From NCBI GenBank assembly GCA_038211505.1, contig JBBQVO010000001.1, positions 1-62,992 of the forward strand: 62,992 nucleotides of DNA, given 5' to 3'. The translations under genes were made by a program, and so were the position numbers. The notes under the pieces were generated by a model. That model saw only the letters and a list, made by a program, of their open reading frames with translations, was not told where the DNA came from and searched no databases. Below are positions 1-62,992 of this stretch, piece by piece (positions within the stretch are counted from its first letter, which is position 1; each line of letters begins with the position of its first letter). Origin of the DNA: Dehalococcoidia bacterium. Lineage in GTDB: Bacteria > Chloroflexota > Dehalococcoidia > DSTF01 > JACRBR01.

Positions 1-144
1 CTGACAACGACGGCGCGGCTCTCTGGGCCGACAGCTCGGTAAGGTTTCTCGATCCCTGCACGAAGTCGGGTGTGTTCCTCCGTGAGATCACCAGCCGCCT
101 CACCATTGGCCTGGCAGTCCGTCGGCGCGGCGCACTAGCACAAA

Positions 145-160
145 TGTTTCACGTGAAACA
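145..160. promoter_or_regulatory. parS: parS (ParB-binding centromere-like site), perfect palindromic consensus
   Basis: TGTTTCACGTGAAACA at 145..160, extending to an 18-bp palindrome ATGTTTCACGTGAAACAT at 144..161. It matches the idealised parS consensus TGTTNCACGTGAAACA. It lies in non-coding DNA upstream of the MBL hydrolase gene. It is the only such site in the window. Confidence 0.85.
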
Positions 161-226
161 TTCGAGCCCGCCGGAAAACAAAAAATTCGCGTGCGACAAT
201 CAAACCCACCAACGCAACACCCCAAT

Positions 227-293
227 TGAATCTGTGAAATCTGTGTGGTTCCCCTCGTCACACCATCCGTGAAATCCGCGCAATCCGTGGTTC
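227..293 (+). repeat. Dispersed intergenic repeat made of ~10-nt words (AATCTGTGAAATCTGTG..GGTTCCC..GTGAAATCCGYG)
   Basis: Blocks 'aatctgtgaaatctgtg', 'ggttccc' and 'ccgYgaaatccgYgYaatccgYgg' recur in inverted orientation at 48037..48112. Partial copies lie at 39398..39440 and 50240..50290. Confidence 0.7.
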
Positions 294-314
294 CATCTCT
301 GGGAGGAAGCAACA

Positions 315-1136
315 ATGAAGATCGGCAACGTCGAGATCACACCCCTCCTCGATACCGCCGCCGAGGGCGGCACCCGGACCCTCTTCCCCTACATCGCCGA
401 TGACGCCTGGGCGCCCTACGCCCAGTACCTCACCCACGACGGCCACCGCATGGCCGTCTCCATCTCCAGCTTCCTCCTCCGCTCCGGCGGCAAGACCGTC
501 CTCGTCGATACCGGCATCGGCGCCAAGGACCGCGCCTGGTTCCCCAACGGCCGCCTCCCCGACGCCATCGCCGAAGCCGGCGTCCGCCTCGACGAGATCG
601 ACATCGTCCTCGCCACCCACATGCACATCGACCACGTCGGCTGGCACACGACGAAGCAGGGCGACGCCTTCGTCCCCACCTTCCCGAAGGCCACCTGCGT
701 CTTCGACCGCAAGGAGTGGGAGTATTGGACCGACCCCGCTGTCGCGAACGCCCCCGGCAACGAGCACATCGTCGACTGCGTCCTCCCCCTGCGCGATGCC
801 ACGAAGATCGACCTCGTCGAAGGCGAGCATCACGTCACCGACGAGATCACCCTCCTGCCGACGCCTGGCCACTCGCCGTCGCACATCTCCGTCGCCATCG
901 TCTCCGCCGGAGAAGCCGCCGTGATCATCGGCGACGTCTGCCATCACCCCGCGCAGGTCACCGAAGGCTGGTCCCCCATCTTCGACATGAACCCTGCCCT
1001 CGCCCAGCAATCACGCGCGAAGCTCCTGCAGAAGATCGAAGACGAACGCATGACCGTCATCGCCGGCCACTTCGCCCACCCCGGCATCGGCCGCATCGTC
1101 CGCGTGGAAGGCCGCCGCCACTGGCGCGCGATGTGA
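315..1136 (+). CDS. MBL-fold metallo-hydrolase (lactonase/glyoxalase II-like)
   Basis: 273-aa ORF with the HxHxDH zinc motif 'THMHIDHVGWH' and a later 'PTPGHSPSH'. A GGGAGGAAG Shine-Dalgarno sits 5 nt before the ATG. Confidence 0.85.
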   Translation: MKIGNVEITPLLDTAAEGGTRTLFPYIADDAWAPYAQYLTHDGHRMAVSISSFLLRSGGKTVLVDTGIGAKDRAWFPNGRLPDAIAEAGVRLDEIDIVLATHMHIDHVGWHTTKQGDAFVPTFPKATCVFDRKEWEYWTDPAVANAPGNEHIVDCVLPLRDATKIDLVEGEHHVTDEITLLPTPGHSPSHISVAIVSAGEAAVIIGDVCHHPAQVTEGWSPIFDMNPALAQQSRAKLLQKIEDERMTVIAGHFAHPGIGRIVRVEGRRHWRAM

Positions 1137-1184
1137 AGATCGGTCTTCCACGACGAGACACGAAGAGGACACGAAGGGATTGCG

Positions 1185-2072
1185 TTGCCTGACTCCGTGA
1201 CGCCGCGCCGGTTCTCGTGGGACGACGTCGGCGCGCTGCATGATCTCGTCGCGCAATGGCAGACGCGCTCCGGCATCTTCATCCACCTCGGCGACATGTA
1301 CTGGGCGCTGCGCAACACGCCCGACGGCGAGCCAACAAGCGCGATGTGGGTGTGGCCCCGATCTGACGGCACGCTCGCCGCCGTCGCCTGGCTCGATCAA
1401 CCCACCTCCGCCGACATGATCCTCGCGCCCGACGCGCCGCGCTCGCTCCTGTCAGCCGTACTCGACCACGTCGAACACGAACAACGCAAGACCGGCGCGA
1501 CAACGATCTCGTTTGTCGCCAGACGCGGTGACACCGCACTCAGCGAGGAGCTGGCGCGCCGCGGCTACGCTCGCACCGACACCGGCGATCTCCGCCTTCG
1601 CCGCGCGCTCGACGCCGAACGGGCAGCTGCGCCGCTGCCACCCGGTTTCACGATCCACGACATGGCCGGTGACGATGACATCGAGCGGCGCGTCTCCGTC
1701 GAGCGCGCCGTATGGGGCACGAACGCCACGGCCGACGTCTGGCGTCTGTTCGCCGCGCGCCTCCCGAACTATCGCCCCGAACTCGACCTCGTCGCGATCG
1801 CGCCGGACGGCTCAGGCGCCTGCGCCATCACTTGCTGGCTCGACGAGCGATCGCACCGCGCCGAGATCGAAGCCGTCGCCACAATCCCGTCGATGCGCCA
1901 GATGGGCATCGGCAAAGCCGTCATCACCGAAGGCCTGCGACGTCTACACGGAGCAGGAGCGACGGAAGTCGCGCTCTACACGAACATCGGCAACGTCGCG
2001 TCGCTCGCCCTCTACCGCTCCTGCGGCTTCGAAGTCGTCGCCGAAGATTACGCGTGGACGCGCGCGCCGTGA
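1185..2072 (+). CDS. GNAT family N-acetyltransferase
   Basis: 295-aa ORF with a TTG start. The C-terminal acetyl-CoA binding motif is 'RQMGIGKAVITEGLRRL...LYTNIGNVASLALYRSCGFEVV'. Confidence 0.75.
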   Translation: MPDSVTPRRFSWDDVGALHDLVAQWQTRSGIFIHLGDMYWALRNTPDGEPTSAMWVWPRSDGTLAAVAWLDQPTSADMILAPDAPRSLLSAVLDHVEHEQRKTGATTISFVARRGDTALSEELARRGYARTDTGDLRLRRALDAERAAAPLPPGFTIHDMAGDDDIERRVSVERAVWGTNATADVWRLFAARLPNYRPELDLVAIAPDGSGACAITCWLDERSHRAEIEAVATIPSMRQMGIGKAVITEGLRRLHGAGATEVALYTNIGNVASLALYRSCGFEVVAEDYAWTRAP

Positions 2073-2137
2073 GCGATTCGCGAAGAAGGAGGAGGGTAGG
2101 GGGAGGAGGGTAGACGGAGGGAGCCGGACGGTCGAGA

Positions 2138-2168
2138 CTCCATCCTCCACCTTCCACCATCCATCCTC
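2138..2168. repeat. Heptanucleotide tandem array (CTCCAYC)n
   Basis: ctccatc|ctccacc|ttccacc|atccatc|ctc. It is the reverse complement of the array at 3139..3230, and the two arrays bracket the VOC gene. Confidence 0.8.
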
Positions 2169-2203
2169 AGCTCGAAGCGAAGCCGAGATCTCGATCCGAG
2201 CCC

Positions 2204-3073
2204 CTAGTGCTGCGCCGCCACCGCCCCCGCGCCCGCGAGCTCCGGATGCCCCGACCACGTCCACGCCAGGTTCGTGCGACTGCACCCCATCAGCACACCG
2301 TGCAGCGTCGATGGGTGCAGGAAGATGCCTTCGGGGTTCGGGCTCTGCGGATCGCGGCCCGCGTACTTCATCCCGCGCTTGTCGAGCCGCGCGACGATCG
2401 GCGCGATGTCTTCGGCCTCGATGTAACACATATACAGCGTCTCGCCGCCGCGCCGCGTCATGAAGCGCCCCATCGGCCGCGTATCGTCGGTGATCTGCGA
2501 CAGCTCGATGCGGTCGAGTCGCTCCGGCGGGTTGAACATCGTCAGATGCCCCTTGTACCCGTACTGCTTGCTGGCGATCGGCACGAACTTCGACGCGTCG
2601 AGCGCAAAGCGATCGGCGTAGAATTCGGCCGCGGCGTCGGCGTCGTCGATCAGGTTCGTCGCTTCGTACAGGTAGCGCATCAGCCCGATCATCGGCCGTT
2701 GCACCTCCTGCGAGATCACCATCCGCAGCCCCGGCGTCTGGTCGGGCGCGATGAAGAGCTGACCGTGCTCTTCCGTGAAGTCGACGTTCCTCGATTGCAG
2801 ACGGTCGGCGAGGACGTTGACATCGTTCGTCGAGAAGCCGGCGGCGAACAGCCCTTCGCCCCACTCGTCGAGATACGCCTGCACGGGGCCGGCGCCGTGC
2901 GGCTCCAGCAGCTCGAACTCACTCGTCCCCGCCTGCACCGTGCGGCGATCCGCGGCGAGCGCCTTCACGGCGTCGTCGCTGATCACCGCCCCGTCGAAGA
3001 CATCGACGAACGTCTGCGCGGCAGCCTCGCGATCCTCGACGGCGATCTGGACGCGGTCTACGTGCTCAAGCAT
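2204..3073 (-). CDS. VOC (glyoxalase/bleomycin resistance/dioxygenase) family protein, two-domain
   Basis: Takes the internal ATG at 3073 ('MLEHVDRVQIAVEDREAAAQTF...'), giving 289 aa. The upstream part of ORF 2204..3364 is translated heptamer repeat ('SMFHPPSSILHLHPPSSIL') and is rejected. The domain repeats from 'YLYEATNLIDDADAAAEFY'. Confidence 0.7.
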   Translation of the reverse strand: MLEHVDRVQIAVEDREAAAQTFVDVFDGAVISDDAVKALAADRRTVQAGTSEFELLEPHGAGPVQAYLDEWGEGLFAAGFSTNDVNVLADRLQSRNVDFTEEHGQLFIAPDQTPGLRMVISQEVQRPMIGLMRYLYEATNLIDDADAAAEFYADRFALDASKFVPIASKQYGYKGHLTMFNPPERLDRIELSQITDDTRPMGRFMTRRGGETLYMCYIEAEDIAPIVARLDKRGMKYAGRDPQSPNPEGIFLHPSTLHGVLMGCSRTNLAWTWSGHPELAGAGAVAAQH

Positions 3074-3138
3074 GATGCGGGCTCCTTCGGCTATGTCACG
3101 GCGCGCGATAGATAGATCGTACTGCCGCCGGCGAGAAC

Positions 3139-3230
3139 GTGGAAGGAGGATGGAGGATGGAGGGTGGAGGTGGAGGATGGAGGATGGAGGATGGAACATG
3201 GAAGATGGAAGATGGAAGATGGAACATGGA
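3139..3230. repeat. Heptanucleotide tandem array (ATGGAGG/ATGGAAG/ATGGAAC)n, about 12 units
   Basis: ...atggagg|atggagg|gtggagg|tggagg|atggagg|atggagg|atggaac|atggaag|atggaag|atggaag|atggaac|atggacg, read directly from the sequence. Confidence 0.85.
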
Positions 3231-3263
3231 CGACGTAGATGTCGTAGGCACCGCGGACAAATG

Positions 3264-3305
3264 ATCCAACATCCAACTTCCAACTTCCAACCTCCAATCT
3301 CCTCT
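3264..3305. repeat. Heptanucleotide tandem array (WTCCAAC)n
   Basis: atccaac|atccaac|ttccaac|ttccaac|ctccaat|ctcctct. The reverse complement (GTTGGAW)n is found at 51261..51309. Confidence 0.8.
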
Positions 3306-3333
3306 GGTACGTTGCGGCGAAGGAGTGTGAACC

Positions 3334-4347
3334 ATGGTGAGTCAGATGCCAGGCATGCAGCCACCAGAGGAACGGGCGAAGGATGCCGGCGGGCTGGCCG
3401 CCGTCGTGCGCGTTCTGCTGACCATATTCGCGTTCATCTTGCTCCTCCCGCCGTGGGGGATCATCGTCTGGTTCTACTCCGTCAAGATCGTCGCCGAGTA
3501 CGAGCGCGGCGTGATCTTCCGCCTCGGGCGGCTCGTCGGCGCCAAGGGACCGGGGCTGTTCGTCATCCTGCCGATCGTCGACCGCATGGTGAAGATGGAC
3601 CTGCGCACCGTGACGATGGATGTTCCGAGCCAGGAGTGCATCACACGCGACAACGTCACCGTCAAGGTGAACGCCGTCATCTACTTCCGCGTCGTCGAGC
3701 CGGAAGCCGCGGTGACGAAGGTGCTCGACCACTTCCGCGCGACCTCGCTGATCGCGCAGACGACGCTGCGAAGCGTGATCGGACAATCGCTGCTCGACGA
3801 TCTGCTGTCGGAGCGCGAGCAGATCAACGAACGATTGCAGAAGATCATCGATGAGCAGACGGAGCCGTGGGGCGTCAAGGTCTCGACCGTCGAAGTGAAA
3901 GACGTCGAACTGCCGCAGACGATGCAGCGCGCGATCGCCCGGCAGGCGGAAGCCGAACGCGAACGTCGCGCGAAAGTCATCAACGCCGACGGCGAGCTGC
4001 AAGCGTCGGAGCGGCTGGCACAGGCCGGACGCGTCATGTCGGAGAGTCCGGGCACGTTGCAGCTGCGCTTCCTGCAGACGCTCTCAGAAGTCGCAACGGA
4101 GAAGAACAGTACCATCGTCTTCCCCGTGCCGATCGACCTGCTCGATCTGATCACGACGAACATGCGCCAGAACCGCGCCGCCGACGGCAGCGGCCCGACG
4201 CGCCCCCGCGTCCGCGTCGACGGCGGTGGCGCAGCAGCACCAGCGGCCGGCGATCCCGCGGACGCCATGCTGCCGACCGGCACGCCGCCAGATGACGCGC
4301 CGTCGAAGCCGTCGACACCCGACACGCGCGAGGGCACCGTAAGTTAA
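3334..4347 (+). CDS. SPFH/band 7 (stomatin-like, slipin) membrane protein
   Basis: 337 aa with an N-terminal TM segment ('[20 protein letters not shown]'). The SPFH core is '[13 protein letters not shown]...[17 protein letters not shown]...[17 protein letters not shown]', followed by '[17 protein letters not shown]'. The C-terminal tail is Pro/Ala-rich. Confidence 0.85.
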
Positions 4348-4404
4348 GTCGCAATTCGATCGTTCTGAATTCGCCTGTGGTCTACCAAATGTGCCCTGGG
4401 CCTG

Positions 4405-4532
4405 AGAACGTAGGGACGAAGCTTTAGCTCCGTCCGCGTCGGGGAGCGACCGGAGTATGCGATCCGCGCCGATCTGGCCCAAAAGAACGTAGGGACGAAG
4501 CTTCAGCTGCGTCCGTGCGTCGGGCGGCGACC
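4405..4532 (+). repeat. Two ~48-nt direct repeats with a 79-nt period, each holding a GGACG..CGTCC hairpin
   Basis: 'agaacgtagggacgaagctttagctccgtccgcgtcggggagcgacc' at 4405.. and 'agaacgtagggacgaagcttcagctgcgtccgtgcgtcgggcggcgacc' at 4484... Confidence 0.8.
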
Positions 4533-4658
4533 AACGTCCGTTATCGAAGCAGATCGCCGGCAACTCACGCTTCGAACCCGGAGCAGCATTTCCGCGCTCC
4601 GATCGACGAGGAGTACCGTGAGACTTAGCGTGGGTCGTCGCGCAATCGTCCACCGCTC

Positions 4659-4892
4659 TCAGGCGCTCGGTCGTCTCGCCGGCGAATACCGCCGCACCGC
4701 AAGCGCAACGCCGACATAGATCGCCAGCGCCGCCACGACGAGAATCGTCAACACGGGGCCGAACGCAACAGCATCGCGTTCGAAGATCAGCAGCGCGGCG
4801 ACGCCAAGCGCAAAGCGCAGCACGCAAAACAGCAGCACCAGGCGCCAGATGCGCCGTATCTTCGCGGTCGTGTTGTGCCAGAATGCAACCAT
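4659..4892 (-). CDS. Small hypothetical membrane protein (2 predicted TM helices)
   Basis: 77-aa product from the internal ATG at 4892: 'MVAFWHNTTAKIRRIWRLVLLFCVLRFALGVAALLIF...GPVLTILVVAALAIYVGVALAV'. A TATACT hexamer ends 6 nt before the ATG, which fits a leaderless transcript. No SD is visible. Confidence 0.4.
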   Translation of the reverse strand: MVAFWHNTTAKIRRIWRLVLLFCVLRFALGVAALLIFERDAVAFGPVLTILVVAALAIYVGVALAVRRYSPARRPSA

Positions 4893-5045
4893 CGGCCGAG
4901 TATAACGCTCGGTCGTCGAGCGTTTCGCCTCTTGAGTTCGGTCAAAACTGCGCGGAGCGTCGAGACAGATAACATGTAGCGCGGGCTTTTCAGCCCGCGC
5001 GGGATCCACGGCAGAGAAACCGAAGCGTCGCGAGGAGATCGACCG

Positions 5046-5840
5046 ATGCCGAGTGTGAGCGCCAACGGCGTAGACCTCTACTACCGCGACGATGGCGCCG
5101 GCGATCCCGTGCTCTTCATCCAGGGGCTCGGCGTCGATCATCGCGGCTGGGCCGGCGTCACACGCCCGCTGTCATCATCGTTCCGCTGCATCAGCTTCGA
5201 CAACCGCGACGTCGGCCGGTCGTCCGTGGTCGAAGCGCCGTACGACGTGATCGACATGATGGAGGAAGCCGTCGGCCTGCTCGACGCGCTCGAGATCGCG
5301 CGCGCCGATATCGTCGGCACGTCGATGGGCGGCGTCATCGCTCAGGAGATGGCGATCCGCCATCCCGAGCGCGTGCGGCGTCTCGTCCTCGTCACGACGT
5401 ACACGAGCGGCGATCCGCGCGGCTCCGCCATCTTCGAGGGGCAGGCGCTGTTGCGTCGCACACTCTCGCGCGAGGACTACTGCCGCGCGACGTTCTGGAG
5501 CGTCTACAGCCACCAGGACTACCGCCGCGACGACGGCTTTATCGAGACGATGATCGCGCGCACGGCCGGCAATGATCTCTGGCAGTCGCAAGACGCATAC
5601 GAACGTCACGTCCGAGCCGTCACGACAGCGAACACCGAAGATCGCCTGACGAAGATAGCAGCGCCAACCCTGATCCTCGCCGGCGCCGAAGACATCCTCA
5701 CGCCAATGCGCTTCTCCGAAACGCTCGCCCGAGAGATCCCCGACAACCGCCTCGACGTAATCGAAGGCGCCGGCCACGGCATGGTCTGGAGCCACCCCGA
5801 TGTCGTAGTGGATAGGGTAACAGCGTTCTTGCGCGTGTAG
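5046..5840 (+). CDS. Alpha/beta hydrolase fold protein
   Basis: 264 aa with the nucleophile elbow 'GTSMGGVIA' (GxSxG), an oxyanion region 'VLFIQGLG' and a C-terminal 'GAGHGMVWSHP'. GAGGAG lies upstream of the ATG. Confidence 0.85.
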   Translation: MPSVSANGVDLYYRDDGAGDPVLFIQGLGVDHRGWAGVTRPLSSSFRCISFDNRDVGRSSVVEAPYDVIDMMEEAVGLLDALEIARADIVGTSMGGVIAQEMAIRHPERVRRLVLVTTYTSGDPRGSAIFEGQALLRRTLSREDYCRATFWSVYSHQDYRRDDGFIETMIARTAGNDLWQSQDAYERHVRAVTTANTEDRLTKIAAPTLILAGAEDILTPMRFSETLAREIPDNRLDVIEGAGHGMVWSHPDVVVDRVTAFLRV

Positions 5841-5969
5841 CGCATCGCGCCACGCGTTGCGGCCCCGAGGTGACGCTGTGCGTTAGGGTATTGGCGCCCG
5901 AATCCTCCAAACTGATCGCGACAACGCGCATGCAACTGCGGCGTAGTTTGACGGAACCGCCCGCCGTAC

Positions 5970-5991
5970 GGACAGGTCTTGAGACCTGTCC
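5970..5991. repeat. Perfect 9-bp stem hairpin GGACAGGTC-ttga-GACCTGTCC, member of a dispersed family
   Basis: A near-identical copy 'ggacaggtctaaagacccgtcc' lies at 49702..49723. Related GGACG.AGC/GCT.CGTCC hairpins lie at 4413.. and 4492... Confidence 0.8.
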
Positions 5992-6019
5992 TCTCCGGTC
6001 GGCGCAATCCCAAGAAAGC

Positions 6020-6090
6020 GAAAACTACCAAACGAACCTGCGCGCGGAAGGTGACAAACGAAAACTGCCAAGCAAGCCTCGCGCGGAAAC
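6020..6090 (+). repeat. Two 'GAAAACTRCCAARCRARCCT..GCGCGGAA' units exactly 40 bp apart
   Basis: Units begin at 6020 and 6060. Four units of the same core, with a ~40-bp period, recur at 60076..60225. Confidence 0.75.
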
Positions 6091-6195
6091 AGTCGCGTAC
6101 GCCGCCTGCGCGCCGCTCGTCTCCGGTCAGCCCCATGAATGCATGAAAAGGAACACTGCCCAGACACGAAGGCCTCCGCACTGCGATCTCCGTCC

Positions 6196-6224
6196 TTTGA
6201 TTGTCACCACGTGTGACAATCAAA
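6196..6224. promoter_or_regulatory. Perfect 12-bp inverted repeat (candidate operator)
   Basis: TTTGATTGTCAC-cacgt-GTGACAATCAAA, followed by a third half-site GACAATCAA at 6225..6233. It is AT-rich within a GC-rich spacer, about 155 nt upstream of the SRPBCC gene. Confidence 0.45.
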
Positions 6225-6379
6225 GACAATCAATCCGTAGACGCCATAACGCAGGAGAATGACTTCCGATCCAGTTCCGAAACGCCCAGCGATCAACCCC
6301 AAATCACCTCATTCGAAAATCTCTTGCAACAATCAAACCGCCGACGCACAGCAGCATCGATCCGAGGGCACATCAACAC

Positions 6380-6856
6380 ATGGCACACCTCAAGATCCAG
6401 ACCTACATCGCTGCCACGCCCGAGCGAGTCTGGCACGTCCTGGCCGATCTCGAGCATCAGGCGGGGTGGATGGTCGATGTGCGATCGCTCACCATCGTCA
6501 GCGACGAGAAGTCCGGCGTTGGCGCCGTCATGCACGTCACGAGCGATCTCTTCGGCCTGCCGCTCGTCAAAGACATCATGGCGATTACCGGCTGGCAGCC
6601 CGGCCAGCGGATGGACGTCGAGCATCGCGGCCAGTTCCTCCGCGGCACCGGATCCTTCGCCCTCGACCCCGTCGACAACGGCACGATTCTCACATGGGTC
6701 GAAGACTTCGCCGCGCCTCTCGGCCCGCTCGGCGATCTCGGCTGGGCGCTCTTCGTCCGCCCCCACCTCATGCGCGTCTTCGCCCGCTCCCTGGCCAACC
6801 TCCGCCGCCTCGCCGAGGACGAGCGCACTGCAGCCGCGCCGTCGTCGACACCGTAG
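6380..6856 (+). CDS. SRPBCC (START/polyketide cyclase-like) family protein
   Basis: 158 aa with the typical N-terminus 'IQTYIAATPERVWHVLADLEHQAGWM'. The overall size and pattern match SRPBCC ligand-binding proteins. Confidence 0.7.
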   Translation: MAHLKIQTYIAATPERVWHVLADLEHQAGWMVDVRSLTIVSDEKSGVGAVMHVTSDLFGLPLVKDIMAITGWQPGQRMDVEHRGQFLRGTGSFALDPVDNGTILTWVEDFAAPLGPLGDLGWALFVRPHLMRVFARSLANLRRLAEDERTAAAPSSTP

Positions 6857-6895
6857 GGGGGCGCTGCTCGCCGCGCTAGCCCGATAGGCAACGAC

Positions 6896-6922
6896 CCGCC
6901 GGCCGGCCTTGGGCGGCCGGCC
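6896..6922. terminator. GC-rich hairpin between convergent genes (possible bidirectional terminator)
   Basis: 'ccgccggccggccttgggcggccggcc' allows GCCGGCCG/CGGCCGGC pairing. No U-tract is present. Confidence 0.3.
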
Positions 6923-7380
6923 TACGGCCCTGTGAACTGCTCGCGCGCGAAGAAGTCCACCAACCCGCGATCGGAATCGAGATAAAACGTCACCGTCGTG
7001 TCGCACGTCACGAAATTCGGAATGAGATGAGGGCACACATTCCTGAATCGCGCGAAGATCGTGTATCGCTCTGTGCTGTGCGCCCCGGCCGACGAGTCGG
7101 CCACATGTTCGTGTTCGATCGGGGTGTGCTCAGCGCCGCGCGCGTCCAGATACGCCGTGACGTCAGCCTCCGTCGCGCCAATAGGCAGGTTGCGGCGAAT
7201 CGAGTTCCGCGCGTCTTCGGGGCTAAATCGTCGATGGTTATCCACAACAGTGGTGACGGCGCATCCGCTTGCGATAACAATCGCAATCACGACAAGCGCA
7301 CTGAGGAGCATCTTTCGTCGGCTTCTGCCCTCGCGTTGCACATGATCATCTTCGGCTACAAGTCCAGAACTCTGAGTCAC
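6922..7380 (-). CDS. Hypothetical lipoprotein
   Basis: Signal peptide plus lipobox 'MLLSALVVIAIVIASGC'. The more likely start is the ATG at 7311. The longest ORF begins at 7380 and overlaps the birA stop. Confidence 0.5.
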   Translation of the reverse strand: MTQSSGLVAEDDHVQREGRSRRKMLLSALVVIAIVIASGCAVTTVVDNHRRFSPEDARNSIRRNLPIGATEADVTAYLDARGAEHTPIEHEHVADSSAGAHSTERYTIFARFRNVCPHLIPNFVTCDTTVTFYLDSDRGLVDFFAREQFTGP

Positions 7381-8180
7381 CGGCGCAGCGTCACATCGCC
7401 CGCTTCGATCGTGACGAGCGCGCCGTCCGCGGCCCGAATCACCAGCGCCCCTGTCGCATCGACGTCTTCGGCGATGCCTTCGACCACCGTCGTCGGCGTC
7501 GTAGCGCGGACGTCCTGGCCGAGCGTCGTCAGCCGCTCGCGCCAGCGCTCGTACGGCGAAGCGCCCGCGCAGGCGGCGTCGTACAACTGCTCGAAGCTGA
7601 GCATGTACGACGCGAGCAGCCCTTCCCGATCGACAGGCGCGCCTGTCTCGATCATCAAGCTGGTAGCGACGTCTCGGATCTCGGCGACGGCGCGCGTATC
7701 GAAATTGACATTGACCCCCGCGCCGACAAGCACGTACGCGTTGCGTTCGTCCGAAAGGTCGGTCTCAATCAAAATGCCGGCGACCTTGCGCGCGATACCG
7801 TCCGTCGCGCTGACGATCTGCACATCGTTCGGCCACTTGATGCCAGCGCGGATGCCGGCGATCGACTCGATCGCGTCAAAGATCGCCAGCGGCGCGATCA
7901 TCGCGATCTGGCGCAGGACCTCATGCGGGGGCCGCAGCAAAAGCGTCGACGCGAGATTGACCGCCCGTGGGCTGATCCAGGTGCGACCGAGGCGCCCGCG
8001 CCCGGATGTCTGATCATCGGTCGCAGCAAGCGTGCCTTCGCCCACGCCAGCGGTCGCGGCGTCGCGCGCAAGATCCATCGTCGAGCCGACGGATCGTTCA
8101 TAGAGAAGCTCTCGCGCGAATCGCCGCGTGTGCAAGAGCGACGTGAAGCGCGCGACATCGAAGGGTGTGGCGTCCGTCAT
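7377..8180 (-). CDS. birA: Biotin--[acetyl-CoA-carboxylase] ligase
   Basis: 267 aa with the BirA signature 'GRGRLGRTWISP' and 'KWPNDV'. No N-terminal HTH domain, so group I. Confidence 0.85.
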   Translation of the reverse strand: MTDATPFDVARFTSLLHTRRFARELLYERSVGSTMDLARDAATAGVGEGTLAATDDQTSGRGRLGRTWISPRAVNLASTLLLRPPHEVLRQIAMIAPLAIFDAIESIAGIRAGIKWPNDVQIVSATDGIARKVAGILIETDLSDERNAYVLVGAGVNVNFDTRAVAEIRDVATSLMIETGAPVDREGLLASYMLSFEQLYDAACAGASPYERWRERLTTLGQDVRATTPTTVVEGIAEDVDATGALVIRAADGALVTIEAGDVTLRR

Positions 8181-8665
8181 CGCGACTCCAGCGCGCCGAG
8201 CGCGTCCGTACAGTGCAGGTCGACATCAAGCTGCTTCGCCAGCGCGACATCCTGCAGCGCGTGGCAGGCGCGCGTCCAGTCGCCGACGAACGTCGTCTCG
8301 CGGCCGGCGCGCCGCGTGCGATCGTCAGTCGTCTGTGGCGACGGATCGGCGATCAGCGCCGAGACATCGGCGAGATTCCGCGACGCCACGAGAATATCGT
8401 GATGGGCGTCGCGCGCGCGCATCGGCGGCTCAAGCGTGTCAAGCGCGGCCGCGAAGGTGCGCACCGGCGGCTGCGCGCCGGCAGACGGCGTCGTGGCGCT
8501 GGCGGATTGGCGGTAGAGATCGCCAGCTGCCGACTCGACCGTCGCGTAGTAGCGCTGATAGCCGGCGAGGCTGGTGTCGGTGCCGCCGCATGCGATTGAT
8601 GCGGCGATCGCGACCGCGCCGGTCGTCGCCGCCAAGAGGCGATGACGGCTATTCGCCGCAGCCAA
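8177..8665 (-). CDS. Hypothetical lipoprotein, paralog of 8649..9203
   Basis: 'AVAIAASIACGG' signal/lipobox. It shares 'L(D/E)(T/A)L.P....(A)RDAH' and two conserved Cys residues with the upstream neighbour. Confidence 0.55.
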   Translation of the reverse strand: MAAANSRHRLLAATTGAVAIAASIACGGTDTSLAGYQRYYATVESAAGDLYRQSASATTPSAGAQPPVRTFAAALDTLEPPMRARDAHHDILVASRNLADVSALIADPSPQTTDDRTRRAGRETTFVGDWTRACHALQDVALAKQLDVDLHCTDALGALESR

Positions 8666-9203
8666 GGTTCACGGGCGAGTCGGCGTTCCGGCCGGCCGTC
8701 GCGAGTTCGGTGCAGGCTTCGAAGAAGCGCTCGATCGCCGGTCCGACCTTCGCTTCGGCCGTGGCGTCGTTGTCGGGCGTCGCGGCGTCCCGTTGCTCCT
8801 GTCCAACGACGATCAGCTCGCGCACCGCGTCGAGCAGCCGCTGGTGGGCGTCTCTCGTCGCGTCCGTCGGCGTCAGCGCCTCGAGGCCCGACCCAACCGC
8901 CTGAAGGTTCTCGACGCCCGCCGCAACGCCGGCGCTGTTGCTCTCCGGGATCGGCGTGAAATTGGGCGCCACTGTCCGCGTCGCTGCCGCGTCGTCAAAG
9001 CTCCTCTGCGACTGCGCGAAGATACGGTCGAGCTCCGCGAAGTAGGCCGAGTCCGAATCGCCGCCGGTCGCGACCGCCGCTATCGACGTGGTCGCGCCGG
9101 GAACGACCGAGGTCGCCGTCGACTTCGTGCCGCCGCCGCCACATGCAGCAGCGAAGAGCGCAAGAGTGGCCATCGGTACCAGTGCAACGCGGGTCTGGGT
9201 CAT
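8649..9203 (-). CDS. Hypothetical lipoprotein, paralog of 8177..8665
   Basis: 'MATLALFAAACGGGG' signal/lipobox. 'LEALTPTDATRDAHQRLL' aligns with 'LDTLEPPMRARDAHHDIL' in the paralog. Confidence 0.55.
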   Translation of the reverse strand: MTQTRVALVPMATLALFAAACGGGGTKSTATSVVPGATTSIAAVATGGDSDSAYFAELDRIFAQSQRSFDDAAATRTVAPNFTPIPESNSAGVAAGVENLQAVGSGLEALTPTDATRDAHQRLLDAVRELIVVGQEQRDAATPDNDATAEAKVGPAIERFFEACTELATAGRNADSPVNLGCGE

Positions 9204-9298
9204 CGGTGCATGGTAACAGCGCGATCCGTTCGGGGATATTCACTGTCATGGTGCATTCGCATCATGACTCGCAGCGGCCGGTGCATCACACTCGAAGC

Positions 9299-9742
9299 AT
9301 GCTGAACGTTCACGGCCTCCGATCGCTTCTCGGATGGCGCCTGTTGCGCGCTTCGCTCGCTGCCGTGCTCATCGCGCTCTCGGTTCGCGAATTACACGAA
9401 CGCTACTTCTGCATGGTGCCCTGGCAGGACTACGGACTTCCGATGGAACCGCAGGTCTTCATCGCCATATCGATCGCGTTTTTCGTCGGGTTTGTATGGT
9501 TGATCGCCGAGGTCGTGGTGGTGGCCGGCGAGCGAGTTGGGTTGTCGAGTGCGAGTGCTGGACTTTTCGGCGTGGCGGGTGCGATGGCGCTATACGTCGC
9601 GATCATCGGCATTGCATGGGCGGTCGATCCTGTGCCGTCCCGAATTGGCTCCCCGATGTATCGGCGCGTCCTCTCGGCATCGTGGGCGGCTGGCTATCTA
9701 CAGCAGTCTGGGCACTACTCAAGCGTGGAGTGTGGATATTAG
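9299..9742 (+). CDS. Hypothetical integral membrane protein
   Basis: 147 aa from the ATG at 9299 with about 4 hydrophobic segments ('LRASLAAVLIALSV', 'VFIAISIAFFVGFVWLIAEVVVVAG', 'GLFGVAGAMALYVAIIGIAWAV'). The start is uncertain; an alternative is 9248. Confidence 0.4.
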   Translation: MLNVHGLRSLLGWRLLRASLAAVLIALSVRELHERYFCMVPWQDYGLPMEPQVFIAISIAFFVGFVWLIAEVVVVAGERVGLSSASAGLFGVAGAMALYVAIIGIAWAVDPVPSRIGSPMYRRVLSASWAAGYLQQSGHYSSVECGY

Positions 9743-9758
9743 GATCGTCCACCTGGCC

Positions 9759-9793
9759 CCTAACGACCAACGCCCAACGACTACTCCCACAAC
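9759..9793. repeat. Heptanucleotide array (CCAACGA-type)
   Basis: cctaacg|accaacg|cccaacg|actactc|ccacaac, located between two convergent stop codons. Confidence 0.6.
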
Positions 9794-9794
9794 C

Positions 9795-11630
9795 CTATTT
9801 ATCCAGCCGCAGCACCGCCATAAAGGCCTCCTGCGGGATGTCGACGCTGCCGACGCGCTTCATGCGCTTCTTGCCTTCGGCCTGCTTCTCGAGCAGCTTG
9901 CGCTTGCGGCTGACGTCACCGCCGTAGCACTTCGCGAGCACGTTTTTCCGCATGGCCCGGATCGTCTCGCGCGCGACGATGCGGCCGCCGATGGCGGCCT
10001 GCACCGGCACGTCGAACATCTGCCGCGGGATCAGCGACCGCAGCTTCTCGACGAGCTGCCGGCCCTGAATCGCGGCGTTCTCGCGATGCGTGATGAGCGA
10101 CAGCGCGTCGACCGGCTCGCCGTTGACGAGAATGTCGAGCTTCACGAGGGGCGCCGGCCGATACTCGCTGAACGAGTAGTCAAGGCTGGCGTAACCCTGC
10201 GTGCCCGACTTCAACTCGTCGTAGAAGTCGACGAGGATCTCCGACAGCGGGATGCGATAGTCGAGGACGACGCGGCCCTCGCCTTTCTTCGTGCCGTCGT
10301 CCTGGATGATGCTGTGCTGCAGATACTCCATGCGCTTGAACTCGCCGCGGTTGCTCGTCACAAGCTCCATCACCGCGCCGATGTAGCGGTCGGGCGAGAC
10401 GACGCTGATGTCCATCCACGGCTCGCGGATCTCGTCGATCTCCTGCGGGGGTGGCAGCTCGGCCGGGTTGTCGATGACGACTTCCTGGCCGTTCGTCTTC
10501 GTGATCTGGTACTCGACGCTCGGCGCCGTTGCGAGCAGATTGAGATCGTACTCACGTTCGAGCCGCTCCTGCACGATCTCCATATGCAACAGCCCGAGAA
10601 AGCCGCAGCGGAACCCGAAGCCAAGGGCAACGCTCGACTCCGGCTCGTACACCAACGACGCGTCGCTGAGCTGCAGCTTGTCGAGCGCGTCGCGTAGCAG
10701 CGTGTACTCGTTCGCCGACGACGGGTACATGCCGGCGAACACCATCGGCTTCGCGGGACGATAGCCGGCAAGCGCCTCAGCAGCCGGCTTGGCGTCGTCG
10801 GTAAAGGTGTCGCCGACGCGGCAGTCCTTGACGTTCTTCAGCCCCGTTGCGACGTAGCCGACTTCGCCCGTCATCAACTCGTCGACGGGATCGAGCCCGG
10901 GACGGAAGACGCCGACTTCGAGCGGCTCGACAGCGAAATTCGTCGACATGAGCCGCAGCTTTCGACGATTCGTCATCGCGCCGTCGACGATGCGCATGTA
11001 GGCGATCACGCCCTTGTAGGCGTCGTACTTACTGTCGAAGATCAGCGCCCGCAGCGGCTTGCCGAGATTCGCCGCCGGCTGCGGGATGCGCTCGACGATC
11101 GCTTCGAGCAGCTCCTGAGCGCCCGTGCCTTCCTTCGCGGAAGCGAAGAGGATCTCGTCGGCGGAGAATCCGAGTGTATCGACGAGCTCCTGCGCGACGC
11201 GTTCGGGCTCGGCGCTCGGCAGGTCGATCTTGTTGATGACGGGGATCAGCTTGAGATCCGCTTCGAGCGCAAGATAGACATTGGCGAGCGTCTGCGCCTG
11301 GATGCCCTGGGCGGCGTCGACGATCAGCAGCGCGCCCTCGCAGGCGGCGAGCGCCCGCGAAACTTCGTAGCCGAAGTCGACGTGCCCTGGCGTGTCGATC
11401 AGGTTCAGTTCGTAGTCGACGCCATCCTTCGCGCGGAAGGCCATCCGTACGGCCTTCGCCTTGATCGTGACGCCCTTCTCGCGCTCGAGATCCATATCGT
11501 CGAGCACCTGCGCGGACATATCGCGCTTGGAGATGGTGCCGGTCATCTCCAGAAAGCGGTCGGCGAGTGTGGATTTGCCGTGGTCGATATGGGCGATGAT
11601 GCAGAAGTTGCGTATTCGGGATGGGTCCAT
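9795..11630 (-). CDS. lepA: Translation elongation factor 4
   Basis: 611 aa with '[15 protein letters not shown]', 'DTPGHVDF' and 'NKIDL'. The LepA-specific C-terminus is '[25 protein letters not shown]'. Confidence 0.97.
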
Positions 11631-11694
11631 CGGGGTTCAGGGTAGCAGGTGGGGGGATGGGCGCGGGATGCGGGATGCCTGTCGTTTGATCGAC

Positions 11695-12098
11695 CTAGCG
11701 CTTGGCTGAGACAAAGAGCGTCTTCGCGGCATGGTCGAGGCCGACCAGCAGCTGATCTAGAAAGCCGCGCATCCCGAGGAGGTTCTGGGTGCCAGACGGC
11801 CAACCTGGGCAGAACGCCACGGGAATGCCCAGTCGCTGCCCGAGGATGTCGACCTCAAGCCGATGGACGTACGCGATATGAGCCTCTCCGGTGGCGACGG
11901 CCAACTCGATCCGATCGCCCGTCGTGATGTCACCGATTCCGAGAATCGACACAGTTCTCGGTCGAACACGGAGATCCCCGCGCCTGTATCGAGGACCGCG
12001 GTGATCAAACGCGGTGCGCTCGGTGTGATGATCTGGACCGGGAGGCTGATTCGATGCGACGCGTAACGGTGTTCTTGATCGAATGAGAGACGCTTCAC
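11695..12098 (-). pseudogene. Retropepsin-like aspartic peptidase, interrupted by a 1-nt frameshift
   Basis: The N-terminal frame (ORF 11757..12098) gives 'LITAVLDTGAGISVFDRE', the D-T-G-A active site. The C-terminal part is in another frame (tail of ORF 11695..12417): 'VSILGIGDITTGDRIELAVATGEAHIAYVHRLEVDILGQRLGIPVAFCPGW...NLLGMRGFLDQL'. The frames switch near 11945..11955 at 'gagaactgtg'. Confidence 0.55.
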
Positions 12099-12367
12099 GC
12101 GATGAGGTATTGTTCGCGCTCGGCGCCGGTTGGCACCCGCACGATGAGGGCGTCGTTGATGCCGCGCGCGAGCAACTCGTCGTGCACAGCGCGGATATTC
12201 GGTGCGGAGGCGGCCACGGATTCGCCGAGAATGGCGACGTACGTGCCGGCGTACGCTTCGAGCTGCTCGACATGAGACTCGAACCAGCGCAACTCCGCGA
12301 TGCCAGCCGCCGGATCGGGGAGGATCGCGGAACGCGGAGTTGAATTACGTCGAAGACGGATGGCCAT
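12095..12367 (-). CDS. Small DUF5678-like protein, upstream partner of the retropepsin-like gene
   Basis: 90 aa: 'ELRWFESHVEQLEAYAGTYVAILGESVAASAPNIRAVHDELLARGINDALIVRVP'. Its stop overlaps the downstream start (ATGA). Confidence 0.5.
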   Translation of the reverse strand: MAIRLRRNSTPRSAILPDPAAGIAELRWFESHVEQLEAYAGTYVAILGESVAASAPNIRAVHDELLARGINDALIVRVPTGAEREQYLIA

Positions 12368-12424
12368 GACAGAGTATAGCGCGTGGCCGATTCTGGTTGA
12401 TGCAACTTGCGCGCCACGGCGGCG

Positions 12425-13534
12425 CTACGCCGGCGCGGGAGCGCCCTGCGCCATCATCGCCAGCAAGCCGGGGCTCGGATCGAGCGACGCGAGCTGATCC
12501 GTCACTTCGTACATCAGCTTGCCGAGCGTGTCTCGCTGCTGCTGGTAGTTGGCGAGCGACTCTTCGAGCGGCGCGCGGCCGCTGAAACCGTCATCGATCG
12601 CGGTGGCGAGCAGCTCGGCGTCGCGGAAGGCGTTCGTGATTCCTTGACCGGTGACGGGATCGACGTGATAGCCGGCGTCGCCGACGAGCGCCCATCCCGG
12701 GCCGTGCGGCTTGCGGTGATACGACTCAAGATTCGACAGTCCGAAGAGCTTGTCCGTACGCGTACCGGCGCGGAGTCGCGGCCCGATATCGCTGGCGGTG
12801 TCGATGACGGCGAGAATGTTGCCCTCGACATCCTGCTTGAACGCCGCGAACTCATCCATGCGCCACTCGCTGCCGATACACGTCTCGCCGTCGTTCGTCG
12901 GAAAGACGAACATGGCGCGCTTGTTCTTGATGTGCAGCTCCGCTTCCGCGATCGGCGTTTCGGTCTTCCAGTACGAGTAGAACCCGCAGGTGCCACCGGG
13001 CCGCACTTCGTACCTCTCAGCCGCGACCGCCTCCGCGACCATCGACGATCGGCCGTCAGCGCCGACGACGATCTTCGCATCGGCGACGATGTCTGATCCA
13101 TCGGCGGATCTCGCACGGATGCCCGTGACGCGATCGCCGTCGCGCGTGATCTCGCGTACGGAGACGCCTTCCCGGATCTCAGCCCCGGCTTCGCGCGCGG
13201 CATCAAGCAGCAACTTGTCGAGAACGGTGCGTCGCGGCGCCAGACCAAACTCCGCCGGATCGGGTCCGGCGATGGACATCAACTCGCCGTTGATCGTCAT
13301 GCGCGGCGCGCCGAGCTTCGGGCAGTTCGTCGCGAGCAGTCGATCGAGCAGCCCCCATCGCCGAAGCGAATCGACGCCCAGCGGTGTGAGGAAATGCGTC
13401 GAGATCGTGTCGCTCGGAAATGTCGCCCGATCGACCAGAAGCACGCGATACCCACTCCGCGCGAGTAGCATGGCGGTCGGCGATCCGGCGCAGCGCGCGC
13501 CAACGATGACGGCGTCGTAAGTGGTCGTGGTCAT
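12425..13534 (-). CDS. FAD-dependent oxidoreductase (geranylgeranyl reductase/flavin monooxygenase-like)
   Basis: 369 aa with the dinucleotide fold 'YDAVIVGARCAGSPTAMLLARSGYRVLLVD', plus 'VVGADGRSS' and 'GDAGYHVDPVTGQGI'. Confidence 0.8.
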   Translation of the reverse strand: MTTTTYDAVIVGARCAGSPTAMLLARSGYRVLLVDRATFPSDTISTHFLTPLGVDSLRRWGLLDRLLATNCPKLGAPRMTINGELMSIAGPDPAEFGLAPRRTVLDKLLLDAAREAGAEIREGVSVREITRDGDRVTGIRARSADGSDIVADAKIVVGADGRSSMVAEAVAAERYEVRPGGTCGFYSYWKTETPIAEAELHIKNKRAMFVFPTNDGETCIGSEWRMDEFAAFKQDVEGNILAVIDTASDIGPRLRAGTRTDKLFGLSNLESYHRKPHGPGWALVGDAGYHVDPVTGQGITNAFRDAELLATAIDDGFSGRAPLEESLANYQQQRDTLGKLMYEVTDQLASLDPSPGLLAMMAQGAPAPA

Positions 13535-13550
13535 GGCGGACTCCTCGGCG

Positions 13551-13595
13551 GTTGGTCGCTAGTCGTTAGTCGTTTGGCGTCGGGGTCGTCAGTCG
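13551..13595. repeat. Heptanucleotide array (GTTRGTC)n
   Basis: gttggtc|gctagtc|gttagtc|gtttggc|gtcgggg|tcgtcag. It is inverted relative to the 13683..13717 array. Confidence 0.7.
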
Positions 13596-13682
13596 CAATT
13601 CTACGCTACACGTGGCCCTCGGTGTTCGGCTGGCTGCTCCAGTTTTCGCAACAGGTTCAAGCGATCGCGACGGCACCCGCCG

Positions 13683-13717
13683 CCAACGACCAACGACCAA
13701 CGACTAACCCCCACCTA
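13683..13717. repeat. Heptanucleotide array (CCAACGA)n that runs into a stop codon
   Basis: ccaacga|ccaacga|ccaacga|ctaaccc|ccaccta. The last unit contains the CTA (TAG) stop of the ABC permease. Confidence 0.8.
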
Positions 13718-14479
13718 CGACGTCCGCGAGCGCAGAGCGAGCAGCACAAGCGTCATCGTGAACAACCCCAGTCCGGCGATCGCGCCGAACGCGGCGGCGA
13801 GCGACGCGGGATCCCAGCCGCTGAGGACGAGATCTCGCATGCCCTGCACGATGTACGTGACCGGGTTGATCGTCGCCAGGAATCGCAGCCACGGCGAGAA
13901 GACTGCTTTCGGCGCGAAGGCGGGCGAGAGAAACACAAGCGGGAAGAAGATGAGGAAGCCGAGCTGCGCCGCCTGCGCGCTCCCCGTCTTGAGCGCGAGT
14001 GCCATGCCGAGGCCGGAGTAGGCGAGCCCGAAGATGCCGCCCATCGCGACGAGGACGACGACGCCCAGTGGCCCGGACTTCATGCCGGAGCCGAAGAGCA
14101 GGCCGACGACGACGATCAGGATCGTCAGCGCCATCACACGGACGCCGTCGGCGGCGAGTCGGCCGAGGACGAGGCTGATGCGCGGCGCCGGCGTCAGCAT
14201 CAGCTTGTCGAAGTATCCGCGCTCGATATCACCGACTGTGGCGAGGCCGGCGGTGCCGGACGCGCCGGCGACGGCCTGCAGCACGGCGACGGGCAGCTGG
14301 AATGCGGTGTAGTTGGTGACGCCGAACGCCTTCCCGGCGACGTTGCCGATGGCACCAACGGTGACTGCGAAGAAGAACATCGGGATGAAGACGTTGCCAA
14401 TCTCGAGCGCGGGCTGCCGGATCGATTCTTTGAGCGCTCGGATCATCAAGTACCAGGTGTCGTGGAGAACGAGCGTCAT
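13715..14479 (-). CDS. ABC-2 type transporter permease
   Basis: 254 aa with about 6 TM segments. It overlaps the upstream ATPase gene by 4 nt. Confidence 0.8.
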   Translation of the reverse strand: MTLVLHDTWYLMIRALKESIRQPALEIGNVFIPMFFFAVTVGAIGNVAGKAFGVTNYTAFQLPVAVLQAVAGASGTAGLATVGDIERGYFDKLMLTPAPRISLVLGRLAADGVRVMALTILIVVVGLLFGSGMKSGPLGVVVLVAMGGIFGLAYSGLGMALALKTGSAQAAQLGFLIFFPLVFLSPAFAPKAVFSPWLRFLATINPVTYIVQGMRDLVLSGWDPASLAAAFGAIAGLGLFTMTLVLLALRSRTS

Positions 14480-15483
14480 CGTCCGTGTCCTTTGCTTTGG
14501 GCGAGCGCGTTCTGTTCGGCCTGCGGGGCGACGCTGCCGTCTTCGAGATGATGGCCCGTCTTTTGCAGAAACACATCATCCAGCGTCGGCTGCGCCAGCG
14601 TCACTTCTCGCGCGCGGAGCGACGCCTCGTCGAGCAGCAACACGAGGCGGCTGATCGCGGCGCTGCCATCGGCGACGTAGACGATGACGGCGTCGTTGAC
14701 GATGCGCACGTCTTCGATGCCCTCCATGCGACGAACCGCCGCCTCGCCGCGCTTCAGTTCGTCCGGGCCGCCGTCGATGCGCAGCGTGACAACGTCGGTG
14801 CCGATGCTCGATTTGAGATCGGCCGGCGAACCCTGCGAGACGATCTTGCCGGCGTCCATGATCGCCACCTCGTCGGCCAGGCGATCGGCCTCTTCGAGGT
14901 ACTGCGTTGTGAGGAAGAACGTCACGCCTTCCGACGTGTTGAGCTCGCGCACGTAGCGCCAGATCGCCTCGCGGCTGATCGGATCCAATCCGGTCGTCGG
15001 CTCGTCGAGAAAGACGACTTTGGGGCGATGCACGAGAGCAGCCGCGAGATCCAGGCGCCGCCTCATGCCGCCGGAGTACGTCTTCACGCGGCGATCAGCG
15101 GCATCGGCGAGATCGACGATATCGAGCAGTTGTTGCACGCGGGCGGCGATGCCGCTCGACGCGAGGCCGTACAGACGCGCCTGGAGCTGGAGCAGTTCGC
15201 GGCCAGTCTGGATATCGTCGAGGCCGACTTCCTGCAGCGCGACGCCGATGCAGCGGCGGACGGCGCCGGGCTGGCTGAAGACATCGAGTCCGGCGACCTG
15301 CGCGCGGCCGGATGTCGGGCGCAGCAGCGTCGTCAGCATGCGCACCGTCGTCGTCTTGCCGGATCCGTTCGCGCCGAGAAACCCGAAGATCTGACCATCG
15401 TCGATGTCCAGATCGATGCCATCGACCGCGCGGATCTCCGGCGTGAAATGCTTCGTGAGGGCTTCGGCGACGATTGCGGGCAT
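14476..15483 (-). CDS. ABC transporter ATP-binding protein (DrrA/daunorubicin-resistance-like)
   Basis: Walker A 'GANGSGKTT', signature 'YSGGMRRRL' and Walker B 'VVFLDEPTTGLD'. There is a C-terminal extension typical of DrrA-type ATPases. Confidence 0.9.
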   Translation of the reverse strand: MPAIVAEALTKHFTPEIRAVDGIDLDIDDGQIFGFLGANGSGKTTTVRMLTTLLRPTSGRAQVAGLDVFSQPGAVRRCIGVALQEVGLDDIQTGRELLQLQARLYGLASSGIAARVQQLLDIVDLADAADRRVKTYSGGMRRRLDLAAALVHRPKVVFLDEPTTGLDPISREAIWRYVRELNTSEGVTFFLTTQYLEEADRLADEVAIMDAGKIVSQGSPADLKSSIGTDVVTLRIDGGPDELKRGEAAVRRMEGIEDVRIVNDAVIVYVADGSAAISRLVLLLDEASLRAREVTLAQPTLDDVFLQKTGHHLEDGSVAPQAEQNALAQSKGHGR

Positions 15484-15647
15484 GTCGTGATTCTAGCCGG
15501 AGGCTGGCGTACGCGGGACACGCAGCGGAATGCGTATTTCGCAGCCGGCAACGAGATGGATCCACGAAGGCCACGAGGATCACGAAGGATCACGAAGGGA
15601 AGGTCGCGAACTGACGTTTCGGCAAGGTGGGCGAGTATGATTTCGTG

Positions 15648-16106
15648 ATGGATCGGATCGAGGTTCTCGACGCGCTAGCCCGGACGCCACTATCGATGTC
15701 GGGGGCGATGGCTGTGCACGACGCGACGCTGGAGGCCGGCGGCGACGACTGGACTGCTGCGGACATCATTCGTCACATGCGGGCAGCGGACGCCATCATC
15801 TCGCATCGCCTGTGGGCGATGCTGGTGCGTGATGACGCGCCGCTGATCGCCTACGACGAGCGAGAGTGGGGGCTGCTCATCGCGGCGGCAGAGATGGTAC
15901 TGGTCGTCCAGGTGGAGTCGCTCCGGCTGCGGCGCGTCGAACTCCTGGCGATGCTGAAGTCACTGACCGACGACGCATGGTCGCGAACCGCGGCGCATGA
16001 AACGCGCGGCGAAATGAAGCTCCTCGACGTCGCACACATGCTGGCAGAGCATGAGGTGGAGCATTGCCTCCAGCTGGACGCACTAAGCACGCGCCCTGCC
16101 ATGTGA
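15648..16106 (+). CDS. DinB superfamily protein
   Basis: 152 aa from the ATG at 15648 (an upstream GTG at 15627 is possible). A spaced His triad sits in a helical bundle: 'IIRHMRAAD...', 'AAHETRG' and 'LAEHEVEHCLQL'. Confidence 0.5.
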   Translation: MDRIEVLDALARTPLSMSGAMAVHDATLEAGGDDWTAADIIRHMRAADAIISHRLWAMLVRDDAPLIAYDEREWGLLIAAAEMVLVVQVESLRLRRVELLAMLKSLTDDAWSRTAAHETRGEMKLLDVAHMLAEHEVEHCLQLDALSTRPAM

Positions 16107-16121
16107 CTCAAATGGCGTGAC

Positions 16122-16679
16122 TCAGGCGCGCTCCTGGTACTCGCCCGTCCCAGTGTTCACGCGAATCTTGTCGCCTTCGCTGACGAAGAGCGGCACGTTG
16201 ACGACGAGGCCGGTCTCCATCGTCGCCGGCTTCGTTGCGCCCGTCGCCGTGTCGCCCTTCACGCCTGGTTCGCACTGGGCGACGGCCATCACGACGGACG
16301 CCGGCAGTTCGATCCCGATCGGCTCGTCGCCGAGGAAGAGCACCTCGCAGGTGCCGTTTTCGGGGAGGAAGTCCTTTGCGTCGCCGACTTGGTCGGCGGT
16401 GAGCGGCACCTGGTCGTAGGTCTCGGTGTTCATGAAGTACATGATGCTGTCCTCGGTGTATGAGAACTGCATCGGCACGCGCTCGACGCGGACGCGCGGC
16501 CACTTCTCGCCGGCCTGGAACGACCGCTCGATGAGGTCGCCGCGGCGGACGTCGCGTAGCTTCATGCGCATCTGCGCCGAGCCGCGGCCCATCTTGATGT
16601 GATGAAACTCCATCACCTGATAGACGCGGCCGTCGAGCTCGATGGTCGCGCCGCGCTTCATGTCACCGGTAGAGATCAT
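16122..16679 (-). CDS. efp: Translation elongation factor P
   Basis: 185 aa from the ATG at 16679: 'MISTGDMKRGATIELDGRVYQVMEFHHIKMGRGSAQMRMKLRD...GVKGDTATGATKPATMETG'. Confidence 0.95.
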   Translation of the reverse strand: MISTGDMKRGATIELDGRVYQVMEFHHIKMGRGSAQMRMKLRDVRRGDLIERSFQAGEKWPRVRVERVPMQFSYTEDSIMYFMNTETYDQVPLTADQVGDAKDFLPENGTCEVLFLGDEPIGIELPASVVMAVAQCEPGVKGDTATGATKPATMETGLVVNVPLFVSEGDKIRVNTGTGEYQERA

Positions 16680-16693
16680 GGATGGCTCCGCTA

Positions 16694-16728
16694 GCTGATG
16701 GCTGTTGGCCGTTGGCCGTTGGCTTGGC
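16694..16728. repeat. Heptanucleotide array (GCYGTTG)n in the efp 5' leader
   Basis: gctgatg|gctgttg|gccgttg|gccgttg|gcttggc, located 15 nt upstream of the efp start. Confidence 0.7.
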
Positions 16729-16814
16729 AATTGCAATCGTTCGCGAACGCGAGAACGCTAACGAGATGGGCGAGTCGCGTCCAGTGTAGCGGCCGTCGCA
16801 TGTAGCTTCGAGAT

Positions 16815-17900
16815 CTACCCCACGAACTGCAGCTTCGGCGCGCGGCTCATGATGCGGGGCTTGCCGTTCTCGAGAACGACCATGTCTTCGATGCGGACGC
16901 CGCCCCAGCCCGTCACGTAGATGCCCGGCTCGATCGTGAACACCATGTTGTCTTCGAGCACATCGGTCGATGTCCGCCCGACGCGCGGCGCTTCGTGCAC
17001 TTCGAGGCCGATGCCGTGGCCGAGGCCGTGGCCAAACGTCTCGCCGTACCCGGCAGCCTCGATGACGTTGTGGGCGATCATGTGGCATTGCTCGCCGGTC
17101 ATGCCCCGCTTGACCATCTCTTCAGCGGTGAGCTGCGCGGTGAGGACGATATCGTAGATCTTCTTGAATTGATCGTCGGGCTTGCCCAGGAAGATCGTTC
17201 GCGTCAGGTCGGACATGTAGCCGCCGACGTCGCAGCCCATGTCGATGACAACGCCCTCGCCGGCCTCCAGCTTGCGGTCGCGCGGGTAGGCGTGCGGCAT
17301 GGCGCCCCACGGGCCGCCAGCGACGATCGTGTCGAAGGAGAGACCGTCGCCTCCGTGCTCGCGGATGTATTTCTCGATCTCCCACGCCACCTGCGTCTCG
17401 GTCCAGCCGGGCTCGACGCGTTGTGTGACGTCGGTGCACGCCGCATCACCAAGATCGACGGCCGCTTGCAGCGCGACGATCTCCGCCGGCTCTTTGTAGA
17501 GCCGCAGCCCTTCGACGACGCTCGACGTCGGCACAAAGCTCGGGCGCTCCATCTCGGCGATGTTGGCGATCGTCCTCTTGAATGCCGTATGCGTGGCGAC
17601 CGACATGTCGGTCGATTCAAACCCGAGCTTCTTGCCGCCGAGCCCCGCGAACGCCTCGGGCACCCAGCCATCGAAGCCGCCGACCTGCTTCTGCAGCCGG
17701 AAGTCGGGCGCCTGGGCCGCACTCTGTTCGTAGTACCGGAAGTCGGTAGCGATGATCGCGTCATCCGCAGAGACGAGCAGGTATCCCGACGAGCCGGTGA
17801 ATCCGCTGAGGTAGCGGCGATTCTTCGCGTTGGAGATCAAGATCGCGTCGAGTTCTTGCGCGGCAATCGCGTCACGAAGACGTTTGAGGCGTGCGTTCAT
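16815..17900 (-). CDS. pepP: Xaa-Pro aminopeptidase (M24B)
   Basis: 361 aa from the ATG at 17900 ('MNARLKRLRDAIAAQELDAILIS'). Metal ligands lie in 'VIDMGCDVGGYMSDLTRT', 'HGLGHGIGLEVHE', 'FTIEPGIY' and 'GVRIED'. Confidence 0.9.
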   Translation of the reverse strand: MNARLKRLRDAIAAQELDAILISNAKNRRYLSGFTGSSGYLLVSADDAIIATDFRYYEQSAAQAPDFRLQKQVGGFDGWVPEAFAGLGGKKLGFESTDMSVATHTAFKRTIANIAEMERPSFVPTSSVVEGLRLYKEPAEIVALQAAVDLGDAACTDVTQRVEPGWTETQVAWEIEKYIREHGGDGLSFDTIVAGGPWGAMPHAYPRDRKLEAGEGVVIDMGCDVGGYMSDLTRTIFLGKPDDQFKKIYDIVLTAQLTAEEMVKRGMTGEQCHMIAHNVIEAAGYGETFGHGLGHGIGLEVHEAPRVGRTSTDVLEDNMVFTIEPGIYVTGWGGVRIEDMVVLENGKPRIMSRAPKLQFVG

Positions 17901-17973
17901 GCGTACTGTTCCTTGCACCGACAGTTCGAGGTACTCCGCTCCCACGACGGGAGAGGCGATATCGTTTGCGGCT

Positions 17974-18414
17974 TCATTTCTGCCGCTTGATGATCTCGGC
18001 GAGCGCGTCGACAGCGAGCACGTATCCGTGGACGCCGAGACCGACGATAACGCCGCTGACGACGGAGGAGAGCAGAGATTCATGGCGCACCTTCTCGCGC
18101 TTCCAGACGTTCGAGATGTGCACCTCGATCGCCGGGATGCCGGCCCCGGCGACGGCGTCGCTCAGGGTGAGACTGGTGTGGGTGTAGGCACCCGCATTGA
18201 TGATGACGCCGGCGGCGTCCGTTTGCTCTCGCTGGAGCCAGTCGATCAGCGCGCCCTCTCCGTTCGACTGGAAGGCGCTGACTTCGAGTCCATGCACCGC
18301 CGCGCGCTCGCGCACCATCGCCTCGATCTCCGGCAGCGTCGTCGTGCCGTAGATCTCAGGTTCGCGGGTGCCGAGCGTATTCAGATTCGGGCCGTTGAGC
18401 AGAAGGATGCGCAT
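17974..18414 (-). CDS. aroQ: Type II 3-dehydroquinate dehydratase
   Basis: 146 aa from the ATG at 18414: 'MRILLLNGPNLNTLGTREPEIYG...INAGAYTHTSLTL...EVHISNV'. Confidence 0.95.
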   Translation of the reverse strand: MRILLLNGPNLNTLGTREPEIYGTTTLPEIEAMVRERAAVHGLEVSAFQSNGEGALIDWLQREQTDAAGVIINAGAYTHTSLTLSDAVAGAGIPAIEVHISNVWKREKVRHESLLSSVVSGVIVGLGVHGYVLAVDALAEIIKRQK

Positions 18415-18552
18415 CGGGCCATTGTATCCGGCGGCGCGTGATTCTGGCGCATCGCCAGGCCGCAAAGGCGCAAAATCGGTGTGGTTCCCTAGGCGGAATG
18501 CCGAGAATCAGTTGAGAGGCAAGCCGGTGATCGGGCATCCGGGAGTGGTTGC

Positions 18553-19890
18553 ATGGAACCGAACGCAAACGAAGACCTGATCGCAGCGACGATTCGCCGA
18601 GTGGCGCAGTCGAAGGCCGCGCGCGTCGATCCAGCCGACGACCCGCCCGCGGATGCGAGTCACGACGTCCGCCCGGATCTGCATCTCGTCGCCCGAGTCG
18701 AAGCTGACGAGTCGGAGAGCGGCCCGGCTGACGAAGACTCGATCGAGGCCACGATCCGCCGCGTCGCGGCCTCCCAGGCTGCCCGCGTGGCCGAGACTGA
18801 TGCGGACTTCGCGCCGGCAGAGCCTGCCGCCGGGGGCGAATCGCCGATCGCTGGTGTCGACGACGAGCACAGCTACGACGGAACCGCAAACAGCCAAGGC
18901 ATCCGAGCGGACGATGGTGACGCAGCTCGATGGGATCCGACCGAGGGCGACGAGGATCCGATCGAGGCGACGATCCGCCGCGTCGCCGCGTCGCAGGCTG
19001 CACGCGTCGCCGAGACCGACGCCGACTTCGCGCCAATCGTGACCGTTGGCAGCGACGAGTCGCACGACATCGGCGTTGTTGCTGAGTACGGCAGAGAGCC
19101 AACAACAGACATCGAAGGCGCCGATAACGAGCGCTCTGTCGCCAGCGCCGAATTCGACGACCGATCCGATCGGATCGAGTACGACGGCAACTCGACACCG
19201 CTGACCGCAGAAGATGCGGAAAGCCGTTGGCAGGACGCGCCGCCCGTGCGAATGCCAGCGGCTCACGATGGAGACTCGCTGGGCTGGCAAGTTGTCGCGC
19301 GTGGACTCGAAGAGGAGCTGCGCGAAACGCGGCGCGAGGTGCAAGCGCTCGCGCGGCGTGTTGAGCAGCTCGAACGCACACCGTCGAGCGCCACGCCGCA
19401 GCAGTTAAGGCCGGCAGCAACACCGCACGCCGTCGACGACTTCGACGACGCGCCGAAGGTCTCGCAGATGTCGTTCGGCGCGCCGCCGCGACCCGCCGTC
19501 ATGCGCGATCCGTCGCCCCAGACCGCGACGGCCGAGCATCTCGTGCCGGCGTATGACGAGCCAGAGGCGGAGTACGAACACCCGCCTGCGCCAGCCGCCG
19601 ATGCGAGACGCGGCCTCGAACTGCTGCCACGCTCGTATCGCATCACCGTCGAGGACAAGCGGCGCGGCGTCGATCTGGTGCCTTTGCATCGTGCGCTGCT
19701 GGGGATGGACGGCGTGCGTGATATGTCGCTTTTGAGCTACAGCAACGGCGTCGCGATCATCGCCATCGATACCCTCGGCGGTATCGACCCGGAGGCGCTG
19801 CGCAGCGCCGTCTCGCGAGCGATGGCGCGCGAGGCGGCCGTGGAAGTGCACAACGAGCAGACGATGGTTGTGAAATTGGCAGAGGAGTAG
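18553..19890 (+). CDS. Acidic repeat protein of unknown function: 3 'IxATIRRVA.S.AARV' helices, a coiled coil, and a C-terminal alpha/beta domain
   Basis: 445 aa with GGGAG 8 nt before the ATG. The motifs lie at nt 18571.., 18733..18816 and 18952..19035. The last two 84-nt copies differ at 13 positions, 12 of them synonymous. The coiled-coil segment is 'LEEELRETRREVQALARRVEQLE'. The C-terminal domain is 'YRITVEDKRRGVDLVPLHRALLGMDGVRDMSLLSYSNGVAIIAID...VEVHNEQTMVVKL'. Confidence 0.75.
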   Translation: MEPNANEDLIAATIRRVAQSKAARVDPADDPPADASHDVRPDLHLVARVEADESESGPADEDSIEATIRRVAASQAARVAETDADFAPAEPAAGGESPIAGVDDEHSYDGTANSQGIRADDGDAARWDPTEGDEDPIEATIRRVAASQAARVAETDADFAPIVTVGSDESHDIGVVAEYGREPTTDIEGADNERSVASAEFDDRSDRIEYDGNSTPLTAEDAESRWQDAPPVRMPAAHDGDSLGWQVVARGLEEELRETRREVQALARRVEQLERTPSSATPQQLRPAATPHAVDDFDDAPKVSQMSFGAPPRPAVMRDPSPQTATAEHLVPAYDEPEAEYEHPPAPAADARRGLELLPRSYRITVEDKRRGVDLVPLHRALLGMDGVRDMSLLSYSNGVAIIAIDTLGGIDPEALRSAVSRAMAREAAVEVHNEQTMVVKLAEE

Positions 19891-19899
19891 CCGCACACA

Positions 19900-21084
19900 A
19901 TGCGATGGTTGCCGTCAAAACGAGATGGTCGTGTCCGCGCCCCGGAGCCCTTTGTGGCGATCGAGTCGCTGGAACTTTCGCGCCCGGAAGGACGTGAGGG
20001 GCGGCTGTTCGATCTCGTCATCCTCTCGCTGTTCCTTCACAGCGCCGGTGGCCGCGGCGAGATGATGGGCGCCTTTCTCGAGAAGGCGCCGTCGGTCACG
20101 GAAGCGCTCTTCGTCTATCCGCTCGTGCTCGATAAGAAGCGCGATCTCCTGACCTCAACGGCGATGGAGGGCATCGTCGAACCGATGCTGGAACGGGCGA
20201 TGGACGCCTTCCAGGAAGACCTCACGGCTATCGAATACGACCTGCCGGTCAGCCACTTCCGTCGCCTCGTGATCGAGGGCGGCGAGATCGTCTTTCGCGA
20301 CTCGCTGGCGGACTTCTTCGAGGGTGTGATCCCGCTCGAGGTGCTGCAGGAAGCGGAGCAGAAGCTCGGCATCAAGAAGGTCGCGCTCGTGCCCATGCTC
20401 GTCGAAGGCGAGCCATACGGCGTCTCGATCTTCGCCTTCGACCACGATCGCATCGATGCGGAGATTGTCGAACTGCTCGTCGGACACTTCACGCTCTCGC
20501 TCCGCGACATCGCGACGCAGGAAGACACCGCGCGCTTCAACGATATCGATCCCGTGACCTGGGTGTACAACCGCCGCTACGTCGCCGAAGCGATCGAGAA
20601 CGAACTGATTCGCTGCGGTCGCTACGCGAAGATCCTCTCGCTCGTCGTCATCGATCTGGACGGCTTCTCGCGCTTCAACGCGTCGTACGGCCAATCGATG
20701 GGCGACCGGTTGCTGCGCAGCGCCGCCGTCAGCCTGGCCGAGGCGGTGTCGCCGCCGGAGATCGTGGCGAGGCTCGGCGACGACGAGTTCGCGATCCTGC
20801 TGCCGGAGACCAATCGCGCGGCGGCCGTGTCGGTGACGACGCGCCTGCTCGCCAGCCTGTCGCAGGTCTCGGTGTTCGGCGACGATGGCTCGCCGGAGCC
20901 GCTGAAGGCGTCGGTGGCGATCGTCTGCTTCCCGGAGGATGGCACGTCGGCGAAGGACCTGCTCGATAGCGCGAACTCCGACATCGAGCAGGCGAAGCGC
21001 GAGCGCGACGAGCAAGCGCGAAGCGCGACGAATCGCAACGCCAACCCGCTGGCGCGCGCGGCTGGCGAGCGGCTGCGCGGCTGA
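19900..21084 (+). CDS. GAF-like sensor plus GGDEF-domain protein (signature variant GDDEF)
   Basis: 394 aa. The GGDEF-domain landmarks are 'DPVTWVYNRRY', 'VIDLDGFSRFNASYGQSMGD' and 'ARLGDDEFAILLPET'. It starts 9 nt after the preceding gene's stop. Confidence 0.8.
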   Translation: MRWLPSKRDGRVRAPEPFVAIESLELSRPEGREGRLFDLVILSLFLHSAGGRGEMMGAFLEKAPSVTEALFVYPLVLDKKRDLLTSTAMEGIVEPMLERAMDAFQEDLTAIEYDLPVSHFRRLVIEGGEIVFRDSLADFFEGVIPLEVLQEAEQKLGIKKVALVPMLVEGEPYGVSIFAFDHDRIDAEIVELLVGHFTLSLRDIATQEDTARFNDIDPVTWVYNRRYVAEAIENELIRCGRYAKILSLVVIDLDGFSRFNASYGQSMGDRLLRSAAVSLAEAVSPPEIVARLGDDEFAILLPETNRAAAVSVTTRLLASLSQVSVFGDDGSPEPLKASVAIVCFPEDGTSAKDLLDSANSDIEQAKRERDEQARSATNRNANPLARAAGERLRG

Positions 21085-21197
21085 GCGTACGACGGCGAAC
21101 ATCTAACAGCAAAGAGCCAACATCAAAGCGGCGTTGACCGACTGAGGCGGCGGCCTTCAAGTGACCGCGTGCCATCGGGCGCGCGGCAGGCGCGTCG

Positions 21198-21962
21198 TTA
21201 TGGGAGCGAGCTCAGGAGCGATTTGAGCTCGCCGAGGCGGTGGATGACGGCGTCTGGCTGCCGCGTGGCGTCGGCGTAGAGGCGGGTCGCGTATTGCTGC
21301 GTCAGGATGGCGTACATGCCGGCTGCCTTCGCGCCGGCGATGTCGTGCACGGGGCTGTCGCCGACGAACGCTGCTTCGTGCGGTTGCACCCGTAGTTCGC
21401 GGAGTGACTTCTCGAAGAGCGATCGGTGCGGCTTGCGATAGCCCTCGTCGGCCGAGACGACGACGCTGCGCATCAGCTGCTCGATGTCGTGCCGCCGCAG
21501 CATCGCACGGATCGACGCGGTGTCGGCGAGCGTGTTCGTGATACAGCCGAGCCCGTAGCCGCTCGCATCGAGATCGTGCAGCGCTTCGAGCGTGCCGTCG
21601 CCGACAATCAGCGCTTCACCCTCGGTCGCAAACAGCGGTGGTGTGATCTCGGCGAGCAGCCCCGGTTCGAGTTCTACGCCGAGCTTTCGGCAGCCTTCAT
21701 CAACCCAGCGCGTCGACGGCGGCTGCTCGACGACGAGTCTGTGCGTGGCGTACGTGCCGTCGCTGGCGAAGTATGTCTCGGACGCTTCGACGAGCACGTC
21801 GCGCACGGCGTCACGGAACGCCGTCGCCGAAGGCAGATCGTCGCGACCGAGGCGCTCGGCGAGCGCCGCGCGCATGGCGGCGTACGCGGCATCGAGCGCA
21901 GCCGGGTGCGGGCCGATGTCCCAGATCGTATGGCCGAGATCGAAGACAACCGCGCGGATCAT
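21198..21962 (-). CDS. HAD superfamily hydrolase
   Basis: 254 aa with motif I 'VVFDLGHTIWD', motif II 'LGCITNT' and motif IV 'FVGDSPVHDIAGAKAAG'. Confidence 0.75.
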   Translation of the reverse strand: MIRAVVFDLGHTIWDIGPHPAALDAAYAAMRAALAERLGRDDLPSATAFRDAVRDVLVEASETYFASDGTYATHRLVVEQPPSTRWVDEGCRKLGVELEPGLLAEITPPLFATEGEALIVGDGTLEALHDLDASGYGLGCITNTLADTASIRAMLRRHDIEQLMRSVVVSADEGYRKPHRSLFEKSLRELRVQPHEAAFVGDSPVHDIAGAKAAGMYAILTQQYATRLYADATRQPDAVIHRLGELKSLLSSLP

Positions 21963-22963
21963 CGGACGACGGGCGCATCGGCGACGAATGCCGCCCGCGC
22001 GTCGTCCGATGGGCGCGCCATCGCCGGTGATGACGAGGGCAGCGTGCTGGCGTCGGCGTCGACCGCCGCGACAGGATCGGGTTCCGGAGCGGTGTCCGCT
22101 GTCGATGTTTGCAGCAGACGCTGACGCGCGAGCAGGTGCAGGAGGCCGCGCAGGTATCGGGAGGCGCGAGGCACGGCGGTCTCCGGATCCTCGACGCCTT
22201 CGTAGTCGAGCAAGACGAAGCCGCGGTAGTGCGCGAGGTGCAGCAACTGCAGGAGCGTCGGCCAGTGCGCCTGCCCGTCGCTGCCGTCGTCGCGCACGTC
22301 ACGCATCCGGGCGTGCACCTGCACCACGCCATCCAGCGACGTCTCGACGGCCGCGACGCTGCCGAGATCCGCGGGATCAAGACAGACCCGCAGCCACGGC
22401 GAGCCGACGTCGTGGACGCACTGCGCCAGCTGCGACGCGCTGCCGACGACGCCATCGCTTCGATTGTTCTGGAGCGCCAGCACAACGCCGCGCTCGGCCG
22501 CGTAGTCAGCGCACGTGCGAAGCGCGTACGTGATGTCAGACCAGAGTCGCCGCTGATCGGTCTTCGGCTGACCGAAGACGCGGCGGACGAGGCCGATGAT
22601 GCGACTTTCGTTCTGGTCGATGCGATGCGGGGGCACCCAGCCGGCGAACACGCGCACGATCGGCGCGCCGAGGTACGCCGCGATGTCGCACCACTGCCTC
22701 ACCTTGTCGATCTCCAGCGCGCGCCGATCGCCGGCGCCAAAGTCGTTGCTGACGGCGACGCCCGCGATTGTCAAATGGAGGTCGGTGCAGAGCTTCTTGA
22801 GATCGCGCAAATAGACCGGATCGGTCGTCGGGAAGTGCAGGTCGACAAGTTCGACGCCGTCCAGATGCATCTCCTCCGCGCAGGCGCGCAGAAACGCTTG
22901 CTGATCGATGCGGCCGGCTCGAAACGCCGCGTGATAGGACCAGGAACTGCAGCCAAGCTTCAC
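21959..22963 (-). CDS. Sugar phosphate isomerase/epimerase (xylose isomerase-like TIM barrel)
   Basis: Takes the GTG at 22963 ('VKLGCSSWSYHAAF...LDGVELV'), which overlaps the PIG-L stop as GTGA. The upstream part of ORF 21959..23146 overlaps the PIG-L gene and is rejected. Confidence 0.7.
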   Translation of the reverse strand: MKLGCSSWSYHAAFRAGRIDQQAFLRACAEEMHLDGVELVDLHFPTTDPVYLRDLKKLCTDLHLTIAGVAVSNDFGAGDRRALEIDKVRQWCDIAAYLGAPIVRVFAGWVPPHRIDQNESRIIGLVRRVFGQPKTDQRRLWSDITYALRTCADYAAERGVVLALQNNRSDGVVGSASQLAQCVHDVGSPWLRVCLDPADLGSVAAVETSLDGVVQVHARMRDVRDDGSDGQAHWPTLLQLLHLAHYRGFVLLDYEGVEDPETAVPRASRYLRGLLHLLARQRLLQTSTADTAPEPDPVAAVDADASTLPSSSPAMARPSDDARAAFVADAPVVR

Positions 22964-23778
22964 GAGACGTCCTCCACGATCTGCTGGCCTTTGGCGATAG
23001 CCTCGATGCTGCCATAGCGCGTGCGACGGAACCCCTCCGCGTACGTGCAGCCGAGTCCGGAGCGCTCGGCGGCGGCGCGTCCCGCCGCCTTCATCTGGCG
23101 CGCCATGACATCGTGATAGTCGTGCGGATCGAGATCGGCGAGCCACGGCACATCGAGACCCGACGCGGCGAGATGAAACTTCATGTCCGTGATCGTCAAC
23201 ACCATCTGCGCTTCGTGCCGGTGCAGCGCCTCGATCTTCTTGCCGATGTACGCGTCGATATCTACGAACTTATTCTGATCTCGCGGCGACTTCGCGAAGA
23301 GCCACTGCTCACTGACGTAGTGCGGTTTGATTTCGCCTGCCAGATGCTCAGGGTAGAAGTTCGGGAAATGAGCGAAGCTCGCCGCTTCCGTCGCAGCGGT
23401 GGCGACGGCGCGGTGATCCGGGTGGCCTTCATACGGCGCGAACGGATCCCACGTGAACACGATATCCGGTTTGACTTCGCGGATGATACGCATGAACTGG
23501 CCCCGAAGCAGCTTCGGCGGCGCATCGTAGGCGAGATCGCCGTCGGAGTATCCGAGCGGGATCACGCGCTTGATGCCGAGCACTTCGGCGCCGCCGTTGA
23601 TCTCGCGGTCGCGAACGGCCCGCAGTTCGTCGGCGGAAAGTTCAAACGATCCTTTGTCGTTGTCCGTGGCGACGACGAGCGTGACATCGTGCCCGCGATC
23701 GGCGAACTTTGCGATCGTGCCGCCCGCAAAGAACTCCATATCGTCGCCGTGAGCCTCGAAGACGAGCACCCGCTTCAT
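22960..23778 (-). CDS. PIG-L/LmbE family N-acetylglucosaminyl deacetylase
   Basis: 272 aa with 'VLVFEAHGDDMEFFAGGTIAKFADRGHDVTLVVATDNDKGS' and 'GHPDHRAVA'. Confidence 0.8.
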   Translation of the reverse strand: MKRVLVFEAHGDDMEFFAGGTIAKFADRGHDVTLVVATDNDKGSFELSADELRAVRDREINGGAEVLGIKRVIPLGYSDGDLAYDAPPKLLRGQFMRIIREVKPDIVFTWDPFAPYEGHPDHRAVATAATEAASFAHFPNFYPEHLAGEIKPHYVSEQWLFAKSPRDQNKFVDIDAYIGKKIEALHRHEAQMVLTITDMKFHLAASGLDVPWLADLDPHDYHDVMARQMKAAGRAAAERSGLGCTYAEGFRRTRYGSIEAIAKGQQIVEDVS

Positions 23779-24019
23779 GCATTGCCCTCTGTGCCTGATT
23801 CTGAGTCGGTAGTGTACTCACGGCAGCGCACTGCGTCACCCGCAGTTCCACGAGGTCTTCCACGAAAGGACACGAAGGGTGCATCCACCGAGGGCCAAAG
23901 GGCAGAAGGGTGAAGATAAGACGCATGGCCGGCTGTGTGCGACGAAGGACGCGACGGGATGGGACGAGACGCGAACGGCGGCGCTATCGATTGGTGATTG
24001 CGGCTTGTAGGCTGTCGCC

Positions 24020-24940
24020 ATGCCTGCAGGATTCATGGCGGGGGTCGATCTCGGGGCGACTAACGTTCGCGTGGCGATCCTCAACGAAGACGGCGAGATC
24101 GAGGCACGCCGGGCGGGGCCGCTTCCGTCAGGGTCGCCGGCGGACGTGCTGGCCAAGGTCGGACGGACCATCGACGAGCTCGTACGAGGCGTCTGGGTCG
24201 GCGCGAAGGTCGCGGGCATCGGCGTCGCACTGCCGGGCGCCGTGCATCAGGAGCGCGGAACGGTAACGTCGATCGCGAACATGCCCGGGTGGGACGACGT
24301 GCCGATCGCCGAACTGCTCGGCAAGCCGCGCGGCGTGCCCGTGGCGATCGAGAACGATGCCAACGCGGCCGCCGTCGGCGAGGGCTGGATCGGCGTCGCG
24401 AAGGGTGCGCGGAATCACGTCTTCGTTGCCCTCGGCACAGGCATCGGCGCAGGTATTGTCGTCGATGGCAAGCCGCATCGTGGCGCGCACGCGCTGGCCG
24501 GTGAGATCGCATTCTTCCCGATGACCCGCGACCAGTTGAGCAGAGGCGACTGGAACAGCTGCCTCGAGAGCCTCGTTGGCGGCCGCGGAGCATCGGCGAG
24601 GGCGATCGAACTCCTCGGCGAACGCGGAACGGCGGCCGGACTCTTCGAATCGGCGAAGGCAGGTGAAGCTAAGGCGAGCGCCTGGCTGTCGGAGATGCAG
24701 GAGTACCTCGCGATGGCGACGTGTGACATCATCGCGCTGCTGGACCCGGAGATCGTCGTCTTCGGCGGCGGCGTCATGCATGCGCACGGCGAATCGCTGC
24801 TGGCGCCAATCCGCGCCGCCGTGCATCGGCTCATGCCGGTTCCGACGAAGATCGTCGTGTCTGAGCTCGGCGAGGATGCGCAGATCATCGGGGCCGTGAA
24901 GCTCGCCCTCGATCGACTGGACGCGGAGATGCTCGCGTGA
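24020..24940 (+). CDS. ROK family sugar kinase (glucokinase-like)
   Basis: 306 aa with 'GVDLGATNVRVAI', 'ENDANAAAVGE' and 'LGTGIGAGIVVDG'. Confidence 0.85.
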   Translation: MPAGFMAGVDLGATNVRVAILNEDGEIEARRAGPLPSGSPADVLAKVGRTIDELVRGVWVGAKVAGIGVALPGAVHQERGTVTSIANMPGWDDVPIAELLGKPRGVPVAIENDANAAAVGEGWIGVAKGARNHVFVALGTGIGAGIVVDGKPHRGAHALAGEIAFFPMTRDQLSRGDWNSCLESLVGGRGASARAIELLGERGTAAGLFESAKAGEAKASAWLSEMQEYLAMATCDIIALLDPEIVVFGGGVMHAHGESLLAPIRAAVHRLMPVPTKIVVSELGEDAQIIGAVKLALDRLDAEMLA

Positions 24941-25371
24941 TCACGTTTCGCCGATCGGGCACGCGCGCAGTCGTCCAGATCGTCACGCCCTTGTTGTTGG
25001 CCACGATCGTCGCCGCGTGCGGGCACTTCGGCACATCGCCAGTGCACACCCCGGTGACGCGCCCGTTGACCGATGGCGAGACGATCGGCAGCGCGGATCG
25101 CAGCGCATCGGCCGGTGATCAGCAAGTACGGACGCTCTTGTCATTGACGTGCACCGGTGGAAGGCTCGCCGTTCGGACGCGCCTCGAAGGTTTGAAGGCG
25201 GCGACGGATTGCGCGAAGATCCCGCCGCAGAGCGTGCTCGACCGATATCTCGGCCAGGCGGTGATGATCTCGTATGCGGGCGGTCACCTCAAGATCGAGA
25301 ATCCCTCGGCGGGCACGATCGATCTCGTGGTCGATCAAGGAAACGTCACGGTGAGCGATGCTACGCCCTGA
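24937..25371 (+). CDS. Hypothetical lipoprotein
   Basis: 144 aa with a GTG start overlapping the ROK stop (GTGA). The signal/lipobox is 'PLLLATIVAACG'. Confidence 0.5.
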   Translation: MITFRRSGTRAVVQIVTPLLLATIVAACGHFGTSPVHTPVTRPLTDGETIGSADRSASAGDQQVRTLLSLTCTGGRLAVRTRLEGLKAATDCAKIPPQSVLDRYLGQAVMISYAGGHLKIENPSAGTIDLVVDQGNVTVSDATP

Positions 25372-25903
25372 TCCCGACGCCTACTTCATGGGGATCGCGA
25401 TGGCGGTGCGCGCCCGCGCCAACTGCACGGGTCGCCGCGTCGGCGCGATCATCGTCCGCGACCGGCGGATCCTCAGCACCGGCTACAACGGCACGCCGAC
25501 GGGCATGCGCAACTGCGACGACGGCGGCTGCCATCGCTGCGCGAATCCGCAATCGTACGCGCCCGGCGAGGGTTATGACGTCTGTATCTGCGTCCACGCC
25601 GAGCAGAACGCGCTGCTTGCGGCCGCCCGCTTCGGGGTCGCGATCGAAGGTTGCACGATGTACACGACACTGCAGCCGTGCTTCGGATGTCTGAAGGAGT
25701 TGCTCCAGGCAAGCGTGAGCGAGCTGTGCTTCCTCGAACCGTGGCAGTCGAGGTTCGGCGAGCAGTACGCCGCCCTCGTCGATCGGCTGGGTGCGTCGCG
25801 GTTCCGTCGAGTTCCGGTGGCAGATGGCGACGCCGAGTGGGCGCTGGGGCGCTCGGGTGAGCGCGGCGAGCGCGCCCTGGGCCACGAAGCGCTCGGCGAG
25901 TGA
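25358..25903 (+). CDS. dCMP/cytidine deaminase family protein (ComEB-like)
   Basis: Zinc motifs 'VHAEQNAL' and 'PCFGCLKEL', plus an extra 'CDDGGCHRC' insert typical of dCMP deaminases. Confidence 0.85.
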   Translation: MLRPDPDAYFMGIAMAVRARANCTGRRVGAIIVRDRRILSTGYNGTPTGMRNCDDGGCHRCANPQSYAPGEGYDVCICVHAEQNALLAAARFGVAIEGCTMYTTLQPCFGCLKELLQASVSELCFLEPWQSRFGEQYAALVDRLGASRFRRVPVADGDAEWALGRSGERGERALGHEALGE

Positions 25904-26025
25904 CCTCACCGGAGGACCAAAGCGTGTCTCGGCACACATCCTGCCATCGGACATAACGTCTCGTCGAGTAGAAGCACGAGGGCCGGCGGTGGTAGAGTGC
26001 CTCTCGTTGACGGCACTGGAGAGCC

Positions 26026-27141
26026 ATGCTCGACGTGTACCTCCTCACGCTCGTACTCTCGCTGGCGATTGGTATCGCAGCCACCGTGCTGCTGCTTGCG
26101 CTGTCCCGCACGGAGCGCTTCCTCGCGTTGTTTCACGTGCGCGGCGTCCAAGAGCGGCCACGATGGGGCGGCGTCGTCTTCCTTGCGACGTTCGCGTTGA
26201 CGCCGTTCGTGGCGTCGGCCGTCTCATCGCATGCGGATGAGCTGTTCTCCCCGAAATCGGGCAGCTTCCTGGGGTTGTTGGCGGCCACAGCGCTCGTCTT
26301 CCTCGTCGGGTTCTTCGACGACGTGCGGCTCGTCAGCCCGCAGGTGCGTCTGCTCGTGTTCGCGACGGGCGCCACGGCAGCGTATGCCGCGGGCTACCGA
26401 ATCGACGACGTCGGCCTGCCGTGGGGGCCGGAGATCCATCTCGGGTTCGCCGGGTTCGCGCTGACCGTGCTATGGATCGTGGCCGTGACGAACGCCATCA
26501 ACTGGATCGACGGCCGCGACGGTGTGGCGATGGGTGTCGCGATCTTTGCTTGCATCACGATGGCGCAGATCGCCGGACATTCGAATCACCCGACGGTGGC
26601 GCTGCTGCTCGTCGCGCTGGCCGGCGCCGGCCTCGGATTCCTGCCGTTCAACCTGCCGCCGGCATCGAGCTATGTCGGTGACTCAGGCGCCTACGTTCTC
26701 GGCTTCGTGCTCGGGACGCTATCGATCCGGGCGTCGACCGGGCCGACGAACCAGATCTTCATCGCCGTGCCGCTCGTCGCCCTCGGCTACCCGGTGCTCG
26801 ACTTCGTGCTCGCTACGGTGCGGCGGCTGCTGCATCACCAGCACCCGATGGTCGGCGACGAGGATCACATCCACCACCGCCTCGAAATGCACGGCGCCGG
26901 ACCGCGCGGCATGCTCGTGATCATCTATTCGTTCGCGGCCCTGTTCTCCGTCGGCGCCATCCTCCTGCACTACGTCGACGAGACGTGGATGGAGGCGTCC
27001 GTGCTTGCCGTGCTGCTTGTCGTCGTCGGCGGCACGTTGCTGCGGTTGGGGTACATCGTGACGATGTGGAACAGTCGCAGCGTCGTCTGGCTGCGTCAGC
27101 GCGTCTTCGCTCCGGCTGACCAGCACGATCGCGGCGGATAG
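26026..27141 (+). CDS. Polyprenyl-phosphate sugar-1-phosphate transferase (MraY/WecA family, GT4)
   Basis: 371 aa with about 10 TM segments. Motifs are 'FFDDV', 'NAINWIDGRDGVAMG' and 'GDSGAYVLGF'. Confidence 0.85.
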   Translation: MLDVYLLTLVLSLAIGIAATVLLLALSRTERFLALFHVRGVQERPRWGGVVFLATFALTPFVASAVSSHADELFSPKSGSFLGLLAATALVFLVGFFDDVRLVSPQVRLLVFATGATAAYAAGYRIDDVGLPWGPEIHLGFAGFALTVLWIVAVTNAINWIDGRDGVAMGVAIFACITMAQIAGHSNHPTVALLLVALAGAGLGFLPFNLPPASSYVGDSGAYVLGFVLGTLSIRASTGPTNQIFIAVPLVALGYPVLDFVLATVRRLLHHQHPMVGDEDHIHHRLEMHGAGPRGMLVIIYSFAALFSVGAILLHYVDETWMEASVLAVLLVVVGGTLLRLGYIVTMWNSRSVVWLRQRVFAPADQHDRGG

Positions 27142-27269
27142 CGCTCCCACCGGAACAGTGACACAGAGGTTTGCCCGACCGCCGTCGATCTGTGGTGCGC
27201 GGCGGCGGCGTATGTTCGTGTCCAACGTCGGCCGCCGATCTCTCCCCGCGCTCCGTGGTCGATAGCTGA

Positions 27270-28127
27270 CTAACGTGTAAAGGCATGGCGCCCGAGCATG
27301 TATGTCGCGCGGGCGGCGATGCCGGCGGCCGTGGCTGCGTCCCGGGCGATGTTGCCGCGGAGGTGCTTCCGGTAGTAGCGCCACATGCTCTTGTGGCGCT
27401 CGATGATCATCCGTGACGACGGATGAGCGCTGACGCCGATCGTGTGATACATCCGCGACGCCGGGTTGTAAACGACGCTGTAGCCCGCATCACGAACGCG
27501 GCGGCAGAGATCGACGTCCTCGGCGAACATGAAGAAGCCGCTATCCCAGCCTCCTACTTCGTCGAAGACCCGACGTGAGATGACGATCGCCGCGCCGCTC
27601 ACCCAATCGACTTCACGAATCGACGAATGGTCGAAGTCGGACATGAGATATGAGCTTGAAAACCGATTGCGCGGCAGGATGCGCGTAAAGATCGAGTAGC
27701 GGTTGAAGAGCGCGGCGCCGTAGCCCGGGAAGGCGCGACAACTCAGCTGCAGCGATCCGTCGTCGTTGAGGAGCTTCGGCGCGACGATGCCGGTTTCTTG
27801 ATGCTCGTTCAGGTAGGCGACAAGCGGCGTCAGCGCGTCGTCGTCGAGCCGAATATCCGGATTGAGTTGCGCGATGATCGCGCCCGAAGATGCTGCGACG
27901 CCGTCATTGATCGCGGCCGAGAGGCCGCCGTTTGTCGAGCGGCGGATCACACGCACCCACGGATAGTTGAGCTCGATCATCTCGGCTGTACCGTCCGGCG
28001 ACGCGTTGTCAACGATGATCGTCTCGTAATTTGCATCCCCAAGATGCTCGCGTATCGAATCGAGACACGCAGGCAGCACCGCGCGCGAGTTGTAGCTGAT
28101 GATGACGATCGAGAGATCGAGGCTCAC
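27270..28127 (-). CDS. Glycosyltransferase family 2
   Basis: 'LSIVIISYNSRAVLPACLDS...IIVDNASPDGT' and 'AEDVDLCRR'. It overlaps the upstream GT gene by 4 nt. Confidence 0.85.
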   Translation of the reverse strand: MSLDLSIVIISYNSRAVLPACLDSIREHLGDANYETIIVDNASPDGTAEMIELNYPWVRVIRRSTNGGLSAAINDGVAASSGAIIAQLNPDIRLDDDALTPLVAYLNEHQETGIVAPKLLNDDGSLQLSCRAFPGYGAALFNRYSIFTRILPRNRFSSSYLMSDFDHSSIREVDWVSGAAIVISRRVFDEVGGWDSGFFMFAEDVDLCRRVRDAGYSVVYNPASRMYHTIGVSAHPSSRMIIERHKSMWRYYRKHLRGNIARDAATAAGIAARATYMLGRHAFTR

Positions 28128-29275
28128 CGGGAAGTCACCTCGCGCCGCACGACGCGTTCGAAAACTGCGTGCGTTTCATCCGCCGCCCGCCGCCAACTGA
28201 ACTGCGCCGCGCGGCGGAGACCGCGCTCCGCGAGATCGCGCCGCTGATCGCCATCGGAAAGCAGCCGACGGAGGCCGTCGCGGATGACGTCGGTCGACAG
28301 AGGATCAACGAGTAGCGCCGCGTCGGCGGCGACTTCGGCGGTGGCGGAGACGTTCGATGTGAGGACCGGCAAGCCGCAGGCCATCGCCTCGAGCACCGGC
28401 AGCCCGAACCCCTCGTAGAGGGACGGGAAGGCGAACACCGTCGCGGCGCGATAGAACGCCGGCAGATCGGCGGCGGCGACGTAGCCGGGGAAGATCACTC
28501 GATCCTTCATGCGGAGACTCTCGATGAGCGCAAGATCTACCTCGTACTTCCACGCACGCTGGCCGATGACAACGAGCGGATAGTCGATGCCTTCATCGCG
28601 CAGCACCCGCATTGCGCGGATCAGGCGTCCGCGATTTTTCCCCGGTTCGAGGCTGCCGACACTCAGCACGTACGGCCCTTCGAGGCCATAGCGCTGAACC
28701 AGGGCGCGCGCCTCGGCGGCATCGCCGGGGACGTACTGCGATCCCGCCGCCTCGTACACCGTGGCGATTTTCGCTGGCGCGACGCCGAGCAGCCGCGCCA
28801 CATCGTCGCGCACGGCGTTCGATGGCACGATGATCGCGTCGGCGACGCGAGCCGAGAGTCGCGTCAGCGTACGCATGTAGATCCGTCGCGCTACGGGGTA
28901 GCGTTCGGGGATGCGCTCGAACGTCAGGTCGTGAATCGTGACGACGCGACGGCACGAGACGCCGTGCAGCGGCAAGGTGTGGTGCGTCGAGTGCAGCACG
29001 TCGGCGCCGAGACGACCGAGCGAACCCGGGAGCTGTCGCTGCTCCCAGATGAGGCGCTGCACACGTGAAACGGCGTTGACGTGTTCGGTGCGCCAGTCGG
29101 GGCGGTCGGCGAGCTCGGCGTCGAACCAATCCCCGCGCGTGTAGAGGGCGTAGCCGTCGCGGCGATCGCGCTGCGCGAGAGCGCGCACGAGCTCGATCGC
29201 GTAGACGCCGGCGCCGGCAGGCAGCGGGGGAATCGATGTTGCGTCGATGGCGATTCTCACAGGGAGATTATCCAC
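28124..29275 (-). CDS. Glycosyltransferase (GT-B fold, family 4/1)
   Basis: 383 aa with a GTG start. The C-terminal motif is 'PSLYEGFGLPVLEAMACGLPVLTSN'. Confidence 0.85.
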   Translation of the reverse strand: MDNLPVRIAIDATSIPPLPAGAGVYAIELVRALAQRDRRDGYALYTRGDWFDAELADRPDWRTEHVNAVSRVQRLIWEQRQLPGSLGRLGADVLHSTHHTLPLHGVSCRRVVTIHDLTFERIPERYPVARRIYMRTLTRLSARVADAIIVPSNAVRDDVARLLGVAPAKIATVYEAAGSQYVPGDAAEARALVQRYGLEGPYVLSVGSLEPGKNRGRLIRAMRVLRDEGIDYPLVVIGQRAWKYEVDLALIESLRMKDRVIFPGYVAAADLPAFYRAATVFAFPSLYEGFGLPVLEAMACGLPVLTSNVSATAEVAADAALLVDPLSTDVIRDGLRRLLSDGDQRRDLAERGLRRAAQFSWRRAADETHAVFERVVRREVTSR

Positions 29276-29329
29276 AGATGGACACAGAACAGCACAGAGG
29301 ATGGGGTTGAAGCGGCGATTGCTCGTGAA

Positions 29330-30277
29330 CTAGAAATCAGCGACCTGCTTCGTTCGGGACATGCGGCCGCGGTAGTAGTCGACGGCGCCGAGGAGCATCG
29401 CTCGGAGCAGGCGCCACTCTCCGCGCGATGCCATGCGCACGGCCGTCGCGACGCGCGTAAGCCAGAAGTACGCGGTGAAGCGGGCGTAGGCGATGCGCGA
29501 TGTGGTGTTCTTGCGGACGAGATAGAGGCGGTTGCGCGTCGCGTAATACTGCTTGAACGGCGTCATCCAGCCGCCGCCGCTCGAACCGCTCTCGCGATGA
29601 TAGATGACGGCCGAAGGCTCGTAGCGGATGTGGTATCCGAATGCGCGGGCGCGGCGCAGCCAGTCCGTCTCTTCGTAGTACATGAAGAAGCGCTCGTCGA
29701 GGCGGCCGGCGTCTCGGAACGCCTGCGCCGGCACGAGCGCGCAGCAGAAGCTCGCCGTCTCGAGATCGTCGCGCCTGGTGTTGGTTGCCGCGCCGTCGAG
29801 CTGTCCGTGAAATGTGTCACGAAAAAGACCGAGACTCCAATCGAAGCCGCCAGCATGTGTGCTGATGCGGCGATGATCGTCGGCGAAGAGAATCTTCGGA
29901 ACGACGATCGTCTGGGCGTCGGCCGCGTCGCTCATCCGGCGCAGGAAGTTCGGCGAAAGCGTCGTGTCGTTGTTGAGGAAGAGCACGGACTCGCGCTGGT
30001 CGATGAAGCCGCGGTCGAACGGCAGATTGACGCCGGCGGCGAAGCCGATGTTCTCGTTGCAACGAACGAATGTGCCATCCGGGAACGCCGCTTCGATCGT
30101 GGCCATCGAGCCATCGGTCGAGCCGGAATCGACGACGATCAGTCGCCAGTTCGCATACTCGACTGCCGCGAGCGACGCGCAGAAATCGTCGATGAAGGCG
30201 GCGCTGTTGTAGTTGACGACGACAATGGCGACGGGCGGCGACTCAGGCATCGGCGCGGACGCGGTTTCGTTCGACAT
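29330..30277 (-). CDS. Glycosyltransferase family 2 (rhamnosyltransferase-like)
   Basis: 'VAIVVVNYNSAAFIDDFC...LIVVDSGSTDGS' and 'YEETDWLRR'. The start is uncertain (ATG at 30277 or 30250), and the longest ORF to 30373 overlaps rfbD. Confidence 0.8.
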   Translation of the reverse strand: MSNETASAPMPESPPVAIVVVNYNSAAFIDDFCASLAAVEYANWRLIVVDSGSTDGSMATIEAAFPDGTFVRCNENIGFAAGVNLPFDRGFIDQRESVLFLNNDTTLSPNFLRRMSDAADAQTIVVPKILFADDHRRISTHAGGFDWSLGLFRDTFHGQLDGAATNTRRDDLETASFCCALVPAQAFRDAGRLDERFFMYYEETDWLRRARAFGYHIRYEPSAVIYHRESGSSGGGWMTPFKQYYATRNRLYLVRKNTTSRIAYARFTAYFWLTRVATAVRMASRGEWRLLRAMLLGAVDYYRGRMSRTKQVADF

Positions 30278-31112
30278 ACCGCGCCAGCGCGTCCTGCCAC
30301 GGACGCAGCATGACGCCGACAGCGGCCGCGCGCGTGTTGGCGAGCACCGAGTACGGCGGCTTCTGCGGTCCATCGTAGCCGCCGGCGCGCAGTTCCGGCG
30401 TCGTGACGGCCGCTACGGGCAGCTCGCCATATCCCAGCAGGCGCAAGATCTCGATCGCCCAGTCGAAGCGCGATGCCTCCCCCGCGTTCGTTAGGTGATA
30501 GATGCCGGGCGGCGCGGCGGCGTCGATCAGCTTTGCGATTGCTGCGGCGAGGTCGTCGGTTTCGGTGGGCGTGGCGATTTCGTCTGTGACAAAGCTCAGG
30601 TTGCGGCCGGCGGTCGCCGCGGCCCGCACCTTCTCGATGAAATTGTTGCCGCCGTCACCGTAGAGCCACGACGTGCGGACGATCAGCGTATCGGGACAGG
30701 CAGCGGCGGCCAGCACTTCGCCGTCAAGCTTCGAGATCGCGTAGGCGTTGAGCGGGCCCGTGGCGTCGCTTTCGATATACGGCTCGCGCTTCGCGCCGGC
30801 GTACACCTCGTTCGTGCTGATCGCGATGAGCCGCACGCCGATGCTCGCGCATGCACGCGCGACGTTCTCGGTGCCGATGCCGTTGATGGCACGCGCGAGC
30901 CCCGGTTCGCGCTCGCAGCGATTGGTGTCGGTAAGCGCCGCGGAATGGATGACGACGTTCGGACGATGCTGCGCGATCGTCGAACGGACGGCGTCGACGT
31001 CCGCAATGTCGAGATCGCTGTGGCCGAGCGCAACAACATCGTGCATCGCTAACGTGCGTTGGAGACTGCGGCCGAGCTGGCCGTTCGCGCCTGTGATCAG
31101 GATCTTCATCAA
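30243..31112 (-). CDS. rfbD: dTDP-4-dehydrorhamnose reductase
   Basis: 289 aa with 'MKILITGANGQLGRSL', 'YAISKLDGE' (YxxxK) and 'RTSWLYG'. Confidence 0.9.
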   Translation of the reverse strand: MMKILITGANGQLGRSLQRTLAMHDVVALGHSDLDIADVDAVRSTIAQHRPNVVIHSAALTDTNRCEREPGLARAINGIGTENVARACASIGVRLIAISTNEVYAGAKREPYIESDATGPLNAYAISKLDGEVLAAAACPDTLIVRTSWLYGDGGNNFIEKVRAAATAGRNLSFVTDEIATPTETDDLAAAIAKLIDAAAPPGIYHLTNAGEASRFDWAIEILRLLGYGELPVAAVTTPELRAGGYDGPQKPPYSVLANTRAAAVGVMLRPWQDALARYVERNRVRADA

Positions 31113-31303
31113 GGTGAGTGTAGCGGCTCAGCGAGCATGCCTAGCCGTCGGTCTCGCGCGGCACCGAGTGGATGATCGCGACTGGTGGACTGCGCAAGTC
31201 CGGCGTCCCGAACGGACGGTCGAAGGGCGGCCATCCCACGTGCGCGGCTTCTTGTTCATTTCAGAACGGACACAGTTAAACGAGCAGCGTCATTGCGTGG
31301 TCG

Positions 31304-32335
31304 TTACTCGGCGTACGGGCGGGAGGTGGCGAGGCGGTCGGCGTACTGGCGCTCGTAATACGCGCGAAACTCGCCGGACTTGATCTTCTCCCACCAGCTG
31401 CGGTTGTCGGCATACCACCGGACGGTACGCTCCATCGCCGCGTCGAAGTCGTACTGCGGCCGCCAGCCAAGCGCGCGGAGCTTCGTCCAGTCCATGTAGT
31501 AACAGGGATCGTGACCGGCGCGATCATCGACGAAGTGGATCAGGTCGTACGGCTTGTCGAGCAGGTCGAGGATGGCGCGCGCAACATCGATGTTCGGGCG
31601 GTGGTTGTCAGCCTGGATGTTGTACGCTTCGCCCTTCTCGCCGCGATCGAGCAGCAGCAGCAGCGCCCGCACGTTGTCTTCGACGTAGAGGCGGTCGCGC
31701 ATCTGCAGACCTTCGCCGTAGAGCGGCAGCGGCTCGTTGTCGAGCGCGTTCGTCACGAACAGCGGGATCGCCTTCTCGGGATACTGATACGGGCCGACGT
31801 TGTTGGCCGGGCGAGCGACGACGACCTGCAGTCCGTACGTCTCGGCGAAGGCGTGGCACATCATGTCGCCCGCCGCCTTGCTCACGGCGTACGGGCTGCG
31901 CGGCTTGAAGGCGTCGTCTTCGCGACGCGGATTCTCTTCCGTCGCGGGCCCGTAGACCTCGTCGGTCGAGATATGCAACATGCGCTCGACGCTGTAATCG
32001 CGCGCGGACGACAGCACGTTGTAGGCGCCGCGCAGGTTCGTCTCCATAAAGTCGGCGGCGTCGTCGATCGATCGGTCCACGTGCGTTTCGGCGGCAAAGT
32101 TCACGACAGCATCGCAGCCGCGCATCGCCTCGGCTACGGCCGCGGCGTCGGCGATGTTGCCGTGCACGAATGAGTAGCGCTTGTCGCCCGCGACATCGTT
32201 GAGGTTCTCGAGGTTGCCGGCGTACGTCAGCGCGTCGAAGTTGACGACTTCAACGTCCGGGCGCTCACGCATGACGTAGCGGATGAAATTGCTGCCGATG
32301 AAGCCGGCGCCACCGGCGACGAGCATCCGTCGCAT
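31304..32335 (-). CDS. rfbB: dTDP-glucose 4,6-dehydratase
   Basis: 343 aa with 'MLVAGGAGFIGSNFIR', 'STDEVYG' and 'YAVSKAAGD'. Confidence 0.93.
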   Translation of the reverse strand: MRRMLVAGGAGFIGSNFIRYVMRERPDVEVVNFDALTYAGNLENLNDVAGDKRYSFVHGNIADAAAVAEAMRGCDAVVNFAAETHVDRSIDDAADFMETNLRGAYNVLSSARDYSVERMLHISTDEVYGPATEENPRREDDAFKPRSPYAVSKAAGDMMCHAFAETYGLQVVVARPANNVGPYQYPEKAIPLFVTNALDNEPLPLYGEGLQMRDRLYVEDNVRALLLLLDRGEKGEAYNIQADNHRPNIDVARAILDLLDKPYDLIHFVDDRAGHDPCYYMDWTKLRALGWRPQYDFDAAMERTVRWYADNRSWWEKIKSGEFRAYYERQYADRLATSRPYAE

Positions 32336-33429
32336 CAGGGCACCCGTATTCGGCTGAAGTCGCCGAGGATCATCGTGTAGCCGCGTGGCTTCCGGTCATC
32401 GCCGACCAACTCAACATCGCGGCCGATCAGACTCTGCTCGATGCGGTGGCCGAGATGCTTGATCGTCGTATTCTCGAGCACGACACTGCCGGCGATCTCG
32501 CTCTCGACGATATGACAGTTGCGGTCGATCGACGTGAACGGGCCCACGTACGAGTTCTCGATACGCGTGTGCTCGCCGATGATCGCCGGGCCGCTGATCA
32601 CGCTGTTGACGATTGTGCATCCCTCTTGAAGGACGACGCGGCCGTGCAGTTTCGAGTCTTCATCGACGCTGCCGCCGCTGCGGTCGTCCGGTAACGATTC
32701 GAGAACGATGCGGTTGGCGGCGAGCAGGTCGTCGTGACGGCCGGTATCGATCCACTCGCCTTGCACCACTTCGGCACGGACTTCCGATCCGTTGTCGAGC
32801 AGCCACTGGATCGTATCCGTGATCTCGAGTTCGCCGCGCGCGGAGGGCTTGATGTTCGCGATCGCCTCGAAGACGCGGCTCGTGAACATGTAAATGCCGA
32901 TGACGGCGAGATCGCTCGGCGGCTGCTGCGGCTTTTCGACGACCCGCACCAGGCGCTCGCCTTCGAACGCAGCCACGCCGAACTCGCGCGCGTCGGGCAC
33001 TTGCTTGAGGACGATCGTCGAGTCGGCATTGGAGGCGGCGAACGCTTCGACGAACGAAACGATCCCGTGCGTGAGGAAGTTGTCGCCGAGATACGTGACG
33101 AACGGCGCATCGCCGAGCTCATCGCGGGCGATGGCGATCGCCTGGGCGATGCCGCCCGGCTCAAGCTGCGTGATGTAGGTGATGTTGGCGCCGAATCGGC
33201 TGCCATCGCCGGCCTCCCGGCGCACCTGGTCGCCGGTTTCGGGCGTGATGACGATCGAGATGTCGCTAATGCCGGCTTCAACCAGCTGCTCGATCGCGTA
33301 GAAGACGATCGGCTTGTTGGCGATCGGAACCAGTTGCTTCGCGCCCGTGTACGTCAGCGGCCGCAGCCGGCTGCCTTTGCCGCCGCAGAGCACGAGTCCC
33401 TTCATGGATCCCTTCGTCGATCTCGCCAT
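32335..33429 (-). CDS. rfbA: Glucose-1-phosphate thymidylyltransferase, long form (nucleotidyltransferase plus left-handed beta-helix)
   Basis: 'LVLCGGKGSRLRPLTYTGAKQLVPIANKP'. The C-terminal hexapeptide-repeat region is 'VVLQEGCTIVNSVISGPAIIGEHTRIENSYVGP'. The start could instead be the ATG at 33405. Confidence 0.8.
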   Translation of the reverse strand: MARSTKGSMKGLVLCGGKGSRLRPLTYTGAKQLVPIANKPIVFYAIEQLVEAGISDISIVITPETGDQVRREAGDGSRFGANITYITQLEPGGIAQAIAIARDELGDAPFVTYLGDNFLTHGIVSFVEAFAASNADSTIVLKQVPDAREFGVAAFEGERLVRVVEKPQQPPSDLAVIGIYMFTSRVFEAIANIKPSARGELEITDTIQWLLDNGSEVRAEVVQGEWIDTGRHDDLLAANRIVLESLPDDRSGGSVDEDSKLHGRVVLQEGCTIVNSVISGPAIIGEHTRIENSYVGPFTSIDRNCHIVESEIAGSVVLENTTIKHLGHRIEQSLIGRDVELVGDDRKPRGYTMILGDFSRIRVP

Positions 33430-33639
33430 AACGGGGCCAGTCTACCATTCGCTACGGGCTCGAAATGTTCCACCACAGGGGCACGGAGGCACAGAGGTTT
33501 GGTGAGATCGTGATCACGTTAGGTTCGTCGTTCTGGCGGCCTCTCTGTAGTTTCGACTCCAGGCGAGCGATCAACTAGCCCTCGCGGCGGGCGGGTGGCA
33601 AGATCGCTGAAGAATCAGGTGCTGAGCAGCGGAGGACGC

Positions 33640-34422
33640 ATGGACGTACGGGGAAAGACAGCGATCGTTACGGGTTCGGCCGTAGGTGTCGGGCGCGCGA
33701 CAGCCCTCGATCTCGCGAAGCGCGGCGCGAACGTCGTGATCAACTACGCGCGCTCGGAAGATGATGCGAAGGAGGCCGTCCGACTCGTCGAGGCGGCGGG
33801 CGCGAAGGCGCTGCTCGTGAAGACCGACGTCGCCGACGACGCGCAGGTGCAGTCGATGGTGCGGCAGACCGTCGAGGCGTTCGGCGGGCTGCATATTCTC
33901 GTCAACAATGCGGCGATGACGCACTTCGTCGGATTCCCCGATCTCGATGGCATGAAGTCGGAATACTGGGACGACATCTTCGCGGTCAACGTGAAAGGCG
34001 CGTTCTTCTGCTCGCGCGCCGCAGCGAAGGCGATGCGTGCGACGCTCACTGGAGGCGAACGGGGCGGCGCCATCGTCAACGTGGCATCGGTGGCCGGCGT
34101 CCGAGCGATCGGCAGCTCGATCGCCTACGCGGCATCGAAAGCGGCGCTGATCAACATGACGGTAGCGCTTGCCCGCGTGCTTGGGCCGGAGATCCGCGTC
34201 AATTGCGTCGCGCCCGGGTTCATCGAGACGCGCTGGCTACGCGGCGGTCTCGGCGACGAGATCTACGACATCGGCAAGGCGTCGCAGACGAAGCTCGCGC
34301 CGCTGAAAGCCGTCTGTCAGCCGGAAGACGTCTCGCAGTTGATCCTCAGCCTCATCGAAGGCGCGGATCTCGTCACGGGGCAGACAGTGGTGATCGACGG
34401 CGGCGTAGGCATCGCTGGCTAG
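33640..34422 (+). CDS. SDR family oxidoreductase (FabG-like)
   Basis: Takes the ATG at 33640, preceded by GGAGGA. Motifs are 'TGSAVGVGRA', 'NNAA' and 'YAASKAAL'. Confidence 0.85.
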   Translation: MDVRGKTAIVTGSAVGVGRATALDLAKRGANVVINYARSEDDAKEAVRLVEAAGAKALLVKTDVADDAQVQSMVRQTVEAFGGLHILVNNAAMTHFVGFPDLDGMKSEYWDDIFAVNVKGAFFCSRAAAKAMRATLTGGERGGAIVNVASVAGVRAIGSSIAYAASKAALINMTVALARVLGPEIRVNCVAPGFIETRWLRGGLGDEIYDIGKASQTKLAPLKAVCQPEDVSQLILSLIEGADLVTGQTVVIDGGVGIAG

Positions 34423-34521
34423 TCAAACATCCGCTTGTGTGCGCGTCGACCGTCCCAACTCTCCCCACAGTAATCCCTCTGTGTCCTCTGTGGATCAGTC
34501 GTCCGTCGCATCGGGTAGCAT

Positions 34522-34893
34522 GCGGGTGCCAGCGGGCCGGGTGGCCGCTCGCCGCGAGGCGGGAGGAAAGTCCGAACTCCACAGGGCAGGGTGCCCGCTA
34601 ACAGCGGGGCGTCGCGAGGCGACGGAAAGTGCCACAGAGACATACCGCCCGCAAGGGTAAGGGTGAAATGGTGCGGTAAGAGCGCACCGGCGGCGTGGAG
34701 ACACGGCGGCCGGGCAAACCCCACCCGGAGCAAGGCCACATAGGGGACCGCGTCCGTTCGCGGACTAAGGACGGCCCGTCCGAGAGTCCCGGGTTGGCCG
34801 CTCGAGCCGCGCAGCAATGCTCGGCCCAGATAGATGGCCACCGATCCGCCTTCGGCGGATTACAGAATTCGGCTTACAGGCCCGCTGGCACTT
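34522..34893 (+). ncRNA. rnpB: RNase P RNA, bacterial type A
   Basis: Conserved P4 strands 'GGGAGGAAAGTCCG' and 'ACAGAATTCGGCTTA', plus 'GGGTGAAA..GGTGCGGTAAGAGCGCACC'. P1 pairs 'gtgccagcgggcc' (34526..) with 'ggcccgctggcac' (..34891), and P2 pairs 'ggtggcc' with 'ggccacc'. Confidence 0.92.
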
Positions 34894-34980
34894 CTTCCAC
34901 GAGACCCGAGGTACGACTCTTCGCGGGTGCGCCGCGTCCGGGCCTCGTTCACCGGATCGCGACGTGCCCGCGCGTCCGCG

Positions 34981-35070
34981 CTACTTCTTCTTTTCGGACT
35001 TTGCGCCGGTCTTCGCCTGCGACTTCTGCTTGTTCGACTTCGCGGTGCTCTTCGGGCTCTTGTCACCCAT
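34981..35070 (-). CDS. Candidate 29-aa lysine-rich small protein
   Basis: 'MGDKSPKSTAKSNKQKSQAKTGAKSEKKK' with AAGGAG 10 nt upstream of the ATG. It is too short for the ORF track and was found by eye. Confidence 0.35.
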   Translation of the reverse strand: MGDKSPKSTAKSNKQKSQAKTGAKSEKKK

Positions 35071-35734
35071 GGCTTCGGTGCTCCTTCACTGTCTCGCCCG
35101 ACGCGAGGTATGCGTCTCCACGTATGCAAGCAGTTCGCGCGATAATAGTCAATAGCAGCGCGTGAGATCCTCACAATTTCCGGGTCGTCGCGCGTCGACC
35201 AGACCCGTCCTGCTTCAGCATCGGCGTGAGAGACCCGTTTCGGTATGTGCGACGCCGATCTGGTTCCGGTTCCATGAGGCAACGGGGGTGTTGCCGACAT
35301 CCACAACCCGACTTCGCGCGATCTGCCTTGGGAGACTTCGATGACGGCGGGCACTCTGGACACCATGGCTGCTCCGTTGCACGCCGACCTTGATGATGCG
35401 GTAGAAGCGGTACTCGAGCAGGCCAACCCAAAGTCTCCGAGGTCGCCTAACCTCAGGTGCTAGAGAGTCTGGTCGCCGGTCGCAAATAACACTTTCGCAA
35501 TGCGGAGTGACGTTGCGGCGGCGGTTGGCGGTGGGTGAGTCGCTATAGTTCAGGGCACGACGCTCGAACTTTTCGCGCGAGGACGCGCGACGCTCAAGGA
35601 GTGGGCACTCTCAACATCGACGCCCAGCACTGCTAGCAACGTGCGAATTCGTGATGCGTCGCGCCGCGCGATCGTGCGCAGGCACGCCGACGCGGTCGCC
35701 GCGCGACAATCTTCGGGTAGTTCAGGAGGTGGTA

Positions 35735-37345
35735 GTGGCCCTTGCTGATCCGCGTGTGAGCTCCGGCTCGCTCGCTACCCGCACGGGGGTGCGCCTGCGA
35801 GCGGACTACGTGGCGCTTCTCGCCGTCGTGTTCGCATTCGGCGGCGAATGCCTGTTCTTCGTCTTCAACGGCTATCTCAATCGCGACGAAGGCTGGTATT
35901 TGCTCTCGGGCAAGCAAGTGTTCGACGGCGGCGTGCCGTATCGCGACTTTCCGTACTTCCAGACGCCGCTGCTGCCGTACGTCTTCGGGGCGTCGCAGCA
36001 GATCTTCGGCAGCGGCATCATCGCCGGGCGCGCGACGAGCTTGATCTTTGCCGCCGCGTCGATGGCGCTGATCCTGTATATCGGCGAGCGCATCGGCGGG
36101 CGGCGGACGGCGATCTGCGCCGCGATCCTCATCCTGCTGACGCCGGATTTCGCGCTGGCGTCGGTCACGGCGCGGTCGGAGGCGGTCGTCGTGCCGCTGA
36201 CGCTGGCCGCGCTGGCGGCGATGCTCACGTATCGTCGCGGGTTCGCGGCGATCACGCTGGCGCCGGCGCTGCTGCTGGTCGCGACGGCGACGCGGCTGTC
36301 GTTCTTGCCGGCGGTGCTGCTCTGCGCGGCGTTCTGCTACGGGCAGGCGCGGCCGTCGCGGCGCGAAGCGTTGCTCGCCGCGGGCGCGCTCGTTGCGCTG
36401 GCTGCGGCGTTCATCGTGCCGTTTGTGATCGTGGCGCCGCATCGCACGATCTTTGATGTGTGGACGGCGCAGGCGGCGCGCAACAATCAGTTCGGTCTCG
36501 AGCAGCACGATGTCTGGCTGACCGTGATCCGGCGCATCTGGTTTGTGAATCTGCCGTTCGATCTCTTCTTCGTCGTGATCATCCCGACTCTCTTCGCGCT
36601 CGCGCTGATCGTCGATCGATGGCGCTCCGGCTGGCGGCCGTGGCGGGCGTCGGCCGATGACGTGATGTCGCGGTATCTGTTGCTGATCGGATTCGCGATC
36701 GTGCTCTGGCTGCCGTTCGCGGGATTCGATCACCAGGAGGACCGCTACTTTATCCCGTCGTTCGCGTTGTCGGCGCTGCTCGCCGCGGATCTGTTCGTGC
36801 GGGCATCGCGATCGTACTTCGGCGAGATCGGGCGCTTGTTGCCGCCGGTCTTTGTCGCGCTGGTCGTCGCGCACGCGGTGTTCCAGGTCGGGACGATCCG
36901 CGAGTTCATTGATCCGCACGATGTGGGTCAGACGGACGGCGTCGGCGCGTACATCGCCTCGATGATGAGCGGCGACGATCAGCTGGTGTCGTTCAACGCG
37001 ACCCTCGCGGTTGCCGCCGATCACAACGTGGCGCCGCAGATGCTGATGGGACAGTTCTCGTTCTGGCCCTCGATGTCGGACGCCGATGCGCGTCGCAACG
37101 GCGTCGTCAACGCCGATGTGTTGCAGGACGTGATGCTGGATCCGCGCACGAAGGTGATTGCGCTCGACGACTACGATCTCGGACTGATCGGCAACACGCG
37201 TCCTGAAGATGACACGCTGCCTTCGCTGACGGCGTGGCCGTTCAAGCTCTACCCGCAACTGCTGAGCACATTCGATTTGGTGCGGACAGTGACGAACTTC
37301 GGCCAGTTCGATGCGACGCTGTACATCCTCGAGCGGCGGACGTAG
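35735..37345 (+). CDS. Membrane glycosyltransferase, ArnT/PMT-like (GT39/GT83 family)
   Basis: More than 10 TM segments with the N-terminal loop motif 'NRDEGWYLLSGKQVFDGGVPYRDFPYFQTPLLPY'. Takes the GTG at 35735, preceded by AGGAGG with 5-nt spacing. The longest ORF starts at 35651. Confidence 0.75.
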   Translation: MALADPRVSSGSLATRTGVRLRADYVALLAVVFAFGGECLFFVFNGYLNRDEGWYLLSGKQVFDGGVPYRDFPYFQTPLLPYVFGASQQIFGSGIIAGRATSLIFAAASMALILYIGERIGGRRTAICAAILILLTPDFALASVTARSEAVVVPLTLAALAAMLTYRRGFAAITLAPALLLVATATRLSFLPAVLLCAAFCYGQARPSRREALLAAGALVALAAAFIVPFVIVAPHRTIFDVWTAQAARNNQFGLEQHDVWLTVIRRIWFVNLPFDLFFVVIIPTLFALALIVDRWRSGWRPWRASADDVMSRYLLLIGFAIVLWLPFAGFDHQEDRYFIPSFALSALLAADLFVRASRSYFGEIGRLLPPVFVALVVAHAVFQVGTIREFIDPHDVGQTDGVGAYIASMMSGDDQLVSFNATLAVAADHNVAPQMLMGQFSFWPSMSDADARRNGVVNADVLQDVMLDPRTKVIALDDYDLGLIGNTRPEDDTLPSLTAWPFKLYPQLLSTFDLVRTVTNFGQFDATLYILERRT

Positions 37346-37386
37346 GGACCTAACGCCCCAGCCGTCTCCTTCGGCGACTCTTCGAC

Positions 37387-37592
37387 CTTCCCGACACGGG
37401 AAGGGGAGTCCGACTGCGTCGCCACACGAACGGCCGAGGGCGGCCTTGCCATCTGCGTGCGGCGTCGTGCGACGTGGGGAGAGGCGTGTCGGGGCGACGT
37501 CATCGCGGCCGAGGGCGGCCGTGCCACGTGCGCGGCATCGTGCGTTTGCGACGGACCAAACCGCCACCCCTTCCCGACGCGGGAAGGGGTGG
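37387..37592. repeat. Composite repeat block: two CCTTCCCG..CGGGAAGG hairpins bracketing two ~45-nt direct repeats with a 75-nt period
   Basis: The hairpins are at 37387..37405 and 37564..37592. The second has a perfect 13-bp stem CCACCCCTTCCCG/CGGGAAGGGGTGG. The direct repeats 'cggccgagggcggcc(t/g)tgcca..tgcg..' start at 37431 and 37506. A third partial copy lies at 49632..49660. Confidence 0.8.
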
Positions 37593-37697
37593 CGAGATTG
37601 CTTCACGCGCGGGCGCTCGGGCGGAGGGGCGTGTTGCCACGGTCATATGGTGTGCTCGCTACACTGACGCTGTTTGGAACCCCGCCAAGGATGATTG

Positions 37698-39395
37698 ATG
37701 ACGAAGATTCTTCGCGTCGACATGACGCGCCGTACTGTCACCGAAGCGACTGTGCCGGACGCCTCCGCGATGCTGGGCGGGCGCGCGCTCACGTCGCGCA
37801 TCATCGCCGATGAGGTCGACGCTACGATCGATGCGCTGTCGCGCGAGGCGAAGCTGGTGTTCGCGCCGGGACTGCTCGGCGGGACGGCGATCACGACATC
37901 GGGACGGACGTCGTTCGGCGGCAAGTCGCCGCTGACGGGCGGGTTGAAGGAATCGAACGTCGGCGGCGTGCTCGGGCACAAGCTGGCGAAGCTCGGCATC
38001 AAGGCGGTGATCGTCGAAGGAGCGCCCGAGAACGGAGCGCTCTATGTTTGGCATCTGGCAGCGGACGGCACGTCGCGGTTTGAGGCTGCGGGCGATCTTG
38101 GCGGGCTCGGCAACTACGCCGTGGCAGAGCGGCTGCTCGACGGCATGAGCAGCAAGACGCGCGCGGTCGTCAGCATCGGCCCGGCGGGCGAGCAGCGGAT
38201 GACGGCGGCGTCCATCGCGGTCAATGATCCTGAGGGGCGGCCGACGCGGCATGCGGCGCGCGGCGGGCTCGGCGCGCTGATGGCGGCGAAGGGGCTGAAG
38301 GCGGTCGTCATCGATGATGGCGGCGCCAAGAACGTCGACGCTGCCGATCCTGCGGCATTTCGCGAGGCGATGCTCGGCTTCTCGAAGATCGTGCTCGACG
38401 ACCCGCGCACGAACAATCTCTCGCGCACGGGCACCGCCGGCGTGATCAAGTTCGTCAATCGCGACAACGTGCACTCCCTGCCCGCGCACAACCACCGCAT
38501 CGGGACGATGGCGACGGCGGATCTGATCGGCGGCCAGCACATCGCCGAATTGGGCGCCGAGCGCGGCGGGCGCATGCTGCCGTGCATGGCCGGCTGCATC
38601 ATCAAGTGCGCGATCCTGTTCAACAACGCCGCGGGCGAGCACGTGACGACGGCGCTGGAGTTCGAGACGATCGCGCTCCTCGGCTCGAATCTCGATGTCG
38701 ACGACATCGATGCGATCGGCCAGATGGATCGCCTGTGCGACGACATCGGCCTCGACACGATCGAGATCGGCAACGCATTCGGCATCGCGATGGAGGCCGG
38801 CGTCCTGCCATGGGGCGACTGGCACGGCGTCCTGCGCATCCTCGATGAAGACGTGCGCACGGGCACGGAGCTCGGGCGGATCATCGGCGGCGGCACGGTG
38901 CACGCGGCGCGCGCGCTGGGCATCGAGCGCATCCCCGCCGTGAAGGGGCAGGGGCTGCCGGCGTGGGAGCCGCGGACGTTGAAGGCGATGGGCGTCACCT
39001 ACGCGACGAGCCCGCAGGGCGCCGATCACACGGCTGGTCTCGTGACGGCGCGCGGCGTCACGCACGAGACGCTGGTGAAGGCGTCGCGGCACGAGCAGCT
39101 CGTGATGGCGGCGGTCGATTCCGTCGGACTCTGCCAGTTCTCGAATCCGGTCGAAGCCGATATGGCGACGTTCGTTAGTGCGCGATACGGCGTCGACTGG
39201 ACGGCGGCGGACGTCATGGCGCTCGCGCGGCAAACGCTGATCGACGAGCGCGACTTCAACCGGCGCGCCGGCTTCGGCCGCGACGCCGACGAGTTGCCGT
39301 CGTTCTTGCGCACGGAGCCGCTGCACACGTCGGAGGGCGATCAAGTGTTCGATTTAGATCCGGCGCTGCTCGATACGTTCTGGGACTTCGAGTGA
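37698..39395 (+). CDS. Aldehyde:ferredoxin oxidoreductase family (tungsto/molybdopterin enzyme)
   Basis: 'MTKILRVDMTRRTVTEATVP..LGGRALTS', 'GKSPLTGGLKESNVGG' and 'TIEIGNAFGIAMEAG'. AAGGA lies 6 nt before the ATG at 37698. Confidence 0.85.
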   Translation: MTKILRVDMTRRTVTEATVPDASAMLGGRALTSRIIADEVDATIDALSREAKLVFAPGLLGGTAITTSGRTSFGGKSPLTGGLKESNVGGVLGHKLAKLGIKAVIVEGAPENGALYVWHLAADGTSRFEAAGDLGGLGNYAVAERLLDGMSSKTRAVVSIGPAGEQRMTAASIAVNDPEGRPTRHAARGGLGALMAAKGLKAVVIDDGGAKNVDAADPAAFREAMLGFSKIVLDDPRTNNLSRTGTAGVIKFVNRDNVHSLPAHNHRIGTMATADLIGGQHIAELGAERGGRMLPCMAGCIIKCAILFNNAAGEHVTTALEFETIALLGSNLDVDDIDAIGQMDRLCDDIGLDTIEIGNAFGIAMEAGVLPWGDWHGVLRILDEDVRTGTELGRIIGGGTVHAARALGIERIPAVKGQGLPAWEPRTLKAMGVTYATSPQGADHTAGLVTARGVTHETLVKASRHEQLVMAAVDSVGLCQFSNPVEADMATFVSARYGVDWTAADVMALARQTLIDERDFNRRAGFGRDADELPSFLRTEPLHTSEGDQVFDLDPALLDTFWDFE

Positions 39396-39450
39396 ACGAC
39401 GAAGGAACCGCGATTTCACCGATTTCACGGATGAGATCGGGAGGACATCC

Positions 39451-39948
39451 ATGACTAGTGAAACCGGCATTGCTAACGGTGAAGTGGATACGCTCGTCGC
39501 CTCGATATTTGGTGTGCTCGATAGGGTGGTGGAACAGCTCGACGGGCTGTCGGCGCAACAGCTGAACTTCCGGCCGCCGATCGCCGGCGCGAACAGCGCG
39601 TATGTGATCGCCACGCATACGCTCGGCAACGCGCGCGCCTGGGTACTGGGCATCGCCTGCGGACAGGTGGTGAGGCGCGATCGACCGGCGGAGTTTCGCG
39701 CGACCGCTAGCGATGCATCGCGCGTGCGCGACGAGCTGGCGTCATTTCGGCAGGAGAAAGCAGATCCGGTGGCGGCCCTCGACGGCGCCGCGCTGGAGCG
39801 AAGGCTCCTGCCGCCGCAGGAGCTTTGGGGTGAGGGCACGCCACGCGAGATCAATGTGCGCTATGCGTTTCTGCATGTGATCGAGCATGCATCGCTGCAC
39901 CTCGGGCACATTCACATGACACGCGATCTTGCGCTGGCGGCCGGTTGA
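39451..39948 (+). CDS. DinB family protein
   Basis: 165 aa with 'AYVIATHTLGNARAW' and 'FLHVIEHASLHLGHIHMTRDL'. Confidence 0.7.
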   Translation: MTSETGIANGEVDTLVASIFGVLDRVVEQLDGLSAQQLNFRPPIAGANSAYVIATHTLGNARAWVLGIACGQVVRRDRPAEFRATASDASRVRDELASFRQEKADPVAALDGAALERRLLPPQELWGEGTPREINVRYAFLHVIEHASLHLGHIHMTRDLALAAG

Positions 39949-39967
39949 CGACAAACGGAGAGGGCAC

Positions 39968-40261
39968 GTGACACAGACGTTGGAGCATACGGTGGTGTTG
40001 TTTGCGCAGGGGTACTGCGAGTTCTCGGAGATGGTGCGGCTGCATCTGGAGTCGCGCGGGCAGAAGTACACCGAACGCGACGTCGACAGCGATGCATCGG
40101 CGCGCGCGGACATGCTGGCGCTCGGCGCGACCGGCACACCAGTGACCGTGATCGACGGCGAGCCGGTGATCGGCTTCGACGATGAGGCGATTGATGAGTT
40201 GCTCGGTTTTACGCCATACAACGAGCACGAGAACCTCGACGGCGAGCGGATCGATGATTAG
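39968..40261 (+). CDS. Glutaredoxin/NrdH-like thioredoxin-fold protein (CxxS motif)
   Basis: 'VVLFAQGYCEFSEMVRLHLESRGQKYTERDVD...TPVTVIDGEPVIGFD'. Takes the GTG at 39968, preceded by GGAGAGGG. The longest ORF starts at 39929. Confidence 0.55.
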   Translation: MTQTLEHTVVLFAQGYCEFSEMVRLHLESRGQKYTERDVDSDASARADMLALGATGTPVTVIDGEPVIGFDDEAIDELLGFTPYNEHENLDGERIDD

Positions 40262-40581
40262 CACGAGCGTGGTGTGTTTCTCGATCGAATCGCGCTCGTC
40301 TCCAACGCCGGGCGAATTGGGCTGGGCATTTCAGACACGCCCGCGAGGCGCTGAATCTCATGTCGGCCCGAGCGCGGGTGTTGGAAAGCCCACTACGAGA
40401 GGTCAATAGGGAGCGGCGCCGCTCTTCGATGGGGACGACGCACGCACCTCGGCGCGTTGCCTGTGGATCGGGCCGCTGTTACGATCGGCCGTACGCGCGT
40501 TCGACGCGGTTTCTCGATTGTCCAGGTGGTGGGTGCAGGCGCGGCTTCGGCGCCCAGGCGCCGACGCCGTCAGGAGTGTTC

Positions 40582-42018
40582 ATGCCCGAAGGCAGCTTCA
40601 CATCTCTCGACTTCATGTTTCATCCCCGCTCGGTCGCCGTCGTCGGCGCTTCGACGCAGGATGGGCCGGGATCGTTCGTCGCGGCGATCAAGGAGATGAA
40701 GTTCGGCGGCGATCTCTATCCCGTGAACCCGAAGGCGGAGGAGATCGGCGGGCTGAAATGCTATCCGCGGCTCGGCGACATCCCCGGCCACGTCGATCAC
40801 GTCATCTCGTCGGTGCCGCTCCGCTTCGTGGAGCAGTTGATGGATGATTGCGTGACGAAGGGCGTGCGCACCGTGCATTTCTTCACGGCGGGATTCAGTG
40901 AGACGGGCGACGCAGAGGCGTCAGCGCTGGAGGCTCGCGTGCTCGCGAAGGCTCGCGCCGCCGGCATCCGAGTCGTCGGGCCGAACTGCATGGGGCTGTA
41001 CTATCCGGCCGGCGGGCTGTCGTTCATGCCGGCTCTGCCGACGGAGCCAGGGCCGGTGGCGATGCTCTCGCAGAGTGGCGCCAACGCCGGTGAGTTCTGC
41101 CGAACCGCGGCGGTGCGCGGCCTGCGCTACAGCAAAGTCGTCAGCTACGGCAACGGCACCGACATCCGCGAGTCGGAGCTGCTCGAATATGCGGCCGAGG
41201 ATCCGGAGACGGAAGTGATCGCCTGCTACATCGAAGGCATCACCGACGGGGCGCACTTCATGCGAGCGCTGAAGAAAGCCGCGGCTGCGAAACCCGTCGC
41301 GATCCTCAAAGGCGGGCGGACGGAGGCGGGCGCGCGGGCGACAAGCTCGCACACAGGTAGCCTCGCCGGGTCGCTGCAGATCTTCGACGCGGCGGTGCGG
41401 CAGGCGGGCGCTGTGCGCGTCGATCGGATGGAGGAGCTCGTCGATCAGGCGGTGGCATTCCGCTTTCTGCCGAAGCTCGCCGGGCCACGCGCGGGCATTG
41501 TCGGCGGCGGTGGCGGCTACAGCGTGTTGGCGTCAGACGAGATCGGCGCGGCGGGGCTGGAGATGCCGACGCTGCCGGCGGACATCCAGCAGAAGCTGCA
41601 CGACTTCACTCCGACCGCCGGTACATCTGTACGCAACCCCGTGGACACGAGCGTTGGCTGGGGGCCGGACGGGCTCAAGCCGATGCTCGACACGATCCGT
41701 ATCGTCTCCGAATCGCCGAACGTCGACTACATCCTCTATCACACCAGCTACTCGTGGGGCGCCATGCGCGCCGAAGGGCCGAGCATCGTCGAGGTGGCGG
41801 GCGAGGCGGCGACGAAGCTGGGCGAGGTGGCGCGGGCGAGCGGCAAGCCGATCGTTTGCGTTGCGCGCATCCCGACGACGGAGTTAGGGATGGCAGGGAC
41901 GCTGGCGTTCCAGCAGACGGTCGCCGAGCAGGGGCTGCCGGTGTTCAACAGCGTGCAGGCGGCGGCGCTCGCCGTACAGCGATTGCTGCAGTGGCAGGCG
42001 AATCGCGCCGCGAACTAG
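40582..42018 (+). CDS. ADP-forming acyl-CoA synthetase, alpha-type subunit (CoA-binding plus ligase-CoA domains)
   Basis: 478 aa from the ATG at 40582, with AGGAG upstream. Motifs are 'FHPRSVAVVGAS..LYPVNPK', 'MLSQSGA' and 'SSHTGSLAG' (the phosphohistidine loop). No ATP-grasp beta part is present. Confidence 0.75.
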   Translation: MPEGSFTSLDFMFHPRSVAVVGASTQDGPGSFVAAIKEMKFGGDLYPVNPKAEEIGGLKCYPRLGDIPGHVDHVISSVPLRFVEQLMDDCVTKGVRTVHFFTAGFSETGDAEASALEARVLAKARAAGIRVVGPNCMGLYYPAGGLSFMPALPTEPGPVAMLSQSGANAGEFCRTAAVRGLRYSKVVSYGNGTDIRESELLEYAAEDPETEVIACYIEGITDGAHFMRALKKAAAAKPVAILKGGRTEAGARATSSHTGSLAGSLQIFDAAVRQAGAVRVDRMEELVDQAVAFRFLPKLAGPRAGIVGGGGGYSVLASDEIGAAGLEMPTLPADIQQKLHDFTPTAGTSVRNPVDTSVGWGPDGLKPMLDTIRIVSESPNVDYILYHTSYSWGAMRAEGPSIVEVAGEAATKLGEVARASGKPIVCVARIPTTELGMAGTLAFQQTVAEQGLPVFNSVQAAALAVQRLLQWQANRAAN

Positions 42019-42038
42019 GCACGGCCCGAGGAGGACGC

Positions 42039-42458
42039 GTGGTCACCGACTTCAACGAGATGAACCAGCGAGTCACCGCGGAGTTCCACGCGAACGGCGG
42101 CAAGCTCGGCGGACGCTTCGCCGGGATGGACGTGCTGATCCTCACGACGACCGGCGCAAAGAGCGGGCAGATGCGCTGGAACCCGCTGTCGTACAGCAGG
42201 GACGGCGACCGCTACATCATCGTCGCATCGAAAGGCGGCGCGCCGTCGAACCCCGACTGGTACTACAACGTGCTCGCCTATCCGTCCGTGAACATCGAAG
42301 TCGGCACGGAGAACCTCCAGGTCGACGCAACGATCGCGACCGGCGCCGAGCGCGAGCGGTTATTCGCCGCGCACGCGGCGCGCATGCCGTTCTTCGCGGA
42401 GTACGCGAAGAATGCGACGCGCGAGATCCCGGTGGTGGTGTTGACGCCGGTGGTGTGA
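42039..42458 (+). CDS. Deazaflavin (F420)-dependent nitroreductase family oxidoreductase (DDN-like)
   Basis: 'NQRVTAEFHANGGKLGGRFAGMDVLILTTTGAKSGQMRWNPLSYSRDGDRYIIVASKGGAPSNPDWYYN...REIPVVVL'. GTG start with GAGGAGGA upstream. Confidence 0.8.
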   Translation: MVTDFNEMNQRVTAEFHANGGKLGGRFAGMDVLILTTTGAKSGQMRWNPLSYSRDGDRYIIVASKGGAPSNPDWYYNVLAYPSVNIEVGTENLQVDATIATGAERERLFAAHAARMPFFAEYAKNATREIPVVVLTPVV

Positions 42459-42503
42459 GTGCGGCGCTAGTCAGCGATCGGACTGCGTCGGCGCGCCACG
42501 ACG

Positions 42504-42523
42504 GGCGGCCACACGGGGCCGCC
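42504..42523. terminator. Hairpin between convergent genes
   Basis: GGCGGCC-acacgg-GGCCGCC, located between the DDN stop and the polA stop. No U-tract. Confidence 0.35.
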
Positions 42524-42561
42524 TCTACAAGTCATTCGTCCAAAGTACGCAGTCGTTGCCG

Positions 42562-45429
42562 CTACACCGGCTCCGCGAAGTCGAAGACTGCTTCTTCGAT
42601 CGCGAGCGGGCCCTTGGCTACTTCTAGTTCGCCCCAGGATGTGCCGGTTTTGATGTCGATCTTCAGGGGGACGACGAGATCGAGGGACTTCGGCATGATG
42701 CGCAGGCACATGTCGCGGACGTCGTCGATCTCGGCGCGTGGGCCCTCGAAGATCAGCTCGTCGTGCACCTGCAGGATCATCCGCGACTGCAGTTTGCGGT
42801 CGGTGATCTCGTCGTCAATGCGATTCATCGCCACCTTGATGATGTCGCTGGCGGCGCCTTGTACCGGCATGTTGATCGCCATGCGCTCACCCGACGCCCG
42901 GATCTGGAAGTTCGGCGATTTGATCTCCGGGATGTAGCGGCGGCGGCCCATCAGCGTCTCCACGTAGCCGAGGGTGCGACAGCTCTCGATCGTGCTGTCG
43001 CGCCAGGCGCGCACACGTTCGTACTTCTCGAAGTAGCGGCGGATGAAGGTGCCGGCTTCCTCGCGTGAGATGCGCTCCTTGTTCGAGAGGCCGAACTCGC
43101 TGAGGCCGTAGAGGACGCCGAAGTTGAAGACTTTGGCGCGGCGGCGCTGATCCGACGTGACCTCATCGATCGGCACGACGAAGACGTTGGATGCCGTCGC
43201 CGCGTGGATGTCCTCGTCCGACATGAAGGCTTCGATCAGCGCCGGATCCTGGCTGAGATGCGCCATGATGCGCAGCTCAATCTGCGAGTAGTCGGCGGCG
43301 AGCAGCATCGGCTGCTTGCCGATGTCGCGCGCGATGAAGGCGCCGCGGATGCGGTTGCCGTAGCCCGTGCGCACGGGAATGTTCTGGAGATTCGGGTCGA
43401 TCGACGAGAGGCGGCCCGTCGCGGCGGTCGCCTGGTTGAAGGTCGTGTGGATGCGATGCGTCTTCTCGTTGATCAGCGCCGGCAGCGCATCGACGTACGT
43501 GCCCTTGAGCTTCGAGATGCCGCGGTAGCGCATGATCAGGTCGACGACCGGGTGCACGCCGCGCAGCTGATCCATCGATACGGCGTCGGTGGTGTACCCG
43601 AGCTTCGTGCGGCGCGTCTTCGGCAGGCCGAGCTCATCGAAGAGGATCTGCGAGAGCTGCTGCGGCGACCCGATGTTGAATTCGTGGCCAACTTCGGCGT
43701 AGATCTCGCGCTCGATCGTCTCGAGCTCGTCATGCATCTCGCGCGACATATCGACGAGCGGCGCCGGATCGACGGCGACGCCGGTGCGCTCCATCGCCGC
43801 GAGCACGCACATCAGAGGCATCTCGACGTCGTCGAACAGCGGCCAGAGGTTGCGCGCCTTGAGCTCGCCCGAGAGCACGTCGGCGGCGCGCAGCTGCGCA
43901 TCGACCTGGCGGCAGCAGTAGTCGCGGGCGATATCGGTGCTGAGGGCCGAGAAGACGAGTTGCTTCTTGCCGGCCTTGCCGATCAGATCGATGAGCAGCG
44001 GGATGCGCATCTTGAGGCGGTCGAAGGCGAGGTTCTGGATCGAGATATTGGACTCGCCGAGCAGGTACGCCGCGAGCAGCGTATCGAAGCGCATGCCGCG
44101 CAGTGTGATGCCGCCGTCGGGTTCAGTTCCTCCGGACCTGCGGCGGTTGGCCATCACGAGGAAGTCGAAGTGGCCGTTGTGCGTGACCTTGTGCAGCTTC
44201 TCGTCTTCGAGGATCGGCCGCAGCGCGTCGAGCACGACGTCCTCCGCAAGTTGCGGCGTCGCGCCCAGCTCGGGGGTGTGGCCGATCGGGATGTCGGCGG
44301 CGGCGCCGGGCGCGGTGGCGATCGCGATGCCGATCAGAATGCCGCGCATGCCGTTGGCGTCGCTGTTCTCGACGTGGAGGGCGATGCGGCCCGCCGCCTT
44401 CGCCTCTTTCACGAACGCGGCGAGATCTTTCTTCGACGTGATCGTGCGGTAGGTGCTTTCTTCCGTCGTCGGGCCGACGACCTCCATCGGCGCGGTGGTC
44501 GATTCGACGGTCTCCGTGCCGAGCGATTCCGGCAGGCGGTTGACGAGTGTGCGGAACTCGAGATCGTGGAAGAGCGTCTCGACGCGCGCGCGGTCGAAGC
44601 CCTGTAGCCGGCATGCTTCTAGATCGAGCGTCGCCGGCACGTTGCGCTCGATCGTGGCCATCTCTTTGCTGTGTCGCGCCTCGCCTTCGTGCGCACGCAG
44701 ATTCTCACGCAGCTTGTCCGGCGTCACTTCGTCGATGCGGTCGTAGATTGCCTCGACGGTGCCGAATTGTTGCAACAGCTTCGTCGCCGTCTTCTCGCCG
44801 ATACCGGGGACGCCGGGGATGTTGTCGGACTTATCGCCCTGCAGCCCCTTGAAGTCGGCGATCTGCTCCGGCGTCAAGCCGTAGCGCTCGACGACGGCGG
44901 CGACGTTGTAGTTCGTCGCCGGCGCGCCCTTCACATATGGGCGGTAGAGATATGCGTCGACCCCGGGCTCAACGAGCTGCAGCAGATCCGTGTCAAGCGT
45001 GACGATCGCGACTTCGACGCCCTGCGCCTTCGCCTGCTTCGCCAGCGTGCCGATGACGTCATCGGCCTCGAAGCCCGGTTGCTCGAACACGGGCATATTG
45101 AAGGCGTCGATCACTTCGCGGATGCGGATCACCTGGCGGCGCAGATCATCGGGCATCGGCGCGCGCGTCGCCTTGTACGTGGCGTCTTTCTCGTGCCGGA
45201 ACGTCTTCGCCGGAGCATCGAGCGCGATGGCGGCGAGCGACGGCTTCAGCTCATCGAGAATGTTCAGGAAGACGCTCGTGAAGCCGTAGACCGCCGTCAC
45301 GATCTCGCCTGTGCGGCGCACCGTGAACTCCACCGCGCCCTGATTTCGCGATCCCTGGAACGCGAAGAAGGAGCGATAGATTAGGCTATGGCCATCGATG
45401 AGGACGAGGCGCGGCATGTCGTCGGGCAC
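42562..45429 (-). CDS. polA: DNA polymerase I
   Basis: 955 aa with the 5' nuclease 'LIDGHSLIYRSFFA' and polymerase motifs 'DYSQIELRIMAHLS', 'RRRAKVFNFGVLYG' and 'QVHDELIFE'. Confidence 0.97.
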   Translation of the reverse strand: MPDDMPRLVLIDGHSLIYRSFFAFQGSRNQGAVEFTVRRTGEIVTAVYGFTSVFLNILDELKPSLAAIALDAPAKTFRHEKDATYKATRAPMPDDLRRQVIRIREVIDAFNMPVFEQPGFEADDVIGTLAKQAKAQGVEVAIVTLDTDLLQLVEPGVDAYLYRPYVKGAPATNYNVAAVVERYGLTPEQIADFKGLQGDKSDNIPGVPGIGEKTATKLLQQFGTVEAIYDRIDEVTPDKLRENLRAHEGEARHSKEMATIERNVPATLDLEACRLQGFDRARVETLFHDLEFRTLVNRLPESLGTETVESTTAPMEVVGPTTEESTYRTITSKKDLAAFVKEAKAAGRIALHVENSDANGMRGILIGIAIATAPGAAADIPIGHTPELGATPQLAEDVVLDALRPILEDEKLHKVTHNGHFDFLVMANRRRSGGTEPDGGITLRGMRFDTLLAAYLLGESNISIQNLAFDRLKMRIPLLIDLIGKAGKKQLVFSALSTDIARDYCCRQVDAQLRAADVLSGELKARNLWPLFDDVEMPLMCVLAAMERTGVAVDPAPLVDMSREMHDELETIEREIYAEVGHEFNIGSPQQLSQILFDELGLPKTRRTKLGYTTDAVSMDQLRGVHPVVDLIMRYRGISKLKGTYVDALPALINEKTHRIHTTFNQATAATGRLSSIDPNLQNIPVRTGYGNRIRGAFIARDIGKQPMLLAADYSQIELRIMAHLSQDPALIEAFMSDEDIHAATASNVFVVPIDEVTSDQRRRAKVFNFGVLYGLSEFGLSNKERISREEAGTFIRRYFEKYERVRAWRDSTIESCRTLGYVETLMGRRRYIPEIKSPNFQIRASGERMAINMPVQGAASDIIKVAMNRIDDEITDRKLQSRMILQVHDELIFEGPRAEIDDVRDMCLRIMPKSLDLVVPLKIDIKTGTSWGELEVAKGPLAIEEAVFDFAEPV

Positions 45430-45707
45430 GAAGTGATTATAACGGGGGATGCCGCTTGAGATTGGTCGCGGTCGACGACGCCGCGGGCTAGAACGTTACC
45501 TCGCGACCGTGCTAGAATCCGCCACCGGTGACGCATCCACGGTCGGCCGCAGCCGGTCTCCCGCGCCATCCGCCTGTCGGCTCTGCACCTCTGGGGGGTC
45601 GAGAATCTCGCGCACACTCGATCTCCTGGCAATGCCAAAGCGAGGATCGGCACAGAACTCTGAATAATCGAGAGAGACAGCAAGTTTCAGTTCAACGGGA
45701 GGAGACG

Positions 45708-46781
45708 ATGACGACGGCGATTATGGACACGCAGAAGGCGGAGGCGTTCGCGGGGCATATGGTCGGGATGCTGAACGGGGCGTTGACGACGCTGCTCGTC
45801 AGCGTCGGCCACCGGACGGAGTTGTTCGACAAGCTCGCGGGCATGGCGCCCGCGACCAGCGCCGAGATCGCAAAGGCGGCGGGCCTCAACGAGCGCTACG
45901 TGCGCGAGTGGCTCGGCGGCATGACGGCGGCGCGCATCATGGAGCACGACGCCGGGAAGGGCACGTACTGGTTGCCGGCGGAGCATGCGGCATCGATCAC
46001 GCGGGCGGCTGGCCCGGGTAACCTGGCGACGCTGGCGGAGTTCCTCTCGCTGTTCGGCAACGTCGAGGATCAGATTGTCGACGCCTTCCGCAACGGTGGC
46101 GGCGTGCCGTACTCGGCGTACCCGAAGTTTCAGGAGCTGATGTCGCACGAGAGCGGCCAGGTGTTCGACGCGACGCTGATCAACGTCACATTGCCGATGA
46201 TCGACGGTCTGATCGACGGACTGCGGTCCGGCATCGATGTCGCGGACGTCGGTTGCGGCGCGGGCCACGCGATCAACCTGATGGCGCGCGAGTTCGGCTC
46301 GAGCCGCTTCACGGGGCTCGACTTCTCGGACGAAGGGCTCGGGCGCGGTCGCGGGGAGGCGAAGGAATGGGGCCTGACGAACGCGAAGTTCGAGGCGAAG
46401 GACGTCTCGACGCTCGATGGCTCGACGAAGTACGACCTGATCACCGCCTTCGACTCGATCCACGACCAGGCGCGGCCGCGCGCGGTCCTCAAGGGCATCC
46501 ACGACTCGCTCAAGCCGGGCGGCGTCTTCCTGATGGTGGACATCGCCGCCGACAGCACGCACGCCGGCAACATGGATCACCCGCTGGGCGCCGGGTTCTA
46601 CGCCGTGTCGACGTTCCACTGCATGACGGTCTCGCTGGCGCTCGGTGGCGAAGGCCTCGGCACGATGTGGGGCATTCAGAAGGCGCAGGAATTGCTCGCG
46701 GAAGCCGGTTTCACGAGCGTCGACGTGCGGAACGTCGAGGACGACATGCAGAATGCGTACTACATCTGCCGAGCAGGATAA
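45708..46781 (+). CDS. Class I SAM-dependent methyltransferase with an N-terminal winged-helix-like domain
   Basis: Takes the ATG at 45708, preceded by GGGAGGAG. Motif I is 'VADVGCGAGHAINLMA' and the post-I region is 'GLDFS'. Confidence 0.75.
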   Translation: MTTAIMDTQKAEAFAGHMVGMLNGALTTLLVSVGHRTELFDKLAGMAPATSAEIAKAAGLNERYVREWLGGMTAARIMEHDAGKGTYWLPAEHAASITRAAGPGNLATLAEFLSLFGNVEDQIVDAFRNGGGVPYSAYPKFQELMSHESGQVFDATLINVTLPMIDGLIDGLRSGIDVADVGCGAGHAINLMAREFGSSRFTGLDFSDEGLGRGRGEAKEWGLTNAKFEAKDVSTLDGSTKYDLITAFDSIHDQARPRAVLKGIHDSLKPGGVFLMVDIAADSTHAGNMDHPLGAGFYAVSTFHCMTVSLALGGEGLGTMWGIQKAQELLAEAGFTSVDVRNVEDDMQNAYYICRAG

Positions 46782-46837
46782 TCGCGTGTGGATTCGGTCG
46801 CAGGAACGATGCAGTAGTTCGACGAAGGAGAACGACG

Positions 46838-47128
46838 ATGTTTGGGACAGTGGCGAAATGCAAGACCAAGCCAGGAAAGCGGGACGAAGTCATCAAGACG
46901 CTGATGAGCGACGACCGGCCGGTGAAGGGGATGCAGGCGGCGTACATCTATGAGACCGGCGCCGACGAAGTGTTCATGGTGGGTGTGTTCGCTGACGAGG
47001 CGACGTATCGCGCCAATGCGTCCGATCCGGAGCAGGACAAGGAGTACCGCAAGCTCCGCGACTTGCTCGTCGAGGATCCGGAGTGGCACGACGGCAACAT
47101 CGTCCCCTGGCCCGGGAACAAGAAGTAG
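46838..47128 (+). CDS. Small ABM (antibiotic biosynthesis monooxygenase)-like protein
   Basis: 96 aa with GAAGGAG upstream of the ATG. The ferredoxin-like pattern is '[22 protein letters not shown]...[16 protein letters not shown]'. Confidence 0.5.
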
Positions 47129-47235
47129 CGGTTCCTTCTCACCCATACGCAGGGCATACTCAGACAGGACGGCCAATGCGGCCGTCCTGTCCGTCGCCTT
47201 GGCGATGCATTTGCGACATAACGAAGGAGCGCCAG

Positions 47236-48036
47236 ATGCCCGACTACGAGCACATTCTGTATGAGAATCGCGGCGCTGTGGCGCTGATCACGCTGAACCG
47301 GCCGGAACGGCTCAACGCATGGACGCAGCGGATGGAGAACGAGTTCATCGACGCGATCAACTTCGCGTCGGCTGACGCTGGCGTCGGGTGCATCGTGATT
47401 ACCGGCGCTGGACGCGGCTTCTGCGCCGGAGCTGATATCGGCGGTTGGGATCGCGGCCTCAAGGGCGAAGCGCCGGCACGTCCATCCAAGATGCTGCAGG
47501 AGGGCGGCAGCCCCGAAGTGCCGATCACGCTGCAGCGCGGCAAGCCGACGATCTGCGCGGTCAACGGACCAAGCGTCGGCGTCGGGCTGACGATGACGAT
47601 GGCCTGCGATATCCGCATCGCGTCGACCGCGGCGCGCTTCTCGGCGCGCTTCGTGCGCGTCGGGCTGACGCCGGAGTGCGGCAGCACACGCTACTTGCCG
47701 GCAGTCGTCGGCCTGCCGAACGCGCTCTTCATGACGCTCACAGGCCGCATCATCGACGCCGATGAGGCGCTGCGGCGTGGCGTCGTCGATCGACTCGTCG
47801 AGCCGGATCAGCTGATGCCGGAAGCGATGAAACTTGCCGAGGAGATCGCCGCGAACCCGCGTGAGGCGATCTGGGCGGCGAAGCGGATGCTGCATCTCAA
47901 CGCCGTCGAGCAGGATCTGCGGCGCGTCGTGACGATGGAGTGCTACTCAATCCGCGAGCGCCAGACCGAGCCGGATCACAAGGAAGCGGTGACGGCGTTC
48001 ATGGAGAAGCGGGAGCCGATCTTCAACCGAACGTAA
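47236..48036 (+). CDS. Enoyl-CoA hydratase/isomerase (crotonase) family protein
   Basis: '[15 protein letters not shown]', '[14 protein letters not shown]' and '[18 protein letters not shown]'. GAAGGAG lies before the ATG. Confidence 0.88.
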
Positions 48037-48112
48037 GGAAACCGCGGATTACACGGATTTCGCGGAAGAGTCCAGAAGGGAACCACAGATTTCACAGATT
48101 TTCACAGATGGG
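48037..48112 (-). repeat. Inverted copy of the 227..293 dispersed repeat
   Basis: The reverse complement reads 'ccatctgtgaaaatctgtgaaatctgtggttccc...ccgcgaaatccgtgtaatccgcggtttcc'. Confidence 0.7.
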
Positions 48113-48187
48113 ATGGCTCGGGCGATCGACTGTGATGATCCGGAGCGATCGGCAGAACGACGAGAATCTGTTGACGCGCTGTGAACT

Positions 48188-49057
48188 ATGAGCGCTGAAC
48201 TCCCGACCGTACCCTCGTACCAAGAGCTGTTGGCGACGTTTGCGGCGGAGTTGCACGTCGAGCCGCAGGGCGACGATCTCTTTCTTGGTGCGACGGATAC
48301 CGATCGCGAGTGGGGGCGCGTGTTCGGCGGGCTGGTGCTCGGGCAGGCGGCCCTCGCGGCCGGGCGGACGGCGCCGGATCCGACGTTGCATTCGCTGCAC
48401 GCCTACTTCTTGCGCGGCGGCGAGCCGGGCACGCCGATCGAGTACATGGTCGAGCGTGTGCGCGACGGTCGTTCGTTCACGTCGCGGCGCGTGCTGGCGC
48501 GACAGGGCGGTAAGCCGATCTGCGACGTGACCGTGAGCTTCGTGCATCCGGAGGACGGCATCTCGCACAACGATCCGATGCCGGACGTTCCCGATCCCGA
48601 GACCCTGCAAGACGCGCGCGAGCAGTACCCGTTACAGGACGGCACGTTGTGGCCGCTCGGCCCGGTCGAGTGGCGCGTGCTGCAGCCCTTCGATGAGATT
48701 GCGAAGCCCGGCGAACGCACAGAGGTCCGGGAGTGGTTCCGCTTCCGCGCGCCGCTGCCGGATGATCCGCAGTTGCACGCGGCAGCGTTGGCCTGGTGCA
48801 GTGACACGGGATCGTTCAGCGGCATCGAACGACGCTACGGCTGGGAGGGCGTCAGCCACAAGGCGTCGGCGAGCCTCGACCACGCGTTCTGGCTGCATCG
48901 TCCCGTGCGCCTCGACGGCTGGTTCTTGATGGTGACCGATACGCCGGTCGCCCACGCCTCGCGCGCGCTCACGATGCGCCGCTTCTACGCACGCGATGGC
49001 GCGCAGATCGCGACGATGGCGCAAGAGGCGGTGTTCCGCAAAGAGCGCCCGGCTTGA
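48188..49057 (+). CDS. tesB: Acyl-CoA thioesterase II
   Basis: 289 aa, double hot-dog fold. Motifs are 'FGGLVLGQAALAAGRT', 'HSLHAYFLRGG' and 'VERVRDGRSFTSRRV'. Confidence 0.88.
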   Translation: MSAELPTVPSYQELLATFAAELHVEPQGDDLFLGATDTDREWGRVFGGLVLGQAALAAGRTAPDPTLHSLHAYFLRGGEPGTPIEYMVERVRDGRSFTSRRVLARQGGKPICDVTVSFVHPEDGISHNDPMPDVPDPETLQDAREQYPLQDGTLWPLGPVEWRVLQPFDEIAKPGERTEVREWFRFRAPLPDDPQLHAAALAWCSDTGSFSGIERRYGWEGVSHKASASLDHAFWLHRPVRLDGWFLMVTDTPVAHASRALTMRRFYARDGAQIATMAQEAVFRKERPA

Positions 49058-49565
49058 CGACGCACGCCGCTCAACGAGGCGCACCAATCGCGACGCTGCA
49101 CATGATCTGCGGGTTGCCTTGTGCGGGCAAGACGACGCTTGCGAAGCAGATCGAGCCTGAGCGCTCTGCGGTGCGGTTGACGCCGGACGAATGGCTCGTT
49201 CGCCTGCTCCCGCCGGGTTACACGCCCGACGATCTCGACGCCGCTCGCGATCCGATCGAGAGCGTCTTGTGGGACCTCGCGGTACGCCTGCTGACGCTGG
49301 CGTCGACGTGATCATCGACTTCGGGTTCTGGATCCGCGAGGAGCGTGAAGGATTTCGTGAGCGGGCCGCGGCATTGGGTGCGCGCACCGAGCTGCATTTC
49401 TGCGACGCGCCGCTCGATGTGCTGCTGTCGCGGTTGGCTGTCCGCAACGTCGAGTTGCCGCCGGGGACGTTCTGGATCGATCCGCAGCGAGTGCCGGCGT
49501 GGTTCGAGATGTTCGAGCCGCCGGCGGCGGATGAGCTCCTGCCTCGGGAGCCGGGCGCGATGTAG
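49054..49565 (+). pseudogene. P-loop kinase (AAA_33/zeta-toxin-like ATP-binding protein) split by a 1-nt frameshift
   Basis: Walker A 'ICGLPCAGKTTLAK' is in ORF 49054..49311. The continuation 'GVDVIIDFGFWIREEREGFRERAAALGARTELHF' is in the +2 frame (ORF 49191..49565). The junction 'ctggcgtc' at ~49297..49304 would read through as 'ctgGgcgtc'. Confidence 0.6.
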
Positions 49566-49566
49566 A

Positions 49567-49584
49567 ACAGCCGTCCTCGGCTGT
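49567..49584. terminator. Hairpin 1 nt after the stop codon
   Basis: ACAGCCG-tcct-CGGCTGT. No U-tract. Confidence 0.3.
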
Positions 49585-49758
49585 CCGACGGCTCTCTTAG
49601 CGCCGTCACAATGATCGTCGCTCTGGCCGCACCGCCGAGGCGGCCGTGCCACGTGCGAAGGATCAGATGCCTGCCCGGGCGAGGCGTTTCGTTTCCTACG
49701 CGGACAGGTCTAAAGACCCGTCCATACAGGGCTCTGCGTGCCCCGACCTGTCGTCGCT

Positions 49759-50235
49759 CTACACGCTCAACGACCGCACCATCGCGATCTCGTTGCAGCC
49801 GGGGAATTTCGGGCAGCGGTAGCATTCGCCCCAGACTTTGCGCGGCAGCGTCATCACGTCAGCCTGCGCGAAGCCGAGCTTCTCGAAGAAGCCGGGGCGG
49901 TACGTGAGCGCGAACGCCGTCGCGAGGCCGATGTCGCGCGCTTCGTCGAGGCATGCGTTGACGATGCGTTGGCCGAGCCCGTGGCCCTGCATGTCTTCGC
50001 GCACGGCGAGCGATTTGATCTCGCCGAGATCGGCCCAGAGGAGGTGCAGGCCGCCGCAGGCGACCGTCTCGCCCGTTCCGTCGCGGACGACGTAGAAGTC
50101 GCGCAGGTTCTCATAGACCTCGGCCATCGTGCGCGGCAGCATCTCGCCTTTGCGCGCGAATGTGTTGACGAGATCGTGAATCGCCTGCGCGTCTGCGATC
50201 GATGCGCGAAGGAGGATTGTTGTTGTGACTGACAT
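49759..50235 (-). CDS. GNAT N-acetyltransferase (short ArgA-like amino-acid N-acetyltransferase)
   Basis: 158 aa from the ATG at 50235. Motifs are 'IKSLAVREDMQGHGLGQRIVNACL' and the C-terminal 'KVWGECYRCPKFPGCNEIAM'. Confidence 0.75.
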   Translation of the reverse strand: MSVTTTILLRASIADAQAIHDLVNTFARKGEMLPRTMAEVYENLRDFYVVRDGTGETVACGGLHLLWADLGEIKSLAVREDMQGHGLGQRIVNACLDEARDIGLATAFALTYRPGFFEKLGFAQADVMTLPRKVWGECYRCPKFPGCNEIAMVRSLSV

Positions 50236-50331
50236 TGTCTTCCTCGAGGGAACCACAGATTTCACGGAGTCTCACAGATTGGGAACGCTGTTGGGAACGT
50301 GCGCCATCCGTGGTTGCAATTCTTGAATGTG

Positions 50332-51213
50332 TTATTCGCTGAGCCAGTTGAGGCGCCGCCCGACGCGCACGAAGAAGTCGCCGGGCGGCCCAAGACGCAG
50401 AAAACGCGCCGAGTGCTCGCTCGTACGGACGCGCACGACATCGCCGCCCGAGAGATCGAGATCGGGCTGGCCATCGATGCTGAGGATCGCGCTCTGCCGC
50501 GCCGCAATCTCGATCTCGACGATCGATCCCTCCGGCAGCACGAGGCTGTTCGCCGGCGCCAGATGCGGCGCGACGGGCGTAACGATGATCTCGTGCGACT
50601 CCGGATGCAGGATCGGGCCGCCGACGCTGAGTGAGTACGCCGTGCTGCCCGTCGCCGTCGCGGCGATGACGCCGTCGGCGCGATAGCTGCCGATCAGCGT
50701 GCTGTCAGCGCGCACGGTGAACTGCACCGTGCGGCCGATCTGCGAGCGTCCGACGACGACGTCGTTGAGCGCGTGAAAGTGCTCGTTCATCTCGACGCCG
50801 GAGCGATACGTCTCCGTCTCGATCATCGCGCGCGTCTCGACGCGGCCGGCGCCCGCGACGATCTCATCGAGGCGCTCGAACAGTTGCGCGACGCTCACTT
50901 CAGTGAGAAAGCCGAGGCGGCCGAGGTTCACGCCCAGCAGCGTCACCGGGTGCGGCACGACGAAGCGGGCGGCGCGCAGCACAGTGCCATCGCCGCCGCA
51001 GCAGATCAGCAGCTCGGTGCCGTCGATATGCTCCGCCGGCGCGCCTTCATCCCAGGCCGACGCCACCCAGACATCCTTGACCGTGGACGCGAGTCGATGG
51101 CGCACCTGCTCGGCAACGGTGCGCGCCGCCTCCGATTTCGGATGGAATGTGACGCCGATCTTGTCCACGCAGGAACGATAGCACGGGGGTGGCGGTTTCC
51201 TCGACTTCGGCAC
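50332..51213 (-). CDS. nadK: NAD(+) kinase
   Basis: 'LLICCGGDGTVLRAARF', 'LGVNLGRLGFL', 'NDVVVGR' and 'ATGSTAYSLSVGGP'. The start is uncertain (GTG at 51213 or GTG at 51168). Confidence 0.9.
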   Translation of the reverse strand: MPKSRKPPPPCYRSCVDKIGVTFHPKSEAARTVAEQVRHRLASTVKDVWVASAWDEGAPAEHIDGTELLICCGGDGTVLRAARFVVPHPVTLLGVNLGRLGFLTEVSVAQLFERLDEIVAGAGRVETRAMIETETYRSGVEMNEHFHALNDVVVGRSQIGRTVQFTVRADSTLIGSYRADGVIAATATGSTAYSLSVGGPILHPESHEIIVTPVAPHLAPANSLVLPEGSIVEIEIAARQSAILSIDGQPDLDLSGGDVVRVRTSEHSARFLRLGPPGDFFVRVGRRLNWLSE

Positions 51214-51260
51214 GGTGCGACGAAGGATGCGTTACGGAGGCGTTCCTGGTTCGACGCGAT

Positions 51261-51309
51261 GTTGGAAGTTGGATGTTAGAGGCTGGATGTCCGGAGTTCG
51301 GGGTCTACC
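51261..51309. repeat. Heptanucleotide array (GTTGGAW)n
   Basis: gttggaa|gttggat|gttagag|gctggat|gtccgga|gttcggg|gtctacc. It is the reverse complement type of the 3264..3305 array. Confidence 0.7.
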
Positions 51310-51320
51310 TCCGCTATCTG

Positions 51321-52076
51321 CTATCCGTCTTTCCGGAGGTGGAGGAAGAACTCGCGGTTGCCGGCGGGCCCCAGGAGCGGAGAGGTCGTGACGTTGCGGA
51401 TGCGTAGGCCGTTGTTGACGCACCACCAGGCGACACGGCCGATGACCGTGGCATGCACCAGCGGATCGCGGACGACGCCGTTGCGGCCGACCTCGCTCCG
51501 ACCGGCTTCGAACTGCGGCTTGACGAGCGCGACGATGTCGGCGTTTGCGGCCGTGATCCGCAGCACGGCGGGCAGCAGCTTCGTCAGCGAGATGAAGGAC
51601 GCGTCGATGGTCGCGATCGACGGCTGCTCCGGCAGCGACTCGAGATCGCGCGCGTTCGTGCGCTCCATCACGACGACGCATGGATCGTCGCGCAGCCGCA
51701 GATCGAGCTGACCGTAGCCGACATCGATCGCATAGACGCGAGCGACGCCGCGCTGCAGCAGGCAGTCGGTGAAACCGCCCGTCGATGCGCCGATGTCGGC
51801 GGCAATGCGGCCGCGGACATCGATCGCGAATGCGTCCATCGCATGCTCGAGCTTGTCACCACCGCGGCTGACGAAGCGCGCCGGCTGGGCGATTGCGATC
51901 ACTGCGCCAGCCGCGACGAGCGCGCTCGCGCGCGTCTCCGCCTGGCCATCGACGGTGACATCGCCGGCGAGGATGAGCGCCCGCGCCTTCTCTCGCGACG
52001 GCGCAAGCTCGCGTTCGACGAGCGTGACGTCGAGGCGCTGCCGTTTGTTCGCAGGCGTTTGCTTGATGTCGATCAG
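51321..52076 (-). CDS. tlyA: TlyA family 16S/23S rRNA (cytidine-2'-O)-methyltransferase; start codon unresolved
   Basis: The methyltransferase core is 'FVSRGGDKLEHAM...DIGASTGGFTDCLLQRGVARVYAIDVGYGQL...LVKPQFE'. The in-frame upstream S4 domain 'KRQRLDVTLVERELAPSREKARALILAGDVTVDG' has no ATG, GTG or TTG. The only candidates are CTG at 52076 or ATC at 52073 and 52067. Confidence 0.8.
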   Translation of the reverse strand: MIDIKQTPANKRQRLDVTLVERELAPSREKARALILAGDVTVDGQAETRASALVAAGAVIAIAQPARFVSRGGDKLEHAMDAFAIDVRGRIAADIGASTGGFTDCLLQRGVARVYAIDVGYGQLDLRLRDDPCVVVMERTNARDLESLPEQPSIATIDASFISLTKLLPAVLRITAANADIVALVKPQFEAGRSEVGRNGVVRDPLVHATVIGRVAWWCVNNGLRIRNVTTSPLLGPAGNREFFLHLRKDG

Positions 52077-52312
52077 GAGTCGATGTGCAAGCCCGCGCGC
52101 TTGCTGGCGTGAAGGATGGTGACGCTCAGGAGGCGCTTCTCGCGATACCGCAACACGATATCGTCGTCGGTGAAGTCGGAGTCGTCTTCGACGGCTCGCT
52201 CGAACGTTACATACAGCACGTCCGCCTCTTCATCGAAATACGAATCGAAGCTCGAAGGTATCTCCAAAGGCGCTCCGACGATCTTTCGGATTTCTGCTAC
52301 GTCGACGGCCAT
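52073..52312 (-). CDS. DUF2283-like small protein (putative antitoxin)
   Basis: 79 aa from the ATG at 52312: 'SYFDEEADVLYVTFERAVEDDSDFTDDDIVLRYREKRLLSVTILHASKR'. Confidence 0.65.
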   Translation of the reverse strand: MAVDVAEIRKIVGAPLEIPSSFDSYFDEEADVLYVTFERAVEDDSDFTDDDIVLRYREKRLLSVTILHASKRAGLHIDS

Positions 52313-52599
52313 ACAACCACGCGTCCTACCCTCGGATCCGATCGAGACAGGAACGCCGTGATGATGAACCCATCGAAGGCGTCCGTCTCCCGATATGCTA
52401 CAACAATCCAAAATCGCCCGGAGCGACCGCACGCGAGCAATTCACCGTCCACGCCTTCGAGGACCATACTTGGAGCGCCGATAGTCTGCACCACCGTCGC
52501 TCGTTGCGGCCGAAGTGCCTCGTGGCGTTCGACGATGTGCTGCCACCGTTCGTCGGTGAGCCGAATGTTCACGCCGGCGACCGACGTTGCAGATTCCAT
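52297..52599 (-). CDS. Small toxin-like protein (DUF4258/RelE-fold-like), partner of the DUF2283 protein
   Basis: 100 aa: 'IRLTDERWQHIVERHEAL...FWIVVAYRETDAFDGFIITAFLS'. It overlaps the downstream gene by 16 nt. The family assignment is from memory only. Confidence 0.5.
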   Translation of the reverse strand: MESATSVAGVNIRLTDERWQHIVERHEALRPQRATVVQTIGAPSMVLEGVDGELLACGRSGRFWIVVAYRETDAFDGFIITAFLSRSDPRVGRVVVWPST

Positions 52600-52671
52600 A
52601 TCGGATAGCTCTTGACGGCGAAACGGTGCGGAGCACCAGCCCCGCCGCGACGATTGACTTGGGCCGCTCCG

Positions 52672-53568
52672 TTACACCGCGGCCGGCTCGCTGAGCTTCG
52701 CAAGCAGCTTCTTCGTGGATACGACGTGGTGGTCCATGCGCATCTCTTTCGGCGGGACGCCAATGGCGAGGCCGATCATCTGCGGCAGGTGAATGATGGG
52801 GAGGTCGAGGTCGAACTGCGTCACCTGCTTCGCCGCCGGCTGCTGCGCGTCGAGGTTCAGGTGGCAGAGCGGGCAGGGTGAGACGAGCGCGTCGGCGCCG
52901 AGATCCTGCGCTTCGTGAATGTGGTTGCCGGCCTGCTTGAGCGAGTTCTCGCGGTTGATCGTCAACAACGGGAAGCCGCAGCATTTCTTCGAGCCCTCGT
53001 AGTCGACGACGGTGCCGCCGACTGCCTCGATCACCATCTCGAGATACTTGTCGCGATCGGGGTGCTCGGACTTGCCGAGGATCTCGCTCGGGCGGAGGAT
53101 GTAGCAGCCGTAGAACGGGCCGATGCGCAGGCCAGAAAGCGGCCGCGTAACCATCTTCTTCAGGCGGTCGAGGCCGAAGTCTTCGACGAGGATCCAGAGG
53201 AAGTTCTTGATCTCGAGGCCCGGCGTGTAGTGCAGTCCTTCGTCGCTGAGGATCGCGTTGATCTTCGCGAGATACTCCGGGTTCTTCGTCAGCTTGTCCT
53301 GCACCATGCTCTCGATGCCCTGGCAGGTCGAGCAGATGTTCATCAGCGGCAGGCCGAGCTGCTGCGCGAGCGCGAACGTGCGCGCGTTGAGCGCGTCGGC
53401 CATCTCCGGGTTCTGTTCCTGGATGACGCCGGCGCCCGTGCACGTCGCCTGATCGAGCTCGACGAGTTCGATGCCAAGCTCTTTCGCCACGCGGTTCGTC
53501 GCCAGATACAGCTCAGGCGCGGCGCCCTTCGATACGCAGCCGGGCCAGAACGCATATTTGAGTGCCAT
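52672..53568 (-). CDS. HdrB/GlpC-like CCG-domain subunit of succinate dehydrogenase/fumarate reductase (type E 'SdhE/MfrE'-like)
   Basis: 298 aa from the ATG at 53568, overlapping the sdhB stop as ATGA. Two Cys-rich CCG modules are present: 'WPGCVS..CTGAG..CSTCQG' and 'FYGCY..KCCGFP..PCPLCHLN'. Confidence 0.8.
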   Translation of the reverse strand: MALKYAFWPGCVSKGAAPELYLATNRVAKELGIELVELDQATCTGAGVIQEQNPEMADALNARTFALAQQLGLPLMNICSTCQGIESMVQDKLTKNPEYLAKINAILSDEGLHYTPGLEIKNFLWILVEDFGLDRLKKMVTRPLSGLRIGPFYGCYILRPSEILGKSEHPDRDKYLEMVIEAVGGTVVDYEGSKKCCGFPLLTINRENSLKQAGNHIHEAQDLGADALVSPCPLCHLNLDAQQPAAKQVTQFDLDLPIIHLPQMIGLAIGVPPKEMRMDHHVVSTKKLLAKLSEPAAV

Positions 53569-54569
53569 CAGTCCTCCACCTTCGCGATCTTCGGCTTCAA
53601 CGATGCGGACTTCCGGATCACGTTGCGCACCCGGTCCATCCCCTTCATCTTGTGCGACCCGGGCACGCCCGGCGGCACCATCTGCGCCACGGGCAGCTTG
53701 CCGGCACGCAGCATCTTCAGCGCGCCCGGCATCTCCTTCATCAACCGCGGCACATTGAACATGCCGACGGAGCCAGGCAGCATCCACACTTCGTTGAGGC
53801 GGCCACCATCCTCGATCGACTTCGTGAAAATGTTCGTGTGGCGCGAGCCGGCGTTGTTCTTGATGCCGGCTTCGATCGCCATCTCCCGCAGCTGCAGGAT
53901 GCGATTCATCGGGGCGACGCCCTTCGGGCACACCTCGACGCACATGTTGCAGCGCGTGCAGTCCCAGATGCCGCTGTACTCGCTGAGCTTCTCGAGACGG
54001 TCGTGCTCCTGGCCATCGCGCGGGTCGGCGGCGAAGCGGTACGCCTTGGCGAGGGCCGCCGGCGCGATGAAGTTCTTGTCGACTTCGAGCACCGTGCAGT
54101 CACTGACGCAGGCGCCGCACATGATGCAGTTCATCGTGTGCGTGAGGTCGATCATCGCCTCGTTCGTGACGCGATACTCGCGCTCCGGCACGGGGCCGAC
54201 GGGCTGCAGGTACGGGTCGACCTGCCGCATCTTCGACCAGAACGACTCCATGTCGTTCACCAGATCCTTGATCACCGGCATGTTGCCCATCGGCTCGACG
54301 ACGAGCTCGACGTTCTCATCGCCGCGCGTGATCGCGATCACCTTTGCGCGACAGGCCAAGCGCGCGCGTCCGTTGACGCGCATCGAGCAGGAACCACAGA
54401 TGGCGCTGCGGCACGAGCAGCGCAGCGACAGCGTGCCGTCTTCGTACTCGCGCACCTGGATCAGCGCATCGAGCAGCGTGACGTTATCGGCGGCCTCGAT
54501 CTCGTACTTGCTGTACGACGTCGCGCCGGTCTCGCCGTCTGTGCGCTTGACCTTGAGCTTGACCTTCAT
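53568..54569 (-). CDS. sdhB: Succinate dehydrogenase/fumarate reductase iron-sulfur subunit
   Basis: [2Fe-2S] 'CRSAICGSCSMRVNGRARLAC', [4Fe-4S] 'CIMCGACVSDC' and [3Fe-4S] 'CTRCNMCVEVCP'. Confidence 0.93.
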   Translation of the reverse strand: MKVKLKVKRTDGETGATSYSKYEIEAADNVTLLDALIQVREYEDGTLSLRCSCRSAICGSCSMRVNGRARLACRAKVIAITRGDENVELVVEPMGNMPVIKDLVNDMESFWSKMRQVDPYLQPVGPVPEREYRVTNEAMIDLTHTMNCIMCGACVSDCTVLEVDKNFIAPAALAKAYRFAADPRDGQEHDRLEKLSEYSGIWDCTRCNMCVEVCPKGVAPMNRILQLREMAIEAGIKNNAGSRHTNIFTKSIEDGGRLNEVWMLPGSVGMFNVPRLMKEMPGALKMLRAGKLPVAQMVPPGVPGSHKMKGMDRVRNVIRKSASLKPKIAKVED

Positions 54570-54623
54570 GCGATTGCTCCAGATTCGCGAACCGACGCGG
54601 GCTGGAAAGCCCGCGCTCCGTTG

Positions 54624-56324
54624 TTAGTATTTCCGTTCTTGCGGCTGCCACTCTGTGATCGTCACCGGAATGTAGCTCATCTTCTCACTGCCGTCGGTCT
54701 GTTTCGTGAGCACGATGTGCTTCAGCCAGTTCTCGTCGTCGCGGTTCGGGAAGTCGAGGCGCGTGTGCGCGCCGCGGCTCTCCTTGCGCTCGATCGCGCT
54801 CTTCACGATCATCTCGGCGCAATCGATCATATAGCCGAGCTCGATGTGGAAGAGCAGGTCGGTGTTGAACACCTTGCCCTTGTCCTCGACGCCGACCTTC
54901 TCATAGCGCGCCCGAATCTCCTTGAGAATGCCGAGCTGCTTCTCCATCTTCTCGGGCGACCGGAACAGGCCGACGTTCTCGCTCATCGAGACGCCCATGT
55001 CTTTGCGGATCCGGGCGACGCGATCGCCGTTCATCGGGCGGTCGAGAACGCCCTGCAGCATCGCGCGATCGTTGTTGACCACGCTCTCGTGGATCGGCCG
55101 GAATGTCTGGCTCTTGATCCACGGCACCGCGTGCTCGGCGGCGCGGCGGCCGAAGACGAGCGTATCGAGCAGCGAGTTCGCGCCGACGCGGTTGGCGCCG
55201 TGGACGCTGACGCAGGCTGCTTCGCCAGCTGAATAGAGGCCCGGCAGCGGTGTCGCTCCGTCGACGTCGGTCTTGACGCCACCCATGATGTAGTGCACGC
55301 CGGGTAAGATCGGCAGCAGTTCCTTCGTGATGTCGATGTTCACGAGGTCGCGGGCGATCTCGTAGATCTCCTCGAGTCGCTCCTTGATCAGCGCCTCGCC
55401 GAGATGCCGCATGTCGAGGAAGACGCAGCCATCGACGCCCCGTCCTTCGTCGAGCTCCATCTGCTCGGCGCGAGAGACGACGTCGCGCGACGCCAGCTCC
55501 ATCATGCTTGGCGCATACTTCGTCATGAAGCGATCGCCGTCCTTGTTGAGGAGATACGCACCCTCTCCGCGCGCGCCTTCCGTGATCAGCACGCCGGTGC
55601 CCTTGAGCGTCGTCGGATGGATCTGCACCATCTCCATGTCCATGATCGGCGCGCCCGCGCGGTAGGACTGCGCGATACCGTCGCCCGTGCAGATGAGCGC
55701 GTTCGTCGACGGCTCGTAGACGCGGCCGAGGCCGCCGGTGCAAACGATCGTCGCCTTCGCCGTGATCGCGTGCAGCTCGCCCGTGCGGATGTTCATCGCG
55801 ACGGCTCCGCGGCACTGACCTTCGTCGACGATCAGGCTCGTGACGAACCACTCTTCGTAGTTGCGCAGCGCCTGATAGACGGCCGGCTTCATCAGCTGCT
55901 CATACAGGACATGAAGGATCGCCTGGCCCGTGATGGCGCCGACGAAGAAGGTCCGGGCCTTGCCCATGCCGCCGAAGCGGCGCACCGCCATATGGCCATC
56001 GGGCTTGCGGCTGAAGACGACGCCCCAGTGCTCGGCCTGGAGCACCTCGCGTCCGCCCTCCTGAGCGAGCACCGTGATCGCGTCCTGATCGCCGAGGTAG
56101 TCGGAAGCCTTCGTCGTCTCGTAGGCGTGCTCTTCCCACGGGCCGCCGTCCTCGCCCACGCCGGGGCCGTTGATGCCGCCCTGCGCGGCATTGGAGTGCG
56201 AGCGGACGGGGTGCACTTTCGAGATCATCGCGACGTCGGCGCCCTGCTGCTGCGCCGAGATGGCGGCGCGCATGCCAGCGAGGCCGCCGCCGATGACGAG
56301 AATGTCGTGTTCGTAAACGGCCAT
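54624..56324 (-). CDS. sdhA: Succinate dehydrogenase/fumarate reductase flavoprotein subunit
   Basis: 'DILVIGGGLAGMRAA', the covalent-FAD His region 'RSHSNAAQGGING', plus 'HPTT' and 'ESRGAHTR'. Confidence 0.96.
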   Translation of the reverse strand: MAVYEHDILVIGGGLAGMRAAISAQQQGADVAMISKVHPVRSHSNAAQGGINGPGVGEDGGPWEEHAYETTKASDYLGDQDAITVLAQEGGREVLQAEHWGVVFSRKPDGHMAVRRFGGMGKARTFFVGAITGQAILHVLYEQLMKPAVYQALRNYEEWFVTSLIVDEGQCRGAVAMNIRTGELHAITAKATIVCTGGLGRVYEPSTNALICTGDGIAQSYRAGAPIMDMEMVQIHPTTLKGTGVLITEGARGEGAYLLNKDGDRFMTKYAPSMMELASRDVVSRAEQMELDEGRGVDGCVFLDMRHLGEALIKERLEEIYEIARDLVNIDITKELLPILPGVHYIMGGVKTDVDGATPLPGLYSAGEAACVSVHGANRVGANSLLDTLVFGRRAAEHAVPWIKSQTFRPIHESVVNNDRAMLQGVLDRPMNGDRVARIRKDMGVSMSENVGLFRSPEKMEKQLGILKEIRARYEKVGVEDKGKVFNTDLLFHIELGYMIDCAEMIVKSAIERKESRGAHTRLDFPNRDDENWLKHIVLTKQTDGSEKMSYIPVTITEWQPQERKY

Positions 56325-56592
56325 GCTCGTCTACACCTTACCTTTCGCGTACGCGTCGATCGCGGGTTGACGGGAGGCGCCGGCGGTGGCCGAAACGGCG
56401 AGAGTGGCGGGTACTGCGGCTACAAAGTTCGACGGAATCGAAGCTAAGAGCCGCAGCAATCGGGGAGTACACGATGGGTCGATCATCGGCCCTCCAGAGG
56501 CGTGTGAAGGCTATCACGGAGTTTGGCTACGTTCAAACGTGGCGGAAGTAAGGTGTAGATCTGTTATCCTTGCGTTGATATGGAGGTAAGGA

Positions 56593-56874
56593 ATGAACGT
56601 GGCGTCCGCCAAAATCACATCCAAAGGCCAGATTACGATTCCTGCGGAGATCCGGAAGGCCCTCGCGATGGAACCCGGCGATCGCTTGAGTTTTGTCGTC
56701 GACGGCGATGCCGTGCGGGTTGAACGACAGCAAAGCTGGGTGGAAAGAACTGCGGGAATCTTGCGGAGTACCGAGCCTCGGCCTCCCCTGACTGAGCGCG
56801 AGATGAAGCAACTCAAAGAGACCGCTTGGGCGGATGAAGCGGTCGAGCGGGATGCACGCTCACAGCGCCGCTGA
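56593..56874 (+). CDS. vapB: AbrB/MazE/SpoVT-type antitoxin
   Basis: 93 aa: 'KITSKGQITIPAEIRKALAMEPGDRLSFVVDGDAVRV'. GGAGG lies upstream, and the stop overlaps the vapC start. Confidence 0.85.
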   Translation: MNVASAKITSKGQITIPAEIRKALAMEPGDRLSFVVDGDAVRVERQQSWVERTAGILRSTEPRPPLTEREMKQLKETAWADEAVERDARSQRR

Positions 56875-57275
56875 TGCCGTTCCTCGATACGAACATCTTG
56901 TTGCGTCACTTCCTCGGCGACGACGACGACAGATCGCCGCGATCGACCGCTTATCTGCGGCGGGTCGAAGCCGGCGACGAGCGAGTACGGCTGTCGGATC
57001 CCGCGATCTTCGAGGTCGTGTTCACGTTACAGCGCCGGGAGCATCTTTCGCGCTCCGAGATCCGCGTGATGCTGCTCGACCTCGTCAATTCCGAGGGGGT
57101 AATCGTGTCCGGGAAGGCGAGATGGCGGGAGATGCTGGATCTCTACGCTTCTACGAATTTGTCGTTGCCCGACGCATATCACGTCGTAACAATGCAGGCC
57201 ACGGGCGACACCGAAATCATCTCATTCGACACGGACTTCGATCGCGTGCCGGGCATTACGCGGCGGGAGCCGTAA
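56874..57275 (+). CDS. vapC: PIN-domain ribonuclease toxin
   Basis: 133 aa: 'MPFLDTNILLRHFLGDD', 'IFEVVFTL', 'LPDAYHVV' and 'IISFDTDFDRV'. The conserved acidic residues are in place. Confidence 0.85.
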   Translation: MPFLDTNILLRHFLGDDDDRSPRSTAYLRRVEAGDERVRLSDPAIFEVVFTLQRREHLSRSEIRVMLLDLVNSEGVIVSGKARWREMLDLYASTNLSLPDAYHVVTMQATGDTEIISFDTDFDRVPGITRREP

Positions 57276-57296
57276 TTACCGCAAAGGGGCGATCGC

Positions 57297-58202
57297 ATGA
57301 AAATCGGATTGCAGGTGCCGTATTTCTCCTGGACGGGCGGCGCGGAGTCGCTCGGTGCGAAGTTTGGCGACGTCGCCGAGCGCGCGGAAGCGTGCGGGTT
57401 CGCCAGCCTCTGGGTGATGGATCACTTCTTCCAGATACCCGGCGTCGGGCGGCCGGAGCAGGAGATGCTCGAGGGCTACACGGCGCTTGCGTTCGCGGCG
57501 GCGCGGACGAAGACGATCAAGCTTGGCACCATGGTGACGGGCGTGACGTACCGGCACCCGGGCATCCTCGTGAAGACGGCGACGACGCTCGACGTGCTGT
57601 CCGGCGGCCGCGCGTATTTCGGCGTCGGCGCGGCGTGGTTCGAGCAGGAGCATCTCGGCCTCGGCGTTGCGTTTCCGCCGCTGAAGGAGCGCTTCGAGCG
57701 ACTCGAAGAGACGCTGCGGATCGCACACCAGATGTGGAGCGACGACAACGGCCCGTACGATGGCAAGCACTATCATCTCGCCGAGACGCTCTGCGTGCCG
57801 CAGCCGGTCTCGCAGCCGCACCCGCCGATCCTGATCGGCGGCCGCGGCGAGAAGAAGACGCTGCGGTTCATCGCCAAGTACGCCGACGCCTGGAACATGG
57901 GCGGCGCGTTCGACGATAGCGGCGTCGAGGACTTTCGCCGGCTCTCGGCGATCCTGCGCGAGCATTGCGATCGCGAGGGCCGGCCGTACAACGCGATCGA
58001 GAAGACGACGCTCGGCACGCTGATGATCCGCGCCGATGGCGACGGCACCCGCTGGAAGTCGCCCGAACAAGCGCTTGAGACGCTACGCAAGTTCCGCGAC
58101 GCCGGCGTCGATCAAGCGATCTTCAACATGCCGTTCGTCGACGATCCGAAGACGCTGGAGTTGATCGCCGAGAAGGTCATCGTCCCGGCCACGCAATGGT
58201 AG
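57297..58202 (+). CDS. LLM-class F420-dependent oxidoreductase
   Basis: 'MKIGLQVPYFSW..FASLWVMDHFFQIP..EGYTALAFAAARTKTIKLGTMVTGVTYRHPG..LDVLSGGRAYFGVGAAW'. Confidence 0.85.
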   Translation: MKIGLQVPYFSWTGGAESLGAKFGDVAERAEACGFASLWVMDHFFQIPGVGRPEQEMLEGYTALAFAAARTKTIKLGTMVTGVTYRHPGILVKTATTLDVLSGGRAYFGVGAAWFEQEHLGLGVAFPPLKERFERLEETLRIAHQMWSDDNGPYDGKHYHLAETLCVPQPVSQPHPPILIGGRGEKKTLRFIAKYADAWNMGGAFDDSGVEDFRRLSAILREHCDREGRPYNAIEKTTLGTLMIRADGDGTRWKSPEQALETLRKFRDAGVDQAIFNMPFVDDPKTLELIAEKVIVPATQW

Positions 58203-58203
58203 G

Positions 58204-58221
58204 GGAGTCGCATCCGACTCC
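58204..58221. terminator. Hairpin 1 nt after the stop codon
   Basis: GGAGTCG-catc-CGACTCC. No U-tract. Confidence 0.3.
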
Positions 58222-58384
58222 AAGACTCGCCTGGCATCGATGACACCTCGGCTGCGGTCGGCTTCTCAGCGTCGGCCGTCCAGCATCTCGCCCCGGCGTG
58301 ACTTCCTGGCTCTTTGGCGTGGTGGCCGTTGGCGCGCGGCGGTAGCATGGTTGAACGGCATTCGGTTGTGTCCGGAGGTGATGG

Positions 58385-59911
58385 ATGCGCGCGAAGAAGA
58401 CCGATCCGGAACTGCCGATCGTCTTACCGTTTACGCCGGGCCAGGCGAGCAACGGCGAATTCGTACCGGCGGCGCGTACGCCCGAGAACCTGCGCGCGGA
58501 AGCGCTGGCGTACGAGATGGCGGCTGACATCGCGTGGCGGCAGGGCGTCGATCGGCGGCGCTTTCTGCAGGGGATGGGCGGCATCGCCGTCACGCTGGCG
58601 GCGATCAACATCGCCGGCTGCGGCAGCGACGACAAGAAGTCGCTCCCGAAGGGCGTCACCGCCGGCGCGACATACGACGTGCCCGTCGACGCAGATCCGA
58701 ACGCCGTGTGCGAGAAACTCGCCGGCGACGAGTTCATCTTCGACGTGCAGACGCATCACGTCGATCCGCAGGGGCCGTGGGTGAAAGAGAGCCCGGCGAC
58801 GGCGCAGTTCTTCCGCCAATATCTGGCGACGTGCACGACCGAGGCCGACAAGCTCGATTGCCTCAGCCGCTACTACTACGCCCACGACATCTTCCTCGAA
58901 AGCGACACGAGCATCGCCGTGTTGTCCGACACCCCGTCCGGGGACAATGATGATCCATTGAACTTCGATGAGATGAAACGCACGCGCGACATCCTCAACC
59001 ATCTCGCGCCGGCGCGAAGCGATCGCCTGCGGCTACATAGCGTCGTCGTGCCGAATCTCGCGTCCGGCGTACAGGCGCAGCTCGATCGCATGCAGGCGCG
59101 CGCCGAGGCGATGGATGTCGCGGCGTGGAAGATCTACACGCCGTGGGGTGAGAACGGGCAGGGATGGTTCCTCGACGATCCGCTGCTTGGCATCCCGGTG
59201 ATCGAGCAGGCGCGGAAGCTCGGCGTCAAGACGATCTGCGCGCACAAGGGGCTGCCGCTGTTCGGCTTCGACCGCGCGAAAGCGTCGCCGCGCGATATCG
59301 GCGTCGTCGCGAAGGCGTTTCCGGACATGAATTTCGTCGTCTATCACTCTGGCTGGTACCCGGGCACGCGCGAGGCGGAGTACGACCCGAACAACGCCGA
59401 GCTCGGAACGAACACGCTGATCAAGAGCCTGCTCGACAACGGCGTGCAGCCGAATGCCAACGTTTACGCCGAGTTGGGTTCGACCTGGCGCAACCTGATG
59501 AGCAATACGACGCAGGCCGCGCACGTGCTGGGCAAGCTGTTGAAGTATTGCGGCGAAGACAACGTGCTCTGGGGCACCGACTGCATCTGGACGGGATCGC
59601 CGCAACCGCAGATCGCCGCGTTGCGCGCCTTCAAGATGGATCCGCAGTTCGCGCAGCAGTACGGCTACCCGATGATCACGGACGACATCAAGCGCAAGAT
59701 CTTCGGGCTGAACGCCGCCAAACTCTACGGCGTCGATCCGGTGACGGCGCAATGCAAGATCGAACGCGATGAAGTCGACAAGCTGCGGATGGCGTGGAGC
59801 GATCTCGACGGCGCCTCGCACGAGAATGCGTACGTCTCGCGCGGGCCGACGGATCGGGCGGGCATGCTACGCCACTTCGCCGAGAACGGCGGCCGCTGGC
59901 AGCTGGGGTAG
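58385..59911 (+). CDS. Amidohydrolase-2 family protein with a Tat signal and lipobox
   Basis: 508 aa with GGAGGT 5 nt before the ATG. The twin-arginine motif 'DRRRFLQGMGGIAVTLAAINIAGCGS' appears only at residue ~55. The catalytic region is 'CAHKGLP...VVYHSGW'. An alternative start is the ATG at 58517. Confidence 0.7.
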   Translation: MRAKKTDPELPIVLPFTPGQASNGEFVPAARTPENLRAEALAYEMAADIAWRQGVDRRRFLQGMGGIAVTLAAINIAGCGSDDKKSLPKGVTAGATYDVPVDADPNAVCEKLAGDEFIFDVQTHHVDPQGPWVKESPATAQFFRQYLATCTTEADKLDCLSRYYYAHDIFLESDTSIAVLSDTPSGDNDDPLNFDEMKRTRDILNHLAPARSDRLRLHSVVVPNLASGVQAQLDRMQARAEAMDVAAWKIYTPWGENGQGWFLDDPLLGIPVIEQARKLGVKTICAHKGLPLFGFDRAKASPRDIGVVAKAFPDMNFVVYHSGWYPGTREAEYDPNNAELGTNTLIKSLLDNGVQPNANVYAELGSTWRNLMSNTTQAAHVLGKLLKYCGEDNVLWGTDCIWTGSPQPQIAALRAFKMDPQFAQQYGYPMITDDIKRKIFGLNAAKLYGVDPVTAQCKIERDEVDKLRMAWSDLDGASHENAYVSRGPTDRAGMLRHFAENGGRWQLG

Positions 59912-60075
59912 CTCTGGAGTCTGGGGACTGGACTGGAGACGACGACAGCAAACGGTGGCATCCTTTACGGGCGGCGAGTGACATCCACGGCTACGCGATG
60001 CGCTCGGTCTCCGCCACACTAACTGCACGACCCGCACTCCCGCGCGCCAACCGTCACGCATCCGCCACGCTCGAC

Positions 60076-60225
60076 AAGAACCGAAAAGTGCCGAACAAAC
60101 CTCCGACGTCGACGAATAACGATGAAACTGCCAAACAAACCTCAGGCTCGACTAGAACGGAAAACTGCCAAACGAACCTCCGGGGTCGACGTCAAAGATG
60201 AAAAACTGCCAAACAAACCATCTGA
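60076..60225 (+). repeat. Four tandem units with a ~40-bp period and core GAAAACTGCCAAACRAACCTC
   Basis: The TGCC cores are at 60089, 60129, 60166 and 60207, giving spacings of 40, 37 and 41 bp. The same core occurs twice, 40 bp apart, at 6020..6090. Confidence 0.8.
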
Positions 60226-60265
60226 GCGTCAGCTTCCTCAACGCGCTCGTTGACATAACAGTCAC

Positions 60266-61123
60266 GTGCGATTTCCGCTGCGGATGGCCGAACATTACTG
60301 TGTGAATCGCATCGTATTCCTCATTGGCGGCGGGCTGGCGATCTTCGGGTCGTACCTCGCGGTGATCCTCGGGCTCACGCCGTACCCCGGTCTCGGACCG
60401 TCGACGTTCGCGGGCATCGCGCTGCCGGCTCTCGTGTCGGGCCTGGTGATGGCCGCGTTCATCGCCATCGAGGCGAAAGAGACGAAGCATCAGACGGGGA
60501 TGGTCGGGGATCTGCACGCGCAGCTCGCGCGCAAGGAGATCGAGATCAGCCGCTTGTCGGCGCTCGACGAGCTCACAGGGCTGGCGACGCGCCTGCACTT
60601 CGACGAGACGGTGCAGCTCGAGTTCAAGCGCTCGGAACGCCACGGCCGTCCGCTGGCGCTGATGCTGATCGAGATCGATGACCTCCAGGATGTCGGCGAT
60701 CGAGTCGGCGCACTGAGCAAGGGTTACCTGCTGTCGGAAGTCGGCGCGATGCTGCGGACGCAGCTGCGGCTCAACGATATCGGCTGCCGCTACACGATCG
60801 AGCAGCTGGCTGTCTTGATGCCAGAGACCGACGCCATCGGCGCGCACCAGGCGGCCGAGAAGATCCGGACGCTCGCCGGCGAGCGTGAATTTCTGAGCAC
60901 GCGCCCGGGCGAGGGATTCCACCTGACGGTATCGCAGGGCATCGCGTCGATGCCGTCGTCGACGTTTACGTCGCATCTCGACTTCCTGAAGGCGGCTGAG
61001 TCAGCGCTCGCGCAGGCGCGTGTCGCCGGCCGCGATCAAGTCTTCGTCATCGCCGCCGATCTTCCTGTTGCCGACGCGTCCGCCGACGTCGCCGAAGGCG
61101 AAGCTGAGCAACTCGCCAGCTAG
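60266..61123 (+). CDS. Membrane-anchored degenerate GGDEF-domain protein
   Basis: 285 aa with 2-3 N-terminal TM helices and a coiled-coil segment. GGDEF-domain landmarks 'LDELTGLATRLHF' and 'MLIEIDDL' are present. The catalytic GGDEF is replaced by 'RYTIEQL', and GH..GD by 'VGALSKGY'. The start is uncertain. Confidence 0.65.
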   Translation: MRFPLRMAEHYCVNRIVFLIGGGLAIFGSYLAVILGLTPYPGLGPSTFAGIALPALVSGLVMAAFIAIEAKETKHQTGMVGDLHAQLARKEIEISRLSALDELTGLATRLHFDETVQLEFKRSERHGRPLALMLIEIDDLQDVGDRVGALSKGYLLSEVGAMLRTQLRLNDIGCRYTIEQLAVLMPETDAIGAHQAAEKIRTLAGEREFLSTRPGEGFHLTVSQGIASMPSSTFTSHLDFLKAAESALAQARVAGRDQVFVIAADLPVADASADVAEGEAEQLAS

Positions 61124-61181
61124 CCACCCTCCCACACATCATGCATTCCGCCGCTATACTCCCGCCGATGGCGGAGGTGCG

Positions 61182-61778
61182 ATGCCGATAGCGCGCGTGC
61201 GTGGCGTAGTCGAAGAGAAGGGCGACGATTGGCTGATCGTCGGCGTTGGCGGCATCGGCGTCCTCGCCGCCGTGCCCGCGTCCACGGCCGACGCATTTGA
61301 GGTCGGCGCGCCAGCCACGCTCTACACGCACCTACACGTGCGCGAGGATGCGCTCTCACTGTTCGGCTTTGGTTCGCGCGACGATCTTACGCTGTTCGAG
61401 CAGCTGATCAGCGTCAGCGGCGTCGGCCCGCGCGTCGCTCTTGGCCTGCTGTCGGCGCTCGATTACGGGCAGCTGACGTCTGCGATCGCCGGCGGACGCT
61501 CCGACGTGCTGCGCAAAGTGCCCGGCGTCGGACAGAAGACGGCGGAGCGCATCGTCCTCGATCTGCGCGACAAGGTGACGCCGCCCGCAGCCGGCATCGA
61601 TGTCACATCCGAAACGAAGTCCGCCGCGAAGCGCGACGGCGACGTGATTGCCGCGCTGCTCGGCCTCGGATACTCGACTGCGGAGGCGGAAGCGGCCGCA
61701 TCCCGCCTCCCGGAAGACGGCGATCTCCCGGTCGAGGAGCGCGTGCGCCAGGCGCTGTCATTCTTCGCGAGAGCGTGA
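61182..61778 (+). CDS. ruvA: Holliday junction branch migration complex subunit RuvA
   Basis: 198 aa from the ATG at 61182: 'VRGVVEEKGDDWLIVGVGGIGV', with HhH motifs 'LISVSGVGPRVALGLLS' and 'KVPGVGQKTAERIVLDL'. Confidence 0.93.
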   Translation: MPIARVRGVVEEKGDDWLIVGVGGIGVLAAVPASTADAFEVGAPATLYTHLHVREDALSLFGFGSRDDLTLFEQLISVSGVGPRVALGLLSALDYGQLTSAIAGGRSDVLRKVPGVGQKTAERIVLDLRDKVTPPAAGIDVTSETKSAAKRDGDVIAALLGLGYSTAEAEAAASRLPEDGDLPVEERVRQALSFFARA

Positions 61779-61897
61779 CGACCCGCTGTCATTCTGCGAG
61801 GTTGTGACGAGCCGGCGATTGCGGTAGGGGCGACCCTATGTGGCCTCCGACCGCGAAAGGCGACGACGCGATGGTGCATGACGCGAATGGAACGACT

Positions 61898-62041
61898 GTC
61901 ATTCTGAGCGAAGCGAAGAACCGCAGGTGCCTTGGGTGGTATCTCCGATGTCACCCGCGAATGTCGTCCCAAGTAAATGTCGCCTGCGAACAAACGACGG
62001 GGAGGCCGTCCGAAGAGGTTATTCCCTTCGCTCAGAATGAC
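61898..62041. repeat. MITE-like element: perfect 16-bp terminal inverted repeats around a ~112-bp core
   Basis: GTCATTCTGAGCGAAG (61898..61913) pairs with CTTCGCTCAGAATGAC (62026..62041). Extra arm copies 'tgtcattct(g/t)cg' start at 61755 and 61786, and 'cgctcagaatgacag' lies at 62051..62065. Confidence 0.65.
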
Positions 62042-62067
62042 AGCGGGTGGCGCTCAGAATGACAGTG

Positions 62068-62123
62068 GCTATCGCCGCTAACTGCCAACCGCTAACTGCC
62101 AACCGCTAACACGCTATCCGCTA
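62068..62123. repeat. Heptanucleotide array (CCGCTAA/CTGCCAA alternating) that runs into a stop codon
   Basis: gctatcg|ccgctaa|ctgccaa|ccgctaa|ctgccaa|ccgctaa|cacgcta|tccgcta. The last unit holds the CTA (TAG) stop of the DinB gene. Confidence 0.8.
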
Positions 62124-62651
62124 GATCGTGGCGCCGCCTTTTGCGGCGACGAGGCCCTTGGCGAATTCGATCTCGCCGAGATGGCGGTAGCCGTGGGTCA
62201 TGCAGAGGCCGGAGACCGCGGTCATGATCGACATCTCGCCGAGCGGCTTGACGGTGATCTTGCGCTCGCTATCTTCGGGCGAGAGCGCGGCGACGTATGA
62301 CTCCGTGCGCTTGAAGACGTTGCTCATGTAGGTGCGGAAGTCGGCGATGCCGGTGACGCGGAAGTCGCGCGCTTCGTCCTCGGTGTAGCCGGTCCCTTGG
62401 GAGTTCGGGTGCAAGCCGAACTTCTCGGCCCAACCTTCGGAGATCCAGATCGTCGGCGCGTGGTGGATGACCCACTGGATCGCATTGTCCTCTGTGCGGA
62501 CATAGTGCCAGAGCGAGAAGCCGAGATTCTGCTTGCCGCCGGCGGGCACGGCGTTGACCTGCTCGTCGGTGAGGTCCGACGTGACGTGCTCGTACAGCCG
62601 GTGCATCGCGCGCAGCTCGCGCTGCATGTAGTCAATCAGTTCCTGTGACAT
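62121..62651 (-). CDS. DinB family protein
   Basis: 176 aa with 'LGFSLWHYVRTED' and 'MTHGYRHLGEIEF'. The ATG overlaps the upstream gene's stop. Confidence 0.6.
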   Translation of the reverse strand: MSQELIDYMQRELRAMHRLYEHVTSDLTDEQVNAVPAGGKQNLGFSLWHYVRTEDNAIQWVIHHAPTIWISEGWAEKFGLHPNSQGTGYTEDEARDFRVTGIADFRTYMSNVFKRTESYVAALSPEDSERKITVKPLGEMSIMTAVSGLCMTHGYRHLGEIEFAKGLVAAKGGATI

Positions 62652-62992
62652 CAGCCCGCCTTCTCGGCCGGCGGCACGGACTGATACGCGCCGAGCGCCG
62701 CCTGGTCTCGATACTGCTCCTTGCCGGCGAGCAGCAGGTCGCCACCGTACATGTCGCAGCAGACGATGGCGGGGAAGCCATCGACCTCGAGCCTTTTGAT
62801 CGATTCGGTGCCGAGATCTTCGTAGGCGATCACGTCGAGGCTGCGGATCGTCTTCGAGAGCAGCGCGCCCGCGCCACCGATCGCCAGCAGGTAGACGGCC
62901 TTGTGTTCTTGCAGCGACTTCTTGACCACGCTGCCGCGTCCGCCCTTGCCGATGATCACCTTCAGCCCTTGATCAAGCAGCGCCGGCGTGAA
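62651..62992 (-). CDS. Fe-S hydro-lyase beta subunit (class I fumarate hydratase/tartrate dehydratase beta), 5' end outside the window
   Basis: 'KVIIGKGGRGSVVKKSLQEHKAVYLLAIGGAGALLS...LEVDGFPAIVCCDMYGGDL'. The reading frame is open to the window edge. Confidence 0.8.
   Translation of the reverse strand, partial: FTPALLDQGLKVIIGKGGRGSVVKKSLQEHKAVYLLAIGGAGALLSKTIRSLDVIAYEDLGTESIKRLEVDGFPAIVCCDMYGGDLLLAGKEQYRDQAALGAYQSVPPAEKAG

What the first reader, a model, noticed from the sequence alone, without database searches (positions are those of the whole stretch)
18553..21084. Acidic protein with three PopZ-like 'IEATIRRVAASQAARV' helices, co-oriented with a GAF-GGDEF-variant gene
The 445-aa product of 18553..19890 is strongly acidic and low in complexity. 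It contains three copies of a ~20-28-aa amphipathic motif: 'EDLIAATIRRVAQSKAARV', then 'EDSIEATIRRVAASQAARVAETDADFAP', then 'EDPIEATIRRVAASQAARVAETDADFAP'. The two long copies (nt 18733..18816 and 18952..19035) differ at 13 of 84 nucleotides. Twelve of those changes are synonymous and one is a Ser/Pro change. This pattern indicates selection on the peptide rather than a recent DNA duplication. From memory, the core [DE][DE]xIxA[ST]IRR[VI] resembles the conserved N-terminal helix of alphaproteobacterial PopZ ('MEEILASIRRIISED'), which recruits ParB and other clients. The architecture is also PopZ-like: client-binding helix, acidic Pro-rich linker, then a C-terminal self-association region. Here that region is a coiled coil 'LEEELRETRREVQALARRVEQLE' plus a ~90-aa beta-alpha-beta domain. 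The next gene starts 9 nt downstream. It encodes a GAF-like sensor fused to a GGDEF domain whose signature reads GDDEF and whose GH..GD reads GQ..GD. Together these could be a c-di-GMP-linked scaffold or polar hub in a lineage outside the Alphaproteobacteria. I know of no described family with a triplicated helix of this type.
Basis: partly seen in the sequence, partly recalled or inferred. Interest (0 to 1): 0.7.

Follow-up and report, generated by a model that had tools for sequence, protein, structure and literature searches.

The report
Repeat-helix scaffold protein with pseudo-cyclase partner
This is a previously undescribed two-gene unit of uncultured Chloroflexota: a mostly disordered acidic protein carrying 1-9 copies of an almost invariant short helix, always followed by a sensor protein whose cyclic-di-GMP-synthase motif is degenerate. 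It looks like a scaffold or adaptor, resembles the Caulobacter pole organiser PopZ in layout, but is not a PopZ family member.

Summary
ORF 18553..19890 encodes a 445-aa acidic protein with three 'IxATIRRVA' helices. The two long copies differ at 13 of 84 nt, 12 of them synonymous (dN/dS 0.017).

ORF1 belongs to a rare family with no Pfam or NCBIfam match, found only in uncultured Chloroflexota/Dehalococcoidia. Family members share:
- 1-9 copies of a nearly invariant helix (D-E-D-x-I-E-A-T-I-R-R-V), the first at residue 10 in 97 of 110;
- acidic disordered spacers and a coiled coil;
- a conserved Pro-rich linear motif;
- a very conserved 85-aa ferredoxin-like C-terminal domain.

A GAF-GGDEF gene follows directly in every informative locus, including distant clades with different flanks. 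Its 'GG' is not conserved (GN/KD/GD/NN-DEF) and it has no I-site, so it is probably not a normal cyclase.

PopZ membership fails. There is no DUF2497 oligomerisation domain, the C-terminal fold is different, and the helix resemblance (IxA[ST]IRR[IV]) is only suggestive (hhalign P=7e-4; the motif HMM scores PopZ at -3 bits).

Best reading: a multivalent 'sticker-and-spacer' adaptor or scaffold that works with the pseudo-cyclase. The function is inferred, not shown.

The parts
18553..19890 (+). ORF1: 445-aa acidic, mostly disordered protein. It is the founding member here of an unnamed Chloroflexota family.
   Evidence: There is a GGGAG Shine-Dalgarno sequence 8-12 nt upstream of the ATG.
18571..18624 (+). 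Helix copy 1 (aa 7-24, EDLIAATIRRVAQSKAAR). This is the N-terminal copy, whose core starts at residue 10 in 97 of 110 complete homologs.
18733..18816 (+). Helix copy 2 with its tail (aa 61-88, EDSIEATIRRVAASQAARVAETDADFAP).
18952..19035 (+). Helix copy 3 with its tail (aa 134-161, EDPIEATIRRVAASQAARVAETDADFAP).
19279..19377 (+). Coiled-coil-type helix (aa 243-275) with a heptad pattern of L/V residues. It is conserved in all clades of the wider family.
   Evidence: AF2 pLDDT 94. Weak Trimer_CC hit, E = 0.03. Alignments.
19435..19542 (+). Conserved linear motif in the second disordered linker: DDFDDAP..(x)..GAPPRPAVMRDPSPQTATAEHL. The family consensus is DDWDDxPxxPRxPxGxPPRPAIxRDPSPxTATAExL.
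19603..19887 (+). C-terminal ferredoxin-like domain (aa 351-445; folded core 360-442). It is the most conserved part of ORF1, with 32 invariant positions among 31 diverse homologs.
19900..21084 (+). ORF2: 394-aa GAF-like sensor, stalk helix and degenerate GGDEF domain. It is probably co-transcribed with ORF1: the gap is 9 nt, GAGGAG lies inside the ORF1 end, and no terminator was found.
19984..20454 (+). GAF-like domain of ORF2 (aa 29-185).
   Evidence: AF2 and Foldseek. PF13185 in orthologs. Borderline in the window protein, E = 0.17.
20542..21009 (+). GGDEF domain of ORF2 (aa 215-370). The signature GDDEF lies at 20776-20790, and the I-site position reads SPPE.
21043..21081 (+). Conserved C-terminal tail of ORF2, NPLARAAGERLRG. 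It is present in the clade that carries IEATIRRV helices and absent from the one distant-clade partner examined.

Best explanation
ORF1 and ORF2 form a conserved two-gene module of uncultured Chloroflexota.

ORF1 is a multivalent adaptor or scaffold built on the 'stickers and spacers' plan:
- It self-associates through its coiled coil and its ferredoxin-like C-terminal domain.
- On long acidic disordered spacers it displays 1-9 copies of a nearly invariant amphipathic helix (DEDxIEATIRRV), which act as protein-binding sites.
- The most likely targets of the helices are the co-encoded, very conserved GAF-xxDEF protein or ORF1's own folded end.
- Either target would cluster the GAF-xxDEF protein into higher-order assemblies.

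ORF2 has lost the GG of GGDEF and the I-site, so it more probably acts as a ligand or GTP sensor, or as an output domain, than as a normal diguanylate cyclase.

Shown: the anatomy, the selection on the helices, the disorder and fold predictions, the module's conservation and the degeneracy of the motif.
Inferred: that the helices bind protein, which protein they bind, self-assembly, and any cellular role.
For: 1. **Helix conservation.** The helices are under extreme purifying selection while the spacers are free to vary. There are 324 instances in 120 homologs, with I5, T8, R10 and R11 at least 98% conserved. dN/dS between the two window copies is 0.017 at dS of about 1.
2. **Copy number and spacing vary.** Copy number is 1-9 and spacing is 28-134 aa, while the first copy stays at residue 10. 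This is the behaviour of linear binding motifs, not of a folded repeat domain.
3. **Structure prediction.** AF2 predicts isolated confident helices, a 33-residue coiled-coil helix and a compact C-terminal domain, joined by segments below pLDDT 50. The spacers are 24% acidic and 6% basic.
4. **Adjacency.** The GAF-GGDEF gene follows within 0-20 nt in 28 of 29 species-level genome loci. The exception, L033, has a tandem ORF1 paralog in between. The same holds in 5 of 5 contig look-ups and in all 15 metagenome loci that had any downstream sequence beyond the C-terminal domain.
5. **Adjacency survives rearrangement.** The pair stays together where flanks differ (P0111, L018, L025, L031). It also holds in distant clades B and C, whose C-terminal domain scores only 60-100 bits and whose neighbourhood is unrelated (L038/L039, L040, L037).
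6. **Conservation of the candidate targets.** ORF2 is 73-85% identical across the clade and the ORF1 C-terminal domain 62-78%. Both are conserved enough to be the invariant helix's target.
7. **Exclusivity.** The full motif DEDxIEATIRRV occurs only in this family. In 27 metagenome stretches, all 16 with enough downstream sequence carry the C-terminal domain.
8. **A parallel in a sister clade.** Clade B replaces the helix by a different repeated helix, F[ED]R[VL]WxR[LI]ExER, in 1-3 copies. The platform of coiled coil, domain and GGDEF partner is therefore ancestral, and the helices are exchangeable add-ons.
9. **ORF2 degeneracy.** In 120 orthologs the signature reads GNDEF 24, KDDEF 24, GDDEF 16, NNDEF 9, GADEY 8 and others, and the I-site position reads SPPE or SAPE. 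The clade C partner also reads GNDEF.
Against: - No binding, assembly or localisation was tested, and the tools gave no way to model a complex.
- The conservation of almost every residue in positions 5-12 of the helix, not just one face, could mean something other than simple groove binding.
- Most homologs have only two copies and 4 of 110 have one, so high multivalency is not a general requirement.
- ORF2 keeps DE[FY], the upstream Asp, and the Asn and Asp that contact guanine, so some nucleotide chemistry cannot be excluded.
- Adjacency within the main clade is partly ordinary synteny, because the whole aroQ-pepP-efp ... HAD-AP_endonuclease-PIG-L neighbourhood is conserved.
Confidence: 0.45

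Rival explanations
1. ORF1 is a functional analogue of PopZ, by convergence or very remote homology. It would be a pole- or site-organising condensate hub whose helices recruit several different clients, such as ParB or ParA and signalling proteins. ORF2 would be just one of those clients or a regulator.
For: - The order of parts matches PopZ as described in PMC9512792 and PMC12999525: an N-terminal client-binding helix, an acidic Pro-containing disordered region, then a C-terminal self-association region.
- The first helix sits at residue 10, as in PopZ.
- The core IxA[ST]IRR[IV] is shared and is preceded by acidic residues. hhalign of the motif against the PopZ N-terminus gives 16 columns, 44% identity and P = 6.9e-4.
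- That core occurs 0 times in 746,000 residues of high-GC decoy ORFs.
Against: - There is no PopZ oligomerisation domain: PF10691 covers PopZ aa 106-174 and does not hit ORF1.
- The C-terminal fold is different.
- The family's own motif HMM scores PopZ at -3 bits, lower than 38% of decoys.
- The comparison with PopZ was chosen after the fact from memory, so P = 7e-4 is not corrected for that.
- The spacers have half the proline content of PopZ (0.12 against 0.23, PMC9512792).
- The strict, exclusive pairing with one GGDEF gene points to a dedicated partner rather than a general hub.
- No par genes are nearby.
Confidence: 0.12
2. ORF1 is a dedicated regulatory subunit of ORF2 rather than a scaffold, in the manner of the SiaC-SiaD or YfiR-YfiN partner-controlled cyclases. 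Its ferredoxin-like (ACT/HMA-like) domain would sense a small ligand or nucleotide and dock on the ORF2 stalk or GAF domain. The helices would act as tethered intramolecular regulators (autoinhibitory or pseudo-ligand elements).
For: - The coiled coil, the C-terminal domain and the GGDEF partner are the parts conserved across all clades, while the helices are clade-specific.
- The b1-loop-a1 segment, where ACT and HMA domains bind ligand (my own knowledge), is the most invariant stretch: YRITVEDKRRGVDLVPLHRAL.
- A Foldseek hit of ORF2 to the SiaD-SiaC complex 7e6g shows there is precedent for an operon-encoded protein partner of a stalk-containing GGDEF protein.
- One contig shows an in-frame fusion of the C-terminal domain to the GAF-GGDEF protein (P0343).
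- PopZ H1 itself folds back onto its own oligomerisation domain (PMC12999525).
Against: - Variable copy number up to 9 is hard to explain by 1:1 regulation.
- Foldseek matches of the C-terminal domain are generic and non-significant (E at least 0.01: AcrB subdomains, S6, CopA), so no ligand can be proposed.
- The P0343 contig carries obvious frameshift errors, so the fusion may be an artefact.
- ORF1 shows no similarity to SiaC or other known partners.
Confidence: 0.25
3. The helices bind a nucleotide second messenger such as c-di-GMP directly through the paired arginines, as the helical motifs of RsiG do (my own knowledge). This would make ORF1 a multivalent nucleotide sponge or effector for the neighbouring GGDEF protein.
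For: - The RR pair is invariant on a helix.
- The gene is genetically linked to a GGDEF-family gene.
Against: - The motif does not fit the known helical c-di-GMP motif E(x)3S(x)2R(x)3Q(x)3D, nor PilZ, MshEN or I-site patterns (inspection of the consensus; the patterns are from my own knowledge).
- The partner GGDEF is degenerate, so a local c-di-GMP source is doubtful.
- The helix region is net acidic.
Confidence: 0.06
4. The finding is not a real or meaningful feature: a spurious ORF, or a low-complexity repeat kept similar by recent duplication or gene conversion.
For: The DNA is high in GC and many long spurious ORFs overlap this region.
Against: - More than 200 homologs have conserved ends and a confidently folded C-terminal domain.
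- dS of about 1 between the copies excludes recent duplication or conversion.
- A Shine-Dalgarno sequence and conserved operon structure are present.
Confidence: 0.01

Closest known systems
PopZ (pole-organizing protein Z, Alphaproteobacteria; Pfam PF10691/DUF2497)
   Same: - The order of parts is the same: an N-terminal amphipathic helix about 10 residues from the start, an acidic disordered spacer, then a C-terminal self-association region.
- The helix core is shared: I-x-A-[ST]-I-R-R-[IV] after acidic residues (PopZ EEILASIRRII; here EDLIEATIRRV).
- Both are strongly acidic.
   Different: - The helix is repeated 1-9 times here and occurs once in PopZ.
- The C-terminal module is a coiled coil plus a ferredoxin-like alpha/beta domain, not the three-helix DUF2497 bundle.
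- The spacers are less Pro-rich.
- The phylum is different.
- The gene is strictly paired with a GAF-xxDEF gene.
- There is no significant sequence relationship.
Partner-controlled GGDEF proteins, e.g. SiaC-SiaD of Pseudomonas aeruginosa (PDB 7e6g)
   Same: - A small non-enzymatic protein is encoded in the same operon as a GGDEF protein that has a helical stalk.
- The ORF2 model matches SiaD and other stalk-GGDEF structures.
   Different: - ORF1 has no similarity to SiaC.
- ORF1 is mostly disordered with repeated helices.
- ORF2 has a GAF sensor and a degenerate active site, whereas SiaD is an active cyclase.
GAF-GGDEF diguanylate cyclases (e.g. Dcsbis/PA2771, PDB 4zmu) and degenerate-GGDEF proteins that act as receptors or scaffolds (e.g. 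PopA, PelD, GdpS, CsrD; my own knowledge)
   Same: - ORF2 has the same domain order and fold.
- Like the degenerate group, it lacks a canonical GG[DE]EF.
   Different: - Both glycine positions are free to vary (G/K/N/T/D... then N/D/A/P) while DE[FY] is kept.
- There is no RxxD I-site, so it cannot be a c-di-GMP receptor of the PopA or PelD type.
- The only non-canonical motifs known to be active change just the first Gly (AGDEF, SGDEF; PMC3974145).
Ferredoxin-like small domains (ACT, HMA, ribosomal protein S6, AcrB porter subdomains)
   Same: The b-a-b-b-a-b topology of the ORF1 C-terminal domain matches.
   Different: - Only generic, non-significant structural matches were found (E at least 0.01).
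- There are no sequence relatives in PDB or Pfam.
- The domain has an extra C-terminal strand and a distinctive invariant YR[IV]TVEDKRRGVDLVPLHRAL segment.

Membership tests
PopZ (PF10691/DUF2497) | C-terminal helical oligomerisation domain (H2-H4) matched by PF10691 | tested here: not met
   PF10691 matches authentic PopZ at aa 106-174. It gives no hit on ORF1 even at E up to 10. The ORF1 C-terminus is a b-a-b-b-a-b-b domain.
PopZ (PF10691/DUF2497) | N-terminal client-binding helix H1 (MEEILASIRRIISED) | tested here: inconclusive
   - The core IxA[ST]IRR[IV] is shared.
- hhalign gives P = 6.9e-4, probability 27%, over 16 columns.
- The family motif HMM scores PopZ at -3 bits, below 38% of decoys.
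- The segment is too short to separate homology, convergence and chance.
PopZ (PF10691/DUF2497) | Acidic, proline-rich disordered linker between the helix and the oligomerisation domain | tested here: met
   pLDDT is below 50 over 27-59, 87-131, 158-214 and other segments. The spacers are 24% acidic and 12% Pro, against 29% and 23% in PopZ (PMC9512792). The linker is therefore acidic but less Pro-rich.
PopZ (PF10691/DUF2497) | Polar condensate formation and recruitment of ParB, ParA and signalling clients | not testable with these tools
   This needs imaging and binding experiments.
Diguanylate cyclase (GGDEF, PF00990) | GGDEF-domain fold and profile match | tested here: met
   Pfam E = 6.4e-33 over aa 215-370; TIGR00254 E = 1.4e-32. 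Foldseek matches to PleD, DosC, WspR, DgcR and others have E of 1e-9 to 1e-12.
Diguanylate cyclase (GGDEF, PF00990) | GG[DE]EF active-site signature | tested here: not met
   The window protein reads GDDEF. In 120 orthologs the signature reads GNDEF 24, KDDEF 24, GDDEF 16, NNDEF 9, GADEY 8, NDDEF 7 and others. None has GG. The clade C partner reads GNDEF.
Diguanylate cyclase (GGDEF, PF00990) | RxxD allosteric I-site five residues upstream of the signature | tested here: not met
   The position reads SPPE in 109 and SAPE in 6 of 120 orthologs.
Diguanylate cyclase (GGDEF, PF00990) | c-di-GMP synthesis from GTP | not testable with these tools
   An enzyme assay is needed. The metal and guanine contacts (D in IDLDGF, N in FNxxYG, GD, DE[FY]) are retained.
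GAF domain | GAF fold N-terminal to the output domain | tested here: met
   - AF2 predicts a helix plus six-stranded sheet domain at aa 29-185.
- The full-length Foldseek alignments cover 362-366 columns with the GAF-GGDEF protein Dcsbis 4zmu and 402-423 columns with phytochrome-linked cyclases.
- PF13185 is recorded for some orthologs.
- The window protein itself scores only E = 0.17.
SiaC-type cyclase partner | Sequence or fold relationship of ORF1 to SiaC | tested here: not met
   ORF1 has no Pfam, NCBIfam or PDB sequence hit. Foldseek gives only generic ferredoxin-like hits.
Anti-phage defence systems (PADLOC) | Match to any known defence protein model | tested here: not met
   No PADLOC hit for ORF1 or ORF2 at E up to 1. 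No relatives in viral contigs. The flanks are housekeeping genes.

The most novel reading that the evidence does not exclude
Chloroflexota have independently evolved a PopZ-like organising hub. It would be a self-assembling, condensate-forming scaffold whose valency is tuned by the number (1-9) of an H1-like client-binding helix. A GAF-coupled pseudo-diguanylate cyclase would control or read out its assembly. That would be the first cell-organising hub described in this phylum and a striking case of convergence on the same helix sequence.
Probability: 0.12. Interest if true: 0.85.

Novelty: new variant of a known kind. Interest (0 to 1): 0.55.

Why it matters
- **An untouched module.** If the reading is right, this is an experimentally untouched protein-organising module in a phylum with almost no known cell biology.
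- **A natural valency series.** Homologs carry from 1 to 9 copies of one near-invariant binding helix on disordered spacers. This is the variable that condensate and scaffold engineers change by hand in PopZ (PMC9512792).
- **A new GGDEF subfamily.** The module also defines a conserved GGDEF subfamily in which both glycines are free to vary but DE[FY] is fixed. This raises the question of what such a domain does.
- **A directly testable question.** The helix is short (about 19 aa) and the likely partners are encoded next to it, so the binding question can be tested with peptides and two recombinant proteins.

Tried and rejected
1. **Modelling ORF1 and ORF2 as one chain.** A hand-joined sequence aligned badly: MAFFT stacked the two families on each other. 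I dropped this because the structure tool reports no contacts or PAE, so docking could not have been judged anyway.
2. **Profile and sequence searches on ORF1.** Pfam, NCBIfam, PADLOC and PDB searches, run variously on ORF1, its C-terminal domain, five distant relatives and two clade-A homologs, gave nothing significant.
3. **Foldseek of the ORF1 model against PDB.** Only generic ferredoxin-like matches appeared.
4. **Viral contigs.** No relatives were found. A motif-only query was too short for the tool.
5. **The motif as a general targeting peptide.** I tested whether other proteins carry it. They do not: all informative metagenome matches lie in this family, and within the window and 42 loci it occurs only in ORF1 homologs.
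6. **Membrane-binding amphipathic helix.** Rejected, because the helix with its flank is net acidic and has small hydrophobic residues.
7. **DNA binding.** Rejected, because the protein has 92 acidic against 44 basic residues.
8. **The P0343 'Rosetta-stone' fusion.** I treat it only as evidence of adjacency, because that contig has several frameshifts.
9. **Literature.** No paper links PopZ to Chloroflexi in any relevant way.


Full report
**1.

The + strand ORF 18553..19890 encodes 445 aa. It has 92 acidic and 44 basic residues. The motif 'TIRRVA' occurs at aa 13, 67 and 140. The two long copies (nt 18733-18816 and 18952-19035) differ at 13 of 84 nt, with 12 synonymous third-position changes and one Ser/Pro change.

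By Nei-Gojobori counting, pS is 0.55, dS is about 0.97, dN is 0.016 and dN/dS is 0.017. The chance of at least 12 synonymous changes out of 13 under neutrality is 1e-6. The copies are therefore old at the DNA level and held constant at the peptide level. Recent duplication or gene conversion is excluded.

ORF2 (19900..21084) starts 9 nt after the ORF1 stop and in the same frame. A GAGGAG sequence lies upstream of it, and no terminator-like site was found anywhere in the scanned region 18300-21300, which includes the 9-nt gap.

**2. ORF1 belongs to an unnamed, rare, lineage-restricted family**

Pfam and NCBIfam give nothing for ORF1, and PDB sequences give nothing. A search of 5.8 billion proteins finds 210 relatives. 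Where they are named at all, the name is 'hypothetical protein', from Chloroflexi/Dehalococcoidia MAGs, and none has a Pfam domain. A scan of 185,579 species genomes finds it in 30, all uncultured Chloroflexota/Dehalococcoidia.

In 120 homologs the motif occurs 324 times. Its consensus is D-E-D-[LPA]-I-E-A-T-I-R-R-V-[AQ]-[AE]-x-[KQ]-A-A-R. I5, T8, R10 and R11 are at least 98% conserved. Among the 110 homologs with a complete N-terminus:

| Copies | 1 | 2 | 3 | 4 | 5 | 6 | 7 | 9 |
|---|---|---|---|---|---|---|---|---|
| Proteins | 4 | 59 | 20 | 19 | 4 | 2 | 1 | 1 |

Spacing between copies is 28-134 aa, and the first copy's core starts at residue 10 in 97 of the 110. Three copies is thus one value in a range, not a family constant.

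**3. Anatomy**

AF2 with 71 homologs gives the following:
- Confident isolated helices at 7-24, 62-84 and 136-157 (pLDDT 83-91).
- A 33-residue helix at 243-275 (pLDDT 94) with an L/V heptad pattern.
- A b-a-b-b-a-b-b domain at 360-442 (pLDDT 97).
- pLDDT below 50 for most of the rest.

The spacers are 24% acidic, 6% basic and 12% Pro. Alignment shows a further conserved linear motif in the last spacer, DDWDDxPxxPRxPxGxPPRPAIxRDPSPxTATAExL. It also shows an extremely conserved C-terminal domain with 32 invariant columns among 31 diverse sequences. This domain includes the segment YR[IV]TVEDKRRGVDLVPLHRAL.

Foldseek against PDB finds only generic ferredoxin-like matches at E of at least 0.01: AcrB porter subdomains, ribosomal protein S6 and CopA HMA. 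A profile search of PDB sequences finds nothing.

**4. The wider family and the gene pair**

An exhaustive HMM search with the C-terminal domain over 1.84 billion cluster representatives finds only 157 proteins. Besides the IEATIRRV clade (A), there are shorter relatives of 180-360 aa at 60-100 bits. They share the coiled coil (W..AL..[LI]ERS..EA..AI..LR), a disordered linker and the C-terminal domain, but not the IEATIRRV helix.
- Clade B carries a different helix, F[ED]R[VL]WxR[LI]ExER, in 1-3 copies.
- Clade C carries neither helix.

A GAF-GGDEF homolog follows ORF1's homolog directly in these sets:
- 28 of 29 species loci. In the exception, L033, a tandem ORF1 paralog sits in between.
- 5 of 5 contig look-ups.
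- All 15 metagenome loci that had any downstream sequence beyond the C-terminal domain.
- Clade C (L038/L039, with unrelated flanks of thiolase, acyl-CoA dehydrogenase and ADH), clade B (L040) and L037.

Within clade A much of the surrounding synteny is also conserved (aroQ-pepP-efp upstream; HAD, AP endonuclease and PIG-L downstream). Adjacency there is weaker evidence on its own. The distant clades and the rearranged loci (P0111, L018, L025, L031) make the case for a functional pair.

**5. ORF2**

ORF2 has a clear GGDEF domain (E = 6e-33). Its AF2 model shows a GAF-like domain (aa 29-185), a stalk helix (187-213) and the GGDEF domain. The model aligns with the GAF-GGDEF protein Dcsbis (4zmu), with phytochrome-linked cyclases (5llx, 6et7), and with DgcR, PleD, WspR and SiaD.

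The active-site signature is not conserved at its two glycines. In 120 orthologs it reads GNDEF 24, KDDEF 24, GDDEF 16, NNDEF 9, GADEY 8, NDDEF 7 and others. The I-site position reads SPPE or SAPE. The clade C partner also reads GNDEF.

Non-canonical motifs known to be active change only the first Gly, as in AGDEF and SGDEF (PMC3974145). ORF2 is therefore probably not a conventional cyclase, and without RxxD it is not an I-site c-di-GMP receptor. It does keep the metal- and guanine-contacting residues, so nucleotide binding remains possible.

ORF2 is 73-85% identical across clade A, far more conserved than ORF1 outside its motifs. Its C-terminal tail NPLARAAGERLRG is conserved in clade A and absent from the one clade C partner examined.

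**6. The PopZ question**

My recalled Caulobacter PopZ sequence proved 97% identical to database entries named PopZ. PF10691 covers only PopZ aa 106-174, the oligomerisation domain. It does not hit ORF1, and the ORF1 C-terminal fold is different. A defining feature is therefore tested and not met.

I tested the N-terminal helix in two ways:
- An HMM of 300 distinct motif instances scores PopZ at -3 bits, below 38% of 4,901 high-GC decoy ORFs.
- hhalign of the motif alignment against the PopZ N-terminus gives 16 columns, 44% identity, P = 6.9e-4 and probability 27%.

The shared core I.A[ST]IRR[IV] is absent from 746,000 decoy residues. The resemblance is real but short, and PopZ was picked after the fact from memory. 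It cannot establish homology.

At the level of layout the parallel is good. PopZ has an N-terminal client-binding helix, an acidic IDR and a C-terminal self-association region (PMC9512792, PMC12999525).

**7. Mechanism**

The pattern fits linear binding motifs ('stickers') on spacers attached to a self-associating end. That pattern has four elements:
- near-invariant short helices;
- freely varying number and spacing of those helices;
- disordered acidic linkers;
- an oligomerising coiled coil plus a folded domain.

The full motif is exclusive to this family, so it is not a shared targeting peptide. The most conserved and always-present candidate targets are ORF2 and ORF1's own C-terminal region. 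PopZ H1 also contacts its own oligomerisation domain (PMC12999525).

I therefore favour a multivalent adaptor or scaffold that assembles with, and clusters, the GAF-xxDEF protein (confidence 0.45). The rivals are:
- a dedicated ligand-sensing regulatory subunit in the SiaC-SiaD manner (0.25);
- a true PopZ-like multi-client hub (0.12);
- direct nucleotide binding by the RR helices (0.06);
- an artefact (0.01).

None of the binding steps has been shown.

**8. Novelty and verdict**

The family, its helix and its pairing with an xxDEF pseudo-cyclase are undescribed in Pfam, NCBIfam, PDB, PADLOC and the searched literature. In kind, it is a new variant of known things: IDR scaffolds with recognition helices, and partner-controlled GGDEF proteins. 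It is not a member of either family.

Interest is moderate to high (0.55). The features are clean, strongly selected and easily testable. However, the organisms are uncultured and the function is inferred.

Noticed in passing
P0290, P0331, P0336, P0345, P0355 and about 35 other proteins: A sister clade of the family carries a different repeated short helix, F[ED]R[VL]WxR[LI]ExER, in 1-3 copies just upstream of the same C-terminal domain. The platform appears to swap its helix 'stickers' between clades.
   Followed up: partly
L033:4834-9870: There is a tandem duplication of the ORF1 homolog. The second copy (6933..8675) has a more diverged C-terminal domain and lies between the first copy and the GGDEF gene.
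   Followed up: partly
L037:3907-5235 (protein P0343): The C-terminal domain is called in frame with the GAF-GGDEF homolog as one 442-aa protein. The contig has several frameshifts, so this may be a real fusion or an assembly error. In the window, ORF1 and ORF2 are also in the same frame, separated by a stop and 3 codons.
   Followed up: partly
window 21043-21081 and orthologs: ORF2 ends in a conserved tail, NPLARA[AS]GER[LI]RG. It is present throughout the IEATIRRV clade but absent from the one distant-clade partner examined (L038). It is a candidate co-evolving partner site for the helix.
   Followed up: partly
L047:326-784, L061:3262-3720, L057:2404-3006: In some loci a second, more distant GGDEF-domain gene (about 29-34% identical to ORF2) lies next to the module: upstream of ORF1 and on the opposite strand in L047 and L061, upstream on the same strand in L057.
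   Followed up: no
L046 (Ga0137405_1322788, 4419 nt): The contig carries the ORF1-ORF2 module twice in inverted orientation around its centre. This is most likely a palindromic assembly artefact.
   Followed up: no
window 34529-34892 (+): A bacterial RNase P RNA, class A, is present at full length (275.7 bits). No tRNA genes were found anywhere in the 63-kb window.
   Followed up: no
window 16122-18465 (-): The cluster efp (16122..16736), Xaa-Pro aminopeptidase (16815..18083) and type II 3-dehydroquinase aroQ (17974..18465) lies divergent from ORF1. The arrangement is conserved in most homologous loci. The listed pepP ORF overlaps aroQ by about 110 nt, so its true start is probably further downstream.
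   Followed up: no
window 18733-19035: The 9-residue tails after helix copies 2 and 3 (AETDADFAP) are identical in protein but differ at 4 synonymous sites, although this tail is not conserved across the family. This points to lineage-specific constraint, or possibly selection for synonymous divergence between intragenic repeats.
   Followed up: partly
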